Of a stretch of DNA of 64,000 nucleotides, positions 1 to 64,000 are shown piece after piece. A program made the translations under genes and the position numbers. Each line of letters begins with the position of its first letter. Within the stretch, counting starts at the first letter, position 1. The notes below the pieces were generated by a model. The model did not search any database. It was not told where the DNA came from and saw nothing but the letters and a program-made list of their open reading frames with translations. The stretch is from a virus: positions 3,128 through 67,127 of the IMG/VR virus record IMGVR_UViG_3300031578_009495. The stretch is one strand, 5' to 3'.

Positions 1-7
1 AATAGAC

Positions 8-421
8 ATGGCGCCGCTTGATACCCACTATATTAACACACTTGTAAAACAATACTCGTCTGAAATAGATATCTTTAAGGAATTTGTTGTTCTAATAAAT
101 CTACAAAAAACAAGACTTGGCGTTGCTATGGAAAAAGAAGACCAAAAAAAATTCCCAATGGAAATGACTAATAAAATACATGATCAACTTCAAAGTTTAT
201 TGAGAGATCTTTTTGAATTCCAGATAAAAACTGGTAGGTTACCACAGGTCCCGCAAAAATTTGACCTCACACATTCTGTTAATAGATCTGGAGGTAACGA
301 TAGCATAGAGATAAAGAACCAAAAAGAAGAGCTGCAAAGTAAAAGAAGGGTGGCAGAGTTAGCATTGACTTTGATAAATACGGCTTCGCAGGGGAATAGA
401 CAAAAGGCGATAACGATATGA
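8..421 (+). CDS. hypothetical protein (possibly 5'-truncated by the window edge)
   Basis: 137-aa ORF whose stop overlaps the next start (ATGA); no motif recognised. Confidence 0.5.
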   Translation: MAPLDTHYINTLVKQYSSEIDIFKEFVVLINLQKTRLGVAMEKEDQKKFPMEMTNKIHDQLQSLLRDLFEFQIKTGRLPQVPQKFDLTHSVNRSGGNDSIEIKNQKEELQSKRRVAELALTLINTASQGNRQKAITI

Positions 422-699
422 GACAGGTGACATTAAAAGTATTAAGGGGTCGCTTGACTGAAGAATTAAAAAACCTTCCTTTTGAGATTACACGAAATGG
501 GCGGGTTGTTGGAGTGGTTATCGAAAAAGGTTTAAACCTTTCTGCCAAAACGGTCAAAGGCTGTGTACACAATACAACCGAAGCAAAAGAGAAACTAACT
601 GCAATCATTAAGAAAAAGCAAAGCGCTGACAAACCAAAGGCACATTCGTCCACAGGCGTGGGACACTTTAATCCGTGCCCTAAACAGGGCAAGAAATAA
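418..699 (+). CDS. small protein with Phd/YefM antitoxin-like N-terminus
   Basis: N-terminus VTLKVLRGRLTEELKNLPFEITRNGRVVGVV resembles the Phd/YefM pattern (v.i.elr..l....ItRnGrpvavl). Confidence 0.45.
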   Translation: MRQVTLKVLRGRLTEELKNLPFEITRNGRVVGVVIEKGLNLSAKTVKGCVHNTTEAKEKLTAIIKKKQSADKPKAHSSTGVGHFNPCPKQGKK

Positions 700-723
700 T
701 TAGTTTTTATAATTTGGAATACG

Positions 724-738
724 TGCAAACGGATTGCA
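724..738. promoter_or_regulatory. palindromic operator-like site, 1-mismatch copy (TGCAAACGGATTGCA)
   Basis: intergenic, upstream of speD; matches the TGCAATCnGATTGCA palindrome seen at 2334, 9487, 12333 and 46117. Confidence 0.45.
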
Positions 739-763
739 AAAAACCTTAAGAAGGTAAAAATCG

Positions 764-1135
764 ATGAATGGATACGGCCCCCACTTAATACTCGACCTAA
801 GCAATTGCAAATCAGCAGCATTAAACAGCCTGGAGGCCTGCTTTGCGTTCTTAAACGACCTGCCCGGCATGATAGGAATGACAAAAATAACCCAGCCATA
901 CATATTCAGGTACTCAGGTGAGACACAAGAAGACAATGGTATAACTGGTGTAGTGATTATAGCCGAAAGTCATATATCAATCCACACATACCCACAGAAA
1001 CGATTCGTCTTTATGGATATATTTTCGTGCAAACCATTTAACACCGAAATGGCTACAGAATATGCCATAGACTTTTTTGAAGCCGAAACGTTTGTAGTTA
1101 ATACCGTGAATCGGGGGGAACAGTTTCCTTTGTAA
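764..1135 (+). CDS. speD: S-adenosylmethionine decarboxylase proenzyme (pyruvoyl-dependent)
   Basis: GPHLILDL, GITGVVIIAE-SHISIHTYP self-cleavage motif, MDIFSCKPF. Confidence 0.92.
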   Translation: MNGYGPHLILDLSNCKSAALNSLEACFAFLNDLPGMIGMTKITQPYIFRYSGETQEDNGITGVVIIAESHISIHTYPQKRFVFMDIFSCKPFNTEMATEYAIDFFEAETFVVNTVNRGEQFPL

Positions 1136-1141
1136 AGATTA

Positions 1142-1190
1142 ATTGCATTATTTCCTTGACAAATGATATTTAATCATAATATTATAATTA
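1142..1190 (+). promoter_or_regulatory. sigma70-type promoter with conserved phage upstream element
   Basis: ATTGCATTATTTCCTTGACAAATG identical to 56906-56929; TTGACA-18-TATTAT; SD GGGAGG before 1224. Confidence 0.65.
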
Positions 1191-1223
1191 ACAAAACAAC
1201 ATTTAACAGGGAGGTAAAACAAT

Positions 1224-2333
1224 ATGCATAGAAAAATAGAAGAATTGAGCGAACTAAATTTAAATAAAAACCTGGAAGAGATATATTTTTCTGAACACGA
1301 GAATTGTCATTATTCAGAAAAGTTTCATGGGAAATTTGGATATTTTGCAAATAGAGATTTATTTGGTTCAAAACTTACTGACCTACTACTGGTTAATAGC
1401 GGGGTAGTTGCTCTTGAACTGGCAATTAAGGCAGCATTTTACCCTTTGTATTTCGAAAACACTTCAAATGTTAAGATCGGCATTCCTGTACTTGCAGATC
1501 CGATGGTAAAATGGGCCGCTGAAAGAGCTGAATGTGTTGAAGAAATAAGATACCTTGATGTTGATCCGAAGACATTTTGCATTAAAGATATTCCAAGCGA
1601 TCTTGATGCAGTGATTTGGGTTCATACTGGGGGTTTGATATCAGAAAAAACAGAGCAAATGTTCAAAAAATGTAGAAATGACTTTGTAATTATAATTGAA
1701 GATATTTCACTTGCATATGGTTCATCTTTCAATGGCAAGAAAGCCGGATCAACAGGTTTTGTTGCCGGTTCTCTTTTTGGCATTACACGCTTTGAAGGTG
1801 GGATTGTTGGGACACGATCAAGGGAAAATTGTGAATTTGTTAGAGCAATGATAAACCAGACATCGCCTTCTATTTATGCACGGGTAATGGACGGACACGA
1901 TCCTGTAAAGTTGTCCAATAAAGGATATAATTATAGAACAAGTGAATTTACAGCAGCAGTTGCACTTGAAAAACTAAAAAATCTTGATAAAGAAATAGCT
2001 GCAAGGCGAGTAATAGCAGATGAATATGACAATGCCCTTTCCAAGATAGGCATTCAAAGTGTTGAAAAAGAACTTGGATGCGTAACCGGATTGTACAAAT
2101 ACATGGTCAGAACAAAGAGCGCTCACAGGCTGAACGATCTTATGGAGGCAGAAGGCTTTTCGTTTACAGGCTTGGTTCACGATAAGCTTTTAGATGAAGG
2201 AGATTATCCTGGAGCAAAAGAACTGGCCGATGGGTATGTGTGTTTGCAGTTGATTGAGGACGCTGAGAAAAGAATATCTTACATTGAAACATTTAAACGA
2301 CTATGGGAAAAAATAAACCAGGGTAAGACATGA
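1224..2333 (+). CDS. DegT/DnrJ/EryC1/StrS-family sugar aminotransferase-like protein (PLP lysine apparently missing)
   Basis: NSGVVALELAIKA, VIWVHTGG, IIEDISLAYGS, EGGIV, GYNYRTSEFTAAV, RRVIADEYD. Confidence 0.8.
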   Translation: MHRKIEELSELNLNKNLEEIYFSEHENCHYSEKFHGKFGYFANRDLFGSKLTDLLLVNSGVVALELAIKAAFYPLYFENTSNVKIGIPVLADPMVKWAAERAECVEEIRYLDVDPKTFCIKDIPSDLDAVIWVHTGGLISEKTEQMFKKCRNDFVIIIEDISLAYGSSFNGKKAGSTGFVAGSLFGITRFEGGIVGTRSRENCEFVRAMINQTSPSIYARVMDGHDPVKLSNKGYNYRTSEFTAAVALEKLKNLDKEIAARRVIADEYDNALSKIGIQSVEKELGCVTGLYKYMVRTKSAHRLNDLMEAEGFSFTGLVHDKLLDEGDYPGAKELADGYVCLQLIEDAEKRISYIETFKRLWEKINQGKT

Positions 2334-2348
2334 TGCAATCCGATTGCA
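2334..2348. promoter_or_regulatory. palindromic operator-like site TGCAATCCGATTGCA
   Basis: perfect 7-1-7 palindrome directly after the DegT stop. Confidence 0.55.
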
Positions 2349-2371
2349 CTAAAAACCTGGAGGTAGAAAAA

Positions 2372-2557
2372 ATGAGGCGAGTAAATGTTATTGATGCAGA
2401 AAAAATGACAAGGAAACAGATGGAAGAGTTTTTAATGGAGAGAGGTTATCGAAATAGGATTTTGTTAGATAGAAAATTAGATAAAATTTTCATAATATTT
2501 ACCGTTGTGATCTGTTCTGCAGTGTTGATACTGCTTGGCTTGGCATTATTATTTTAA
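2372..2557 (+). CDS. small membrane protein
   Basis: SD GGAGG at 2359-2363 favours ATG 2372 over 2330; hydrophobic C-terminal helix. Confidence 0.5.
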   Translation: MRRVNVIDAEKMTRKQMEEFLMERGYRNRILLDRKLDKIFIIFTVVICSAVLILLGLALLF

Positions 2558-2685
2558 AGGCATTAGGGGGTGATTATGTACGCTGATTATATATGGGGTA
2601 TCGGATGGTTAGCTTTTGTGGTGGCTTGGGGTCGCTTTTTGTATCTTTTGTTTACTGATGTATACGAAATAGAATTGAGCAGATT

Positions 2686-4749
2686 ATGGAAAAGAATACA
2701 GTGTTTTATAAGCATGTAAATGCCAAAGCTGTAATACAAGATGGAAGTCCCATAAATGGGATAATACCAGACACAACGAATCGCTATAGCCAAATAGCCC
2801 AAAACACCACAGACCTAAGACCATTAATAAAATCATTAAACCTGCCGGAAGGCAAAGCTCAAGATCTTATATCGCAGATAGAAACATTGCGTGGAAATGA
2901 GACAGAAATGTTTATGGATATACTCAAAGAATTAAGTGATGGTGGTGAAAGCCAAAGTCTTAATAGTATAGTTAGCGATACATACGATGAGATTCCTGTA
3001 GATATTGAAACATTTTTCAGTAACAGTAACTATCTTGGCAGGGCTGGAGCAGACCTGTATCCTAAGTTAATGGAAGACCTTCTCAGATTGTTTAATGGGA
3101 ACTATACGGAAGTAATTTTAAGTGGAGCGATTGGTTATGGAAAAAGCTATTTAACACAGCTAATAATTTGTAGAATCCTGTATGAAGTCAGTTGTTTGAG
3201 AAATCCACAGTGGGCATACGGCCTTGCAGAAAACTCAACACTATTCTTTCCTAATATATCTGTGACGGAAACACAGGCAAAAAGAGTTATATTTGGAGGT
3301 ATAAAGGAGGCTCTCCGTGTATCACCATACTTTCGAGACCAGTTCCCTTTCGAAATGTATTCAACGGAAATGAAATTCCCTAAAAACATATTACTTGGAG
3401 CCATAGCTATGTCAGGCGCTCTTGGTATGGATGTGTTTGCAGCGGCAATGGACGAAACGAACTTTATGGATGTAGTGGAATCGTCAAGACAGGCCAGGGG
3501 AAAAAAATACGATCAGGCTGAAATAATTTATTCGTCTCTTGCAAGACGAATGAAATCAAGATTTTTAAAAAGAGGTAAGTTGCCTGGGATGCTTGTAATG
3601 CTATCGTCTGTTAACTACCCGAATGATTTTACTGAAAGAAAAAAAGAAGAGGCAAAAGAAAACCCGCTATTATTTGTTCTTGATTATGCACTATGGGAGC
3701 CAAAACCTGCAGGAACATATATGGATGAAAAATTTTGGATAAGCATGGGGACAGAGAACCAGCCCCCAAGAGTGATTGAAGACGAAGAAGAAGCTAAAAT
3801 AGAAATAGAAAGAGGTGTAGAGGTAATTGCACCACCTCTTGATTTCCTTCCTGACTTTAAAAGAGACATAGAGGGAGCGTTAAAGGACATAGCAGGCAAA
3901 AGCAAACTGCTTATTAACAGATTTATTACACAAACCGAAAAGATTTTTGAAAAGATAAACATAAACAGAAAACACCCATTTTCTCAACTACAAACAACGC
4001 TTGTAGATGGTGGTAAGTTTATTAGAGAATTGCTTGCGCATCAAATACCTGGCGCCGAAGGAAGTCCTGTATGGAGACCAATAGTAAGTCCATACACAAG
4101 ACGGTTTGGGCATATTGATCTTGCTGTAACTGGAGATGCGGCAGGATTTTGCATAGGGCATCCTAATGGAGAGATTCAGGTAACAAGAAGGAACGAAAAC
4201 CAGGAATTATATTCAGAGATAATGCCTATAGTTTATATAGATATTATGTTAAAAATTATACCACCGCAAGGGTCTGAAATTAATTTCGGAAATATTCGGA
4301 GTTTGTTATATGAACTACAATCTATGGGTTTTCTTTTTGAAAAAGTTACGCTTGATTCATATCAAAGTGTTGACACTATACAGATATTAAATGGACGCGG
4401 TATAAAGGCTGAAGATCTTTCAGTTGACACGTCTATGGAGCCTTACAATGAAGTTAAAAGTGCATTGTATGAAGACAGGCTTATGATGTATTGGTACGAT
4501 TTTGCATTAGATGAATTAAAAAGTCTTATAGTCTCAAGAAGTGGTAGCAAGGTTAAGGTGGATCACCTGCAAGGAAAGTCGAAAGATGTTTCAGACTGTA
4601 TAGCCGGAGTGGTATATAATTGCGTACAATGGATGCGGAATCCTAAGCGAGCGCCGGCACCTGGTCCAAGCCTGGGATATTTCTCAGGAGATGTTCAGGT
4701 AGAAAAGAAACCGGGAGATCTCGGAGAAGATGATTGGATAGATGGATAG
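2686..4749 (+). CDS. terL: terminase large subunit
   Basis: Walker A SGAIGYGKS, Walker B AAAMDETNF, RNaseH-like nuclease HIDLAVTGDAAGF, VTLDSYQS, DHLQGKSKDVSDCIAG. Confidence 0.9.
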   Translation: MEKNTVFYKHVNAKAVIQDGSPINGIIPDTTNRYSQIAQNTTDLRPLIKSLNLPEGKAQDLISQIETLRGNETEMFMDILKELSDGGESQSLNSIVSDTYDEIPVDIETFFSNSNYLGRAGADLYPKLMEDLLRLFNGNYTEVILSGAIGYGKSYLTQLIICRILYEVSCLRNPQWAYGLAENSTLFFPNISVTETQAKRVIFGGIKEALRVSPYFRDQFPFEMYSTEMKFPKNILLGAIAMSGALGMDVFAAAMDETNFMDVVESSRQARGKKYDQAEIIYSSLARRMKSRFLKRGKLPGMLVMLSSVNYPNDFTERKKEEAKENPLLFVLDYALWEPKPAGTYMDEKFWISMGTENQPPRVIEDEEEAKIEIERGVEVIAPPLDFLPDFKRDIEGALKDIAGKSKLLINRFITQTEKIFEKININRKHPFSQLQTTLVDGGKFIRELLAHQIPGAEGSPVWRPIVSPYTRRFGHIDLAVTGDAAGFCIGHPNGEIQVTRRNENQELYSEIMPIVYIDIMLKIIPPQGSEINFGNIRSLLYELQSMGFLFEKVTLDSYQSVDTIQILNGRGIKAEDLSVDTSMEPYNEVKSALYEDRLMMYWYDFALDELKSLIVSRSGSKVKVDHLQGKSKDVSDCIAGVVYNCVQWMRNPKRAPAPGPSLGYFSGDVQVEKKPGDLGEDDWIDG

Positions 4750-4780
4750 CATAATTATATCTTATATCATGGACAAAATT

Positions 4781-4821
4781 ACTTGACAATACTTGACAAC
4801 AAAAGCTGTAATTGATATGTT
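4781..4821 (+). promoter_or_regulatory. sigma70-type promoter for the accessory block
   Basis: tandem ACTTGACAA x2; TTGACA(4793)-17-TATGTT(4816). Confidence 0.5.
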
Positions 4822-4851
4822 TCTTACCAATCTGGCCGGATTTGACGCACC

Positions 4852-5085
4852 GTGGACATGAAAAATAAACCGGGACTATCATGGGGCATCGATGCTCCAA
4901 TAAATTTATTTCGTACGTCAAAAGGGTGGATAGCAATGTGCTATACTGTTGAACCACCTGTTATTATTGAAATATTTAGTCCAAAAAATATATACCAGTT
5001 TCGTAATATGTTAGAAGAAGGAGCAATATGCAATTATGGTACATGTGAATTATGTCCATTGGTAAAAATGGAACTTGACGACTAA
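4852..5085 (+). CDS. hypothetical protein
   Basis: 77-aa ORF downstream of promoter. Confidence 0.45.
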   Translation: MDMKNKPGLSWGIDAPINLFRTSKGWIAMCYTVEPPVIIEIFSPKNIYQFRNMLEEGAICNYGTCELCPLVKMELDD

Positions 5086-5101
5086 AGATGTAATTGTTTA
5101 G

Positions 5102-5320
5102 ATGTCTTCTAAAATGGAAAAGGGAAAAGAGATGAAAAAGTTCACGAAATGTATAAATTGTAAAAACCTATCGTCTTTGTCTGGTATGGGATATCGGTAT
5201 TGTAAAAAAGAACAGCATTTTGGACATATTCAAGATGTTCGGGTTTTACCTGCCTGGTGTCCAAAACAAAAGCATAACCAAACGCTGGAGCGGACGCCAA
5301 AAGCTGCGCCGCTCAGCTAA
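5102..5320 (+). CDS. small Cys-rich hypothetical protein reading through attC1
   Basis: CxxC...C...WCP pattern; C-terminus NQTLERTPKAAPLS is translated attC sequence. Confidence 0.5.
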   Translation: MSSKMEKGKEMKKFTKCINCKNLSSLSGMGYRYCKKEQHFGHIQDVRVLPAWCPKQKHNQTLERTPKAAPLS

Positions 5321-5330
5321 ATCGTTATAC
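5272..5330 (+). other. integron attC site 1
   Basis: R'' GCATAAC, L'' GCTG(G)AGC pairing with L' GCTCAGC (extrahelical G), R' GTTATAC. Confidence 0.8.
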
Positions 5331-5341
5331 AGCTTGAGATT

Positions 5342-6103
5342 ATGAAACCATATTATGAAACAAAGTTAGGCCGCTTATATTGCGGAAATTGTTTGACCAT
5401 TATGCCGGAACTTGGGCAGGTGGACTTAGTCATTACGAGCCCTCCCTACAATATGCGAACTCGAATTAGAAACGGTGAATATACCACCAGAGAAACATCT
5501 GAGCATTTTAGTAAAAAATATAAATATTTTGATGATGCACTTTCGATTGATGATTATTATTCATTTCACAAAAAAGCCCTATCAGAAATGCTAAAATTAT
5601 CGCCTATTGTATTTTGGAATATTCAAATTGTTACTGGAAGCAAAGAAGCTATTTTTAAAATAATTGGAGATTTTAACAAAGAAATAAAAGATGTTATAGT
5701 TTGGGACAAGGGATTTGGCCAGCCAGCCATGCACGAAGGCGTTTTAAATAGAGGCAGTGAGTTAATATTAATTCTTGAACGAAACGCAACTGCCGGTCGC
5801 CAGTTTAATACAAGCTATTTTAAAAGAGGAACTATGCCAGATATTTGGTGCCTTGGGCGGGGGAGAAATCATAAAGAACACGGAGCTTGTTATACAGAAG
5901 AATTGATCATGAAAATGCTTGAAGGATGGAGTTTGCCTGGCGCCGTTACTTTAGACCCTTTCCTTGGCTCAGGTACAACCGCAGTAGCTTGTGAACGTCT
6001 AAACCGCAGATGGATAGGTATAGAAATAAGCGAAGAATACTGTGCAATAAGTGCCAAACGCATAGAGCGGGAGGCATCACAATTAAAGTTATTCGCTGTA
6101 TAA
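5342..6103 (+). CDS. DNA methyltransferase, N4-C/N6-A beta class (cassette gene)
   Basis: ITSPPY catalytic motif, LDPFLGSGTTAVAC SAM-binding motif, WIGIEISEEY; stop lies inside attC2 R''. Confidence 0.92.
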   Translation: MKPYYETKLGRLYCGNCLTIMPELGQVDLVITSPPYNMRTRIRNGEYTTRETSEHFSKKYKYFDDALSIDDYYSFHKKALSEMLKLSPIVFWNIQIVTGSKEAIFKIIGDFNKEIKDVIVWDKGFGQPAMHEGVLNRGSELILILERNATAGRQFNTSYFKRGTMPDIWCLGRGRNHKEHGACYTEELIMKMLEGWSLPGAVTLDPFLGSGTTAVACERLNRRWIGIEISEEYCAISAKRIEREASQLKLFAV

Positions 6104-6152
6104 CCAGCGGATGCACTCGGACGTAAAACGCCGGTGATCCTAATCGTTATGT
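6098..6152 (+). other. integron attC site 2
   Basis: R'' GTATAAC (complement of attC1 R'), L'' GAT(G)CAC / L' GTGATC, R' GTTATGT. Confidence 0.8.
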
Positions 6153-6164
6153 GCGAGGAACATA

Positions 6165-6335
6165 ATGGATTACGCAACTGAAAAAGAAATGATCAATCAC
6201 TGTAAAAAATATCCATGTAGTACATGCATAATAGCTCATAAATGTAGCATGTTTTATACACTATTTGGATACTTGCCAGATGCACCTAACCAGCCGCTTG
6301 ACTTGACGCCCAAACAGCGGCGCAAGTCAGCTTGA
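6165..6335 (+). CDS. 56-aa Cys-rich cassette ORF (not in the ORF track)
   Basis: manual translation MDYATEKEMINHCKKYPCSTCIIAHKCS...; SD GAGG; lies between attC2 and attC3. Confidence 0.5.
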   Translation: MDYATEKEMINHCKKYPCSTCIIAHKCSMFYTLFGYLPDAPNQPLDLTPKQRRKSA

Positions 6336-6343
6336 TGTTATAT
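6284..6343 (+). other. integron attC site 3
   Basis: R'' ACCTAAC, L'' GCT(T)GACTTG / L' CAAGTCAGC, R' GTTATAT. Confidence 0.78.
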
Positions 6344-6526
6344 TGTTCAGACGGAGGTAAAAAATTGGAAATAGAAAAAAGAACTACGATCAAGATTGAT
6401 CCGGATATTAAAAGGCGACTCAAATCACAGGCGGCATTGTCAGATTTAACATTGTTCGAAGCGTTAGAGCAGGCTTTGTACGACTGGCTGGTTAAACAGG
6501 AGAGGAATAAGAAGCATAATGAATAA
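6332..6526 (+). CDS. ribbon-helix-helix (ParG/CopG-like) DNA-binding protein
   Basis: RTTIKIDPDIKRRLKSQAALSDLTLFEALEQAL pattern. Confidence 0.6.
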   Translation: MMLYCSDGGKKLEIEKRTTIKIDPDIKRRLKSQAALSDLTLFEALEQALYDWLVKQERNKKHNE

Positions 6527-6971
6527 ATATAAGCAATATGAGTACTGCAAAGCTGTTGGCTGTCTAGGGCTCAATGGGAGCGAATGCACATCAAACGGCT
6601 GTTTTAAAACGGCCAAAGACTTCCATACTTGGTTAGACAAGAACGGATACGATATTAGGAAAAAGGAGGAGACTATGACAAAAACTGAGTTCCTGGAACG
6701 AAAATTACAGGTGATGTTACAAGCTAGGGCATTGATCATAGAAGATATCGATATCGACATCGATAGACTTGATGAAAAATTAATAACAGAAAAACAACTT
6801 CACCAGATAAAGATGATGGCCTCTTCGCAAAAGCACACCGAAGAGGAAAAAGTTAAGGTCAAAATCCTTAACCTTATCCGCAACGCTGGATTCGTTTCTA
6901 TGATGTCAATCGCTGACTGGAAAGAGTTAGTGGAAGACCTTGTCGCCAACGGGGTAACGATTGATGAATAG
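6519..6971 (+). CDS. hypothetical protein
   Basis: 150-aa ORF, coupled to its neighbours. Confidence 0.5.
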   Translation: MNKYKQYEYCKAVGCLGLNGSECTSNGCFKTAKDFHTWLDKNGYDIRKKEETMTKTEFLERKLQVMLQARALIIEDIDIDIDRLDEKLITEKQLHQIKMMASSQKHTEEEKVKVKILNLIRNAGFVSMMSIADWKELVEDLVANGVTIDE

Positions 6972-7392
6972 TCAGCTACAAAAAATAGCAATCCTGTGCG
7001 TAATTAAAGCACTTCCGGATTGGATGGAAAACAGCCTGAGTCATGGCCGGCTACGAGTATTAATGTCGCGCCTTCAGAGGGAAGCTGATAAAGAACTTGC
7101 GAAACCCAATCGGTTGAGCGACACAGAGGTTAATATGCTCGCAGATAAGGTTCGTCTCTGGGCTGATAGTGTAGGGTGGGATAAAAAACCTAAACATACC
7201 TGCACTATTGTTTCATTTCTCATTTACTTGGTAGTTGATTTCATGCCTGAGAATACAAAACTGTTGGAGCTTTTGGAACAGATTTACGACTATTTTGCAC
7301 GGGCTGGTCGTGATCCGGTAAGCTGTCAATGGGCAGGGACTCTTTCTGCGGAGCGTTGGTCTGAAATATTCGGAGAGACGGATGAGAAATGA
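6961..7392 (+). CDS. hypothetical protein
   Basis: 143-aa ORF, overlapping start/stop. Confidence 0.5.
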   Translation: MMNSQLQKIAILCVIKALPDWMENSLSHGRLRVLMSRLQREADKELAKPNRLSDTEVNMLADKVRLWADSVGWDKKPKHTCTIVSFLIYLVVDFMPENTKLLELLEQIYDYFARAGRDPVSCQWAGTLSAERWSEIFGETDEK

Positions 7393-7604
7393 ATGAGGCA
7401 AACGCTTACGAGATGGTTGCAGAAATTCTACATCCATTTGATAAAAAGATTGACGTAAATGTCGGCCGAACGTTATCCGACCGCATTGCGTATGCTTTGT
7501 TAAAAGTTTACAAGGAAGGACAAAAAGGAGCTACAAACATAAAACATTGCCATAATTGTGGCAGTATGAATTTGGAAAATAATGGATCGTGTAGAGATTG
7601 CTAA
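7389..7604 (+). CDS. hypothetical protein with C-terminal Zn ribbon
   Basis: CHNCGS...CRDC. Confidence 0.5.
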   Translation: MNEANAYEMVAEILHPFDKKIDVNVGRTLSDRIAYALLKVYKEGQKGATNIKHCHNCGSMNLENNGSCRDC

Positions 7605-7637
7605 TGGAAATCCACAACAGAACCAAGGGAGATCAAA

Positions 7638-8042
7638 ATGACAAGAAAAGAAAAGCTTTTAAACCAAATTGAAATCGAACGGAACCTGCAAACAGCCATG
7701 AACAAAAACATCAACAAAGCCGTTAACAAAATCAACGAGGAAATTAGGCAAATTGAAGCAGAAGAAATGCTGGAAATAGAAAAGTCAAAGAAGCCACGCG
7801 AGGAATGCACCGTAAAAATCATATATGTCAAGACCGATCTTGAGACTATGGTGGCCGACCTGATAGAAATATTGTTGATAGCTGGGGTATATAGCGATAA
7901 AGCGCCCAAGACCTCTGATAGGGCTACATGGTCAAGATACAGAGAGCAGATTGCGCGTGAAATCATTAATCTGTTGCATGTGGAGGCCGAAGATGAAGCA
8001 ACCCAGAAGACTCACGAAAAACGAGAAAAAGAAAAAGTTTAA
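7638..8042 (+). CDS. hypothetical coiled-coil protein
   Basis: SD GGAG; 134 aa. Confidence 0.5.
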   Translation: MTRKEKLLNQIEIERNLQTAMNKNINKAVNKINEEIRQIEAEEMLEIEKSKKPREECTVKIIYVKTDLETMVADLIEILLIAGVYSDKAPKTSDRATWSRYREQIAREIINLLHVEAEDEATQKTHEKREKEKV

Positions 8043-8104
8043 AGTAGTCTCGGCTTGGCTGAGAAATAAAGAAGAGAAGCGCCGGAAAGCCGAGGCGATG
8101 GAGA

Positions 8105-8443
8105 TTGAAAAATTTAGGAAGGATGATACCGGTGATTGAAGAAAAAGAAGAAATAAGCCCATGCCTAACGGTTAAAACATGTGGGCTCCCCTCACTTGAG
8201 CATCAACGTAAACAAATAACCGCCAAGGCAAAAGAGCTAATGGAACAGATAAAAGAGGCTCAAAATGCTGAGAACTGGAAACTATTTGAAAAGCTTAATG
8301 ATAAACTTGATATCCTAAGAAGAAAGCAAAAGAATATTCTGTACAAACTTGGATTACGAGAGTACAATGATGATGAATTTGTAGAGTATGCACCAGGCCA
8401 GTTCATAAAAGCGAGCGAGTATTTTTGGTTAATGAATGATTAA
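8105..8443 (+). CDS. hypothetical protein
   Basis: 112-aa ORF; true start uncertain. Confidence 0.45.
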   Translation: MKNLGRMIPVIEEKEEISPCLTVKTCGLPSLEHQRKQITAKAKELMEQIKEAQNAENWKLFEKLNDKLDILRRKQKNILYKLGLREYNDDEFVEYAPGQFIKASEYFWLMND

Positions 8444-8456
8444 ATGAGGAGATATT

Positions 8457-8645
8457 ATGCAAGAAGTAAGCTATAAGTTCAGTATAGATGATAGGGTTAA
8501 AACTCCATTTGGGAACCCCGGAATAGTTACCATGCTTGGACTTGATGATGGAGGGAATAAGTATTATGTAAAGACGGAGCTGGATTCGCAGTGGTATAAA
8601 GAAAGGGATTTAGATGTGTCTAATGTGACACTCACTGAGGGATAG
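8457..8645 (+). CDS. hypothetical protein
   Basis: SD GAGGAG; 62 aa. Confidence 0.55.
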   Translation: MQEVSYKFSIDDRVKTPFGNPGIVTMLGLDDGGNKYYVKTELDSQWYKERDLDVSNVTLTEG

Positions 8646-8775
8646 TTTTATGGATAGCACATTGGAACACATAACAAGATAAATAAAAGGAGGTGATGTT
8701 TATGTATGTGAAAAACAACCAGAATATTATAAGCTTAAGTTGAGATATAATCGCCGAAGGGCATAAATAAGAAGT

Positions 8776-8815
8776 AAGCCTACCGGGACAGAAAAAGTTG
8801 TTTCGGTAGGCTTTT
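8776..8815 (+). terminator. possible intrinsic terminator
   Basis: AAGCCTACCG / CGGTAGGCTT inverted repeat followed by TT; long loop. Confidence 0.35.
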
Positions 8816-8829
8816 ATCAACACTTCTGA

Positions 8830-9039
8830 TTGAAAGGATATAATATTATGTCATTCTTATCAGAGTACATGAGCCTTCAAACATTTGCAAACCACTGCAA
8901 CGTGACCGAAAGAACAATAAGGACCTGGATCAGCGAAGAACCAATTTTATCAGAAAATGTAATACGGAGGAACAATTCGGTCTTTATCAATACCGGAGCC
9001 GTGGATGAATTTGAAGATAGATATCTTTTTGGTGAATAA
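8830..9039 (+). CDS. small helix-turn-helix protein
   Basis: LQTFANHCNVTERTIRTWI HTH pattern. Confidence 0.6.
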   Translation: MKGYNIMSFLSEYMSLQTFANHCNVTERTIRTWISEEPILSENVIRRNNSVFINTGAVDEFEDRYLFGE

Positions 9040-9054
9040 TTTACGAGGTGAAAG

Positions 9055-9285
9055 ATGAACATATCTGCATTGAGACATAATATGAAATGGGATACAAAAA
9101 TGGGAGATTTGGCAAGAAATGTTGTTACATGGTTTGGAATAAAATCAATGGCATTTGCCAGGCGGTGTTTTAAGTGGTCTTTGGGTAGATGCTCGTATTG
9201 TGGTAAAGATCCAGGCATGTCGTCTTCTGTTAGCAGAAAGGGTCTGCGTTGTTCAACCTTAGAGAGAGATTGTACGGATTGCTAA
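9055..9285 (+). CDS. hypothetical protein
   Basis: SD GAGGTG; CSYCG motif. Confidence 0.5.
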   Translation: MNISALRHNMKWDTKMGDLARNVVTWFGIKSMAFARRCFKWSLGRCSYCGKDPGMSSSVSRKGLRCSTLERDCTDC

Positions 9286-9286
9286 A

Positions 9287-9463
9287 TTGCTAATAACGCG
9301 CAAGAAAGTAGCCGAAATGTTAGGCAAGAGTATAAGTACGGTCAAGCGCCTTATGCAAAATGATCCATCCTTCCCGAGACCATGGCGAAGAAAGAGAACT
9401 ATTCGTTTTAGAAAAGAAGATATTGAAAAGTATCTGGAAAATAAAGTCCAGTCAGATAAATAA
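9287..9463 (+). CDS. AlpA/excisionase-like HTH protein (TTG start, not in the ORF track)
   Basis: manual translation LLITRKKVAEMLGKSISTVKRLMQNDPSFPRPWRRKRTIRFRKEDIEKYL. Confidence 0.65.
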   Translation: MLITRKKVAEMLGKSISTVKRLMQNDPSFPRPWRRKRTIRFRKEDIEKYLENKVQSDK

Positions 9464-9486
9464 TCTTGACTAACTATTTGTTTTAA

Positions 9487-9501
9487 TGCAATCTGATTGC
9501 A
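9487..9501. promoter_or_regulatory. palindromic operator-like site TGCAATCTGATTGCA upstream of portal
   Basis: perfect palindrome downstream of a TTGACT hexamer in the intergenic region. Confidence 0.6.
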
Positions 9502-9547
9502 GTGATATTACAAAATTATTTGCATCCCCAACAAGGAGTTTTGAATC

Positions 9548-12319
9548 ATGGGAATCATCAATAATATAAAATCAGGATTAATAGGCAGAATAAAAAATCT
9601 GATAAGCAAAGGTGGTCAGGATATAGGTGGCGTAGATGGAATAAGTCAGGAAAAGCATTCGTCCGGAGACACAACCGAAATCGGCAGACATGGAGACGAA
9701 AGTGAAGGTACAGGAGCTGGTGATTTTTATTACAAAAAAATGATAGTTGAAAGAACCAGACTTGCATCGTATGTCGATTATGAATTAATGGATGCAGAGC
9801 ACCCAGAACTCTCTTCGAGCCTCGATGTATATTCTGATGTGGCTGTAGCTGGTGAAGAATCAGAAGATCAGCGATTTGCAATAGACAGCGAGGACGATAA
9901 AGTTAAGGAAGTTTTACAAGATATCAACAAACGAACCAGAATAGACCAGGAGCTATGGCCATTAACCCGCGATCTTTGCAAATACGGAGATGAGTTTGAA
10001 GAAATAGTGGTAAGCAGTGCCGGACTTATTGTCCGCCTTAAATCCCTCCCACAAAACGAAATGTTCCGGAATGAAGACAAATACGGCCTATTGCTTGAGG
10101 AAAGAGCTTTCGAACAAAAAGACACCCTTACGACAAAAGTTCTTGCACAATTTGAACCATGGCAGATAGCGCACTTTAGAAATAGGACGAGCAGAAAAGG
10201 ACAATATGGAAGCAGTATATTTTCACCAGCAAGAAGACTATTTAAACAACTTCAAATGATGGAAGATGGAATGATAGTTGGTCGGCTTGCAAGGTCCCAC
10301 ATGAGATATGTGTATAAGATAGACGTAGGAGAATTGCCACCACCAGAGGCCGAAGCTCACGTAGAAAGTGTGAAAAGACGAATAAAGAAAAAGCGCCGGC
10401 TGAATCCAATAACCGGAAAATTTGATGTCACCTCTAACCCTCTGAGCGCGGAAGAGGATATGTTTGTAGGGGTACGAACAGGAAGCCAAGCAGGAATCAC
10501 GAAACTTGAAGGAGCGAGTAGGCTGGATGCGATAAAGGATGTTGAATATTTTCAAAACAAAATGTTCACGGTTGTTAAGGTGCCGAAGTCTTATCTTGGA
10601 TTGGAAAAAGATGTATGTCTTGCTGGTGAAACAAAGATATCACTACTTGACGGAAGGGAAGTAGCGATTAAGGATCTCGTAGAGATGTATCCGGATGGAA
10701 AGAAATTCTATGTATATAGCATAGGGCCAGATAATGTTATGTCTGTGGGTGTGGCGCACAGTGCACGGCCTACAAGACGCAATGCAGAGATGGTTAAAGT
10801 TGTCTTAGATAATGGAGAATCTGTGCGCTGTACGCCAGATCATCTATGGATGAGAAGAGATGGAACGTATGTAATGGCTAAGAATTTGAGACCAGATGAT
10901 TCACTTATGCCATTGTATCGAAAAGTATCTGAAAAGGGTAAAAATCCTATCTATGGATATGAAATGTATAAAAATCCAAGGAGGGGAGCTTGGTGTTATA
11001 CGCATAGGATGGTTGGAAAATGGCTTGGAAGGCCTGAATTTCCCGACTGGACATATGGTGTTCAGCACCATGCAGATTTTAATAAAAGGAATAATTGCCC
11101 AACAAATATTGAATGGATGGAATTTTGGGATCATTTAAAACTTCATCAAGATAATGTCCATAGATTAAATACTCCAGAGATGAAGGCAAGAGCACGTATC
11201 GGAATAATAAATTCTGAAAAATTCAAGAAGAGATTGTTAGAATGGAATAAATGTGAAGAAAAGAGAGAAATATGCAAGCAAGCTATGCTTAAATATCACC
11301 AAGAAAATGATTTTACAGGTGAAAATAACCCGAATTATAAAACAGAACTAACCTTAGAAAAAATCATGAAAATGGTTAAAGAAGCATGTTGTTTAAACAG
11401 ATATGATATGGAGAAGCAATTCAAAATAACATATCCATTGCTTATTAGCAGATTGAAAAAAGAAGGAATGAGCTACAAAGAATTCGCCAATCAGTGTTTT
11501 ATTTATGGCTGGCAACATAAAGGCAATTTGTTTAATGATATTCCAATGGAAGGAATCATTGATCAGACAAGAGAAGGCATGCCATTGAAAAAGATAGCCA
11601 AAAGCTTTGAATGCTCTATAGATACTATCAGAAGAATCTGCCACGATCATGATGTTGATAATTTCAAAGATTTAAAAGAAGCCCCATTCAATCATAAGGT
11701 GGTATCTGTGGAACCTGATGGTATGGATGATATTACATATGACATAACAGTAGAAGGGTTAAATAATTTTGCCTTGAGTGTAGGCGTGTTTGTTCATAAT
11801 TCATCCAAGGCATTGCTTTCGAATCAGGATATTCAATTTTTACGTACCATAAGGCGCATCCAACATGTCACCCTAAAGAACGGTCTGAAAAAGATTTATG
11901 ATGTTGGATTATTACTTCAGGGATATGATTTAACGAAAGCAAAATACGAGATTCTTTTTCCCTCAGTGAAAACAGCGGACGAGGTCCGTAAATGGGAAAT
12001 CGAAAAGGCAAAAGCAGAAGCAGCAAAGATATATGGTCTTGACTTGAATGTAGTAACGGATGATTTTATACTCAGCTATTTCCTCGGGCTGTCGGATGAA
12101 GAAATAAAAGATTTGAATATAGTAAGAGAGAAAGAAACAGAAAAGGCAAAGAAAGCAGCCGATGTAGAGGCCGCAGCACAGATTGCAAAGGCACAGGCTG
12201 CTATTAAAGCTGGCGGTAAGGCAGAAGATACTATCAATCTTATGCGGACATTGAATGAATTAAAAGATGTTGTTGCAATGGAGCTTGAGGGAAAGAAATA
12301 TAACAGGCTGATAGAATAA
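9548..12319 (+). CDS. portal protein (T4 gp20-like), intein-containing
   Basis: IVERTRLASYVDYELMDAEHPELSSSLDVYSD, QIAHFR, MMEDGMIVGRLAR, VYKIDVGELPPPEAEAHV, EYFQNKMFTVVKVPKSYL, QFLRTIRRIQ. Confidence 0.9.
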   Translation: MGIINNIKSGLIGRIKNLISKGGQDIGGVDGISQEKHSSGDTTEIGRHGDESEGTGAGDFYYKKMIVERTRLASYVDYELMDAEHPELSSSLDVYSDVAVAGEESEDQRFAIDSEDDKVKEVLQDINKRTRIDQELWPLTRDLCKYGDEFEEIVVSSAGLIVRLKSLPQNEMFRNEDKYGLLLEERAFEQKDTLTTKVLAQFEPWQIAHFRNRTSRKGQYGSSIFSPARRLFKQLQMMEDGMIVGRLARSHMRYVYKIDVGELPPPEAEAHVESVKRRIKKKRRLNPITGKFDVTSNPLSAEEDMFVGVRTGSQAGITKLEGASRLDAIKDVEYFQNKMFTVVKVPKSYLGLEKDVCLAGETKISLLDGREVAIKDLVEMYPDGKKFYVYSIGPDNVMSVGVAHSARPTRRNAEMVKVVLDNGESVRCTPDHLWMRRDGTYVMAKNLRPDDSLMPLYRKVSEKGKNPIYGYEMYKNPRRGAWCYTHRMVGKWLGRPEFPDWTYGVQHHADFNKRNNCPTNIEWMEFWDHLKLHQDNVHRLNTPEMKARARIGIINSEKFKKRLLEWNKCEEKREICKQAMLKYHQENDFTGENNPNYKTELTLEKIMKMVKEACCLNRYDMEKQFKITYPLLISRLKKEGMSYKEFANQCFIYGWQHKGNLFNDIPMEGIIDQTREGMPLKKIAKSFECSIDTIRRICHDHDVDNFKDLKEAPFNHKVVSVEPDGMDDITYDITVEGLNNFALSVGVFVHNSSKALLSNQDIQFLRTIRRIQHVTLKNGLKKIYDVGLLLQGYDLTKAKYEILFPSVKTADEVRKWEIEKAKAEAAKIYGLDLNVVTDDFILSYFLGLSDEEIKDLNIVREKETEKAKKAADVEAAAQIAKAQAAIKAGGKAEDTINLMRTLNELKDVVAMELEGKKYNRLIE
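10616..11800 (+). mobile_element. 395-aa intein with HNH homing endonuclease
   Basis: block A CLAGETKISLLDG, block B VRCTPDHLW, HNH YTHRMV...HHADFNKRNNCPTNIEWM, block F YDITVEGLNNF, block G FVHN followed by Ser. Confidence 0.92.
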
Positions 12320-12332
12320 AAAATAACCGAAC

Positions 12333-12347
12333 TGCAATCAGATTGCA
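12333..12347. promoter_or_regulatory. palindromic operator-like site TGCAATCAGATTGCA
   Basis: perfect palindrome in the 63-bp gap after the portal gene. Confidence 0.6.
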
Positions 12348-12382
12348 TTGAAACCCAACAAAGTTATAACGAAGCCTCAAAT

Positions 12383-13057
12383 ATGATTCAAGAACAAATC
12401 ATAACAACGATAGATGAGATACAAAAGCTCCTGGCAAAGACTTTGGTAATTGATGTTATTGCCGAAGGTGGCGCAGGTTCCGGCCACTGGGGGCACAAGG
12501 GCAGAAAGGGGCAAAGGGGCGGGAGTATTGGTGGTGGTGGAAAAGCTTTTAGACCAAAAGTTTTTTGGAAGCCTACAATGACAGCAGCAGAATCGTCACA
12601 ATGGTTTAAAAATAGTAAGCTTAAAGACACTTATATTCATGGGACAACAGAAGAGTCAGTGGAATCGATTAAGAAAAATGGATTTGATCTATCAAAGAAA
12701 AGATACGGAAGAGCTTATGGAGATGGCGTATATATGTCTTCCGAAGAGGAGGTACGCAAGAAGGGATTATCCTATGGATCTTCAAGATTAAGAATAAGAA
12801 TAAATGTAAAGAACCCTCTAATTGACATGGATGGATCCATAATGAACACCAACTCGTCTTTAGCTAATGAAATGGATGCATATGCAAAAAAACATAAGAT
12901 AGATATATATGCAAAAGAAAACGATACCGTTGCGTATAAGAAAAATGTAGTTTCAGTATACTTAAAGAAAAAAGGTTACGACTCCGTAGTGACAGAGGAA
13001 GAAGGAGCGCAGGTTGTAGTTGTTTTTAACCCAAAAAATGTAACAGTGTTAAAATAG
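12383..13057 (+). CDS. ADP-ribosyltransferase-fold (PARP-like) protein with N-terminal Gly-rich tag
   Basis: YIHGT..E.IKKNGF, YGDGVYMS, GYDSVV...VVVFNP; tag EGGAGSGHWGHKGRKGQRGGS. Confidence 0.7.
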   Translation: MIQEQIITTIDEIQKLLAKTLVIDVIAEGGAGSGHWGHKGRKGQRGGSIGGGGKAFRPKVFWKPTMTAAESSQWFKNSKLKDTYIHGTTEESVESIKKNGFDLSKKRYGRAYGDGVYMSSEEEVRKKGLSYGSSRLRIRINVKNPLIDMDGSIMNTNSSLANEMDAYAKKHKIDIYAKENDTVAYKKNVVSVYLKKKGYDSVVTEEEGAQVVVVFNPKNVTVLK

Positions 13058-13065
13058 GATTAACG

Positions 13066-14139
13066 ATGTTAAGTTGTAGATATTGTATTCATCTATTAGG
13101 AAAAGATAAAAAGAAAAGGGCTACAGTTTGCAAAGCATTTAATGACGGAATCCCTTTATCTATTTTAAGCGGAGAAATTAGCCATAATAAAAAACTTCCT
13201 ATACAAAACAATAATATAGTATTCGTAAAACTTCCCTCTACAAAAAAAGAGGAACTGATATCAGATATTATCACTTCCATCCTCGAAGGTTCAGCAGGAT
13301 CAGGTCATTGGGGGCACCGAGGACGTAAAGGACAAAAAGGAGGAAGTGTATCTGGTTTTACAGCAATGCCAGGAGAAAGAAAAGACTTACAGGCAGAGAT
13401 AAAAAAGAGAGGCTTAGTAATCCCGCCTATGTATAAAAATGTGAAGCTAAACATAGATCCGGAAGCAGGGTTACAAGCTACAGGTATCGACATGAAAGGG
13501 AGAGAACAACCTATATATTCGGCAAAGCATTGTGTAGAGGCAGATGCAGAAAAGTTTGCGAGACTTAAAGAATTTACGAAAGCAGTGCCAAAGTTACAGA
13601 AAAGGATAGAGGCAGATTTTGATAGTAACGATGGAGCAAAGGCACTATACTTGATTTCACAGACTGGGTTTAGAGTGGGTTCTAATAAGGACACGAAGGC
13701 AGCGGTAAAAGCTTATGGAGCTTCTACGCTTGAAGCTCGACATATTACCATGATATCTGAAAGTACGGTAAAGTTTAATTTTATAGGAAAAAAGGGTGTG
13801 GTTAACAGCGCAACCCTTACAGATAAAAAACTCGCGAAATACTGTAAAGATAAAAAGGCTGGAAAGGTATTCGATACAACCGACTCAAAAATAAGAAGGT
13901 ATCTGAAAAAGATAGATGGAGAATTTAAGGTAAAAGATTATAGGACTTTCATAGGAACATCAGAAGCGATAAAGGCTGTCAATTCTCTTCCAACCCCAAA
14001 AACAGGCAAAGAGCGGAGAGCAGGCATAATGCTTGTATGTAAGCAGGTTGCAAAGAAATTAGGAAACACTCCTGCGGTTGCAAGGTCTGCGTATATCGCA
14101 CCAGAGGTTTTCGATAGGTGGAACTACTGTGATAAATAA
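13066..14139 (+). CDS. DNA topoisomerase IB with N-terminal Cys/His domain and Gly-rich tag
   Basis: IPPMYKNV, LQATGIDMKGREQPIYS, catalytic residues FRVG(R), FIGKKG(K), KDYRT(R), LGNT(N), RSAYI(Y). Confidence 0.88.
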   Translation: MLSCRYCIHLLGKDKKKRATVCKAFNDGIPLSILSGEISHNKKLPIQNNNIVFVKLPSTKKEELISDIITSILEGSAGSGHWGHRGRKGQKGGSVSGFTAMPGERKDLQAEIKKRGLVIPPMYKNVKLNIDPEAGLQATGIDMKGREQPIYSAKHCVEADAEKFARLKEFTKAVPKLQKRIEADFDSNDGAKALYLISQTGFRVGSNKDTKAAVKAYGASTLEARHITMISESTVKFNFIGKKGVVNSATLTDKKLAKYCKDKKAGKVFDTTDSKIRRYLKKIDGEFKVKDYRTFIGTSEAIKAVNSLPTPKTGKERRAGIMLVCKQVAKKLGNTPAVARSAYIAPEVFDRWNYCDK

Positions 14140-15451
14140 AGAATCAATAGATCTTATGAATGAGTTTGTCGGCGGGGTTCTGTATGTAGGAGAAGTCCGG
14201 GACTGGACAAAGGTGAAAGAAACGTATGAGTCTCCTGATGATGATGGTAGCGGTGGGTGGCCATTTGAACTTGTTTCTGAGGAACTTGATGAGGGCGGAG
14301 CTGGCTCAATCAAAGAAACCAAATCATACGGAAAGCGTAAAAAGGTTTACAAAGCAAAGGGGTCACTAACAGCAGCGGCCAGGGAACTTGCAACACCTGA
14401 AGGAGTATTACAAGCAAAAGCAAAAGCGTTTGTTGGATATGCCAAGATGGAGGCCGGAGTTGAAAAACGAGTAGTTGGTATTATGAACCAATATGATGCC
14501 GGCAAGATAGACATAGGCCAGCTTGAGTGGGGACTTAAAAAAGAGCTTGGAGTGGCGTATAGAGATGCTTATTCGCTTGGTCAGCAGTCGGTCGGTTTCT
14601 CAGGTGATTTAATGGATGAGGATATGGCTTTTATTAGAAGCTTTAAGAGGACTGAGAATAAATTTCTTGGTAATTTTATGAAAGCTATAGCTACTGATAA
14701 ATTGGTCATGGAAAAATATAGACGCCTGGACATGTATGTAAAAACTATACGATCTGTGTTCGATCATGCGCGGGTAGAGGCGGCCCCTGACTGGATTAAG
14801 ATTTACTGGACGCCGTCAAGAGGAAGTCAGCATTGCACGGATTGCATGTATTTGGCTATAAACTCACCTTATACAAAAGAAACACTTCCGACAACGCCTA
14901 GAGCTGGAGATACATTATGCGTCTCGCGCTGTGCGTGCAGACTTATGCTAAGATACAAAAAACCAAAAGAAGGCGCAGAAGGTCCAGAGCCGGAAGAAGA
15001 ACTGCCGGGCGAGAAACCACCAGGTGAAGAATATCTCGTCCATCCAGACCTGTATGATAAATTCAAAGGAGACGTGCCAGAGTTTCGCTATTTTATGGAC
15101 AAGAACATAGGCAATCCGATTGCAGCAAGAAAAGAATTTGTAGCCGCAGTAAATAAGGCCGGAGTAGGTTTTGCTCCATCGAATTATGAAGATCCTTTTA
15201 ATTCTAAATTCTTCAAATCAAATAAGCTTTGGATAGACATACAAAACATAAAAGGAATAGAATCAAATCTTCCATTTGACAGCCCTGAAGGAATATTGAC
15301 AAGAAAGAAGCGGCAGGCATTAATGCAAGACCTGTTTAATGCAAACAAAGAGTTAAAAAAGAGCGGACTTCGCTGGATAAGACCTGATGGATATGGAGGA
15401 TATTCTGTTGGAATGGATGGTAGTCCTGTTACGCTTATGCCGAAAGGTTAA
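14129..15451 (+). CDS. head morphogenesis / MuF (SPP1 gp7)-like minor head protein
   Basis: IYWTPSRGSQHCTDC...PRAGDTLCVSRCACRL Cys motif; position after portal; probable GTG start 14129 (track 14078). Confidence 0.6.
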   Translation: MINKESIDLMNEFVGGVLYVGEVRDWTKVKETYESPDDDGSGGWPFELVSEELDEGGAGSIKETKSYGKRKKVYKAKGSLTAAARELATPEGVLQAKAKAFVGYAKMEAGVEKRVVGIMNQYDAGKIDIGQLEWGLKKELGVAYRDAYSLGQQSVGFSGDLMDEDMAFIRSFKRTENKFLGNFMKAIATDKLVMEKYRRLDMYVKTIRSVFDHARVEAAPDWIKIYWTPSRGSQHCTDCMYLAINSPYTKETLPTTPRAGDTLCVSRCACRLMLRYKKPKEGAEGPEPEEELPGEKPPGEEYLVHPDLYDKFKGDVPEFRYFMDKNIGNPIAARKEFVAAVNKAGVGFAPSNYEDPFNSKFFKSNKLWIDIQNIKGIESNLPFDSPEGILTRKKRQALMQDLFNANKELKKSGLRWIRPDGYGGYSVGMDGSPVTLMPKG

Positions 15452-15659
15452 TAATGTCAGACCAATCTAAATAGTTAGTTCCTTGGAAAATAGAGACCAA
15501 ACCCACCCAAAAGTCCTTGACTTAACCCCTACATGTAGTATTTCTTAGACATTAATAGCATATTTTCAGTTCGGCCACCCCATGGCCGCCCCAGGTAGGA
15601 AGTGGAGGAATGCCTCGCCTCCCTTCCTACCATATAAATTTAATTGGAGGAGGAAAAGA

Positions 15660-16247
15660 ATGCCATATTCAAGCCTATCGGCAGCAAGTAAAGCAGGAGC
15701 GATAACAACATTTCGTAAAAGTCCAATGTCACTGGACGCTGTAAATAAGCTTTACAGTATTTATGATGCGCTTAAGGCAGACAAGAAAATATCCAACCCC
15801 ATGTCTGTAGCAATGACAACCTGGAAGGGAACGGTTGCGCTTAAGAATGGTGTTTGGCTTTTAAAGGCTATGCCTAAAAAAGAAAGCAAGAAACAGAAAC
15901 GTGGAAAGACTGAATCAATTGGAGGTTATCCGGAAAGAACAGCGGCAACCTCACTGCCTATGCCTGCTGGGTCTTTGAAAATGGGCGACGGAAGCATGGA
16001 ATCGTTTAAGAACATGCTTAGAGATGCCCTGCTAGTATTATACGGCAAGCAATCGGTATATATTATTGGAACCTATCGAACAAAAGTGGTTATTGAGGTA
16101 TATGCTGACAATAAAGAAACCTACTATGAATTGCCATATACGATAAAGAATGGAAGTTTTAATTTTGGAACACCTGTAAAAGTTATGAAGCTTACCACAT
16201 ACCAGAAGGCTGAACAGAAAAGACTTAAAAAAGAGGTCTTGCAATGA
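15660..16247 (+). CDS. hypothetical head-module protein
   Basis: strong SD GGAGGAGG before ATG 15660; weak ChaB-like MPYSS...KNGVW pattern. Confidence 0.55.
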   Translation: MPYSSLSAASKAGAITTFRKSPMSLDAVNKLYSIYDALKADKKISNPMSVAMTTWKGTVALKNGVWLLKAMPKKESKKQKRGKTESIGGYPERTAATSLPMPAGSLKMGDGSMESFKNMLRDALLVLYGKQSVYIIGTYRTKVVIEVYADNKETYYELPYTIKNGSFNFGTPVKVMKLTTYQKAEQKRLKKEVLQ

Positions 16248-17470
16248 ATAAGCTAATTGAAACAACCGAATGTACATTAGATGTTCTTGAAGAAGAGGAA
16301 TTGTCTGAAAAGGGTAAAGTTGTAAAACCAATGCGAATAGGGGGTGTTGCTTCAAGGGGAAATGTCACCAACGAGAACGGAAGATATTATAAAACGTCAC
16401 TATGGGAGCGAGAGTCTAATAGGTTGCAGGACTCTGTAAATAAGGGCGGCCTGCTTGGCTCGCTTGACCACCCGAATGACGGAAAGGGAAAGCTCAAAGA
16501 AACCGCTATTAAGTTTACTAAACTTTTTATGGATAAAGACTTTCTGAAATTCGAAGGCAACGTGCTTGAGACAAGAGCAGGGAAAGACCTAAAAGCACTT
16601 CTTACCGGTCAAGTGAAAGTCGAAATCAGTACCAGGGGTTTAGGTAGCACAAAAGAGGAAAAGATAAATGGTTCAACCGTAAGCGTTATTCAAGATGATT
16701 TCCGGTTGACAGCAATAGATGTAGTTTCCGGTCACAGCAATACAGACGCGGAAATTCAATATTTCAAAGAAAGAAAAACAGAAAACGAAGGAGGGAATAA
16801 CATGAAAATCGATGAGTTAAGAGAAAAGCATCCGGAACTCGTTGCTATTATAGTAAAAGAGACAGAAGATCGTGTAAGCAAAGAAGTAACGGAGAAGCTT
16901 ACAAAGACCTTCGAGGAGAAGGTCATTGACGAGATCTCTAAAACCCGTACCGAAATGACCGCTGAAATTACAAAAACTGTTACCGAAGAGCTTATGCCAG
17001 AGCACGAAGAGAATCAGGCCAAGCTTGTGGAAATTGCAGACATTGTAAGTGGCCTGATCGAAGACAATCCCACTCCAGACAAAAAGGACGAGGAGTTTAA
17101 AGTCCTTGAGAAAAAGCTCACAGAATCCACCACAAAAATGGACAAACTTGTAGCGGATCTGAAAACAGCGCAGGGCAAGATTTCTCATGCCGAAGTCAAA
17201 GAGTATATTGACGAGACCCTAAAGAACGAACCTTTTAAGGTTGTTTTGAAAGAGAGGCTCGCACTTTGCCTATCCAAGGAAGAGGTTGATAAACAGCTTC
17301 CAAAGGAAAAAGAATACGTCCAGAAAATAGTTCAGGAAAGCGGAATGCCAAAAGGCAAAGGCGAAACCTTGAACGATAACGACAAAGATGCAAAGACCAA
17401 AGAACAGCTCGACGAAGACAAAAAGAGACAGCGAAGACTTGCCGGAATACCAGAGCCGGAAGACAAATAA
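16244..17470 (+). CDS. prohead protease (T4 gp21-like) fused to a coiled-coil scaffold domain
   Basis: NENGRYY, LGSLDHP (His), ISTRGLGS (Ser), DFRLTAIDVV; charged coiled-coil C-terminal half. Confidence 0.9.
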   Translation: MNKLIETTECTLDVLEEEELSEKGKVVKPMRIGGVASRGNVTNENGRYYKTSLWERESNRLQDSVNKGGLLGSLDHPNDGKGKLKETAIKFTKLFMDKDFLKFEGNVLETRAGKDLKALLTGQVKVEISTRGLGSTKEEKINGSTVSVIQDDFRLTAIDVVSGHSNTDAEIQYFKERKTENEGGNNMKIDELREKHPELVAIIVKETEDRVSKEVTEKLTKTFEEKVIDEISKTRTEMTAEITKTVTEELMPEHEENQAKLVEIADIVSGLIEDNPTPDKKDEEFKVLEKKLTESTTKMDKLVADLKTAQGKISHAEVKEYIDETLKNEPFKVVLKERLALCLSKEEVDKQLPKEKEYVQKIVQESGMPKGKGETLNDNDKDAKTKEQLDEDKKRQRRLAGIPEPEDK

Positions 17471-17537
17471 CGAAAGTCAATAATTAAAAGTTCAAGACTT
17501 TGTTCTTGTTACATAAAAAAATGAAAGGAGTGAAACT

Positions 17538-18662
17538 ATGAAAGGACTAATGCCAGACCAGAATCCTTTTATTGACATCGGCGCCAGGCGTGAAAGATGG
17601 GCGCACCTTACAGAAGGGATTGTAGCTTTAGGTAAGCACGATCCGGACGGCGGTGTGCATAGAAGAATATGCTCAGAAATTCTATTAGACAATTCAAAGT
17701 GGCATATGGAAACCACCCCATCGGCAAGCGTGGCGGCCGCGGCCCCGTATATTTTTCCGATGGTAAGACGTATTTTTCCGAAGTTGATTGCGAATGAACT
17801 TGTATCTGTTCAGCCAATGAGCCGACCCGATGGTAAAGTATTCTATCTTGACTTTTACCGGAATGCAACTCCAGGGACAAGAGAAGATACCGATGATGTG
17901 GCATCAAGCATTGATGAAGATTATGCAGATCGTGCCGGTGGTGAAAGTTCTGCTGTCGCAGAGATCACGTTCAAGATCACCAGCGCCACAGTTACCGCAA
18001 AGCAGAAAGCCTTGAAAGCAAAGTGGGAAATTGAAACACAGCAGGACCTCAAAGCCTATCATGGTGAAGACGCTGAAAATATTCTGATGTCTGTCTGCGG
18101 TGATGAAATTGTACGGGAGACCGATCAGGAAATTATACTGGATATTGAAACCAATGTTGGTGCCGGAAATGTGAACTGGGTATATACTGTACCTACCACT
18201 GGTGCATATTCAACATTAGACCCAAAGGTTTACAAGGAAACGCTGTACGATGCAATTACCGATTGCAATAACCTTATCTTCAAAAAGGTTTATCGGAATG
18301 CAACCTGGATTATAGCTGATCCTGATACATGCGCACGCCTCGAGAAACTTGAAAAGTTCAAGCTGTTTGAGGGAGCCGATGACATGACCCAGAATATCGG
18401 TGTTATCAGATTCGGCACGCTTGCACAGAAGTACAAAGTTTACAAACATCCATGGTTTACTGCCAACAAGATCCTTATGGGATACAAGGGCACATCGTGG
18501 ATTGAGACCGGTTATGTTTATTCACCTTACATCCCGCTTTGGGTAACTCCGCTGATCCTGGATCCGAATGATTTTACGCCGAGACGTGGCGTAATGACAA
18601 GATTTGCCAAGCAAATGGTAAACGGTAATTTCTTTGGAACGGTTACATTAGCAGCGAGCTAA
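17538..18662 (+). CDS. major capsid protein (T4 gp23-like, compact)
   Basis: RRIFPKLIANELVSVQPMSRPDGKVFYL, ALKAKWEIETQQDLKAYHG, GYVYSPYIPL, FTPRRGVMTRFA. Confidence 0.93.
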   Translation: MKGLMPDQNPFIDIGARRERWAHLTEGIVALGKHDPDGGVHRRICSEILLDNSKWHMETTPSASVAAAAPYIFPMVRRIFPKLIANELVSVQPMSRPDGKVFYLDFYRNATPGTREDTDDVASSIDEDYADRAGGESSAVAEITFKITSATVTAKQKALKAKWEIETQQDLKAYHGEDAENILMSVCGDEIVRETDQEIILDIETNVGAGNVNWVYTVPTTGAYSTLDPKVYKETLYDAITDCNNLIFKKVYRNATWIIADPDTCARLEKLEKFKLFEGADDMTQNIGVIRFGTLAQKYKVYKHPWFTANKILMGYKGTSWIETGYVYSPYIPLWVTPLILDPNDFTPRRGVMTRFAKQMVNGNFFGTVTLAAS

Positions 18663-18666
18663 AAGC

Positions 18667-19695
18667 GTGTTGTGGATTAACAAAACAGGGATACCTCAAA
18701 TATTCTATGATCCGCATATAGAACCAATAAGCGTGCGTCCAGGCTTTTCAATTAACGATCTCGACGCTGCGGGGGGAAGGCCAAAAGGCTTCTCCCCGCT
18801 AATGTCAATTTATGAGATATTAGACCAGAAACCTAACGCCAGCATTTGTTTGGCAAGGGTATCAAGTATCGGGGATATTCTTTTATTATTCCCGCTATTC
18901 TTTCGCATAAGGGAGCTTTATCCTGAGTGCCACTTAATGTTTGCATCAGTAAAAAGATATCTTGAATTTATTAAGTATATAGATTTCATAGAACCAGTAG
19001 AAGAAAAAAAGCTTAACACAATAAGACCTGATTTTGGATATGATTTCAACATAACGGTAGAGAGAGCAGAGCGCCAGGGCTGGGGGAAGCTCTATCATCG
19101 TTCGGAAATATATGCCAAAATTGTAGGTGTAAGCTTAGAAGAACACTATACTTATACCCTTCCTTATTCTGAGATAGAAAAGATGAAAGTTCTTAATCTA
19201 TTACAGCAAAAAAGTTATATTAGCGGCCCGCCACTTATAGGCTTCCAGCTACGTGGAGCCAGTCCCCAACGAACCATCCCTACTGAAAAACTAAAAAGAG
19301 TTATAAATAGACTTACAGGCATAGGTGCAGCCGTGGTACTGCTCGACGGTGATAAAAACATTGGCTGGGGAGGGCCGAACATTATCAATATGTGCGGCGA
19401 GCTTAATGTTCTTGAACTTGTTGCAATGGTAGATATGTGCGATCTTGTTGTAAGTACAGATAGCGGAGTTACTCATATCGCAGGCGCTATAAATAAAAAG
19501 AATATTGCTTTTTTTGGTGGTATTCCTGCTGAGAATAGGGTAAGATATCCTGAATGTATTGTTGTAGATTTGGCTGGAGAATTTGGATGCTCTCCATGCT
19601 GGGAAAGTGGAGAAAAATGTGTACAAGGTTGGGATTGTCTGGTAAGGGCTAATGAAGATTTAATGTACAATAGAATAGTAGACGGATTAACTTGA
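18667..19695 (+). CDS. glycosyltransferase family 9 (heptosyltransferase-like)
   Basis: ARVSSIGDILL, VVSTDSGVTHIAGA, IAFFGG, CSPC; GTG/TTG start uncertain. Confidence 0.85.
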   Translation: MLWINKTGIPQIFYDPHIEPISVRPGFSINDLDAAGGRPKGFSPLMSIYEILDQKPNASICLARVSSIGDILLLFPLFFRIRELYPECHLMFASVKRYLEFIKYIDFIEPVEEKKLNTIRPDFGYDFNITVERAERQGWGKLYHRSEIYAKIVGVSLEEHYTYTLPYSEIEKMKVLNLLQQKSYISGPPLIGFQLRGASPQRTIPTEKLKRVINRLTGIGAAVVLLDGDKNIGWGGPNIINMCGELNVLELVAMVDMCDLVVSTDSGVTHIAGAINKKNIAFFGGIPAENRVRYPECIVVDLAGEFGCSPCWESGEKCVQGWDCLVRANEDLMYNRIVDGLT

Positions 19696-19714
19696 ACGGA
19701 AAAGGAGATGTAGA

Positions 19715-19978
19715 ATGGCAGTAGAAGCAAACATTAAAGAAACGGAAGACAAGATGCCAGAGTTGATATTCAGAAACAGAACAAAGATAGACCAGGTTGT
19801 TTACGATAAGAGCAATTCGGCTATTACTATTCATTCTGGGGATACGATTACAGGGAATTGGTTTGAAAGGTATGCAAGTAAGAACGGGCCTCTTGTATTA
19901 ACGAACAAAAAAGAAATAGAGGACAGGGAAAAAGACAGCAAGTCCAAAAAGTCAACCGGCAAGAAGCTCATCAGATAA
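19715..19978 (+). CDS. hypothetical virion-module protein
   Basis: SD AAGGAG; 87 aa. Confidence 0.55.
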   Translation: MAVEANIKETEDKMPELIFRNRTKIDQVVYDKSNSAITIHSGDTITGNWFERYASKNGPLVLTNKKEIEDREKDSKSKKSTGKKLIR

Positions 19979-20012
19979 TTTAGCCCTGTTTAAAAGAAAG
20001 GCCTGAAAGATC

Positions 20013-20726
20013 ATGACAAAAACAAAGCAAGAATTAATAGACAAGGCAAGAAGCAACCTTGGTAGCCCGTCAATAACCGAATTAACTGATACACAGATTG
20101 GTGATTCGGTAGATTCGGCGGTAAACGAATACTCAAAGTATAAACCGAAAAAGGTTTATACTGAATTTGAGACCGAGGCCGATATTGCTACGGTAGATAT
20201 AACAACAGTAATTACAGGATCCGCTGTTCTCGGAATAGTTGACTGTTATTATGACCCTACGGGCATGTTTTTTGACTCAGACCTATACTACACCCTTCCT
20301 GAAACCTCAATAGTTGCCCTAAGCGGCCTATCCTTGTTTAACAACCCGTCTTTAGTCGTTCAATTCCAACAAAAACTGGAAGCGTTCAAAGCTCATTTTG
20401 GAGGGGATTGGGATTTTTATGATGATACGCTACGTCTTTTCCCTCCGCCATCGACAACCGGAATAAAGATTGGTATTATAGCTAATTGTGTAAGAACCTT
20501 GGCAGAGGTACCGGACACAGACGAGGATACGCTATTGCTTTGGGTAGAGGCCAAGGCCGGAAAGATATTTGCGACCAAAAGAGCACAGATAGCAAGTTTT
20601 ACAATGGAAGGCGCAAGTGTAAAGTTCGATACAGGAGCGGCAACAATGATCAAAATGGCAGAAAGCAAAGAAAAAGATTTCAAAAAAGAACTCGGTAGTC
20701 ATTTAGGCATTTTTTACAACGGCTGA
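20013..20726 (+). CDS. neck / head-tail adaptor protein candidate
   Basis: position after capsid; ARSNLGSPSITELTDTQIGDSVDSAVNEY resembles T4 gp13-like neck N-termini. Confidence 0.55.
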   Translation: MTKTKQELIDKARSNLGSPSITELTDTQIGDSVDSAVNEYSKYKPKKVYTEFETEADIATVDITTVITGSAVLGIVDCYYDPTGMFFDSDLYYTLPETSIVALSGLSLFNNPSLVVQFQQKLEAFKAHFGGDWDFYDDTLRLFPPPSTTGIKIGIIANCVRTLAEVPDTDEDTLLLWVEAKAGKIFATKRAQIASFTMEGASVKFDTGAATMIKMAESKEKDFKKELGSHLGIFYNG

Positions 20727-20731
20727 TTATT

Positions 20732-21121
20732 ATGGAACTATTTTCAACAGATAGAGAACTGGTAACTGCTGCAATAAAAAGCGGGTGGCAGGCTATCAGG
20801 GTGCTTCAGAACGAGCCGACCATAGACATACTTAGATATGCTATAACAGGTTCGGATGATGCCCTGGTTGAGGAAGGGACTGAAACGCTTGTTGCCGGAC
20901 TGACTTCCATAGATGCAGCTTTATTCCCATTGAAAAGAAGACGAAAATCAGTAGGTGGATTAATAGAATATTCCGAATCGGACACGGTTTTTATCATTTA
21001 CGATGTTGAGGCTTTATTGACAGATAAGATTCTTTATCAGGAAAAAGAATACGAAGTATTAAAAACAGACTATATTTCACATAGCGGACGGTGCCGGATA
21101 GAAGCAAGTAAGGTTGCTTAA
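20732..21121 (+). CDS. head closure/stopper candidate
   Basis: position; TDKILYQEKEYEV beta-barrel-like C-terminus. Confidence 0.5.
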   Translation: MELFSTDRELVTAAIKSGWQAIRVLQNEPTIDILRYAITGSDDALVEEGTETLVAGLTSIDAALFPLKRRRKSVGGLIEYSESDTVFIIYDVEALLTDKILYQEKEYEVLKTDYISHSGRCRIEASKVA

Positions 21122-21124
21122 TGG

Positions 21125-21170
21125 TGCATTATTTTCTTGACAAATTCTATTCCAACTGTTATATATAATT
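21125..21170 (+). promoter_or_regulatory. internal promoter of an inserted (moron-like) block
   Basis: TGCATTATTTTCTTGACAAAT shared with 1144 and 56908; TTGACA-17-TATATA with extended TG. Confidence 0.6.
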
Positions 21171-21215
21171 AATAGGTTTAATTAATATAAATCATTTGGA
21201 ATAGGAGGCAACTAA

Positions 21216-21461
21216 ATGGAAAAAGATGAAAGGATAGAAAGTGAGCAAAGCCAGGCAATTAAAAAAGTTAAACAGATCATGGAAGAGTTTAAAGCAAAAG
21301 GAGGAGGACCTAAAGCAGAAGTTTTTGGGATAGCAGCATATTGCTTTTCGATTCTAAATCCTATTACAAATGAAACGGAAGAAGAAAGACGTGAATATAT
21401 TGCCAAAATTCTGCTTGATCAAAAAAGACAGCGGTATCTTGCAGGCATTGATGAAAAATAG
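21216..21461 (+). CDS. hypothetical protein (moron)
   Basis: SD AGGAGG. Confidence 0.6.
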   Translation: MEKDERIESEQSQAIKKVKQIMEEFKAKGGGPKAEVFGIAAYCFSILNPITNETEEERREYIAKILLDQKRQRYLAGIDEK

Positions 21462-21479
21462 TACAGTTAAGGTTTAAGA

Positions 21480-21668
21480 ATGGGGGCCTATTATCCGCCA
21501 ACAAACGGGAACGATTTTATAGTTTCTTTTATTACTCCATGGGGAACAGTTGAGCGTGAACCGAGATCTGTTGATAGCGTTGATGTCATTGATGTAACAT
21601 GGGATGAATACGAAAGAATAAAAACAGCTCAGGATATTGTTGCAGATGACGGATGCCCGTATAGATAA
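21480..21668 (+). CDS. hypothetical protein (moron)
   Basis: 62-aa acidic ORF. Confidence 0.4.
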   Translation: MGAYYPPTNGNDFIVSFITPWGTVEREPRSVDSVDVIDVTWDEYERIKTAQDIVADDGCPYR

Positions 21669-21725
21669 ATATCTGTATCCACAACACACAAAATTGTTAA
21701 TGTATAATAAATAGATGGTTAAAAT

Positions 21726-22304
21726 ATGCGTGAAAGAGATTTTAAAAAACTTACATATTGGATAGATTACGATAAGCCATTGCTATCAGAGCTTACTAAA
21801 AACCAGAAAGTTGTTTATTTTGAGAAAAGATTAAAAATGGTTGTTTTGATACCTGTCCATGAACTGCATGTAAGTTTTATAAAAAGAAAGAAGCATAGCT
21901 CTACGCTATTATGTTTTGCCACTTGTATTTGCTGTGCAATTGGAACTCTTGGCAGATTTCTTTCAGGAACGATATATCAAGACAATTCGGATATTAATTT
22001 TCTTGCTTTTATTAAAGCATATATGTCTTTTGAATATGGTGAATTACTTTGGGAGAATTTTAGAAATGGACTTATATATGGGTTCACTATAAAACAAGGT
22101 GGATTTCAGAACGGTTCAAATTATTTTAATGTCAAATCAACGGATGAAATAAATAATTTGGAAATAGACCCAACACATTTCTATCAAGATTTTGTTGATG
22201 GTACTTCTAAATATATACTTGATCTCAAAAAAGCAGATATAAACGATGAGATATATCTTAAATTCAATAATGTTTTTGATGCTATTTTTATAAATGGTTT
22301 ATAA
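21726..22304 (+). CDS. HEPN-like helical protein with degenerate RxxxxH motif
   Basis: helical core and LLWENFRNGLIYGF, with Tyr at the usual His position; very AT-rich. Confidence 0.4.
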   Translation: MRERDFKKLTYWIDYDKPLLSELTKNQKVVYFEKRLKMVVLIPVHELHVSFIKRKKHSSTLLCFATCICCAIGTLGRFLSGTIYQDNSDINFLAFIKAYMSFEYGELLWENFRNGLIYGFTIKQGGFQNGSNYFNVKSTDEINNLEIDPTHFYQDFVDGTSKYILDLKKADINDEIYLKFNNVFDAIFINGL

Positions 22305-22306
22305 TC

Positions 22307-22780
22307 ATGCAAATATCAATACAAACAGACTTGAGACAGTTAATAGCAGATGGTAGAAGATCGGAACGAGCCTTGCAATATACATTCGGCAAGCTTGTCG
22401 ATCTTGCTACATGGACATTCGACAGATTGATTGATTTGACTCCAAAAAGTGGGAGATCAAGAGAAGGCGAAAGAGTAGCTGATTCGTGGGAACTAAAATA
22501 TCAAGGTTATGTTTTATGGAGAGAACTGGCATGGAGTGTTGAAAGCGATAATATAATTATCGACTGGTTAGAATTTGGCACAAGAGACCATTGGATAGCC
22601 CCAAGATCACCAGGTGGTACTTTGCATTGGATTGATCCAGCTACTGGAGAGGATCGTTTCAGCAAAGGACATATGGTTTCCGGAATAAGACCAGTGGGCA
22701 TGATTAGGCAGACAGAAGCAGAGCTTGGCGCAAGGCTTCGTAGGATACGAATGACAGCAGAAGCGAGAGTATCGAATTGA
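22307..22780 (+). CDS. HK97 gp10-like tail completion/neck protein
   Basis: WLEFGTRDHWIAPR..GTLHW...HMVSGIRP motif. Confidence 0.65.
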   Translation: MQISIQTDLRQLIADGRRSERALQYTFGKLVDLATWTFDRLIDLTPKSGRSREGERVADSWELKYQGYVLWRELAWSVESDNIIIDWLEFGTRDHWIAPRSPGGTLHWIDPATGEDRFSKGHMVSGIRPVGMIRQTEAELGARLRRIRMTAEARVSN

Positions 22781-22787
22781 GGGAAGC

Positions 22788-23240
22788 ATGGCTTTAGGAG
22801 CATCAGACTTACCATTCAATCTTGAACGGTCTATAAACAAATATCTCTACGAGAATGTAGGCCCAACGCACAAGGTTTATTTCTCGGGTAGGGCACCGGA
22901 AGATCCAACAGTAGATCAATGGATTGAGTTAAACTGGATTTCGGATGGAAAAGGGTGGGGGGAGCCAACCATACTGCAACTTGATTGCAGATCAAAGATA
23001 GCTTCCGATAATATGAGACGTAAACTGAAAGAGATGAGAGATTTTCTTTTAGATAAAATGAATGTAAATGAAATTGTGCTTTATGATTATGCAGATCCAC
23101 AGGCTCCTGTAGCATCAGTAATCCCAATATGTCCGAGATATCAGGGTGGGAAGTGGGGGCCGAATGAGCGAAAGAATAGCATAGCTGTGTATTTTATGAC
23201 GTATCATATTTACGTTTGGAGGCCGCAAATCCTTCCCTAA
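22788..23240 (+). CDS. tail terminator candidate
   Basis: position and size (150 aa). Confidence 0.45.
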   Translation: MALGASDLPFNLERSINKYLYENVGPTHKVYFSGRAPEDPTVDQWIELNWISDGKGWGEPTILQLDCRSKIASDNMRRKLKEMRDFLLDKMNVNEIVLYDYADPQAPVASVIPICPRYQGGKWGPNERKNSIAVYFMTYHIYVWRPQILP

Positions 23241-23256
23241 TTGTAAAAGGTAAGAA

Positions 23257-24120
23257 ATGATACCAGACATAACATACCTGATATTAAATTATAATCCTTA
23301 TGGGGATAGCCAGGCAGAAGGAATTCTTAAACAGACAATAGATTCTTTTTATGCCAGAAAGAGCAAGAGCCTTTCAGCGGATGTATATCTTTTAGATCAA
23401 GGGACTACGGATACGCACAGAAGTTTCATTATAGAACAACAAAAATATAAACTTAATCTGATCCTTTTCCGGAAAAACATTGGTATAGCTGGAGCCATAA
23501 ATTTTATAGTATCTTCAAGTAAATCGCCAGTAATAGGGTTAATAACCTCCGATATCATCTTCACCACAGGAATTGATGAAGACCTATACAACAAAGTACA
23601 AATCCCAGAGGTCTATCAAGCGGTCCCACTTACTGACAAAAGTGATCTTATTTATCAGACCATGCTTCCGGAAGAGGAATACGGAAGTGATAATGTAAAA
23701 ACTCCAGGGAAACCAGGAGAGTATATCAGATGTATAGGATCAGAACTTAATGTTATGTTCTGGAGAAAAAGCATATTTGATCGAGTGGGTTTTTATGATG
23801 AACGATGGAAGGCCGGATATGAAAACATAGATTTTTCTATGCGCTGTTTTTTAGATGGCGGATGTACTGCTGTAAGCAAGAATTCTTTTGTATGGCACTT
23901 CCATAAAATGACACATAAAAACAAAGCTAATGAAAGAAGTTATGAGGGCTACACCGAGGTAAAAGATTGGCAGGCTTATGCAAGGCGATTGTGGGATGAT
24001 AAATGGCCTATGCTAAATAAGTTTATAGATATATATAAACTGCTGGAAGAAAAAGATATAGGGGACTTTCCGGACCTATACGAAACGTTTCACGAAAACA
24101 TTTTTTTGCCATATGCCTAA
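23257..24120 (+). CDS. glycosyltransferase family 2
   Basis: LLDQGTTD, NIGIAGAIN, FYDERWKAGYENIDFSMR. Confidence 0.8.
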   Translation: MIPDITYLILNYNPYGDSQAEGILKQTIDSFYARKSKSLSADVYLLDQGTTDTHRSFIIEQQKYKLNLILFRKNIGIAGAINFIVSSSKSPVIGLITSDIIFTTGIDEDLYNKVQIPEVYQAVPLTDKSDLIYQTMLPEEEYGSDNVKTPGKPGEYIRCIGSELNVMFWRKSIFDRVGFYDERWKAGYENIDFSMRCFLDGGCTAVSKNSFVWHFHKMTHKNKANERSYEGYTEVKDWQAYARRLWDDKWPMLNKFIDIYKLLEEKDIGDFPDLYETFHENIFLPYA

Positions 24121-24874
24121 AGTATCTGTAATAATTCCAACCTATAATAGGAAGGAATATCTCGAAATTGCGATAAGATCAGCAATAAATCAAACTTATC
24201 GAGATGTTGAAGTTTTAATCTTGGACGACTGCTCTACTGATAATACAACTGAGATTTTTGATGATTATGAATACACAAAATTTGTTAGGTGCATAGTAAA
24301 CCAGGAAAATATCGGATTCATAAGAAATTGGAATAAAGGAGTTGGTCTGTCCAGTGGAGAGTATATTAAGATAATGGGCGATGATGATTTACTTGAAATT
24401 AGTTGCATAGCTAAACAGGTAGCGATTCTTGACAACAATCCAGACGTTGGAATTGTTTGCTGTGATTATTTTATAATTAATGAAGATGGAATGATTGAAA
24501 ACAATAATGATTTGTATAGATTGTTCGATAGAGACACGAAAGAAGATGGAATATCCTTTATGTCTAAATATCTTTTAGGAAGGAGACGGGCAGGGTGGCC
24601 AACATCAATATTATTCAGGAGACAAGATTTTGATAAAGTAGGAGGTTTTGATGTTAATGCAGGAGTGGCCGCGGATATCGACATGTGGTGTAGAATTCTA
24701 AGAGATAGTAAATTCTATTACATAGACAAAAAACTTGCATATAACAGGCAGTTTAAGGGCCTTAACAATCTCTCAAAAAGAATGGATAGAAGCGGTAAGG
24801 AATATTTTCTTACCGAGCTCACCAATTATCTAAAAACAGCGAGGGGATTAAATGGCGGAACGAGCACATCCTGA
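24113..24874 (+). CDS. glycosyltransferase family 2
   Basis: VSVIIPTYNR, ILDDCSTD, MGDDD, GGFD, DIDMWCR. Confidence 0.92.
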   Translation: MPKVSVIIPTYNRKEYLEIAIRSAINQTYRDVEVLILDDCSTDNTTEIFDDYEYTKFVRCIVNQENIGFIRNWNKGVGLSSGEYIKIMGDDDLLEISCIAKQVAILDNNPDVGIVCCDYFIINEDGMIENNNDLYRLFDRDTKEDGISFMSKYLLGRRRAGWPTSILFRRQDFDKVGGFDVNAGVAADIDMWCRILRDSKFYYIDKKLAYNRQFKGLNNLSKRMDRSGKEYFLTELTNYLKTARGLNGGTSTS

Positions 24875-25427
24875 AGGAAAGGGTTTTATGGAAGGTTCAG
24901 TATACAGAGATAACTTCTTTAAGAGATACAACTATGCAGCCGAGTATACTAAAGGTAAGGATATTCTAGACATACCCTGTGGAGTTGGATGGGGGACATC
25001 TATCCTTCCTGCTAAAAGTAAAATAGGTATAGATATTTCACCAGAATCTATACGATATGCGTTGACCCACTATACAGACGCAGTGTTTTTAACTGGACGC
25101 ATGGAGGACATACATTTATCGAGTAATAGTATAGATGTGGTTGTATGTTTAGAAGGATTTGAGCATGTATCCAAAGATGTTGGATTGAGCTTTCTAATGG
25201 AGACAGCCCGAATTTTAAGAGAAGACGGGTTATTGGTATTAAGCTGCCCTGTGGTTCCCCCTGGAGGAAAACATTCAGGAAATCCACACCATGTGTATGA
25301 ACCAACTATTGCAGAAATATTTGAAATACTATATTCCGAATTCAGCCTAATAAAGGCCGAAATTTTTCCAAGCATAGACAATCCAATACTGCATTTTGTA
25401 GGGAAACCTATATGCGACAAAAAATAA
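24852..25427 (+). CDS. class I SAM-dependent methyltransferase
   Basis: RYNYA, ILDIPCGVGWGT, GIDIS, VVCLEGFEHV, NPHHVYE. Confidence 0.9.
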   Translation: MAERAHPEGKGFMEGSVYRDNFFKRYNYAAEYTKGKDILDIPCGVGWGTSILPAKSKIGIDISPESIRYALTHYTDAVFLTGRMEDIHLSSNSIDVVVCLEGFEHVSKDVGLSFLMETARILREDGLLVLSCPVVPPGGKHSGNPHHVYEPTIAEIFEILYSEFSLIKAEIFPSIDNPILHFVGKPICDKK

Positions 25428-25960
25428 AAGATTTAGTATCTATAATAAGCGACACCTTTAAAATAGAAGAGCCTATCTATGAGTTTGGGTCTTTACGGGT
25501 TGCAGGGCAAGAAGATTTTGCGGATCTTCGTCCAATGTTTCATGGAAAAGAATATGTTGGGGCAGATATGCGTAAAGGCGTAGGTGTGGATAGAATACTT
25601 GATCTGCACAAAATAGACCTTCCCAATGAATCTGCCGGCACTGTATTATGCTTGGACACACTTGAACATGTGGAATATCCGCACAAAGCTTTAACAGAAA
25701 TACATCGCATATTAAAGCTAAACGGAGTCGTGGTTATAAGTAGCGTGATGCTTTTCCCCATCCATGATCATCCTTATGATTATTGGAGATTCACGCCAGA
25801 AGCCTTTAAGTCTATACTTAAACCGTTTAGCAGATCGTTCGTTGGGCATGCCGGGAGGGATGATTTTCCTCATACAGTAATAGGGATTGGATTTAAGGGG
25901 AATGCTTTGCCTACATTTAAAGAGAACTTTCATCTGCTTTTTGAAGATTGGAAAAAATGA
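25412..25960 (+). CDS. class I SAM-dependent methyltransferase
   Basis: YEFGS, YVGADM, VLCLDTLEHV, HDHPYDYWRFT. Confidence 0.88.
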   Translation: MRQKIKDLVSIISDTFKIEEPIYEFGSLRVAGQEDFADLRPMFHGKEYVGADMRKGVGVDRILDLHKIDLPNESAGTVLCLDTLEHVEYPHKALTEIHRILKLNGVVVISSVMLFPIHDHPYDYWRFTPEAFKSILKPFSRSFVGHAGRDDFPHTVIGIGFKGNALPTFKENFHLLFEDWKK

Positions 25961-26889
25961 TGATAGAAAAACAAAGACTGTTATTTCTAACAACCGGTTG
26001 CGTGACCTACGATTGTGGCATTAACTTTTCCGCAACCTTTGAGCAGATGTTCTCTGAAGTAATCAACTACAATTATGTCGAAAAGGCAAACAGTATAGGA
26101 AATATAGTAACTAATTCAGAAATAATTGAAATAGTAAAAAAAGAAAAACCGGATTATGTATTTTGGACAACCAACTTGCACCAAATAGAAATAGAAACAC
26201 TGGATAGAATTGCAGAAATGGGAATCAAGGTAATCGCTTGGTTTTCTGATGATCATTGGCGATTTGATAATTATTCAAAACATATGGCGGGGCATGTTTA
26301 TTGCTCTGTAACGACAGACAAGTGTGCAGTTGAAAAATATAAAAGGTCTGGTTTAAGAGTTATAAGATCTCAATGGGCCTCGAATCCTAATTACTATAAA
26401 AAAACAAACCACAGGCTTTTGTATGACGTTAGTTTTGTTGGCGGAAAGTACGGGAATAGACAAGAAAAATTAGACCACTTAAAAAGCAAATGCCAATGCC
26501 ATATAAATATTTTCGGGAAAGGATTTTCGAAGTTTTTAGAATTCGATGAAATGATCGAAGTATTTAATTCCAGCAGAATTAATCTGAATCTTAGTGAAAG
26601 TTCTACTAAGGGTTTCGGCTCACAAATAAAAGGCAGGGTTTTTGAAATTACAATGTGCGGAGGGTTCTTATTAACTGAGCATGCAGATGGAATAGAAGAA
26701 TACTTTGAAATAGGAAAAGAAATAGAATGTTTTGAAAGTTTGCAAGAAGCACTTGTGAAGATTGAATACTATCTTAAATATGAAGACAAACGAAAAGAAA
26801 TAGCAGAGGCAGGGTATGCCCGTGCAATGAAAGAACACACATGGGAAAAAAGATTGAAAAATATATTTTATGAATTGGAGGATGTATGA
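25948..26889 (+). CDS. CgeB-like glycosyltransferase (GT-B)
   Basis: WFSDD, DVSFVG, INLN, KGRVFEITMCGGFLLTE, EHTWEKR. Confidence 0.85.
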   Translation: MEKMMIEKQRLLFLTTGCVTYDCGINFSATFEQMFSEVINYNYVEKANSIGNIVTNSEIIEIVKKEKPDYVFWTTNLHQIEIETLDRIAEMGIKVIAWFSDDHWRFDNYSKHMAGHVYCSVTTDKCAVEKYKRSGLRVIRSQWASNPNYYKKTNHRLLYDVSFVGGKYGNRQEKLDHLKSKCQCHINIFGKGFSKFLEFDEMIEVFNSSRINLNLSESSTKGFGSQIKGRVFEITMCGGFLLTEHADGIEEYFEIGKEIECFESLQEALVKIEYYLKYEDKRKEIAEAGYARAMKEHTWEKRLKNIFYELEDV

Positions 26890-27539
26890 TTATACCTGAT
26901 AGAAAACAGTATGAAATAGCTTTTCATGGAGACGCCTATTTTTTAACTATTTTCGATACTGTTCTTGCAAAAAGTGATGTATTTATTGAAACAGGCACAT
27001 ATCAGGGGCACTCAGCGGAATATGTAGCAAGAACGTTTGGGCATCTCAAAATATTCTCTTGTGAACCCAACTATAAACATTTCGAGATCGCCGAAGAGAG
27101 ACTAAAACCATTCAAGGATAATATTACTTTGAGGAGCGAATTGTCGCCTGGTTTCCTTTACAATATTGTTAAGGCACATCCAGATATTATAAATAAAGAT
27201 GTTGTATTTTGGCTTGATGCACATCCATTTAAGGCCGATCCCTATGAATGGCCATTAAAAGAAGAGATAAACTTTATAACAAAGACTTTCAAAAAGGCGT
27301 ACATTTTTATAGATGATTTCAAGGTACCGGGCCGACCTGACTTTCAGTTTAATTCACATCTTGGACAAGAATATTCCTATGAATTTATTCAGAACGAATT
27401 ATGCAAAGATAAAGCATGCTCAATATATTTCCCTAGCTATAAAGAAAAAACTTCTAAACATCATCCCCTTGTAGGATGGATATTAATTGAATTCGGACAT
27501 CCGAAAATTCAAATACCAGATTTCTGTGAAGGATTGTGA
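26886..27539 (+). CDS. putative SAM-dependent methyltransferase
   Basis: FIETGTYQGHS, FWLDAH, IFIDDF. Confidence 0.65.
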   Translation: MIIPDRKQYEIAFHGDAYFLTIFDTVLAKSDVFIETGTYQGHSAEYVARTFGHLKIFSCEPNYKHFEIAEERLKPFKDNITLRSELSPGFLYNIVKAHPDIINKDVVFWLDAHPFKADPYEWPLKEEINFITKTFKKAYIFIDDFKVPGRPDFQFNSHLGQEYSYEFIQNELCKDKACSIYFPSYKEKTSKHHPLVGWILIEFGHPKIQIPDFCEGL

Positions 27540-30373
27540 TAATGACAGGCAAACGAGTCCTTTTAACAACTTCAGCGGCTCCAGATCAAACACCATTTTC
27601 TACAACAGAGAAAAGACCTCCAATAGGTGTAGGTTTCTTAATTTCTGTTTTAAAGGAAGCCGGCCACAGCGTTTTCTTTATAGACAACTATTTAAAGCCA
27701 AACGATTTTCTTGAAACTGATTATCTGCGAATAAACAACATAGACTATGTTGGTATCTATGCAAATACGATTTGCTACAGAGACACGCTTAGAATGTTGC
27801 ATAAGCTTGACTGGTTCAGGCAGATAGGTAAATGGAGAGGAAAGATTATTGTTGGTGGCCCTCACACAACTGTATGCCCGGACACCATCCCTGACTTTGT
27901 TGATTTTATTGTACAGGGAGAAGGAGAGCGGGCGATACTTGATATAGTTTCAGGGAAAGTAGCTGAAAAAATCGTTAAATATCCTCGCATAGAAAATTTA
28001 GATGAACTGCCAATGCCTGCCTGGGATTATTTTAAGGACTTGCCGTATGACTGGGGAGGAACTTTTTTTACAGAAAAACCTGTATTTGTCGTAAACTCTT
28101 CCAGGGGCTGTCCGTTTAATTGCCTATTTTGTTCTGTTGGGTCTATCTGGGGCAAGAAATACACTTATTTCAGCGCGGAAAGAATTGTATCCGATATAGA
28201 ACATCTTATTAAAACCTATGGTGCGAAAGGAATATATTTCAGGGAAGACAATTTTACACTTAAAAAAGATAGACTTAATAAGTTCTGTAACCTGCTTATA
28301 GAAAAGAACATAAAAATCCAGTGGGCATGTGAGAGCAGGGTTTCAAGCATAGATAGAGAAAATATAGAACTTATGAAAAGATCCGGGTGCTGTGGATTTT
28401 ACTTTGGAGTTGAAAGTGGCTCCCAAAGAGTTTTGGATTTTATAAAGAAAGATATCACTATTGCTCAAACCAAAGAAGTATTTAAACTATGCCATGAATT
28501 TGGAATAAATGCCGCGGCCAGCATCGTAGTTGGAATCCCAACAGAAACTGAGGAAGAGCTTAAACAAACCCTTACCCTAATAAATGAAATCAAGCCAACT
28601 GTGACGTGGTTCAATGTTTTTACTGGCATTCCTAATAGCAAACTCTACAAGTATACGATAGAAAATAACCTCCACAAATTTATAGATGACAGGGGATTGG
28701 TATATTTGCCAAAGCATAATGAATTAACTCAAAGATTTTATGGTGAAAGCTGGGATGCAGCCATACCTGCACAAACCCCCAAAATAAGCGTTGTCATGTC
28801 TGTGTATAATGGAGAGAAACATATACGGAAAGCCATACAAAGCATCCTTCGGCAGACCTATCAGGACTTTGAATTTATTATAGTAAACGATTGTTCTACC
28901 GACAAGACCGTAGAAATTATAAAAAGTTTCAATGATAATAGAATCATAATTATAGAAAATCCGGGAAATATAGGACTTACCAAATCCTTAAATAAAGGGG
29001 TTAAAGAAGCTAAGGGAGAGTATATTGCGCGTATGGATGCGGACGATATTTCACTCCCGCATAGATTCGAAACACAGATTAAATTCTTGGAAGAAAACAA
29101 AGATCATGGTTTGGTTGGCAGTTCGTATTATAAAATGGATGACTCCGGAAAAACTGTATTTTGGGTAAAAGTATTAACGGAAGATTCCGAACTTAGACAA
29201 GGTTTAAAAAGACAAAACTGGTTTGGTCATGGCAGCGTCTTAATAAAAAAATCAGCATTTATAGAATGTAATGGATATGATGAAGATTTTAAATATGCAC
29301 AGGATTATGACCTGTGGGTAAGAATATCTGAGCGTTTTAAAGTAGCAAACATAGAAGAACCGTTATACCGCTGGAGGCTTTCAACAGATGGTGTTACTGT
29401 AAGTAAACAGAAAGAGCAGAGAAGCTACGCAGATAAAGTTATATCTATGACAAATACAAAAGATAGTTTGGTTTCTGTGATTATGCCCACCTACAACCGC
29501 AGGGAATTACTAAGAGAGGCATTGAAAAGCGTTTTTAACCAAACATATAGAAGTTTTGAGATAATAGTTATAAACGATGCTGGCGAAGACGTTAAAGACA
29601 TTGTAGAAGAATTTAACATAGATATTATTACTTATATTGTTCATATGGAGAATAAAGGACTTGCAGCGACCAGAAATTCTGGGCTTAAGATAGCGAAAGG
29701 CAAATATATTTCTTATCTTGACGATGATGATATATTCTACCCGGATCATTTAGAAACCCTTGTTACTTTTTTGGAAGGAAGCGAATATAAAATAGCTTAC
29801 ACAGATGCAGTTAAGATAGATCAGATTTTAGAAAAAGATGGAAAATATACGAATCTAAGCCGTGGATTATATATGTCCATGGACTTTTCAAGAGAACTTT
29901 TATTGTGGAATAATATATCTCCCGTTCACTGCTTTATGCATGAAAAGTCTTGTTTGGATGGTGGTTTAAATTTTGATGATAGCTTTCGGGTTCACGAAGA
30001 TTACGACTTTTGGATGAAGCTGGCCAGGACATATGATTTTAAGCATATAAAAAAAGCCACTGTAGAATATAGGCACAGAACAGAAGGTTTTATCCAGTTA
30101 TCGCGAACTCCACATTTTAAGCTGTCAAGTGTGGTTATAAAAAAAAGACAGGTTGAAGAACGGATACTATATGAACAGAGGCGGAAAGAATTGAATAATA
30201 TTATTAAATCTGACGAAAAGAAAGACATCTCTAATATCACTACACCGGTACAGATACCGGAGCTGGTATCTGTACCTATAGAGCAGAAAAAACATAGGGC
30301 AGATATAGGAGAAAAAAAATCAATACGACAGATAAGATATGACCAAAGAACAATGGAACCGATTTATGAATAA
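27536..30373 (+). CDS. B12-binding radical SAM domain fused to two GT2 domains
   Basis: PPIGVGFL, VGGPH, SSRGCPFNCLFC (CxxxCxxC), FGVESGS; GT2 ISVVMSVYN..ARMDADD; GT2 VSVIMPTYNR..YLDDDD. Confidence 0.92.
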   Translation: MIMTGKRVLLTTSAAPDQTPFSTTEKRPPIGVGFLISVLKEAGHSVFFIDNYLKPNDFLETDYLRINNIDYVGIYANTICYRDTLRMLHKLDWFRQIGKWRGKIIVGGPHTTVCPDTIPDFVDFIVQGEGERAILDIVSGKVAEKIVKYPRIENLDELPMPAWDYFKDLPYDWGGTFFTEKPVFVVNSSRGCPFNCLFCSVGSIWGKKYTYFSAERIVSDIEHLIKTYGAKGIYFREDNFTLKKDRLNKFCNLLIEKNIKIQWACESRVSSIDRENIELMKRSGCCGFYFGVESGSQRVLDFIKKDITIAQTKEVFKLCHEFGINAAASIVVGIPTETEEELKQTLTLINEIKPTVTWFNVFTGIPNSKLYKYTIENNLHKFIDDRGLVYLPKHNELTQRFYGESWDAAIPAQTPKISVVMSVYNGEKHIRKAIQSILRQTYQDFEFIIVNDCSTDKTVEIIKSFNDNRIIIIENPGNIGLTKSLNKGVKEAKGEYIARMDADDISLPHRFETQIKFLEENKDHGLVGSSYYKMDDSGKTVFWVKVLTEDSELRQGLKRQNWFGHGSVLIKKSAFIECNGYDEDFKYAQDYDLWVRISERFKVANIEEPLYRWRLSTDGVTVSKQKEQRSYADKVISMTNTKDSLVSVIMPTYNRRELLREALKSVFNQTYRSFEIIVINDAGEDVKDIVEEFNIDIITYIVHMENKGLAATRNSGLKIAKGKYISYLDDDDIFYPDHLETLVTFLEGSEYKIAYTDAVKIDQILEKDGKYTNLSRGLYMSMDFSRELLLWNNISPVHCFMHEKSCLDGGLNFDDSFRVHEDYDFWMKLARTYDFKHIKKATVEYRHRTEGFIQLSRTPHFKLSSVVIKKRQVEERILYEQRRKELNNIIKSDEKKDISNITTPVQIPELVSVPIEQKKHRADIGEKKSIRQIRYDQRTMEPIYE

Positions 30374-31055
30374 GCCAATAACTTCAATTATCATTTTATG
30401 CTGGAACAATCTTGAATATACCAAACTATGTATAGAGTCTATAATAAAACATACAAAGCAACCATATCAGATTATAGCAATAGACCAGGGCTCTACAGAT
30501 GGGACATCCGATTATCTCATAAAAGCAACGAGGGAATGTAATTGTATTATTATCAAAAATGTAGAAAATAAAGGTTTTGCATGTGGGAATAATCAAGCAT
30601 TAAAATTAGTAGAAAGTGAATATGTATTGATGTTGAACAATGATTGTGAAATAACAGATGATAATTGGTTAGAAATAATGATCAATGCAAGTGGAACAGC
30701 TGATCTTATAGGGGCTGTCTGCAAACAGGTTGCACCGGACTCTATCACAAAAACGTTTAAATATATCGGCGATGGAAAAGAAAATGGCAGATGGAGTTAT
30801 ATAGAAGGATGGTGTTTGTTTGCTAAAAGAGACACATGGCTATCTCTTAATGGATTTGACGAAAAATTTAATCCGGCATTCAGTGAAGATGCAGACCTTT
30901 CTTTCAGGGCAAAGGGGCTTGGCATGAAGATTAAGGCTGTTTCTCTGCCCATTATTCATCATGGAAGCAAATCAATAGGACAAATCCATGGTGGCCATGA
31001 AGCGATGTCGGCTAAAAATAATAGATTATTGTATGGACAATGGATTGGAACATGA
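30339..31055 (+). CDS. glycosyltransferase family 2
   Basis: SIIILCWNN, DQGSTDGT, NKGFACGNNQ, LNNDC, EDADL; start may be 30366. Confidence 0.9.
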   Translation: MTKEQWNRFMNKPITSIIILCWNNLEYTKLCIESIIKHTKQPYQIIAIDQGSTDGTSDYLIKATRECNCIIIKNVENKGFACGNNQALKLVESEYVLMLNNDCEITDDNWLEIMINASGTADLIGAVCKQVAPDSITKTFKYIGDGKENGRWSYIEGWCLFAKRDTWLSLNGFDEKFNPAFSEDADLSFRAKGLGMKIKAVSLPIIHHGSKSIGQIHGGHEAMSAKNNRLLYGQWIGT

Positions 31056-31933
31056 ATACGACTAAAGGATATTGCGAATGCGGATGTGGGAAGCTTACGT
31101 CTATGGCTACAAGGAATAATCGCAATAAAGGACTTAAAAAGGGCGAACCAGTCCGCTTTATTCATGGCCATAGCCATATATTTAAGAAAGGTGGTATCCC
31201 TTGGAATAAAGGGAAGAAAGGTGTAATCCCATCTTGGAATAAAGGTAAAAAAGGTGTAATTCCATCTTGGAATAAAGGGAAGACAAAAGAGACCGATAAA
31301 AGAATCATGGAGGCTTCAAAGAAAGTAAGCATTTCAGTAAAAAAATTATGGGAAAATCCAGACTATCAAGGTGGTAACAAAAAAGGAGTTAAGTTTAATC
31401 TGAGCGATGAACAAAGAAAGCAATATTCAGAAAGACTTAGCGGAGAAGGAAACCCTATGTATGGAATGTCGGGAGAGAAATCTCCTGTTTGGAAAGATGG
31501 TATATCTTTTCTGCCATATCCACCTGAATTTAACAATAAGTTAAGACATAAGATTAAAAAACGAGATGATTTTACATGTCAGTTGTGTGGAATAAAACAA
31601 TATACTTATCAGGCAATTCATCATATTGATTATGAAAAAGACAACTGTAGTGAGTCAAATTTAATAACATTATGCCTGTCTTGCAATGTAAAGGTGAATC
31701 AAAATAGAGATTTTTGGAAACAATATTTTACAGAGATAATAAATAAAGGGAGGATAGAATTATGGACGCGTACCCAAAATTCGGTATCTACTACTAAAGG
31801 CGCCGAATTAAAACCTCTTCTGAATAACGGGAAGGTCTTAACATGTAAAGATGAAGATAACCCGAGGCAAGCCAAGGCAAATGCCTTGTTGCAGCCGCAG
31901 AGCACTGAGCGAAGAGGAACCTTAACAGGTTAA
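31040..31933 (+). CDS. free-standing HNH homing endonuclease with NUMOD3-like repeats, overlapping exon 1 and the intron
   Basis: PSWNKGKKGV repeats, GNPMYG, RDDFTCQLCG, AIHHIDY..NLITLCLSCN. Confidence 0.88.
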   Translation: MDWNMNTTKGYCECGCGKLTSMATRNNRNKGLKKGEPVRFIHGHSHIFKKGGIPWNKGKKGVIPSWNKGKKGVIPSWNKGKTKETDKRIMEASKKVSISVKKLWENPDYQGGNKKGVKFNLSDEQRKQYSERLSGEGNPMYGMSGEKSPVWKDGISFLPYPPEFNNKLRHKIKKRDDFTCQLCGIKQYTYQAIHHIDYEKDNCSESNLITLCLSCNVKVNQNRDFWKQYFTEIINKGRIELWTRTQNSVSTTKGAELKPLLNNGKVLTCKDEDNPRQAKANALLQPQSTERRGTLTG

Positions 31934-32743
31934 ACGACAGTCCGATCTGCATGGAAACATGTAGAGGTTGGCAGAAATGACCAACCCGGCTCTTAGAAAA
32001 GAGCAGGTAACAGAAAAATGGTCTTAGGAACCGTAGAAAGCGAGTCGCATTCATACGCGACCGAAGAATTGGAATATAGAGATGGTTTTAGCACGGATGT
32101 TTTCGATCTCAAGCATGTTGACACAATAACGAGATCAAACCCGAGCTCTTGTGCAGCAACATATGGAATTGGAAAATCTACTGATATAACAAAAAACTCT
32201 TTGGAGGTCCCTCTTGAAACTGTAACTCTTGTGGAGGAAGAAGAAGTAACGGAACCACACATGAGAGCTGTTGATCCAGAGACAAGTCCAGAACTTGGAG
32301 ACAAGTTAACATATACCGATGGCTTGATTTTCCATAGGAAAAAGCAAACGTTGACGATAAACGGAAAAGGCGATCCTCCTGTTGGACTTGGGACTGCCGA
32401 TAGAGGAAATACCTATAGTAGTAGCATTACTCTAAAACCAGCGGTTGGAGGATCTGTCGCCGACATAACAGAAGGATCTGGTTTTTATTTACGGCGCGTA
32501 GAGATTACAAAGGCAAACACCGAATGGCAGAAATTTATGCTTGAACTTGTAAAATATGTGCCAAACACCGCGGATAATGCTCAAGTCAATATGATTACAC
32601 CTGAGTTTTTTGGCGTAGATGCAGGAGACCTCACGGCAATAAGCGCATGGTATAAGCTTAGTCGAACCATTACGCTTAATGGCGAAGGCGCTGCAAATGT
32701 TGAAGAAACAGCAGAAATTTATGACGATGTTGCTGCGGCTTAG
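31762..32743 (+). CDS. major tail protein candidate, join(31762..31785,32021..32743), 248 aa
   Basis: SD GGGAGG before ATG 31762; spliced N-terminus MDAYPKFG-VLGTVESE; position upstream of chaperones and tape measure. Confidence 0.6.
31786..32020 (+). ncRNA. group I intron (ORF-less), 235 nt
   Basis: P1 AAUUCGGU/GCCGAAUU with U-G wobble, P3 CCUCUUC/GAAGAGG, P4 CGGG/CCCG, P7 ACUG/CAGUCC, P8 and P9 hairpins, P10 with the 3' exon, ends ...GGUAACAGAAAAAUG; splicing restores the frame. Confidence 0.85.
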
Positions 32744-32751
32744 GTGATATT

Positions 32752-33030
32752 ATGTCCTACTCAAAAGTAATAGAACCGGCTATTAAAACAAGGCGCGTAA
32801 ATGCAATGCCTCTTATAGGTGGTGCCGGTGTAATCCAGGAATTGGGATATATACAAAAAAAGACGCATAGATTTTTCTGGATTACAACGGCAGAATTGCA
32901 GGCGGAAATAGATACTGAGGTTGCCTTAGGATGGGTTTTGGACGGAGATCCAAGCAGAACGCTTGTCCATGAAGCAATTCCTGATCTGTTTAATGCCGAG
33001 GCTACTTATTTTAGGTACAGCGCTACGTGA
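32752..33030 (+). CDS. hypothetical tail-module protein
   Basis: 92 aa; SD AGGTG. Confidence 0.55.
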   Translation: MSYSKVIEPAIKTRRVNAMPLIGGAGVIQELGYIQKKTHRFFWITTAELQAEIDTEVALGWVLDGDPSRTLVHEAIPDLFNAEATYFRYSAT

Positions 33031-33689
33031 AATTAAAAGAAAGGAAATTTATGCAGGCAGAAAAAATAGAGATACCAGATGAGCTCAGGATATTAAACCC
33101 AGAGTTACAAAAAAAACCAGTAGTAATAGGCACAGAAGCCTACATGATTTATCCGTTAACTGAAGGACAGGCCGAGCGTGTGTCTAAGCTTTTGTCTGAT
33201 GTTATAATAGACATCACGACTTTGGATATGCAATGCCCTAATTGTAAACATGTATTCCAGAATATGCTTGGACGACAGGAAACCTGCAATAGATGTAGGG
33301 TAAAGGGGAAGGGTGGAAGTCAATTAAAAAGTATGCAAAAACCACCCGTAGAAGCATTGACATACGAAGACCGTGTTCCGAGATTAATTGAAGAACTCGT
33401 TGGAATTAAAGTCACGGATGTAAAATCATCTTTGACCGTTAATCAGTGCAAACACATTGCAGGTGTTTTATATGTCCAGAACTTTATGGAAGAAGAAGGC
33501 GGCGGCTTGCCGGAAGAATCAAAAAAAAACTTCAAAGCACTGCTGAATTGGATAAGTCCGGAGGAGAAAGAAAACACAGTAGTAGCCTCGGAGAAATCTA
33601 TGAAGCCTTTGCCCATGAATATGGATTTACAAGAGAATATATCCAGGGAAGATGGGAGACAGGAGGAAGTAACGGAAGACGGCTTGTAG
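33027..33689 (+). CDS. tail assembly chaperone (G-like) with CxxC..CxxC insertion
   Basis: position before tape measure; slippery A AAA AAC at 33524-33530. Confidence 0.65.
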   Translation: MKLKERKFMQAEKIEIPDELRILNPELQKKPVVIGTEAYMIYPLTEGQAERVSKLLSDVIIDITTLDMQCPNCKHVFQNMLGRQETCNRCRVKGKGGSQLKSMQKPPVEALTYEDRVPRLIEELVGIKVTDVKSSLTVNQCKHIAGVLYVQNFMEEEGGGLPEESKKNFKALLNWISPEEKENTVVASEKSMKPLPMNMDLQENISREDGRQEEVTEDGL

Positions 33690-34249
33690 GGCTCACAAGG
33701 CCGCTCCTAAAGTTATATTGGAAGTATTTACAGCAACGCAAGCTTGCAGAGCTTAAAATGCAGATTAGGCTTGCTGGTGGAACGGTACCGGAAGACACTG
33801 AAGCGGAACTCAAATCAGCAGAAGAGGAAGCCATGGAAAGGTTAAAAAATCCGCTTAAAGATTTTCCAAATGATATTAAGTATTTTTCTGCGAATGAATG
33901 TATAAGTAAAATAGAGATAGGTGGACGGTTTAAGGGTAAGATAGCAAAAGAGAAGATCTGGGATAAAAAAAGAATGAACGCCTGCCTTGGGAAACATGGC
34001 ATTGTGGCAAAACGATGTTCGATGAATGATACGTTGTGGGCCAGATATACAAAACATGGTGACTCTCTGACGTTGGATATAATAAAACAGATGATGAAAT
34101 TTGATGCAAAAAGAAGAGAGCTTTATCCACCCAACTATAAGGGTACCGGCGAGGAACAGCCACCGGCAGAATACCTTGAAGAATTGAAATCATCCGGCAA
34201 GCTTGATACAATATACAAAGAAATGAACGAACTTTCAAATTTAGATTAG
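33524..34249 (+). CDS. -1 frameshift extension of the chaperone (GT-like)
   Basis: ORF 33446..34249 is in the -1 frame; LGEIYEAFAHEYGFTREYI typical of T-segments. Confidence 0.6.
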   Translation, partial: KKLQSTAELDKSGGERKHSSSLGEIYEAFAHEYGFTREYIQGRWETGGSNGRRLVGLTRPLLKLYWKYLQQRKLAELKMQIRLAGGTVPEDTEAELKSAEEEAMERLKNPLKDFPNDIKYFSANECISKIEIGGRFKGKIAKEKIWDKKRMNACLGKHGIVAKRCSMNDTLWARYTKHGDSLTLDIIKQMMKFDAKRRELYPPNYKGTGEEQPPAEYLEELKSSGKLDTIYKEMNELSNLD

Positions 34250-34280
34250 TCGCTCCCGATGTGGTGGCATGGATTGAAAC
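34249..34280 (+). CRISPR. solitary, degenerate type I-C-like CRISPR repeat (no array)
   Basis: GTCGCTCCCGATGTGGTGGCATGGATTGAAAC, 32 nt, same ends as the repeat at 54501. Confidence 0.65.
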
Positions 34281-34292
34281 GAGGAAACAATA

Positions 34293-37160
34293 ATGGCAAG
34301 TCAATTCGGAATACGATTTTTCACTTCAGGCTATGAAAGAACAAGCGGTCAAATGGCGTCTATAGGAAGACAGGCCAGTGGGATAAGTACAGGATTTCTA
34401 CGAATGGGAAGGACTGGCGCTTCATCTGGCACAATGGCTGCGGGCGGAATGAGAATTTTAAGCTCCGGAATGTCTGGCGCTATGAGCGTGATGAGAGGAT
34501 TTATTAGTCTAACCATAAGGGCTACAACCGTACTTGCCACTGTTGGCGCCGTAGTTGCTGGAGTCGGGATAGCCCTTGCTACAAAGTTTGCAAAAGGATT
34601 AATGGCTACAAGGGAGAGTTTTTATTTAATAGAGACAGCCCTTACTGGAGTTGTAAAAAATGCTGGGCAGGTGCAAAAGATTTCGGATTGGGCAATGAAA
34701 TATGCAGCAACATATCCTGCAATGTATGGGGACGTTATGGATACGATGAAGGGATTATCAATGATGCCCTCCTTAAAGCCTATGTTCGTTAAGGGCGATG
34801 TTGCTGCCATGGAAAAGGTAATGAATATTGTCCAGAGTCTTGCCGCGATGGACCCACAGCAGGGCGTAAAGGGAGCTCAGCTTGCGATGAGAGAAGCATT
34901 ATCTGGCAACTGGAGGTCATTGCAGATGCGGTTTGAGCTAAGACCGCAGGCGGTTGCTGAAGCGGCAGGGCTGTCAATGGAAGAGTTAAAGACAGACCCT
35001 GGCAAGGCTATCGAGGCCCTGGACGCCTTTACCCGCCTGAATGTTGGGGCAGACACACTTAGGAAGTCAGCAGAAAGTCTCGGTGTTCAATGGGGCAACC
35101 TCGGGGATAAATACGATATATTTTTGAATAAGATAGGAAAGATGGGAGCATATAGAAGGCTTGTCGAATTCCTTATGAAGATGAATGATATGTGGGATAA
35201 GCTTTTGGAAAGTGATGCCGCACAGAAATTTGGTCAAAACATTTCAAGTATATTTGAAAGTGTAATTGGGTCAGTTGAATCAATTATGACTGGAATTGAT
35301 TGGGAGGGTAAGGGAATATTCGATGGTATTATTGAAGCAGGCAAGAAAGCAATGGAAAAACTCCGTAATTTGTTTTTAGATGCAAAGGATTTCCTTGCTT
35401 CTGCCATGAAATTGGTTTTTGTATATATAAAAATGGCCTTAATTTTTTCCATTAAGGAAATCTTTTTCCCTGTTGGAAAGATGATTGCTGAAACAATCGG
35501 TAATGCTTTCATGGAGACCATCCGGGCACATCCTATGCTGGCTTTTATGGCCGCTTTGGTAGGTGGAACGATAATGGGTGGTCTTCCAGGTGGAATTGTA
35601 GCTGGTGGGGCAATGGCTGTAACTTTGGCTGCGCAGGGAACAGGTTTAATAGGAGCGCCAGCTAAATCAAAAGAAGAGTTGATTGCTGAGAAGAAAGCCG
35701 AAATAGAACGAGTACAGAATAAGAAATTTAGAACCCCGATGGAAAGAGTTGAATTTTATGGTAATCGCAATCGGAGGAAGAATCTGGAAAATCTCAAAAC
35801 TGAGTTGGAAGAATTAGAAAAACTGCCGGCTACAAGTAAGTTTTCAGATGCAGATGCAGCTTTAGCAAAATTAAAAGCCGACGCAAAAGCTTTAAAACAA
35901 TTATGGGGCACAGGGCTTGGGCTTGGGACTGGAGACGCGACAAAGGATCCAACCGCTGTAGGTGAAGCAGCAAAAAGGGTAGTTGCGGCACGATCAAGCT
36001 TACGGCTTGCGGAACTTACTGGCGCCAAATCCATGGTAGATGTTTTAAAGGAGCAATTACAATATGAAGAAAGACTTTTGGATTATCACCAAAAAGCTGC
36101 CACATGGGAAAAAGGTCCGACAAAGGGAGTTAGAGAGGCAGAGTTAAAAAAGGAGATAGCAACATTAAAAGAAACGATGTCAATATCCATCGGTAAGGGC
36201 GTAACCCGTAAAGATCCTGCCCTAATTGTCATGGAGGAGAAACTTGCAACAAAACAAATAGAGGCTGAAAAACTTAAAAAGGCAAAAACAACCGAGGTAG
36301 GAGATATAACACGATATACAGGAGCCGAACTCGCAGAAAAAGCAAGAGTTTCTATGGAAAAAGAGAAAAACATCCTGGCTCAAACATTAGCTGTTGAAAC
36401 ACAAATTGCAAAGTTAAAGAAAGAGGGTGGGGAAGATGTAAGTATGCTCGTAGACCTTGAAACCAAGTTGCTTGATTTATCAAAACAAAAAATAGCAATT
36501 GAGCAACAATACACAAATGCAAAAAAACAGCAGGTTGGCTTGCAAAGTCAGATCCAGACAATGGAAGTGCAAAAAGGACTTAGCGCTCTTGATTTAACGA
36601 AGGGAATGTTTCAGACCTTTGGAAAATTTGTAGGTAAACAGGGACGTTATGGCCAGGTTGGAGGAGCTAAAATGCCTGGAATGGGTAAAATGTCGTGGGG
36701 AACGGGCGTGGAAAAATCCACAGGCTATAGAACAAAAGGCATTCCAAAGTTTCTCTTAAAACAAGAAGAAGTGTTAAAAGAAAAGCTTGGGCAAGCAGGC
36801 ATATCTGATGTAGTAAAAAAGTTACTTCTTGAAAAGTTGCATGGCATAAACGTAGAACAGTTTCAAATGGCTAAGGGAGGAGTTGCAAAAGGAGCTCAGT
36901 TTCTTGAGGCTAATAAATTTATGGAGCAATTGCAGGCTGTTGATACTAAACTTCAGGAAGAACAGATCGCGCTTGTGAAAGAGCAAGCTGGGAATATTGC
37001 AAAAATGGTTGTTGAGCTTAAATTGACAAACCAATGGTTGTCTGGAATCAATGGAAAGGTTGGTGGTACTGGCTCGCAGCCTAACGCAACACCTGCATCT
37101 TTAGGAAATAAAAAAATTGGCGAAGCAAATCCATCGACAGCGCCATCTGGTGCATTTTAA
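34293..37160 (+). CDS. tape measure protein
   Basis: 955 aa, Ala/Gly-rich N-terminus, ETALTGVV..SDWAMKYAATYPAMYGDV tape-measure domain, coiled coils. Confidence 0.85.
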   Translation: MASQFGIRFFTSGYERTSGQMASIGRQASGISTGFLRMGRTGASSGTMAAGGMRILSSGMSGAMSVMRGFISLTIRATTVLATVGAVVAGVGIALATKFAKGLMATRESFYLIETALTGVVKNAGQVQKISDWAMKYAATYPAMYGDVMDTMKGLSMMPSLKPMFVKGDVAAMEKVMNIVQSLAAMDPQQGVKGAQLAMREALSGNWRSLQMRFELRPQAVAEAAGLSMEELKTDPGKAIEALDAFTRLNVGADTLRKSAESLGVQWGNLGDKYDIFLNKIGKMGAYRRLVEFLMKMNDMWDKLLESDAAQKFGQNISSIFESVIGSVESIMTGIDWEGKGIFDGIIEAGKKAMEKLRNLFLDAKDFLASAMKLVFVYIKMALIFSIKEIFFPVGKMIAETIGNAFMETIRAHPMLAFMAALVGGTIMGGLPGGIVAGGAMAVTLAAQGTGLIGAPAKSKEELIAEKKAEIERVQNKKFRTPMERVEFYGNRNRRKNLENLKTELEELEKLPATSKFSDADAALAKLKADAKALKQLWGTGLGLGTGDATKDPTAVGEAAKRVVAARSSLRLAELTGAKSMVDVLKEQLQYEERLLDYHQKAATWEKGPTKGVREAELKKEIATLKETMSISIGKGVTRKDPALIVMEEKLATKQIEAEKLKKAKTTEVGDITRYTGAELAEKARVSMEKEKNILAQTLAVETQIAKLKKEGGEDVSMLVDLETKLLDLSKQKIAIEQQYTNAKKQQVGLQSQIQTMEVQKGLSALDLTKGMFQTFGKFVGKQGRYGQVGGAKMPGMGKMSWGTGVEKSTGYRTKGIPKFLLKQEEVLKEKLGQAGISDVVKKLLLEKLHGINVEQFQMAKGGVAKGAQFLEANKFMEQLQAVDTKLQEEQIALVKEQAGNIAKMVVELKLTNQWLSGINGKVGGTGSQPNATPASLGNKKIGEANPSTAPSGAF

Positions 37161-38980
37161 TGGGATACACAAGCATAAACATAAGCTACAATGAAGGTTC
37201 TCTGTGTGAGCAGATAAGCTTCAGTGAACCAGGCGAACAAGGCTATGCTCTTGGTTCTACCATAACCCTATCTGATGAAAGATTGTCAAGGGACCGTGAA
37301 ATGATAGTAATGGCCGTCAATTACAGCGAAGACCAGGATATCGGCACGCTTACAACTGTTTCAGGCTTTTCCCTTGAATATTTATATGCCAGAAAAGCTC
37401 CTGCTTTTGATATTTCATTTCTTACTATGACTCAAGATGATCATGAAAATTATTTAAAACGTTCTCCAAAGCCTGATTCTATATTAAAAATTAGATATGG
37501 AGATGAGTATGGGTCTAACGGATGGACGATGCACTCTATCATAAACGAAATTTGTAGGCTTATGGGCATTTCAGCGGAAAATACTCTTCCAAATTATTAT
37601 ATAAGCGATTTTACAGTAAGCTTAGGCTCTACTTATTTTGAAGCTATCACCAGTCTTGTTTCTATTTTTTCACCCATTATAACTTTGAGTAGAAAAGTAT
37701 TATATATAGTAGATAGAGGAAGCGTTGGTATCCTTCCCTGGGGAAATTGTAGACTTACAAATGTTACTTTAAAAGAAAAAGAACACATAGAAGATGAGGA
37801 TGAACAGCTTCCTTCATCCGGTATTATCTCTAGTATAATATTAAATAGAGAATATGCTCCAATCCCTGGATGTGTTAAAGTCGAAGGACAGGAAGGAAAA
37901 TATATTGGGAGTAAAGACATATCGGCTGTTAATTTTACCCCCACCAAAGGCAGTATAAGCACTTCCGAAGGCGTATCCAATGATGATGGGACTATAGCTT
38001 ATTATAAAAATGCGCTTGATTTTTATAAAGACCCTTATAATAACCAATGGGCAACTTTTTTAAGAGAAGAAGAATGCAGGATATATGATAGATACGGATG
38101 GTTTTTAAGTGCAACAAAAAATACAACTGAGATGGAATACAATCCGGAAACTCTCCAATTTAAGTATGCAAATCCTGTGCTTGATAAAGAAAGCAAAACA
38201 TGTGAAGCTTGGGTGGGTAATCGCTATACTGGAGGCTTAAGAGTATATAATAAAATAGAAAATTCATATACTTATGATGAAGAAGATTGGTCTTTGAAAT
38301 CGCAATTATCAACGAAACAAGAATTGTTTATATATGATGGAGATACTTATACAAAATACGATCCCAGAGATTATGACCCAGAGGAAGATGGTACAACATT
38401 AGAATTAGTACAAACAGAACAAAGAAGTACAATATATACCTATTTAACTGAAGAATCATATTCTGTCGATACCCAAATATCAAGCCAGGTATATAATGAA
38501 GAGGACGAAGAATGGCAGACTATTTATACTTTTGAACACGATGTAGTGCTTGCAGGTGGGCAACAACATGTTGGAGGTTCGAGTGGAATATCTTCTCTTA
38601 GAACATTACAAGTATATGATGGAGATTGCCCAATCTTTCCAACCTATAGTTCATTCAATGAACCTGCTCAAGTTTTTAATATATCTACGCCAGATTGGAA
38701 TTCTATATATTCTTGCTATATTGCTATAAAGACTATGCTTGGTTATGAATATCAAACTGCAACAGTTGAAACTTTAGCAACTAATTGGTATTGGAATGAA
38801 AATAAGGAGGAATATGATAAAACAAAATTTGACCCACTTCCTTTTATGAGCATGACAGGCTTTGAACCTATAATGACAGAAGGGATAAAAGGCAGTTATT
38901 TCATAACAGGATATAATACAAATATTGACCCAACTAAAGGATATACTGTAAGTTTAAATTTGGAGGTAAGACTTGAATAA
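37160..38980 (+). CDS. tail tip/hub protein candidate
   Basis: 606 aa directly after tape measure; beta-rich, Tyr/Glu-rich. Confidence 0.55.
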   Translation: MGYTSINISYNEGSLCEQISFSEPGEQGYALGSTITLSDERLSRDREMIVMAVNYSEDQDIGTLTTVSGFSLEYLYARKAPAFDISFLTMTQDDHENYLKRSPKPDSILKIRYGDEYGSNGWTMHSIINEICRLMGISAENTLPNYYISDFTVSLGSTYFEAITSLVSIFSPIITLSRKVLYIVDRGSVGILPWGNCRLTNVTLKEKEHIEDEDEQLPSSGIISSIILNREYAPIPGCVKVEGQEGKYIGSKDISAVNFTPTKGSISTSEGVSNDDGTIAYYKNALDFYKDPYNNQWATFLREEECRIYDRYGWFLSATKNTTEMEYNPETLQFKYANPVLDKESKTCEAWVGNRYTGGLRVYNKIENSYTYDEEDWSLKSQLSTKQELFIYDGDTYTKYDPRDYDPEEDGTTLELVQTEQRSTIYTYLTEESYSVDTQISSQVYNEEDEEWQTIYTFEHDVVLAGGQQHVGGSSGISSLRTLQVYDGDCPIFPTYSSFNEPAQVFNISTPDWNSIYSCYIAIKTMLGYEYQTATVETLATNWYWNENKEEYDKTKFDPLPFMSMTGFEPIMTEGIKGSYFITGYNTNIDPTKGYTVSLNLEVRLE

Positions 38981-39158
38981 GGATAAACTACGAAGATATA
39001 GGCAGGGATTGAAAAAAGTAATGCCCAAGAAAGTACGTGTATCAGCGAACTTTTGTAAATATGGTAGGGTTTACTCTGTACCAGGAACTACAAACTCATA
39101 CCCCTATGCGTTAATAATGCCAGTTAATGGCAATCCTAATTACAGCCAGCGGACATGA
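38973..39158 (+). CDS. hypothetical protein
   Basis: 61 aa, coupled. Confidence 0.4.
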   Translation: MNKDKLRRYRQGLKKVMPKKVRVSANFCKYGRVYSVPGTTNSYPYALIMPVNGNPNYSQRT

Positions 39159-40486
39159 CTATAAGCAGAAGACATATTTTAGCGTGGACAGGTAAACAAT
39201 ATATAAAACGTACACAGGTCCGTTCAAATGGAGAATGGGTTCCAAAGTATAATACAGAGCCTCCAGCCGTTTCCAGGAGAACAGCATACAGATATGTTCC
39301 GGTTCATCCAGGGATAGAGCGAGAAATATTTTTTAAAATCAAATTTGTAAGAGATGATGGAGTCATCATTGATGAAGATTTAATAGATAATATAGAAATC
39401 CATGATGATGACCCAGGGGTGGTAGAAGGGGGCTACATGACCCATAATCCCCCTATACTTTATATATATAATCTAAGAGAATATTATGAATACCTTACAG
39501 AAGCACAAATAGAAAAATACGAAGATCAGTTTTACAATTTGGATAGAAATGGTGTAAGAAAAGATAAGAGATATAATCCAGATACTGGATACTGGAGTTT
39601 TACTGGATATCAAAGACCAATATCTGAAATGTGGGGAGAGACTGAAACAGACGATTTAACTAAACCGACTTCCCCTCCTTCTTCAAAGAAATATGCCAAA
39701 AAATGGAATGGTACAGAATACATAAAACAAAAGACATCCGGATATTACATAAGAGTATTATACACAAGTGGCCTAAGATGTGTATTCCGAGTATTAAATG
39801 CAGAGGAAAAAGAAGCAAAGCAACTATCTAGAGGATATACTTATATAGATTCAGAAGGAGTAGTACATAATGAAGTAAGTACTTATATGGTTCCTAGAAA
39901 TTTAGTAAAAAAACCCAAAAGGCTTATATTCCGAGTACCGTACCGTACAGCAACCTTGGAATCTTTTTATCCTGATTATGTACACTATTCTTACGAAGAT
40001 AGAAATGATGCAGATTTTAGCAAGCCTTATGTATCTGTAGAACGACTTTTTGCTACGTATTTTTATTCTGTAGATACTCATTTTTGGAAGAAACATACAA
40101 TAAAGAGTTCTATACCTTATGTTTTAACGGAAAACATATTGAATTTTGACTGGGGATTGTACACAGGATTTGCTGCTCTTGGGCAAGCTCCGCCTTACGG
40201 CAACGATATAGAGAGTATTTCAACGAATATCATAGGAAGAAATCTAAATTTTCCTTATACTACTTTTGATGGATCAGATGGGGATAGTGCAGAGGAAGAA
40301 TTTCCAAGAACGTTTGATCCAGTAGATATATCTGTTCCTTTTTCACCTATTACCGAAGAAGAATATAATGAGCAGGAATATCAAATGGATATGACTATAG
40401 AGGGAGGCAGTCATAGAGTATCAGTAGGGCGTGAATTTACTTATTTCTTTAACCTTTCTACAGTATCGTTAGACGAAAATGCTTGA
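39155..40486 (+). CDS. tail-associated hypothetical protein
   Basis: 443 aa in the tail module. Confidence 0.55.
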   Translation: MTISRRHILAWTGKQYIKRTQVRSNGEWVPKYNTEPPAVSRRTAYRYVPVHPGIEREIFFKIKFVRDDGVIIDEDLIDNIEIHDDDPGVVEGGYMTHNPPILYIYNLREYYEYLTEAQIEKYEDQFYNLDRNGVRKDKRYNPDTGYWSFTGYQRPISEMWGETETDDLTKPTSPPSSKKYAKKWNGTEYIKQKTSGYYIRVLYTSGLRCVFRVLNAEEKEAKQLSRGYTYIDSEGVVHNEVSTYMVPRNLVKKPKRLIFRVPYRTATLESFYPDYVHYSYEDRNDADFSKPYVSVERLFATYFYSVDTHFWKKHTIKSSIPYVLTENILNFDWGLYTGFAALGQAPPYGNDIESISTNIIGRNLNFPYTTFDGSDGDSAEEEFPRTFDPVDISVPFSPITEEEYNEQEYQMDMTIEGGSHRVSVGREFTYFFNLSTVSLDENA

Positions 40487-40541
40487 TATTAAAAAATATA
40501 AATTTTAAACAAAAACAAAATAATAAAAGGAGAATAAAATT

Positions 40542-41198
40542 ATGGCAGCACCAAATATTTACTTTTTCGGAAACTCCGGCGTGGGAGACGCGACCCCACA
40601 CGGAGAAGGAAGCGCAGCAAACGATGATTGGTTTGCAATAACGTCTGGCCCTGCCGGGCATACTTTAGTTTTTACAGGCGATGCGGTTTTGGATGGGGCC
40701 GCGACCGGGGAACGGGACACAGTCATAATCCCAGCCGCCGGTTCTCTTGAAGTCGATAAGACTTTTATCGACAACGGGGCAACGATGGAACAGATTCCCC
40801 TCGCTGGTACAGACCAAGGCGGGCAAAGTGGAGGAGACAATCAGTATGTCTTCTGTATCTATTTTGATGGTGAAACTGCTTCGGCCCCCTACTTGGAAGC
40901 ATGGGATGACTCTGATCATGATTCTATCGCTCTTCAGGTTTTAGGTGCTGGAGTTCCGGCAAACTCTATGGTAAAAGGCATTGTAACTACGACAGGCGCT
41001 CCTGGAAGTGCAAACTGGGTAGGGCATCCAGACCAGGTCAACATGGCTGGAACTGGTAACAGGCTTGATCTTAATGCTGCGGCTGCTATTGGTAGCGCTG
41101 GTGGAAATGTCTATTTTAATTTATGCACGAGAATTTTATCGACCAGCACACCTTTCAGTTCGGCTCCGGTGTTTGCTTTGAGGTTCACTTATGTGTGA
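40542..41198 (+). CDS. Gly/Ala-rich virion structural protein
   Basis: SD AAGGAG; 218 aa. Confidence 0.6.
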   Translation: MAAPNIYFFGNSGVGDATPHGEGSAANDDWFAITSGPAGHTLVFTGDAVLDGAATGERDTVIIPAAGSLEVDKTFIDNGATMEQIPLAGTDQGGQSGGDNQYVFCIYFDGETASAPYLEAWDDSDHDSIALQVLGAGVPANSMVKGIVTTTGAPGSANWVGHPDQVNMAGTGNRLDLNAAAAIGSAGGNVYFNLCTRILSTSTPFSSAPVFALRFTYV

Positions 41199-41288
41199 AC
41201 AATATCAAGTACTTACAATCTATATCATGAACTAATACTTGAACAAATTAACCTCCTAAAAATCAAAAAAGATAACAAAGGAGCAAAA

Positions 41289-41681
41289 ATGCAAAAATTA
41301 AGATTCATAGCACACTTCGAAGATGAAACCATCAAAGGGAATCCGTTAGGCAGCAGAGATTCCCTTTGGACATCCTTGCCAAATAAACCTATTAAAGCGC
41401 TTGAATACACACTTCCACACGCGAAAGACTCAATAAAGCTATCAGGATATGAAGAATACCTGCACATGGTAGAGGTATGCCTGCCGATGGGTGGAAATGC
41501 AATGATTGAGCATGTATATTTGATGGGCAGGATAGGAACAAAAGTAACATCCTATAGAATAACCATCTTGCAAAGGAAGGCCAATGACCGGTTTAAAGTA
41601 GGCGATATAACGGTCAGGGTATTGGATAAGGGAAGAGAATATAACGGCGGGGCAACCTCTGGCTGGAGAGTGGGTGGCTAA
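41289..41681 (+). CDS. hypothetical protein
   Basis: SD AAGGAG; 130 aa. Confidence 0.55.
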   Translation: MQKLRFIAHFEDETIKGNPLGSRDSLWTSLPNKPIKALEYTLPHAKDSIKLSGYEEYLHMVEVCLPMGGNAMIEHVYLMGRIGTKVTSYRITILQRKANDRFKVGDITVRVLDKGREYNGGATSGWRVGG

Positions 41682-41683
41682 TT

Positions 41684-42961
41684 ATGGGAGAAGGTATATT
41701 CTATCCTTCAATTAGTAGTGACGATGGGTATTGGTCAGGAACTAATTTTTTTAATAGTCTTGAAGGTTTAACAATAGGAGATATATCTGGAAATCCTTAC
41801 AAAAGTTTTATTAGATTTAAGAATATAACAATACCCCAAGGTAGTAAAATACTTAGTGCATTTATTCGATATACTGCACGTTTTTCTAATTCTGGATTAC
41901 CAGTAAATGCAGGGATTTTTTTCAACAACACGGATAACGCTATTGCCCCTACGAATTATTTAGAGGCAGACAATCTTAACCTGACTATTCCGTCCATAGC
42001 ATGGAGTATAGGAGAATGGACAGAACAAGAGCAATACGATACGCCTAGTATAGTTTCGCATCTACAAACAGTTATAGACCGTCCAGGATGGTATAGTAAT
42101 GTCATGGCGGTTATATGGGATAAAACGTCAAGTAGTGATCGAAATTGCTATTCTTATGATTATAATTACGGTGAAAAATGCCCTGAATTACATGTTACAT
42201 GGTCTTTACCTGAAAACATTACGGATATTCGTACAGAAATAGCTGCCGATTTTTATACAGGTTGGTTGCACTTACCTTCTGAGGTTTCTGCTGGAGTAAA
42301 AGCTTTCCAGTATTTAAAAAGTAGGATCGAAGCTGGAAATATATCTTTATCTGATTTACTCTCCGAAATAAAAGCTGGAAATTTATCTTTTACAGACTTA
42401 CTTTCTGAGGTTTCTGCTGGAGTAAAAGCTTTCCAGTATTTAAAAAGTAGGATCGAAGCTGGAAATATATCTTTATCTGATTTACTCTCCGAAATAAAAG
42501 CTGGAAATTTATCTTTTACAGACTTACTTTCTGAAGTTATAGCAAATGCACAATCACTTACAGACTTACTTTCTGAAATAGATACCAGCGCACTTAGCAT
42601 TAAAGATATCAATAGCTTTATAGAAAGTGAATATCCGACTTGGAGCAAGTTTTTACTTCTAAGCCATGATCATGTTCCTGCGCGAAATGCTTTAAATGTT
42701 AAAATTGGTAAAGCAATGCAGTTTAGAGTCTATAACCCAGATCCTTTATTTGGAATAGACTTAACCACATTTAAAATAAGATTCAATGAAGGCACCTGGT
42801 ACAGATATGGAGATACGAGGCTTACATTTACCGAAGTAAGTTATAGAGAATATTTGGTTTACTTCAATCCGCCGGCCTTCGATTATAATAGTCAGATAGA
42901 TTTGGAACTGTACTGCGAAGACCATAGAAATAACCCTGGAATCAAATTGGAAATTTTATGA
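41684..42961 (+). CDS. tail/fibre protein with 14-aa DLxxEIxA repeats
   Basis: N-terminal beta-sandwich (FIRFKNITIPQGSKILSA..PELHVTW), repeat shaft, C-terminal Ig-like GIDLTT domain. Confidence 0.65.
   Translation: MGEGIFYPSISSDDGYWSGTNFFNSLEGLTIGDISGNPYKSFIRFKNITIPQGSKILSAFIRYTARFSNSGLPVNAGIFFNNTDNAIAPTNYLEADNLNLTIPSIAWSIGEWTEQEQYDTPSIVSHLQTVIDRPGWYSNVMAVIWDKTSSSDRNCYSYDYNYGEKCPELHVTWSLPENITDIRTEIAADFYTGWLHLPSEVSAGVKAFQYLKSRIEAGNISLSDLLSEIKAGNLSFTDLLSEVSAGVKAFQYLKSRIEAGNISLSDLLSEIKAGNLSFTDLLSEVIANAQSLTDLLSEIDTSALSIKDINSFIESEYPTWSKFLLLSHDHVPARNALNVKIGKAMQFRVYNPDPLFGIDLTTFKIRFNEGTWYRYGDTRLTFTEVSYREYLVYFNPPAFDYNSQIDLELYCEDHRNNPGIKLEIL
42277..42534 (+). repeat. exact 126-bp tandem duplication (42 aa) within the CDS
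   Basis: units start at 42277 and 42403; identity continues to 42534. Confidence 0.9.
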
Positions 42962-43206
42962 AAACAGTGTCAAATATTGTAAGCAGTCTCAAAAAAGATT
43001 TATACAATTACACCTGTAATGCTGACGTTCAGGCATCCAGGAACATCGCTGAAGTTGGGCTAAATGCCTCTCTTCAAGAGCGGCCTGACACCGCTCCAGA
43101 TAATGCTGGGACTGAGTTAGAAAGCTCGGTCTGATGTGGTTTAAAAACCACAAACTTTGGTTCTATGTTAGAACCCCACGTGTTTCAACCGTGGGAGTAT
43201 GTCAGA
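42958..43206 (+). mobile_element. TnpB element remnant: 3' tnpB fragment plus omegaRNA/right end
   Basis: YTCNADVQASRNIAEVGLNA matches the tnpB C-terminus FQCNSDYGASRNIAEVGLNA; 43109-43206 matches the reverse complement of 54538-54635 at 95/98 nt. Confidence 0.88.
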
Positions 43207-43373
43207 ATGCTTTTGTTGTAGAGCTTAGAGATGCAGCTTTACTGGTATTGCAAAGCGACCGAAAAGATGAAAAAGAAAAGAGACTTTTGAACAAAAGATT
43301 AGAAAAAGCTGTGAAAAACATTGGCGCAATTAATGGTGATCATGGAGCGATCTCCACTGGATAGGATTTATCT

Positions 43374-43889
43374 ATGCCGACATGCATTCTCATTACAGAC
43401 CTAAAATCTGAGATTTCAGTTGAACAAAGGATCCCTTCCCTTACTGATCTTCTGTCTGAAATATCTGCCTATAACTATCATACCAGCTTTAAAGATTTAA
43501 GCGCTTCAATAGCGGCCAGAGTCCCTTATATTGATTTAAAAACTGAAATCTCTGCCGGCTTTCCTGTAGATACTTCCGGCCCGTATATCCTACCAGAAAC
43601 TTACCCAAGAGACGGGGAGGGCGGTATTGGTATATACGGGCCTATTTTTATAGTAGTTGAAGATTTGATTTCCGGAATTGATTTAAGTTCGCTTGAACTA
43701 ACTGTAAATTCTGTAGTTTATACTCAAGAGGATTCCGAGGTGACGTGTTTGCCTATAACTATTCCATACAGGTATGTGATAAGATATGTCCCTATTATAC
43801 CTTGGAGTTTAGATAGTGAAGTTATTATATCTATTTTTATTAAAGATAGGGCAGGTAATCCAGGAATGGTTGATTTGATATTACACTAA
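43374..43889 (+). CDS. tail protein with DLxxEIxA repeats and Ig-like domain
   Basis: TDLKSEISV, TDLLSEISA, IDLKTEISA; SGIDLSSLELTVN. Confidence 0.6.
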   Translation: MPTCILITDLKSEISVEQRIPSLTDLLSEISAYNYHTSFKDLSASIAARVPYIDLKTEISAGFPVDTSGPYILPETYPRDGEGGIGIYGPIFIVVEDLISGIDLSSLELTVNSVVYTQEDSEVTCLPITIPYRYVIRYVPIIPWSLDSEVIISIFIKDRAGNPGMVDLILH

Positions 43890-43908
43890 ATAATTAAACT
43901 TAAAGACA

Positions 43909-45453
43909 ATGACAACATATTCTCACGATACTGATGATTTAACTGTAGCAATGACGGCTGATAATGCTCCGTCGCCTAATGTAACTAGCGCTAGTTCTAA
44001 GTTAGGTGCTGCTTATGCTGCGTGGAAAGCTTTTATTCACGATATTACAAGTGAATGGATTGCAAATGGTTCGCCTACTGGATGGTTAAAATTTGACTTC
44101 GGGGCAGGCAACACCAAGACTGTAGGTAAATATACCTTATCTGCAATATCGCCTATGGGCGGAAACGCTCCAAATTGTCCTAAAACTTGGACATTTGAGG
44201 GCTCAAATAACGACGTAGATTGGGATATTTTAGATACACAAACTGATGTTCCTGTTTGGGCCGAGCAGGAAATGCGGACATATTTCTTTAGCAATGCAAC
44301 AGCATATCGTTATTATAGGATTAATGTTTCAGCGAGCCAAGGAGGAAATTATCTTACTATAGCCGAACTTGAATTAATGGAATGGGCTGCTGCCGAAACA
44401 ACAACTTTTATAGATTTACTTACCGAAATTAAAGCCTCGGAAACCGTTCTTTATGATCTGTTTTCTTCTATTAAGGCAGGATCGCTAACCATACAAGATT
44501 TAAACTGCTTTATAGATGCTCTTGGCCAATCTCTTACTGATCTAAAATCAGATATAGCAGCAGACTATCTAACAGACTTTAAAAACTTATCAACAGAAAT
44601 ATCTGCAAATGCACAAGAAGTACTTGATCTACTTACTGAGATAAAGGCCAGTAACCAAACTTTAATTGATTTAGATGTTGAGGTTGTAGCAAAAGCCCAG
44701 CAGACAGTAAATCTACTTTCCGAAATAAAAGCAAGTAGTTACTTTTTTTACAATTTAAACACAAATATTGCGGCTGATACTGGTTATACCTATAGAAATT
44801 TATTAACAGAAATAAAAGCAGGGTGTTCTGCAAAATATAGTTTTACAACTGAATGGAATCCAAATAGATTTTTAAGTACCGAAATTGAAGCGAAAAAGCT
44901 ACATGAGTTTAGCTTTAAGACTATGACAGGTGCTTCATATTCTGCAACCTCTCCGAAAATAGAACTACTTCCAAGTGCAGGGACTTACCCCCTCCGAACT
45001 CTCTTTCTCGATTATACTGTTCTGGGAACCGAAAACATATATCCGATGGAGCTACACTGGGCAAGAGGGTTGTACGGTAAAGATGGGTTGAAGAATGCCA
45101 AAGTAAGAGCAGAGTATATAGATACTTCCTATCCAGGGGGTTGGGAAATTGTAACCGGAGACTGGCTATCTTGTTCCATAAACGGCGGTGATTATCAAAC
45201 TGTGAATGCAACGCCATTAAACTTAGGAGAGATACTTTGTGATTCTCATTTAGATTTTGATTTAAAAGTGGTATGTAGGGATTGTGTTTTATCTCGGGGA
45301 CTTGTGTTTTTTAAGCTTATATTCACTGGGGATTTTCAAGAATCTATATATGGAGATTCGATTGTCTATGGGGATGGGAGTAAATACCATGTTGGCATTT
45401 ACGATGATTATGAGTCTAATCCATTTGTATGCAGAATTTACATTGTCGAATAA
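43909..45453 (+). CDS. tail fibre/spike with F5/8 type C (discoidin) carbohydrate-binding domain and 14-aa repeats
   Basis: WLKFDFG, PKTWTFEGSNN..W, YRYYRINV, IAELELM; about ten DL/NLxxEIxA repeats. Confidence 0.78.
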   Translation: MTTYSHDTDDLTVAMTADNAPSPNVTSASSKLGAAYAAWKAFIHDITSEWIANGSPTGWLKFDFGAGNTKTVGKYTLSAISPMGGNAPNCPKTWTFEGSNNDVDWDILDTQTDVPVWAEQEMRTYFFSNATAYRYYRINVSASQGGNYLTIAELELMEWAAAETTTFIDLLTEIKASETVLYDLFSSIKAGSLTIQDLNCFIDALGQSLTDLKSDIAADYLTDFKNLSTEISANAQEVLDLLTEIKASNQTLIDLDVEVVAKAQQTVNLLSEIKASSYFFYNLNTNIAADTGYTYRNLLTEIKAGCSAKYSFTTEWNPNRFLSTEIEAKKLHEFSFKTMTGASYSATSPKIELLPSAGTYPLRTLFLDYTVLGTENIYPMELHWARGLYGKDGLKNAKVRAEYIDTSYPGGWEIVTGDWLSCSINGGDYQTVNATPLNLGEILCDSHLDFDLKVVCRDCVLSRGLVFFKLIFTGDFQESIYGDSIVYGDGSKYHVGIYDDYESNPFVCRIYIVE

Positions 45454-45468
45454 GCGAAAGGTTTAATT

Positions 45469-46227
45469 ATGCCGATTTATGATTTAACATCTGACATATC
45501 CGCAATTTCCTGGAACATAGGTAACCTTAAGGTAGATAAAAGAACCACCTACAGTTTTATAAACCCGGAGAATAAGAAAGTACCGGAGACTTACCCTTTC
45601 AGTATTCTGCTTGAGGAGAAGCCCTATTCGGTAGCTGGGGTTTCTATAGCTGGCTTTACTGAAATATTAGTTCAGCCGACTGCTGGCCTTACCTTTTATG
45701 TGGATTATGAGGATTCAACAATCTACTTTGACTCTAGCGATGCTAGTAAATTAATTGAAATTTACTATATGGGCATGGGATCAGTGGTAAGTGCCAGCAA
45801 TATAAACAAATTCTCTACTTTCCTGACTTCCGTGCGAGACTTCCTCTTATCCTTCAGTATAGAAGAAACCGACCCGGTAAGTACCAATGTTGGTATGACC
45901 GGAGGCTATTTAAACAAAAGCACGTCTTTAGCATTAATTTCCGATAAAATCCTAAAATTTGGCCCAGCTCAGGAATACGTAACTATAGCGATGACTGCGT
46001 TCTACTGGAAGAAGTTATTAATCTCTGTAAATACTGTGACCGAAGCAATTATAGTAACCGAAGGAACACAAGCAGCGACCCAAGCATTAGCAGCTATCCC
46101 TGCGGTGCCAGCCTCCTGCAATCCGATTGCAATTCTATCAGTTCAAGATGACGGATCCGCGGGCGCAGGTACAATAAAAACAATCGCTTCTGCATATATT
46201 CAGGACGTAAGGATTTTAATCAAATGA
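45469..46227 (+). CDS. tail-associated protein (paralog of the next gene)
   Basis: LEEKP..FYVDY..IYFDSS..YMGMGS shared with 46224 ORF. Confidence 0.6.
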   Translation: MPIYDLTSDISAISWNIGNLKVDKRTTYSFINPENKKVPETYPFSILLEEKPYSVAGVSIAGFTEILVQPTAGLTFYVDYEDSTIYFDSSDASKLIEIYYMGMGSVVSASNINKFSTFLTSVRDFLLSFSIEETDPVSTNVGMTGGYLNKSTSLALISDKILKFGPAQEYVTIAMTAFYWKKLLISVNTVTEAIIVTEGTQAATQALAAIPAVPASCNPIAILSVQDDGSAGAGTIKTIASAYIQDVRILIK

Positions 46228-46925
46228 CAACCTTATCAGATACTAAATATCCTGCGCGCATTACGCCGGTTCTGATAACCGACGAAGACCACACCATTTC
46301 GACAGGAGTCCCATATGCCATTACATTAAAGGAAAAGCCAAGCGAAGACCATGCAATCACCATATCAGGGTATACCGAAGTCACGTCTATCCCTACCTCG
46401 GCAACAAACTTTTACGTTGATTTTGCCCGGTCAATTATTTATTTCCATTCAAGCAAAGCGGGGACTCAGGTGCTTGTAAGCTATTGGGGAACAGGCTCGC
46501 CCATAATAGCAGACGATGTAAACAGATTTGCTTCATTGCTTGATAATTTAAAATCAGCCCTATTTGCTTTCAGAGTAGAAGCACTATCCGGATGCAGGGT
46601 TAGAATATATGGCGGAAGGTTTATTTCCGGTACCACGGTATATGAAAAAAAAGAACTGTTTATGAACTTTGGCGTGAATGGTAATTTCCAGATAAATTTT
46701 AATTTTACTGGATTTTTTAAAAAATTGTTGATAGGGATAAATTTAGATACTAACCTCGTAGATATTGTTGAAGGAGATGAGGCACCTAAGTACGATGCAA
46801 CCGTGATACCGTCTTTTACATCCATATTTAAGCCGGTTGCGATAGTGACGGTAGAGGAAAGTGGTGGGTCTGTGGCGGATATAACTCAATCTGATATAAT
46901 TGTGATTAGGAATTCTTTTATTTAA
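46224..46925 (+). CDS. tail-associated protein (paralog of the previous gene)
   Basis: LKEKP..FYVDF..IYFHSS..YWGTGS. Confidence 0.6.
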   Translation: MTTLSDTKYPARITPVLITDEDHTISTGVPYAITLKEKPSEDHAITISGYTEVTSIPTSATNFYVDFARSIIYFHSSKAGTQVLVSYWGTGSPIIADDVNRFASLLDNLKSALFAFRVEALSGCRVRIYGGRFISGTTVYEKKELFMNFGVNGNFQINFNFTGFFKKLLIGINLDTNLVDIVEGDEAPKYDATVIPSFTSIFKPVAIVTVEESGGSVADITQSDIIVIRNSFI

Positions 46926-46935
46926 TGGAGAAATT

Positions 46936-47670
46936 GTGCAAGACATAGATATTTCTATAATTTGTTCTATCTGGAATAGGCCAAAGTTTCTTATCGACGC
47001 ATTACAAAGTATAGTCGATCAAGACTATGAAGGTAAAACCCAGGTAATCCTTTGTGACGATGGTTTGCTTGATGAAACGACAAAAGTAATTGAACATTAT
47101 CAATCCAAGTTTGACCAATTTGATGTAATTAGAGAAAGCCCGGAACCAGAGGAACGAATAAAAACATCACGCCTGGCAATTATGATCAACAAAGCACTTC
47201 CTTTATGTGTAGGAAAATATATAAGCTATCTTCCCGATGATGACCTTTATAAGCCTGAAAGAAACAGACTTATGATAGAATTTCTTGATAAAAAACCGGA
47301 TGTCTTCTTTGCGTATCACTGGATAAAAATGATTACAATATCGCAAGATAAAGCTGTTGTCGGAGATACCGTTGACCTTTGCGATCCATGGGATGAGGCC
47401 ACGAAGTACTGGATTAAGAATATATACAACAGAATAGATCATTCCACTATATTTCACAGAAACCTATTTGCAGACAATATCCTTTGGAATGAAAGCTCTG
47501 AATACAAGCGCTGCCAAGACTGGGGTTTTATTAAACGAATTATAGAAAAAGACTTAAAAATTGATTGCTTGGAAAAACACCTGGCAATAGGAAGAAAGAT
47601 ATCTGGGCAGTCGCTTAACAGGGATGGGGATCAAATGATTGCAAATATGATAGCAAGGGGGCATGGATGA
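46936..47670 (+). CDS. glycosyltransferase family 2
   Basis: ISIICSIWNRP, ILCDDG, YLPDDD, CQDWGF. Confidence 0.88.
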   Translation: MQDIDISIICSIWNRPKFLIDALQSIVDQDYEGKTQVILCDDGLLDETTKVIEHYQSKFDQFDVIRESPEPEERIKTSRLAIMINKALPLCVGKYISYLPDDDLYKPERNRLMIEFLDKKPDVFFAYHWIKMITISQDKAVVGDTVDLCDPWDEATKYWIKNIYNRIDHSTIFHRNLFADNILWNESSEYKRCQDWGFIKRIIEKDLKIDCLEKHLAIGRKISGQSLNRDGDQMIANMIARGHG

Positions 47671-48674
47671 CAGCAGCAAGAAAAAAAAGAATATATTATG
47701 TGAGTCCGAATAGTGGTGGTATATCGTATTACAGATGCACGATGCCGGCATATTATCTTAATCGGGCAGGACTCGCGGAAACCGCTGTTGATTTTGGTAG
47801 ATTTCAAAAAGAATTCGTGGATTGGGCTGATGTGATAGTTGTACAAAGGGTGCTTGGCAAAGGAATCCAGCACCTAATTCATTATTGCCACATGCGAGGT
47901 AAGAAGGTTGTTTTTGAAATAGACGATAATGTTTGGCAGTTTCCAGATAGTCCGGAATACCAGGACGCCCAGGCAAAGGATGTTCCAGCCCAAACAACCG
48001 ACATAATAGATCGCTGTGATGCCGTAACTGTTTCGACACAGGCCATTGCCAACGAAATAGAGAAGACCTCTAAAACACCTGTAACAGTTATTCCTAATGC
48101 CCTTGATTTCGAGCAATGGAAACAACTTGATATAAGGCATGAACATTTTCTTGTTGGCTGGGCCGGTGGCCACTATCATGTACAGGATCTTGAAATGATT
48201 GTACCGGGATTAAAAAAGATCATTGAACAAAACCAAAAGACTACGCTTGTCTTTCTTGGATGCTGCCCGATGCAATTATTAATTGATCATCCGGATAAAG
48301 TATTTATGCAGGAATTTGTAAGCGTAGAAATGTTTCCAAAGACCATGTCTGTAATGAAATTTGATATAGGGCTGGCACCGCTTTATGAAACCGAATTTGC
48401 AAAATCACGATCAAATATCAGATTATTGCAATATAGTGCATTGCAAATTCCATCAGTGGTCAGTTATTATGGGGAATATGGCAAGGCTATTGATGATGGG
48501 TTTCCGGCGGTTTCTGTCACGAAAGATGGAAGTTGGGCAGAGGCTGTACAGTGGTATATTGATAATCCAGAACAAAGGATAGAAATAGGAAAAAAGGCTA
48601 AAGAATATGTGGCTGAACGATATGATATTAAAAATAATGTTCGTAATTGGAACGATGTATATAACTATTTGTAA
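47667..48674 (+). CDS. GT-B (GT4-like) glycosyltransferase
   Basis: YYRCTMP, FEIDD, VTVSTQAI, VIPNALD, VGWAGG, DIGLAPL..FAKSRSNIR. Confidence 0.85.
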   Translation: MTAARKKRIYYVSPNSGGISYYRCTMPAYYLNRAGLAETAVDFGRFQKEFVDWADVIVVQRVLGKGIQHLIHYCHMRGKKVVFEIDDNVWQFPDSPEYQDAQAKDVPAQTTDIIDRCDAVTVSTQAIANEIEKTSKTPVTVIPNALDFEQWKQLDIRHEHFLVGWAGGHYHVQDLEMIVPGLKKIIEQNQKTTLVFLGCCPMQLLIDHPDKVFMQEFVSVEMFPKTMSVMKFDIGLAPLYETEFAKSRSNIRLLQYSALQIPSVVSYYGEYGKAIDDGFPAVSVTKDGSWAEAVQWYIDNPEQRIEIGKKAKEYVAERYDIKNNVRNWNDVYNYL

Positions 48675-48691
48675 TAAAGGAGAATTGGGCC

Positions 48692-51118
48692 ATGCCGACA
48701 TATAGAAACGATTGTGATGAAATTTTAGTCATTCACGGTGAAACATTCCAGCCAGGTGAAGATCAAGCCATTGGATGGTACATAACAAATCCGTGCTTAA
48801 CCTTAGTGTCTGATGACCCACCGGCTGCTTTTTTTGGTAAAAATAATATGTTTGCAACATCTGCGCCTACTGTTAATGATGACTTGGGAGGCGGATATAA
48901 TGTTGGAAGTATGTGGATTGATCGCACCGCAGATAAAGTCTATACTTGCGTTGATGAAACAATAGGTGCTGCTGTATGGGAACAAACTGGCGGAACTGGA
49001 GCAGACGACCAAACTGCCGCTGAAGTACCATTCACTCCCGCTGGCGATATAGTCGAAACAGATACCCAGGGGGCAGTAGTTGGGGTTGACGCAAGAAAAA
49101 TTCCCCACGCAGATTTTACCGCAGCAGACGAAGTGATGGTGGGAACGGGGGCAGGAACTCATGGTCAAGTAACTCTTGGCGCAAGTCAATTTCTCGCCAA
49201 GAAAGCAGCAGGGGCAGTTACAAATATAACAGCGGCTGAAGCTCGTACAATTTTAAACGTTGAAGATGGGGCTGAGGCGAATAATATTAGTGATGTTGAT
49301 GCAACAGATTTGACAGATGGTGGAGACACGACACTCCATGATCACGATGGGATAAGTGAAAATACAGCGGCAAGGCATACTCAAGGAACAGATATAGCAT
49401 TAGGAGCTGTTGCTGCTAAAAATCCGCCTATTGATGCTGACAAAGCATTGTATCGAGATAGTACGGTTACTGATGCTTTGGTAACTTCAACATGGACGCA
49501 AATAAAAGCCTTTCTGAAGACTTATTTCGATTCTTTATATTCTGCAATATCACACAAAGACACTCATGATCCGGAAGATGGTGGAGATAAACTTGATACA
49601 GCAACTGCTTCAGAAATAGCGGGTGTTCAGGCGGCAGCAGTAGGTACTTCACATTCTCTTGCCCGAGCAGATCATGTACATGCTATAAATCATGGTATTA
49701 CAGACAATCACTTATTGACTGTTGACCAGGCAGACGCAGCTGATGACGAGTATGCAAGGTTTACAACTAGTGGTATTGAAAGTAGGAGTGTTGCAGAGAC
49801 TAAGACCGATATGGGATATATGACTGACCTTGTCGATGATACTACCCCTCAACTCGGTGGTGATTTGGATGCACAGGGTAACTACGCAGTAGGATTACAG
49901 AACATCCCTGACCTTGCGGCGAAGGGGCCTGGTTTTTGGTTTGATGGGGTGAATGATTATATAGATTATGGAAATAAGCCAAATTTAGCTTTTGAAAGTA
50001 ATCAGGCATTATCTATGGTGGCAATATTAAAGCTAAATCCTGGCGCTCTTAAGACTACGGGAGACATTATTTCTAAAGGAAACCAGAATACCCCATATCA
50101 AGGTTATGCTATTAGTGTTACTATTGCAGGGAATTTAACGGTAGCATTAATTAACACTGTCGATACGAATAATTTAAGAACACAGTCATTAAGAGCAATA
50201 AATGACGGCATGCATCATTGTGTTGGTGTAACATATAATGGTAGTTTAGATTCTACTGGAGTGAGTATGTATATTGATGGAGACTTAACGCCTCAAACCG
50301 TATTGTTCAATAACCTGTCAGGGAGTCTACTGACAGCATTTCCTTTCAATGTAGGTGCACGCAATAGTGTGGAAAAATACAGTTATGGTTCAGGAGCTAT
50401 ATATAAATGTTTACTTTTTAATTTAGTTCTGACTGAAACTGAAGTAAAAGCCTTTTCATCCGGTGCTCCGGTGCCGTTCAAATATATTGGGGCCTCACAA
50501 ACAGCCCTAACAAGCGGTACTCTGATTGTAGGCAAACAATACATCATAGACACATTTGTTGCAGGGGATAATTTTGTTAATGTGGGTGGTACAAACGTTA
50601 CTGGTAATACTTTTGTTGCAACCGGTATAACCCCTACAACCTGGACAAATTCAAGTTCATTGAGGCGAATAGGCGCAGTCCTCCAACTTGAGAATGACTC
50701 TATTATGAACGGTCAGTGGTTGAATAAGAACCCAAATTTACCATTAGTTTCTGGAACAGTAAACGGAGCATTAACTACCAACTTACCAACAAATCATAAA
50801 GAGCAGTTTATTCAATTAGTGAACATGACGGATGATACAGCTTGGCTTTCAGTAGTGCCGGCAAACTATATTTTAAATTATATTGTCTTTGAGGGAACAA
50901 ACGCAAACGCTTGTATTGTAGATTTAGGAACAACCACTGGAAATTCTGATGTTTTTTCTCAACAAACAATAGTGGCAAATGGATTTACGACCGTAGTCCT
51001 GAATAAATTTTTTAGCAAAACCACTGCGCAGAGCTTGTACCTTTCAGATGACGGAGTAGGGGTATGGAACGGAGCTAGCGTGTTAGCTACTTTGTATATG
51101 TCAAAAATTAGAGGATAA
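48692..51118 (+). CDS. tail fibre protein with LamG/concanavalin-A-like domain
   Basis: PTVNDD..GSMWID motif, DTTPQLGGDLD, FDGVNDYI, HHCVGVTYNG..MYIDG. Confidence 0.78.
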   Translation: MPTYRNDCDEILVIHGETFQPGEDQAIGWYITNPCLTLVSDDPPAAFFGKNNMFATSAPTVNDDLGGGYNVGSMWIDRTADKVYTCVDETIGAAVWEQTGGTGADDQTAAEVPFTPAGDIVETDTQGAVVGVDARKIPHADFTAADEVMVGTGAGTHGQVTLGASQFLAKKAAGAVTNITAAEARTILNVEDGAEANNISDVDATDLTDGGDTTLHDHDGISENTAARHTQGTDIALGAVAAKNPPIDADKALYRDSTVTDALVTSTWTQIKAFLKTYFDSLYSAISHKDTHDPEDGGDKLDTATASEIAGVQAAAVGTSHSLARADHVHAINHGITDNHLLTVDQADAADDEYARFTTSGIESRSVAETKTDMGYMTDLVDDTTPQLGGDLDAQGNYAVGLQNIPDLAAKGPGFWFDGVNDYIDYGNKPNLAFESNQALSMVAILKLNPGALKTTGDIISKGNQNTPYQGYAISVTIAGNLTVALINTVDTNNLRTQSLRAINDGMHHCVGVTYNGSLDSTGVSMYIDGDLTPQTVLFNNLSGSLLTAFPFNVGARNSVEKYSYGSGAIYKCLLFNLVLTETEVKAFSSGAPVPFKYIGASQTALTSGTLIVGKQYIIDTFVAGDNFVNVGGTNVTGNTFVATGITPTTWTNSSSLRRIGAVLQLENDSIMNGQWLNKNPNLPLVSGTVNGALTTNLPTNHKEQFIQLVNMTDDTAWLSVVPANYILNYIVFEGTNANACIVDLGTTTGNSDVFSQQTIVANGFTTVVLNKFFSKTTAQSLYLSDDGVGVWNGASVLATLYMSKIRG

Positions 51119-51120
51119 TT

Positions 51121-51738
51121 ATGGTTAAAATAAATGCACCTTATGGAAGATTGACAGTAATAAAAGATGCTGGACGAACATCATATGGACGTAGACAATT
51201 TGAATGTTTATGTTCATGTGGCAATACCATTATAGCTGAGTCATCAAATATAGAACGAGGTCATACTTCAAGTTGTGGATGTCTTAGAGACGAACTACAA
51301 TTTAAACACGGCATGTCACAATCAAAAGAGTTTATGATTTGGGCTTCTATGCGTGCCAGATGCAATAATAAAAATAGTCAAAATTATAAGTTTTACGGGG
51401 CACGTGGTATTAAGGTTTGCGGGCGATGGGATAAATCTTTTAAAGCATTTTATGAAGACATGGGTTCTAAGCCTGATGGGCATTCAATTAATAGAGTAAA
51501 TAATGATGGAAATTACGAACCTTCAAATTGTGAGTGGTCAACTGCAAAAAATCAAATGAATAATATGCAAGGGAATCATAATATAACATTTAAGGGTATT
51601 ACGAAAACCCTTACTGAATGGTCTGAAAAATTTGGCTTAAAATCTCCAACAGTAAGGCGAAGATTAAAAAAAGGATGGTCGGTAGCAAACGCTTTAACTA
51701 TGCCATTGCGTCCAGGGAGGGCTTTAAAAAATGCCTGA
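51121..51738 (+). CDS. free-standing HNH homing endonuclease
   Basis: YGRLTVI, TSSCGC, WASMRARC, YGARGIKVCGRW, SINRVNNDGNYEPSNCEW. Confidence 0.9.
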   Translation: MVKINAPYGRLTVIKDAGRTSYGRRQFECLCSCGNTIIAESSNIERGHTSSCGCLRDELQFKHGMSQSKEFMIWASMRARCNNKNSQNYKFYGARGIKVCGRWDKSFKAFYEDMGSKPDGHSINRVNNDGNYEPSNCEWSTAKNQMNNMQGNHNITFKGITKTLTEWSEKFGLKSPTVRRRLKKGWSVANALTMPLRPGRALKNA

Positions 51739-52015
51739 AAAAGAACAAGCAACTTCAACAGTAGAAAAGCCGGTCAAAGCAGGCTATAAAGTCCTGACAA
51801 AACCAGTTTCAAAAGTGGAAATCAAAGCAAGATTAACTGATGTGAATAATACACCATATTATGTGTATGACTTATTCAATGAAAATGGTATTTGCATGGC
51901 TTTGAATAGATATGTTCTTACTGATAATAGAGCAGAACAGCCATTTAGTGCACTTACACAAGAAGAGGAGAATATCCTTAATCCACCATATATAGCACCG
52001 GAGGAGACGATATAA
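51731..52015 (+). CDS. hypothetical protein
   Basis: 94 aa, coupled. Confidence 0.5.
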   Translation: MPEKEQATSTVEKPVKAGYKVLTKPVSKVEIKARLTDVNNTPYYVYDLFNENGICMALNRYVLTDNRAEQPFSALTQEEENILNPPYIAPEETI

Positions 52016-52626
52016 TGTCATTCGTGAATGGGATATTTGACTGGGTAACTACTAAGAAATTGTGGTTACTTAGTGAAACACTTGAAGGCACACTTAAACC
52101 TGGAATGATTGAGTATAGTGATGGCAAATTCTATCTCACATCAGCAAATAGGCGTGTGATATCCCGTGCAAGTGATTCACTTATAATACCTGTTACAGTA
52201 GCAGATACAACAGACGAAACAACCGTATGGACTGGCATACTGGCAGCGAATACACTCTTGCCATACAAGGTATTAAGAGTAACCGCAAGTGGTAAATTCA
52301 GCACTGCAAATGCAAACGATAAGCTGACAATTCGGTTGAAGTTGGATAGTACGGTATTGCTTGAACTGGAATCCACAGCAGGTGTAGTATCTGATGCTCC
52401 TGGCCATATGAGTGCTTACGGAACAGTTAGGACGATAGGAGTTTCAGGAACTATCGCATCACACGGTGAATTGGCATTAGCTGCGAAATCCACACATGCT
52501 AATACTAGCAGCACAGTAGTGAACACAACAGCAGCAAATAATCTGGTCATAACTGCACAATGGAGCAATGCTTTGGCTGGTAACACATTCACATTCGACC
52601 AAGGATTCTTGGAAGTGATGAATTAA
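52015..52626 (+). CDS. beta-rich tail fibre-associated protein
   Basis: Thr/Ala/Gly-rich 203 aa. Confidence 0.55.
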   Translation: MSFVNGIFDWVTTKKLWLLSETLEGTLKPGMIEYSDGKFYLTSANRRVISRASDSLIIPVTVADTTDETTVWTGILAANTLLPYKVLRVTASGKFSTANANDKLTIRLKLDSTVLLELESTAGVVSDAPGHMSAYGTVRTIGVSGTIASHGELALAAKSTHANTSSTVVNTTAANNLVITAQWSNALAGNTFTFDQGFLEVMN

Positions 52627-52740
52627 GACAGAACCACGGAGATATCATGGCAAGACAATTCAGAAGAAGCGATGATGATGATTTGAGGCTGTTGGATGTT
52701 TTAGACGAGCGCATAGAAAACATGAGCAGGTTATAATATT

Positions 52741-53031
52741 TTGAAATTTACATTAGAAAAAATTGATCTATCAAAGATTAAAGACCTTTATTTTTTGCGT
52801 GGGTACCAATGCGATGATGAAGCTTATTGTGTTAGCGCAATATTAAGGGTAAACCACAAAAACGAATTGGATGCATCATTATTGCATTCAAATAAGTTAT
52901 TGAGTGTCTCAGACGCAAAAAACTTAATAAAATATCTTAAAAACATGGGCATGAAAGTAACGGCTGAAGTACTAAAAACGGATTTCGATAGGTTTTATTC
53001 GAAGAATTCATTTAAAAAGATTAGTTTTTAG
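52741..53031 (+). CDS. hypothetical protein
   Basis: TTG start, 96 aa. Confidence 0.45.
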   Translation: MKFTLEKIDLSKIKDLYFLRGYQCDDEAYCVSAILRVNHKNELDASLLHSNKLLSVSDAKNLIKYLKNMGMKVTAEVLKTDFDRFYSKNSFKKISF

Positions 53032-53039
53032 GGGATATT

Positions 53040-53381
53040 GTGGAGACTATTAACGTAATTGACTGGAAGATGGTAACGGCAATAGCAACCCTTTTGGTAA
53101 TACAGGGTAGTATTCTCCTTGCCGCTGCGAAATCTATTTTTATTACAAGAAGAGGGCTGTATGACCAACAAGGGATTACAAATTTTGTAACGAGGATTGA
53201 ATGTGAAAAGCATAAGGCTGAAATAGCAGCACAAAGAGTTGAGTTAGATAGGAGAAAAGATTTGACAACTCGTATGATGTGTGTAAAAATGGACGAATTA
53301 AAAAAAGAAATGTTTGAAATAATAAAAAAATTAGACGTTTATATTGCGAGCCAAAAACATGAAAAACATGACCGTACGTGA
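53040..53381 (+). CDS. single-TM coiled-coil protein (lysis-associated candidate)
   Basis: N-terminal hydrophobic helix then coiled coil; upstream of endolysin. Confidence 0.5.
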   Translation: METINVIDWKMVTAIATLLVIQGSILLAAAKSIFITRRGLYDQQGITNFVTRIECEKHKAEIAAQRVELDRRKDLTTRMMCVKMDELKKEMFEIIKKLDVYIASQKHEKHDRT

Positions 53382-53562
53382 ACTTAAAGAAAAACTTGAA
53401 AACGTCCCTGATGATGCTGTAGTGTATTATCAGCGGATTGAGGATCACTACTTCGATTGCGGCTGGAAAACTACCGAGATTGAAACAAGCGACTACATAA
53501 AAGCGTTTACCGCAAAATACCATGAAGATAGTAATGCTTTTGTCGTGAATGCGCATTATTGA
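53362..53562 (+). CDS. hypothetical protein
   Basis: MKNMTVRELKEKLENVPDDAVV, a common small phage ORF pattern; start uncertain. Confidence 0.5.
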   Translation, partial: KNMTVRELKEKLENVPDDAVVYYQRIEDHYFDCGWKTTEIETSDYIKAFTAKYHEDSNAFVVNAHY

Positions 53563-53746
53563 AGTGCTCACGTTGGGATCGCTTCAACTAAGTGAGCGGC
53601 GAAATAGAGAGCGTCGCTCCCTTACGAGAGCAAAGACTGTATCATCAGCATTCTTGCGGTGGATGGAGCAGGCCGGTTGGCGGCATAAGCGAAAATTCTA
53701 TATCAGCATAGCCTATGTCGGCTATGGATAATTCTGAGGGGGGAAT

Positions 53747-54070
53747 ATGAAAAAAATTATAGCAATTCTTATCTTCGCAATTTTATTACTTGGTTGTGGG
53801 GATGATAAAGATTCGATAACACCTCAATGTAGGCACTATAGCGTATTACGGGCTCTGACCTTCAGCGAAAACTATGTAGTTAGGATAGCTTACGGTAAAA
53901 ATAGTACCGGAGCGACTCATTCTCAAGCCCAGGCACTTATAGATGGAAAATGGAAATGGTTGCAGAATGATGAAATGCCTGTTTATGTTGGTGAGCAGGA
54001 AGTTTTAACAATTGCTCATTATGTACCTATAGAGAAGGCTCTGGATTGGACGAAGCAAATCAAAAAATAA
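53747..54070 (+). CDS. lipoprotein with transglutaminase-like Cys/His residues
   Basis: lipobox LLLGC; QCRHYS...HSQAQALIDGKW. Confidence 0.5.
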   Translation: MKKIIAILIFAILLLGCGDDKDSITPQCRHYSVLRALTFSENYVVRIAYGKNSTGATHSQAQALIDGKWKWLQNDEMPVYVGEQEVLTIAHYVPIEKALDWTKQIKK

Positions 54071-54081
54071 AGGAGAAATAG

Positions 54082-54492
54082 ATGTTTGTTAATCCGACAG
54101 GTTTGAGTATTAGAAATGATTCTAAAGGTTTGGGACATCATGGAGCTCCGAGAGGTTTAAGAAAACATAACGGAATAGATCTTCTCTGCACTCCTAACCA
54201 ACCTATTAAAATGCCAGTAGCTGGTATTATCGTAAGAGAATCCTTACCATACAAAGATAACTTAGAATGGAGGGGAGTTCATATCGTTTCGGATAGAATA
54301 GAACTAAAATTATGGTACTTTTTACCGGATTTGAATTTAATAGGTTCTTATGTACGCCTTGGAGATATAATTGGATATGCTCAGGATATAAGTCGAAAGT
54401 ATTCCGGAGTTCTCCCTCACGTGCATTTACGGGTTGTTACAGTCGATCCGATGTTAATTTTTTTTAATGAAACAGGTTTTCTTTCGAAATAA
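54082..54492 (+). CDS. M23-family peptidase (endolysin candidate)
   Basis: HNGIDL (HxxxD) and HVHL (HxH) zinc motifs. Confidence 0.82.
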   Translation: MFVNPTGLSIRNDSKGLGHHGAPRGLRKHNGIDLLCTPNQPIKMPVAGIIVRESLPYKDNLEWRGVHIVSDRIELKLWYFLPDLNLIGSYVRLGDIIGYAQDISRKYSGVLPHVHLRVVTVDPMLIFFNETGFLSK

Positions 54493-54500
54493 CAAACTGC

Positions 54501-54532
54501 GTCGCTCCCGCATGGGGAGCGTGGATTGAAAC
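54501..54532 (+). CRISPR. solitary type I-C CRISPR repeat (no array)
   Basis: GTCGCTCCCGCATGGGGAGCGTGGATTGAAAC; stem GCTCCC/GGGAGC; canonical GTCGC...GTGGATTGAAAC ends. Confidence 0.82.
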
Positions 54533-54538
54533 GAACAT

Positions 54539-54700
54539 CTGACATATTCCCACGGTTAAAACACGTGGGGTTCTAACATAGAACCAAAGTTTGTGGTTTT
54601 TAAACCACATCAGGCCGAGCTTTCTAACTCAGTCCGGCTTAAAGCCGAGGCATATCAGTGTGCCTCTTGAGATTGAGCGTTTAGCCCAACCTCAGCGATG
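54539..54700 (-). ncRNA. TnpB omegaRNA scaffold (5' boundary approximate)
   Basis: structured region overlapping the tnpB 3' end through the right end; conserved in the second copy at 43109-43206. Confidence 0.65.
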
Positions 54701-55773
54701 TTCCGAGATGCGCCATAATCAGAATTGCACTGAAAATCACATTTCTTGCATCGGAAATTAGCTTGAGTTTGTCGATTAGAGCGAGAAGTGAAACCGCATT
54801 TATAGCACCGTCTCGACGTGTTTCTTGGGTCAACCAGCAACACCTCAATGCCAATACGTCTTGATTTATAAATTGTGAAATCAACCAATTGTTTAAAAGC
54901 CCAAGACGACATCATTCGATTAAATCGTTTGGATCCTCTTGCTCGTTCTCTAATGCCTTCAAGTTTCTCAAAACAAATAACAGGGTTGTCATATTGAGCA
55001 GCTATATCGACAATCTCTTTACTAATTTTATGGTTGGTATCAGTCATCCATCTTCGTTCATGGCCTCTCGACATTTTAACCTTGTCAATCCTGCCATGCT
55101 TCTGATACCTTTTACGGATATCAGCAAAATGTTCTCTTTTGTGCCTGATTTCTTTGCCATCAAATATCTTAACCATATCAGGCGTAGAAAGAGTTGCAAT
55201 GCGGACTATTCCAAGGTCAATGCCGATAAAAGTTTTGTCACCGGAACGTCCGGCAGGCATTGTTTTGACTGGAAGCATTGCGTACCACTGGCCATTGCGT
55301 TGAAAAAGCTTAGCGTCACCTTTAACAGATTTAATTCTATCTTTAAACTTTTCTGGCACACAAAGCGGAAGCCAAATATATTCACCACGTTTCCCTGTAG
55401 AGCAGCGCAAGGCAACCCTGTTGTCAGTGGTCTCAATCGAATAAGCATTAACACCAAGTCCAATACCTTGACAACCATTAACCTTCGGAAATTGAGCATT
55501 CTTTTGTTTCTTTCTCAGTTGGAAAAAAGAACGAGCAAGAGAAACCGCAGCATTAACGCTCATTCTTGCATAGTCAGAAGGCAACCCAAGCTTGCGTGCA
55601 GGATAATAAGAAACATTATGTATCTTACCCCTGGAGCTGGTAGAAAGATCGTTTGCAGCATCAAGACCGAGTTGAACAGCATTAGAAAATATATTAGCCA
55701 TATTCTCAAGCCATTCAGCTTTGTGTTTATTTGGTTTGATAATTTTAACTATGACGGCTTCTGTGTTTTGCAT
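54655..55773 (-). CDS. tnpB: TnpB RNA-guided nuclease (RuvC triad intact)
   Basis: IGIDLG (D), ICFEKL (E), CYKC/CKKC zinc finger, CNSDYGASRNI (D); start reassigned to ATG 55773. Confidence 0.93.
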   Translation of the reverse strand: MQNTEAVIVKIIKPNKHKAEWLENMANIFSNAVQLGLDAANDLSTSSRGKIHNVSYYPARKLGLPSDYARMSVNAAVSLARSFFQLRKKQKNAQFPKVNGCQGIGLGVNAYSIETTDNRVALRCSTGKRGEYIWLPLCVPEKFKDRIKSVKGDAKLFQRNGQWYAMLPVKTMPAGRSGDKTFIGIDLGIVRIATLSTPDMVKIFDGKEIRHKREHFADIRKRYQKHGRIDKVKMSRGHERRWMTDTNHKISKEIVDIAAQYDNPVICFEKLEGIRERARGSKRFNRMMSSWAFKQLVDFTIYKSRRIGIEVLLVDPRNTSRRCYKCGFTSRSNRQTQANFRCKKCDFQCNSDYGASRNIAEVGLNAQSQEAH

Positions 55774-55779
55774 AATCAT

Positions 55780-55808
55780 ATTATAGTTACGTAAAACGCA
55801 GTTGTCAA
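55780..55808 (-). promoter_or_regulatory. perfect sigma70 promoter for tnpB
   Basis: TTGACA(55808-55803)-17-TATAAT(55785-55780); ATG begins 7 nt downstream. Confidence 0.8.
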
Positions 55809-55899
55809 GTAATTTTATTAATATTTTTTTAAAAAAAAAAGAAAGGGTGCCGATTCCTCCCACGACTGAAGTACGTGGGCTTCCTCGGCATAAATAATC

Positions 55900-56313
55900 G
55901 TGAGCTTAATAACAACGCTCAAGTCGTTTCTATCAGCCCCAAAGGCTATAGACAAGGCTTTGGATGTCGGAGAGAAAATAACGTCAGGGATCATCTCTGG
56001 ACTGGACAAATTGGTTTTCACGGATGAGGAACTGGCTGACATAAAGCAGAAATCAAACGAACTCTTACTTGAATTCTGGGGGAAAATCGCAAATGAAAAC
56101 ACTGAACAGAGTAAAGCCAGGCGCTCTCTCGCCATGATGACGTTCAAAGTCTATTTCTTTTTGCTGCTGGCCGGTGTGGTGGTTTACAAAATAGATACAG
56201 CTTACTCTCAGTTTATTTTTGACGTGGCTGGTACTTTGACGTGGCTTGTTTCAGGTATTGCAGCGATTTTCTTTGGCCCCCACCAGTTGTCGAAAGTAAT
56301 TAAGAAAAAGTGA
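55900..56313 (+). CDS. holin-like protein (3TM GTA-holin type)
   Basis: LDKLVFTDEE motif and two C-terminal hydrophobic helices. Confidence 0.7.
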   Translation: MSLITTLKSFLSAPKAIDKALDVGEKITSGIISGLDKLVFTDEELADIKQKSNELLLEFWGKIANENTEQSKARRSLAMMTFKVYFFLLLAGVVVYKIDTAYSQFIFDVAGTLTWLVSGIAAIFFGPHQLSKVIKKK

Positions 56314-56351
56314 TTATTTCTGAACCCACCAGCATCAACATCATGATAGTA

Positions 56352-56407
56352 TCTCTTTCTCTTTCTCTTTCTCTTTCTCTTTCTCTTTCTCTTTCTCTTT
56401 CTCTTTC
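56352..56407. repeat. (TCTCTT)n microsatellite, about 9 units
   Basis: read directly. Confidence 0.9.
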
Positions 56408-56412
56408 AGACA

Positions 56413-56454
56413 TGAGTCCTCATTGAATATTCAATGAGGACTCAATGAGTCCTC
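56413..56454. repeat. 32-bp perfect palindrome plus overlapping second palindrome
   Basis: TGAGTCCTCATTGAATATTCAATGAGGACTCA (56413-56444); GAGGACTCA-A-TGAGTCCTC (56436-56454). Confidence 0.9.
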
Positions 56455-56463
56455 CTTCATCCT

Positions 56464-56769
56464 TCGAACGTAAAAGCTCAAAATCAAAAACCGTGCCAAC
56501 TATTCAGCGAAATAAGTAACCTGGCCATTTCAATCTCTGTTTATACAGGCCATCAGTTCCCCTCAGTTAAAAACTCAAAACCCCATATCATCCTATTCAA
56601 TACTTTTGAATTTAGTAATATCTGCAATCAAATCAACATATTACAGTACAAGTAAAATGATGATTTTTGAATAAATCGCTGTTTATGCAGTCTCTCAGTA
56701 AAAGAAAAACTATCGAACGTAAAAGCTCAAAATCAAAAACCGTGCCAACTATTCAGCGAAATAAGTAAC
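56464..56769. repeat. 57-bp exact direct repeat (56464-56520 and 56713-56769)
   Basis: read directly; contains TTGGCACGGTTTTTGAT on the minus strand. Confidence 0.9.
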
Positions 56770-56830
56770 AATTGTATTTTTTAATATATGTAGTTGTCAA
56801 GCAAATAATAAAAAATAATTAACAATTCAT

Positions 56831-56857
56831 CCCACGACTGAAGTGCGTGGGCTTTCT
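56831..56857 (-). repeat. solo IS200/IS605-type end hairpin
   Basis: CCCACGACTGAAGTGCGTGGGCTTTCT, near-identical to 55859-55885. Confidence 0.7.
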
Positions 56858-56905
56858 TGCCTAAAACGTCGTAACTAAAGAAAATAATTAAAATAATTTA
56901 AAAAC

Positions 56906-56948
56906 ATTGCATTATTTCCTTGACAAATGTATTTTTAATCCTTATTAT
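56906..56948 (+). promoter_or_regulatory. early-region sigma70 promoter with conserved upstream element
   Basis: 24 bp identical to 1142-1165; TTGACA-17-TATTAT. Confidence 0.7.
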
Positions 56949-56990
56949 TAAATTAACAAAACAATTAACCTCAAAAATGAAGGAGAGAAC

Positions 56991-57134
56991 ATGAATAACA
57001 CAGAGAGCAAGCTCAAAATAACATGGCACAATGACTACACCACATACCATGAGGGAAGGTATGAAGAATTAGCCGATATGCTGGCCAGGGCGAAGACAGA
57101 CCTGTCATACAGGGATCATCTCTGGATAGCATAA
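56991..57134 (+). CDS. 47-aa hypothetical protein (not in the ORF track)
   Basis: SD AAGGAG; first ORF after the promoter. Confidence 0.5.
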   Translation: MNNTESKLKITWHNDYTTYHEGRYEELADMLARAKTDLSYRDHLWIA

Positions 57135-57251
57135 TAATCTAACAGCACCGGCCTCGGGAGGGGCCGGGAGAGGTAAATATCATGGCAAAAACAGAATAAC
57201 ATGGATATCAAGGAAATAATAAAAAAGGAGGCATTTAAAATCGGAGGCTAT

Positions 57252-57286
57252 GTCAATAACCCACGACTAAAGTACGTGGGTTTCCT
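57252..57286. repeat. solo IS200/IS605-type end hairpin
   Basis: GTCAATAACCCACGACTAAAGTACGTGGGTTTCCT. Confidence 0.7.
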
Positions 57287-57301
57287 GCCCGGAGGTAAAT
57301 C

Positions 57302-57667
57302 ATGAATCTAAGTTGGCAAGAAGGATTAGAAGAGGCAAGTAAAAGAATGTCGGCTCCAAAAGAAAAACCAAAAGAGCAGATAAAAAACTACAATGTCAAT
57401 GGAGCGACAGAGCGGATTATGATAAAATCTTTGTATAACCTTTATGAATTAGATAAACTTGTTAAAAGAACCGGATTGAGCGGACTTGTGTCAAGGATAG
57501 AACCGATTGGAGAGTCATATTATCAAATTGATATGGTAAAGAAACCGGTCCTTGTTAGAGGAGATGAGACACAAAGAAATGTGTTGGAACTTTTGGGGCA
57601 GGTGGTTGCAAGTGCAAACGGATTGCACTGGAGCTTGGAGAAAAAAGAAGACACAGGATATTATTAG
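57302..57667 (+). CDS. hypothetical early protein
   Basis: SD GGAGGT. Confidence 0.6.
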   Translation: MNLSWQEGLEEASKRMSAPKEKPKEQIKNYNVNGATERIMIKSLYNLYELDKLVKRTGLSGLVSRIEPIGESYYQIDMVKKPVLVRGDETQRNVLELLGQVVASANGLHWSLEKKEDTGYY

Positions 57668-57685
57668 AGGAGGCAACGAAACAGA

Positions 57686-58063
57686 ATGATATATACACAA
57701 AATGATATAGATAACAATCCTCTGTACGAGGAAGTAATGGAAGAAATAAATGAATTGCATGAAGAAATGGACGAGCCGGACGAATTTGATCCGGACGAAA
57801 CAAAACGAACAACAACCGGCAACCAACTAGATCCATTTTGGGATGCTGGAAATATCGGCGAATGGGATGAAGAGGAAGAAGAGGTAGTTGAGAATGCACA
57901 AGGGCAGCTCAACTGTGTGTATGCCGGACTCGGGTTATATGGTAATGGTGGGATATCTCACTATTACCGGTCTTCGGAATGGGTTGAGTTTGTTGAGCTG
58001 GCAGAAGATATCATAGATAGATACCACGCAGATGGCGCCTATGAAAATCTGTGTGAGCAATAA
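57686..58063 (+). CDS. acidic hypothetical early protein
   Basis: SD GAGGAGG; Asp/Glu-rich. Confidence 0.6.
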   Translation: MIYTQNDIDNNPLYEEVMEEINELHEEMDEPDEFDPDETKRTTTGNQLDPFWDAGNIGEWDEEEEEVVENAQGQLNCVYAGLGLYGNGGISHYYRSSEWVEFVELAEDIIDRYHADGAYENLCEQ

Positions 58064-58105
58064 CCGACCTCAGCAAGTCTAAACTGCTGGAAAGTAGGGA
58101 ATATT

Positions 58106-58333
58106 ATGCTACCACAAGAATTTTGGGCGGCACGATATAGGGAGACTGAAAGCTACCATATCCGGTCAGCAGGATATGAATTTCTTGGCACCGACAAAAA
58201 AACAGGGAATCTGCTATGGGAGAAAAATGGTAGGGTGATGGCTGAATGCCCCGGCGCTGGACGTAATTGGATATCTACTGGCGGGAAATTTAAAGAAATT
58301 AAAAATAAGGAAGGAGGTGGAGAATATGCATGA
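58106..58333 (+). CDS. hypothetical protein
   Basis: 75 aa. Confidence 0.5.
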   Translation: MLPQEFWAARYRETESYHIRSAGYEFLGTDKKTGNLLWEKNGRVMAECPGAGRNWISTGGKFKEIKNKEGGGEYA

Positions 58334-58796
58334 ATATGTAAGGAGATGCAACGCCATAAAAACGGGAGTTGGAGTTCTCAAAATAGACGATAAAATAGAG
58401 CTATGGACACGTAGCGCAACGGGTGTCGGTTTCCAGATCGATGGGCACAGAGATATTAAAGCAAATAGCACTATAATAATTAAGGCCAAACTCAATGATA
58501 AGTACGTATGCCCTAGAAAGCTGAAAAATAGAAAAGTCTTTTATCGGTTTTATACTGGAAAAGATAAAAACGGCATAAATAGGCGCTATTTATATCTGGC
58601 GGCCAGGAGCAATGATTTTGTGTATCGAGGTAGCAGGCTCATTATGCTAACTAGGAGCAATGGTGCCTCCCTTCTTTTGGAAAAATCATTGAGAGAACGA
58701 TTAAATATCCTGCGTAAAGATTACTATGGAGGTTATCAGCCTGATTTCTCAGCCGATAACCTAGCGGCAGAACTTTTCCCAGAAGAAGGGTATTGA
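58326..58796 (+). CDS. hypothetical protein
   Basis: SD GGAGGTGG favours ATG 58326. Confidence 0.55.
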   Translation: MHEYVRRCNAIKTGVGVLKIDDKIELWTRSATGVGFQIDGHRDIKANSTIIIKAKLNDKYVCPRKLKNRKVFYRFYTGKDKNGINRRYLYLAARSNDFVYRGSRLIMLTRSNGASLLLEKSLRERLNILRKDYYGGYQPDFSADNLAAELFPEEGY

Positions 58797-58934
58797 AAAC
58801 ATGAAATCTCGGACGACCATCTGGAGACACCAGGTTGGGAAAAGCAAGAAATATTATCCTAAAGGGTTGACAGATAGTATCTGATATGATATATTTCATT
58901 AACTTTTATTAATTTGCTTGACAAGGGGGATAAA

Positions 58935-59534
58935 ATGAAATATATTGTAAGTAGAAAAGCGGCAGAAACATTAGGCGTGCATCCAAATACTTTACGAAAA
59001 TGGGCGAAAGAAGGTAAAATTGAATTTATCACAGCAGCTTCAGGACAGCGTAGATACAATGTCGATGGATATCTTGGGACGGCAAAACAACTTGAGACAG
59101 TTTGTTATTGCCGAGTTTCCAGCTACAAGCAAAAAGACGATCTTGAACGACAGGTTGAGTTTATGTCCGAAAAATACCCTGACGCCAGAATCGTTAAAGA
59201 TATCGGTTCAGGGCTTGGATTCAAAAGAAAAGGCCTTTTATCCATTTTGGAATCAGCATGCTCAGGAGATAGCATCTCACTTGTGGTTGCCTATAAAGAC
59301 AGACTTGCAAGATGGGGATACGATATTATCAAATGGATTGTTGAACGCAGCGGTGGAAAAATCGTGGTTCTCAACAGAATTGAATTATCCCCGGAGTCCG
59401 AGCTCACTAATGATTTGTTATCCATACTTCATGTCTTCTCATGCAGAATGCACGGACTTAGAAGCTACAAGCTCAAAATTGCTAAGGATTTCACCGACAA
59501 AGGAACAAAAAAAGATATTCAAAGCATGGACTGA
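58935..59534 (+). CDS. tnpA: IS607 TnpA serine recombinase
   Basis: MerR-like HTH AAETLGVHPNTLRKW, CYCRVSS (catalytic Ser), KDIGSG, DRLARWG. Confidence 0.93.
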   Translation: MKYIVSRKAAETLGVHPNTLRKWAKEGKIEFITAASGQRRYNVDGYLGTAKQLETVCYCRVSSYKQKDDLERQVEFMSEKYPDARIVKDIGSGLGFKRKGLLSILESACSGDSISLVVAYKDRLARWGYDIIKWIVERSGGKIVVLNRIELSPESELTNDLLSILHVFSCRMHGLRSYKLKIAKDFTDKGTKKDIQSMD

Positions 59535-60567
59535 TTGCAGCAGATATGTGTTTAATCAAACTTTTGATTATATCAGATCGTGTATAGGCTGGACACCGAC
59601 ATGGATGGATATTAAAAAAGACATGTTAAAACAGTTGCCTTTATGGTGCAAGCCCGTTCCGTTTCAGATTAAAGGCATCGCTGTTAAAGAAGCCTGTGAT
59701 GCTTTTTGGAAAGCCAAAGGTGATCCTAAGTTTAGATCAAGAAAGAGTCCCGAGCAAAGTTGTTTTATCCCGAAAACAGCATTAAGTTTAAACGGTATTT
59801 ATCCAAGGATATCAGGTAAAGGTTTATATTTCCAGGAAAAATTACCTGATGATCATAAAGACAGCCGGTTAATCTGGCGTTTTGAAAAGTGGTGGATGGC
59901 TGTTCCTTACAAAGAAAAACTATCTATCGGCGAGAACCAAGCCAAAATAGTTTCTCTTGACCCAGGGATTCGATCATTCATCACTTTTTATTCTCCTGAA
60001 TATAGCGGGCATCTTGGCAAGGGAGATTTTAGCAGAATTCAGCGTTTGTGTTTTCATTTAGACAATCTTATTTCAAAAAGAGATTTAACTATCGGTAAAC
60101 AAAAACGCAGATCGCTTACAAAAGCATCCAGGCGAATGCGTGCTAAAATCAAACATTTAATAGCAGAACTTCATCACAAAACAGCTAAATTCCTGACTGA
60201 TAATTTTGACGTGATCTTGCTACCTACGTTTGAAACAAAGCGAATGACAAGCAAAATAGGCCGCAAGCTTCGCAAGAAAAGCGTTCGATCAATGCTGACT
60301 TTTTCGCATTATAAATTCAAACAATTTTTAAAGTGGAAAGCCTTTCAGACAGGAAAAACAGTTGTTGATTGTGATGAATCGTACACCAGTAAAACACACC
60401 CGCAAACAGGCGAAATCAAGAATATTGGTTCAGCCAAGTGGATTAAGTTACTGGACGGGTCAAGAGCAGATAGGGATCAGGTAGGAGCGAGAAATATTCT
60501 GATTAAGTTTTTGTCAGAACATTTCTCTTTGGGAGATACCCCCATGCCAGAAATGGTGTGCAGTTAA
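59431..60567 (+). CDS. tnpB: IS607 TnpB with rearranged RuvC-II (Fanzor2-like); start uncertain
   Basis: SLDPGIRSF (D), ILLPTF in place of the Glu, CDESYTSKT, DRDQVGARNI. Confidence 0.88.
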   Translation: MSSHAECTDLEATSSKLLRISPTKEQKKIFKAWTDCSRYVFNQTFDYIRSCIGWTPTWMDIKKDMLKQLPLWCKPVPFQIKGIAVKEACDAFWKAKGDPKFRSRKSPEQSCFIPKTALSLNGIYPRISGKGLYFQEKLPDDHKDSRLIWRFEKWWMAVPYKEKLSIGENQAKIVSLDPGIRSFITFYSPEYSGHLGKGDFSRIQRLCFHLDNLISKRDLTIGKQKRRSLTKASRRMRAKIKHLIAELHHKTAKFLTDNFDVILLPTFETKRMTSKIGRKLRKKSVRSMLTFSHYKFKQFLKWKAFQTGKTVVDCDESYTSKTHPQTGEIKNIGSAKWIKLLDGSRADRDQVGARNILIKFLSEHFSLGDTPMPEMVCS

Positions 60568-60721
60568 CGTAAGTTAAGAAAAAAGTATCGGAGACCCGTT
60601 TTTTCGTCAGGAGAGAATCCGACTCTTAATGTTGGCAGTCCCTTTTCATTTTCGCCAGACTGTCATCAACGCATAACAAAACTTGGTTTTATCAATTATA
60701 AGAACAATGGGGGATGTGGTT

Positions 60722-60913
60722 ATGGCAAAACAAGACTATCTAAAAAAGGAAGAGCGCAGGGGGTATCAGTGGCCGGCAAGCGGCTTAACTGGGAATGAAA
60801 TGGCTATTTTGGCGGATTGGCGAGAAAAGACAAAAACGCCCATATCAGAATTATTAAGGCAGGCTGTAGAGAAGATAAACAAGATTATTATCAATCAAAC
60901 AACGTGTAATTAA
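60722..60913 (+). CDS. small DNA-binding (RHH-like) protein
   Basis: MAILADWREKTKTPISELLRQAV. Confidence 0.5.
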   Translation: MAKQDYLKKEERRGYQWPASGLTGNEMAILADWREKTKTPISELLRQAVEKINKIIINQTTCN

Positions 60914-60938
60914 ATCAGAGAACAAGGGAGGGAAAACG

Positions 60939-61226
60939 ATGAAAAGAGTTATTAATAGAAAAGTATATGACACGGAAACGGCCACAGCAATTGCAACAAA
61001 TGACTGGAGCGACGGTAGTAATAAATATAATTGCGGACGTTCTGCAAGCTTATACCGGACAAAAAAAGGTAGTTATTTTGCTGTCCACGAAACGTGTTGG
61101 CAGGGGGAGCACGACTCGATGGAACCACTCTCTGTAGGAGATGCTATCAAATGCTACGAAGAAATGCACGATCAGCGTATCGAATTTGAGGAAGCCTTCC
61201 CGGGAGTAGGCATTGAAGAGGCATAA
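60939..61226 (+). CDS. hypothetical protein
   Basis: SD GGGAGG; INRKVYDTETA..LYRTKKGSYF, a common phage ORF pattern. Confidence 0.65.
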   Translation: MKRVINRKVYDTETATAIATNDWSDGSNKYNCGRSASLYRTKKGSYFAVHETCWQGEHDSMEPLSVGDAIKCYEEMHDQRIEFEEAFPGVGIEEA

Positions 61227-61321
61227 TTAAAAATAATTTAACATGACCCGGCCTCGCAAGGGGCCGGGAAGGAGAGAGGGAACAATATCAAGAATATTGG
61301 ATTGACTCAAAACTCAGAACA

Positions 61322-61903
61322 TTGGAGAGATTAAAAATAGTGATAGATATTCCACATATAACTACTGAATCTGGTAGCCTTAAATCTTTCGTGGACGGTT
61401 ATGTTTTGGGTGAACATGGAGGCTCTGTTTATTATCTGTCTATCTTTGGAGCTGTTGGAGCGACACAGGCCGTGGGTGCAAGTATTGTTTCTAATAAGAT
61501 AGTTCGACTATATGGTGCAGGCGAATACGGAAAAGATCTTTACAGGCAATTCGGGAAGGTTAAGTATCGAATGATTAGCCAGAGATTACCGGTATCTAAA
61601 ATGTTGAGTATGGTTATTCTTTCGGAAAGCTGCATGTTATCGGACGAGCAGGACTTCGTAATTATTATCAAAAATGAGGATCCAAAGGATATTTTGTTTA
61701 GAAATCTTATTCACCGTTCGGAAATTCCGCTGCATTCAGCCTGGAAGGAATGGCTTTGGGAAACCTTTGTGCATTTTGAATGGATAAATGAGTTGCCGGG
61801 TTATAAGATGTCTGGATATGAGGTTTCTTTCGATGATGATGAATTGGCAGATAAGATTGAGAGTGGGATTAAGAATGGGACCATGCCGGAGATAAAGAAA
61901 TGA
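61322..61903 (+). CDS. hypothetical protein
   Basis: 193 aa, TTG start. Confidence 0.55.
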   Translation: MERLKIVIDIPHITTESGSLKSFVDGYVLGEHGGSVYYLSIFGAVGATQAVGASIVSNKIVRLYGAGEYGKDLYRQFGKVKYRMISQRLPVSKMLSMVILSESCMLSDEQDFVIIIKNEDPKDILFRNLIHRSEIPLHSAWKEWLWETFVHFEWINELPGYKMSGYEVSFDDDELADKIESGIKNGTMPEIKK

Positions 61904-62142
61904 TCGTAACAGCGCATGAAGGAAACGACAATTCGGACATGACAAAAATAATAGGCTCCAGCGCTTATGTGACAGCCGTAGGAGAGACTATCCCGGATGG
62001 CTGGTCTCTATATGCCAAGAACGGCAATGACATTAGATACAGCGTAATAGTTGCCTCTGATTATGAGGAAGCGAAAAGGATTAAACGAGAATTGGAGGAA
62101 AAAGAAAATGACCAAAGAACAATTAAAAGAAATAGCAAATGA
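61900..62142 (+). CDS. hypothetical protein
   Basis: coupled ATGA. Confidence 0.5.
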   Translation: MIVTAHEGNDNSDMTKIIGSSAYVTAVGETIPDGWSLYAKNGNDIRYSVIVASDYEEAKRIKRELEEKENDQRTIKRNSK

Positions 62143-62506
62143 ATTACAAACACAGGACAATAGGGTCACAGCAGACCCGCTGTTTTGTGTATTTGAAAAA
62201 GAGCGTATTTATGGAGTGGATCCAGATTACACAGATACATGGGACTGGTGCAATTCTGAAGAGCAATGTTCATGTAAACCAAGCGATTTATGCGAATCGC
62301 ATTCAGACGAATGTAGGAAGGTTTATTACGTAGATCGTGATCGATTTGTAAATGCTCATTTTACTGAAAAAGCCGCAAAACAGCATATTAGAATTAATGG
62401 GCACAATCTAATGAAACCGTTTATTTATGTTACGTCTTTATTTAGATGTTACGAGATGATTGAAATTAGGAATGCACTGTATAACAACGAGTTAGGTGAC
62501 TTATGA
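62108..62506 (+). CDS. hypothetical protein (Ead/Ea22-like region)
   Basis: LQTQDNRVTADPLFCV...FVNAHFTEKAA motif of common phage ORFs; SD GGAGG. Confidence 0.6.
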   Translation: MTKEQLKEIANELQTQDNRVTADPLFCVFEKERIYGVDPDYTDTWDWCNSEEQCSCKPSDLCESHSDECRKVYYVDRDRFVNAHFTEKAAKQHIRINGHNLMKPFIYVTSLFRCYEMIEIRNALYNNELGDL

Positions 62507-62727
62507 TTAAAATAGATATTAGTGAATATAAACCATATAAAGAATTTTACGATCTCCGAAAATTTAAATTATCAAACAGATTATTTAGAAGATTATGGAA
62601 AATACAAGGGACGTTATACGAAATGACTAAAAACCAAATCTATTATAAAAAATGGCATCCTACACAATGGGAGAAAGCTAAGGAATTAAGTGCATATTAT
62701 CAATCGCTATTACTGAAACGCACCTAA
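62503..62727 (+). CDS. hypothetical protein ending in attC4
   Basis: stop TAA lies within R'' ACCTAAC. Confidence 0.5.
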   Translation: MIKIDISEYKPYKEFYDLRKFKLSNRLFRRLWKIQGTLYEMTKNQIYYKKWHPTQWEKAKELSAYYQSLLLKRT

Positions 62728-62824
62728 CACAGCACTGGAGATAACGGAAGAAGGTCAGCAGGAAAGCGTGAAATAATTTATCAGAGATACTGCTCGTCGC
62801 CGTATCTCAGTTATATCGTTAGAC
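62722..62824 (+). other. integron attC site 4
   Basis: R'' ACCTAAC, L'' ACTG(G)AGATA(A)CGG / L' CCGTATCTCAGT, R' GTTAGAC. Confidence 0.75.
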
Positions 62825-62843
62825 GTAAAGGCATAGCAAAAAA

Positions 62844-63629
62844 ATGAAACATGAAATTAAGTTGATCTTTTGTGCGTGTGGATGTGGCGAAAAAATTCCG
62901 AACAGAGACAAGAACGGTGTGAAAAGGCGTTATGTGCATGGACATAATATGATAGTTAGCGCTGATAAGCGATTTTGGGCGAAGGTAAAGAAGTCTAAAG
63001 AAAAAAATGGGTGTTGGGAGTGGACTGGTTGCAAGTATAAGTCTGGAGCTGGCCAATTTCGCTATAACAGAAAAAATGTTTTGGCTCATAATTTTGTTTG
63101 GATGCTTAGGTGTGGAGAGATTCCTAAAGGAAAGCGTGTGATGCAGCAGTGTGGAAATAGGAGTTGTATTAGATCAGACCATCTCTTTTTGGAGAACGAC
63201 GATTGGGAGACACGGTTTTGGAAATATGTGAAGAAATGTGAGAACGGGTGTTGGGAATGGAATGGACACAATAGAAACAGATATGGCTTGTTTGCACGGA
63301 TAAGGGGTGTCACCGAATCTGCACATAGGATTATGTGGGAATTGAAAAATGGACCAATCCCTGAAGGCAAACAAGTATTGCATAAGTGTGATAACCCGCC
63401 ATGTTGTCGCCCTGATCATTTATTCTTAGGAACGATAACAGACAATATGGCCGATATGGTAAAAAAGGGTAGACAGTATAAAAAGATAGAAGATGAAGAT
63501 GTCGTTGAAATAAGACAGAGATATGCTAAGGGAGGTATTTCACAAAGGAAATTAGGAGCAGAGTTCGGAATAAAGCAAATGCAAGTATCAGGAATAGTAA
63601 GAAGAGTTCGGCGAAAAGGAGTATGTTAA
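62844..63629 (+). CDS. tandem double-HNH endonuclease
   Basis: two units CWEWTG..AHNF..CIRSDHL and CWEWNG..AHRIMW..LHKCDNPPCCRPDHLFLGT. Confidence 0.9.
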   Translation: MKHEIKLIFCACGCGEKIPNRDKNGVKRRYVHGHNMIVSADKRFWAKVKKSKEKNGCWEWTGCKYKSGAGQFRYNRKNVLAHNFVWMLRCGEIPKGKRVMQQCGNRSCIRSDHLFLENDDWETRFWKYVKKCENGCWEWNGHNRNRYGLFARIRGVTESAHRIMWELKNGPIPEGKQVLHKCDNPPCCRPDHLFLGTITDNMADMVKKGRQYKKIEDEDVVEIRQRYAKGGISQRKLGAEFGIKQMQVSGIVRRVRRKGVC

Positions 63630-64000
63630 TGGCTAGACTGGCAAGCATAGTAAAATGTGGATTCTTTCCTTCACCTCCAGAAGTGATTAAAACAATAAGT
63701 TCATTTTTAAAGGCGGATGAACCGGTTGGTAGATTGTTAGATCCATGCTGCGGCGACGGAATAGCTTTATCGGATATTGCAATTGGATTGCAGATGAAGG
63801 ATGTAAAAACGTTTGGAGTTGAAATAGACAAAGAAAGAGCGAAGCGTGCCGGTAGTATATTGACAAGGGTAATAAGTGGAGATTTGAATAGAATTCGAGC
63901 AAAACATGGTTCTTTTTCATTAATGTTACTTAACCCTCCGTATCACAAGGATTCAGGAGACGACCAAAGGCTGGAGCATAAATTCCTGACCGAGACGACC
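63629..64000 (+). CDS. N6-adenine DNA methyltransferase-like protein (3'-truncated by the window; not in the ORF track)
   Basis: GFFPSP, LLDPCCGDG, GVEID, LLNPPY. Confidence 0.85.
   Translation, partial: MARLASIVKCGFFPSPPEVIKTISSFLKADEPVGRLLDPCCGDGIALSDIAIGLQMKDVKTFGVEIDKERAKRAGSILTRVISGDLNRIRAKHGSFSLMLLNPPYHKDSGDDQRLEHKFLTETT

Follow-up and report, generated by a model that had tools for sequence, protein, structure and literature searches.

The DNA analyzed here (the window) is a stretch of 64,000 nucleotides from a 94,313-bp IMG/VR virus record that is ~52% complete and has a GC content of 38.6%. The virus is an uncultured, large soil or groundwater phage. Within the window, a repeat that we refer to as SRU #1 starts 8 nt past the TAA stop codon of the ORF at 54082-54492, which encodes an M23-family peptidase. 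Next to the repeat, separated from it by a stretch of 6 nt, is a TnpB-only element in the opposite orientation, and this is followed by a gene for a holin-like membrane protein. A second, degenerate repeat (SRU #2) is ~20 kb away. The features of this region and of related sites elsewhere in the window are listed in Table 1.

Table 1. Features of the lysis junction, and related features elsewhere, in window coordinates.
Feature	Positions	Strand	Remarks
Degenerate I-C-like repeat (SRU #2)	34249-34280	+	20.6 bits, E 0.0027, 7 mismatches
Remnant of a second element, with orphan right end and omegaRNA, opposite orientation	43033-43206	+	
M23-family peptidase, putative endolysin, 136 aa	54082-54492	+	Pfam M23 weak, E 0.0012
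Solitary type I-C CRISPR repeat (SRU #1)	54501-54532	+	32 nt, canonical 2+7+5+7+11
DNA flank in the position of the omegaRNA guide, nt 7-20 complementary to the repeat	54519-54538	-	Rfam HgcC-type match to 54526
omegaRNA-like scaffold, overlaps the tnpB 3' end	54526-54668	-	Rfam HgcC 29.6 bits, E 4e-5, below gathering score
Stretch GAACAT, 6 nt, from the repeat to the right end of the element	54533-54538	+	
TnpB-only IS200/IS605-family element, 1,361 bp	54539-55899	-	No tnpA
tnpB, 372 aa	54655-55773	-	Pfam OrfB_IS605 and Cas12f1-like TNB domain
Sigma-70-type promoter before tnpB	55780-55808	-	12/12 consensus positions
Holin-like membrane protein, 137 aa	55900-56313	+	C-terminal hydrophobic segments
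Solo left-end hairpin remnant and adjacent promoter-like site	56825-56857	+	
Second solo left-end-like hairpin, just upstream of ORF 57302	57260-57286	+	

The solitary repeat and its flanking genes

The covariance model used in our search for repeats was derived from 19 independent type I-C repeats of bacterial arrays from many phyla, with the window's own copy excluded. In a search of 94.6 kb on both strands, SRU #1 was a full-length match to this array-derived model (46 bits, E 1.3e-10). Type I-C repeats have a 2-nt overhang, a 7-bp stem, a 5-nt loop, and an 11-nt tail, and Cas5c cuts after nt 21, at the stem base (PMC8524198). The RNA from SRU #1 is predicted to fold into a 2-nt 5' overhang, a 7-bp stem, a 5-nt loop, and an 11-nt 3' tail that begins with UGG (-14.3 kcal/mol, z = -3). 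At least one Cas5c relies mainly on U22-G23-G24 and the base of the stem, and not on the loop (PMC8524198). Both U22-G23-G24, past the cut site, and the AUUGAAAC end are present in SRU #1. Judged by its score and its canonical fold, SRU #1 is a true type I-C solitary repeat. An earlier note on this DNA had claimed that an intact 32-nt I-C repeat follows the endolysin stop codon by 8 nt, and this was borne out.

SRU #1 is solitary. Allowing up to three mismatches, its sequence was found only once, both in the window and in the 94,313-bp record as a whole. It is intergenic, there is no full or partial repeat within 100 bp, and the nearest other match to the model is 20 kb off. We found no second repeat, not even a degenerate one, at a distance of one spacer length, as would be present in a CRISPR mini-array. 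In addition, no Cas5 or Cas5d was found in the 94 kb of the phage record (~52% complete). SRU #1 is in the sense orientation relative to the late genes. No promoter was found 5' of the repeat, and no acr gene was recognizable beside it.

A terminator-like hairpin lies within the 3' end of the M23 gene (54430-54450), and it is within chance expectation. We also considered integration into CRISPR arrays, which is unlikely, since no tyrosine integrase was found in the 94 kb of the record.

Based on homology, "endolysin and holin" is a fair description of the flanking genes, and these labels from the earlier note can be kept. A profile made from 14 homologues of the 54082-54492 protein matched the structures of M23, LytM, lysostaphin, and LECT2, and these 14 homologues all have the HxxxD and HxH zinc ligands. 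For the 137-aa protein, the nearest Atlas clusters carry GTA_holin_3TM, and the protein is 58% identical to the product of the gene that follows the M23 gene in the closest relative, L159. Homology of the holin-like protein starts at residue 4-10, indicating that the GTG is the only possible start codon.

We compared the peptidase/holin junction to that of four related phage contigs, in which the M23 peptidase is 60-68% identical. None of the four has a repeat at this junction, and the two genes are 0-9 nt apart. SRU #1 is thus a lineage-specific, acquired insert at a junction that is normally tight. SRU #1 and the TnpB element together make up everything that the relatives lack there. The earlier note had listed lack of conservation in relatives as counting against its reading, and we found the repeat to be absent from all of the related phages recovered. 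This absence fits a recent gain better than an old, conserved function.

The TnpB element and its insertion site

The element beside SRU #1 resembles the TnpB-only elements of the IS200/IS605 family that have IS608-type ends. When its TnpB was aligned to solved TnpB and Cas12f structures, the RuvC I, II, and III motifs (D/E/D) and the zinc finger were all present. As in other elements of this type, the omegaRNA-like scaffold runs over the 3' end of tnpB, and the right flank is in the position of the guide. Judged by these alignments and predictions, this is an element with intact catalytic motifs, its own predicted promoter, and an omegaRNA-like 3' end. The likeness extends to the ends. There are CCCACG...CGTGGG hairpins at 54549-54569 (right end, RE) and 55859-55879 (left end, LE), located 10 nt from the right end and ~19-20 nt from the left end, and a TTAC-like motif, a candidate for the target motif, is 5' of the LE.

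No gene for a Y1 transposase (TnpA) was found inside the element; tnpB is the only long ORF in its 1,361 bp. The element is non-autonomous. It stands apart from the IS200/IS605 family in lacking tnpA, in being found mainly on phage contigs, and in the probable TCAC target motif (TAM) that overlaps a start codon (below). Its closest TnpB relatives (75-85% identity) are all on phage contigs, and over 54539-55885 its DNA is 78% identical to that of elements in other phage contigs. No DNA relative was found in the INPHARED phage collection. Within the window, the omegaRNA-like scaffold is 85% identical to the orphan copy at 43033-43206.

The right end of the element is well defined, with a cleavage motif that is conserved. 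It is at 54539, with the conserved sequence ...TATGTCAG, and it is 6 nt from the repeat, where the earlier note had placed it. Four related elements, the internal remnant, and the loose ends of metagenome contigs all diverge exactly at this position.

Comparison of left ends indicated that the other boundary differs from that proposed previously. In three elements and one solo LE, T[TC]AC followed by GA is found 8-10 nt before the conserved GCCGAGGAAG/GGCAAGAAAG block, and in the second solo LE, TTAC is 5 nt before this block. The TTAC-like motif is 18-20 nt from the foot of the hairpin at the left, and the corresponding distance at the right is 10 nt, a spacing that we take to be the IS608 geometry. 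Based on these ends, a left boundary between 55899 and 55900 is more likely than one between 55889 and 55890. TCAC is the reverse complement of GTGA, that is, of the GTG start codon of the holin-like gene plus one base. The target motif is thus probably TCAC, a TTAC-type motif that overlaps the holin start codon.

With the left boundary between 55899 and 55900, the empty site would be repeat-GAACAT-GTG, and the gap between the repeat and the GTG before the insertion was probably 6 nt, not 16 nt as in the earlier note. One observation favors the 16-nt version: in one relative, the native sequence that precedes the start codon is similar to the 10 nt by which the two versions differ. The two versions make different predictions. 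With TCAC as the TAM, the empty junction would be ...GAAACGAACAT joined to GTGAGC; in the earlier version, it would be ...GAACAT joined to ATAAATAATCGTG. We looked for an allele lacking the element, and none of the contigs in four runs, all of them short, skips it.

Y1 transposases insert DNA 3' of a target motif. We suggest that the TnpB-only element would have inserted after the repeat was in place, 3' of the TCAC motif and 6 nt from the repeat. Its position beside the repeat is probably an accident of insertion.

Bacterial counterparts of SRU #1 and the second copy

We searched for the source of SRU #1 among bacterial repeats. The exact 32-mer was absent from a set with one genome per GTDB species and from IMG/VR. 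Using a pattern in which the 5-nt loop was left free, we found the stem and handle of SRU #1 in arrays from many phyla, but never with this loop. In a metagenome scan, the 32-mer was found once, in an array of 64 repeats on contig Ga0073934_10000297. One of the 64 repeats is identical to SRU #1; the other 63 are 33 nt long, with one extra C, and the 33-nt repeat folds with a stem of 8 bp and a loop of 4 nt. The 33-mer was also found in a Chloroflexota metagenome-assembled genome (JACAEM01), and the array there has spacers in common with that of Ga0073934_10000297. A single 6.8-kb contig carries this Chloroflexota array, cas8c/Csd1 (E 1.5e-175), and cas2. Because a near-identical repeat is in an array beside cas8c, SRU #1 is a variant, with one base deleted, of an authentic I-C repeat.

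The repeat in JACAEM01 and Ga0073934_10000297 and SRU #1 have 32 of 33 positions in common, and the letters of the handle, stem, and loop are the same. With one C fewer than the Chloroflexota repeat, SRU #1 has a 7-bp stem and a pentaloop, as is typical of other I-C repeats. Unlike the array in JACAEM01 and Ga0073934_10000297, the phage has no spacers.

The earlier note had proposed that matching the repeat to host arrays would predict the host. There is a Chloroflexota I-C locus with a repeat that is one base off, but none of the 1,822 spacers from all of the arrays that we fetched matches the phage; the longest match was 19 of 35 nt. In addition, the genomes with a matching repeat have a GC content of ~56%, 17 points higher than that of the phage. 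The Chloroflexota array is a possible lead to the host and does not establish one. Several viral copies are preceded by a recurrent TTA, and we considered an origin from a leader-proximal repeat. This was rejected; leader/repeat junctions end differently.

The model also detected SRU #2, which begins with the G of the upstream 163-aa gene's TAG stop codon. From the end of SRU #2 to the ATG of a 955-aa tape-measure-like gene there are 12 nt, with a ribosome-binding site (GAGGA) directly 3' of the repeat. The site is the junction between the chaperone and tape-measure genes, and SRU #2, like SRU #1, is in sense relative to the operon. Its first 9 nt and last 11 nt are unchanged, and all 7 mismatches are in the loop and the 3' arm of the stem. 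Of the seven stem pairs, two are disrupted, one of them the basal pair next to the cut site, and the fold does not surpass that of shuffled sequence. The related phages have no repeat at the chaperone/tape-measure junction, where the genes overlap or are 6 nt apart. SRU #2 appears to be an insertion like SRU #1 that is older or decaying. Thus, the statement in the earlier note that there is no second repeat nearby holds locally, but there is a significant degenerate copy elsewhere in the window. We also considered the GTCGCTCC-hairpins at window position 53613 and genome position 77277 as decayed copies; neither reached E 10 with the model.

Possible functions of the repeat

Solitary repeats in viruses, including type I-C repeats and repeats on IMG/VR contigs, were described and partly validated in 2023 (Camara-Wilpert et al., PMC10651486), and SRU #1 adds to this already described class. 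The Racr mechanism has been shown for RacrIC1 and RacrIF1 (PMC10651486). RacrIC1 is a type I-C solitary repeat that follows acrIC5 at a distance of 11 nt; the two are co-transcribed, and RacrIC1 by itself inhibits I-C interference (PMC10651486). Like RacrIC1, SRU #1 is a single I-C repeat on a phage without cas genes, a few nucleotides past the upstream stop codon, in the sense orientation, and without a promoter of its own. In contrast to RacrIC1, the gene upstream of SRU #1 is that of an M23 endolysin in a late lysis cassette and not an acr gene, the phage has a second, decayed copy, and a TnpB element separates the repeat from the next gene. Several of the other viral I-C solitary repeats that we fetched are also in the sense orientation, in short gaps between co-directional ORFs. 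Since SRU #1 has every reported Cas5c-critical position and a near-identical repeat is part of a real I-C locus, we consider it a legitimate Racr candidate.

We give about an even chance to the reading that SRU #1 is a Racr-type RNA decoy that is co-transcribed with the late genes. The phage lineage would have captured a 32-nt copy of a bacterial type I-C repeat, and the copy would have inserted in the sense orientation exactly at the junction between the genes for the M23 endolysin and the holin-like protein. SRU #1 lacks a promoter of its own and would be read as part of the late lysis mRNA. If the host has a type I-C system, its Cas5c might then recognize the UGG-AUUGAAAC tail together with the base of the stem and cleave the RNA after nt 21 (window position 54521), in which case the predicted downstream piece would start at 54522, with UGGAUUGAAAC.... 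Cas5c and Cas7 would be tied up on an RNA that has no useful guide, and this could have an anti-CRISPR effect. SRU #2 may be an older or decaying example of the same decoy.

The Racr idea had been raised in the earlier note, and the results bear on it in both directions. The canonical I-C repeat, the Cas5c positions, and the matching array linked to cas8c all support it. The orientation of both copies and the location of the SRU #2 mismatches, which are central and leave both ends intact, also seem to point to a decoy. On the other side, the late lysis genes are late for an anti-CRISPR, and there is neither a promoter nor an acr neighbor. The relatives do without the repeat, and the candidate host lineage differs in GC content and has no spacers that match the phage. 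Moreover, the stem of SRU #2 is weakened, as expected if such inserts decay neutrally.

It is possible, and in our view rather unlikely, that the repeats are neutral relics, that is, functionless by-products of recombination with host arrays or other phages that are tolerated at cistron junctions, which are among the few sites where an insert would be harmless. The absence of the repeat from all relatives, the broken stem base and shuffle-like fold of SRU #2, and the lack of a promoter or an acr neighbor are what a relic would show, and the same junction also tolerated the TnpB element. However, SRU #1 is perfect at every position relevant to Cas5c, and both copies are in sense. By our estimate, uniform decay would spare both ends of SRU #2 in only ~5 of 1,000 cases. 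Neutrality also leaves unexplained how a bare 32-nt unit came to be inserted precisely at two junctions. We regard as improbable a role for the repeats mainly in mRNA processing, with a decoy role secondary. Host Cas5c would cut the polycistronic late mRNA at two stop-to-start junctions, such that the upstream piece ends in a protective hairpin and the downstream piece begins with a Cas-bound handle with a 5'-OH, and this would uncouple or stabilize the tape-measure and holin messages. Cas5c does leave a 2',3'-cyclic phosphate and a 5'-OH (PMC8524198), and both repeats are at cistron junctions, 0-8 nt past a stop codon and 6-12 nt before a start codon. Such a position, however, is no less likely for a decoy or a relic. 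The basal pair is lost in SRU #2, and mutations there reportedly block processing by at least one Cas5c (PMC8524198). The relatives do without any such site, and the phage would depend on an immune protein that is not found in all hosts. We put still less weight, indeed hardly any, on a Cracr-type guide, in which the repeat and the sequence that follows it would guide host Cascade to cas or toxin promoters and thereby repress them. The class exists for type I-C, and Cracr RNAs also come from a lone repeat-like unit on a phage (bioRxiv 10.1101/2024.10.29.618823). Unlike in Cracr RNAs, each repeat here is followed by the region where translation of a phage gene starts, and neither a guide-like match to a cas locus nor a match of at least 9 PAM-proximal nt to a cas or creT promoter was found in the candidate genome. 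TTC plus the first 11 nt following either repeat was not matched exactly anywhere in this genome, the single one with the matching array. The cas contig, which does not extend to the cas3 promoter, has just one near match, inside cas2 and with the wrong PAM (GTC).

Two further explanations involve the TnpB element. The repeat could have arrived with the element, as flanking DNA from a host array that was moved by read-through transposition. The repeat directly adjoins the right end, and the two together are all that the relatives lack at this junction. However, SRU #2 has no adjoining element, none of the four related elements carries a repeat beyond ...TATGTCAG, nor does the orphan right end, and the CRISPR hairpin is not like the CCCACG...CGTGGG hairpins of the element. 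Co-mobilization of the repeat with the element is unlikely, and we see only a slim chance that the repeat was such a passenger. The other explanation concerns the guide. TnpB guides always come from the DNA flanking the right end. Read as a guide, this flank is ATGTTCGTTTCAATCCACGC, and nt 7-20 are indeed antisense to the repeat, as the earlier note had pointed out. The note went on to suggest that the antisense omegaRNA could pair with the repeat transcript or with host pre-crRNA. The guide, with 14 nt antisense to every such repeat, would then block crRNA maturation. The 14-nt complementarity spans the 11-nt handle, and the scaffold-like structure and the tnpB promoter are intact. However, since the guide is copied from the flank of the right end, the insertion site by itself accounts for the 14-nt overlap with the repeat, and the suggestion is left unsupported. 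Host arrays also lack a match to the six TAM-proximal bases of the guide and would thus not be DNA targets; in a host array, a spacer would have to supply both these six bases and the TAM. We know of no RNA-targeting activity of TnpB, and we find an antisense omegaRNA scarcely credible.

The Racr-type decoy is therefore the reading that we favor, at the strength given above. Three features of the locus are of moderate interest: two bare inserts at stop-to-start junctions are lacking in the relatives, one of them is perfect and one decaying, and an element has its probable target motif over a start codon. The TnpB insertion would be a natural instance of a TAM and a start codon that share bases, and it shows that the content of a guide can look meaningful by accident. 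The repeat is also a testable clue to the host, which would belong to a lineage with this I-C repeat. The relatives, which have no repeat at either junction, provide a before-and-after picture of the gain, and possibly the decay, of a 32-nt unit. If active, SRU #1 would add to the RNA anti-CRISPRs of type I-C one that comes from a large, uncultured phage of soil or groundwater, and it would indicate that decoys can ride inside late structural and lysis operons rather than in early anti-defense loci.

Solitary repeats in another viral contig and further candidates

The presence of more than one solitary type I-C repeat per phage is not unique to this genome, since a 20.8-kb viral contig, IMGVR_UViG_3300032156_001598 (L125, L133), contains solitary I-C repeats at two separate sites, with the same loop. 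The closest relative (86% identity) of the chaperone-like gene that is upstream of the degenerate repeat copy at window 34249-34280 is on a contig (L186) that stops 22 nt past the stop codon, and the last letters of this contig are GTCG (L186:1881-1902). Going by these 4 nt, a repeat copy may be what interrupted the assembly.

Two more intergenic hairpins on the + strand, at window 53613-53644 and at 77277-77310 of the whole record (G000), both begin with GTCGCTCC(C). As candidates for badly decayed copies of the repeat, these hairpins were not significant with the array-derived model (a covariance model from 19 bacterial type I-C array repeats). This 8-mer occurs more often than expected on each of the two strands (4 and 5 copies versus ~0.5).

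Sequences around the endolysin and holin-like genes

Two genes upstream of the endolysin, several sequences 3' of the holin-like gene and an orphan right end of the TnpB element family are listed in the table. The long non-coding stretch 3' of the holin-like gene contains both a microsatellite, at which metagenome contigs have breakpoints, and a perfect direct repeat that adjoins a solo left-end remnant of the TnpB element family.

Features in the window and their coordinates
Feature	Window position	Remarks
Free-standing HNH endonuclease	51121-51738	
Small lipoprotein	53747-54070	directly 5' of endolysin; similarity to Cor superinfection-exclusion proteins is weak (phrog_1119, E 4e-6)
CTCTTT hexanucleotide microsatellite	56351-56408	~10 copies
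Direct repeat, 57 nt	56464-56520 and 56713-56769	spacing 249 nt
Solo left-end hairpin, TnpB element family	56771-56857	keeps promoter-like site TTGACA-18-TACAAT
Second solo left-end hairpin, TnpB element family	57260-57286	
Orphan right end, TnpB element family	43033-43206	

Remnants and apparent spread of the TnpB element family

One contig from a second soil metagenome run (X2) is missing a single base, window 55899, just 5' of the holin GTG. This is exactly the proposed left-end boundary of the TnpB element.

The two solo left-end hairpins and the orphan right end show several invasions of the phage genome by the TnpB element family. In addition, the tail module of a related phage contig, whose chaperone-like protein is 73% identical, includes a gene for TnpB (L187:17281-17442). 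TnpB elements seem to circulate widely within this phage group.
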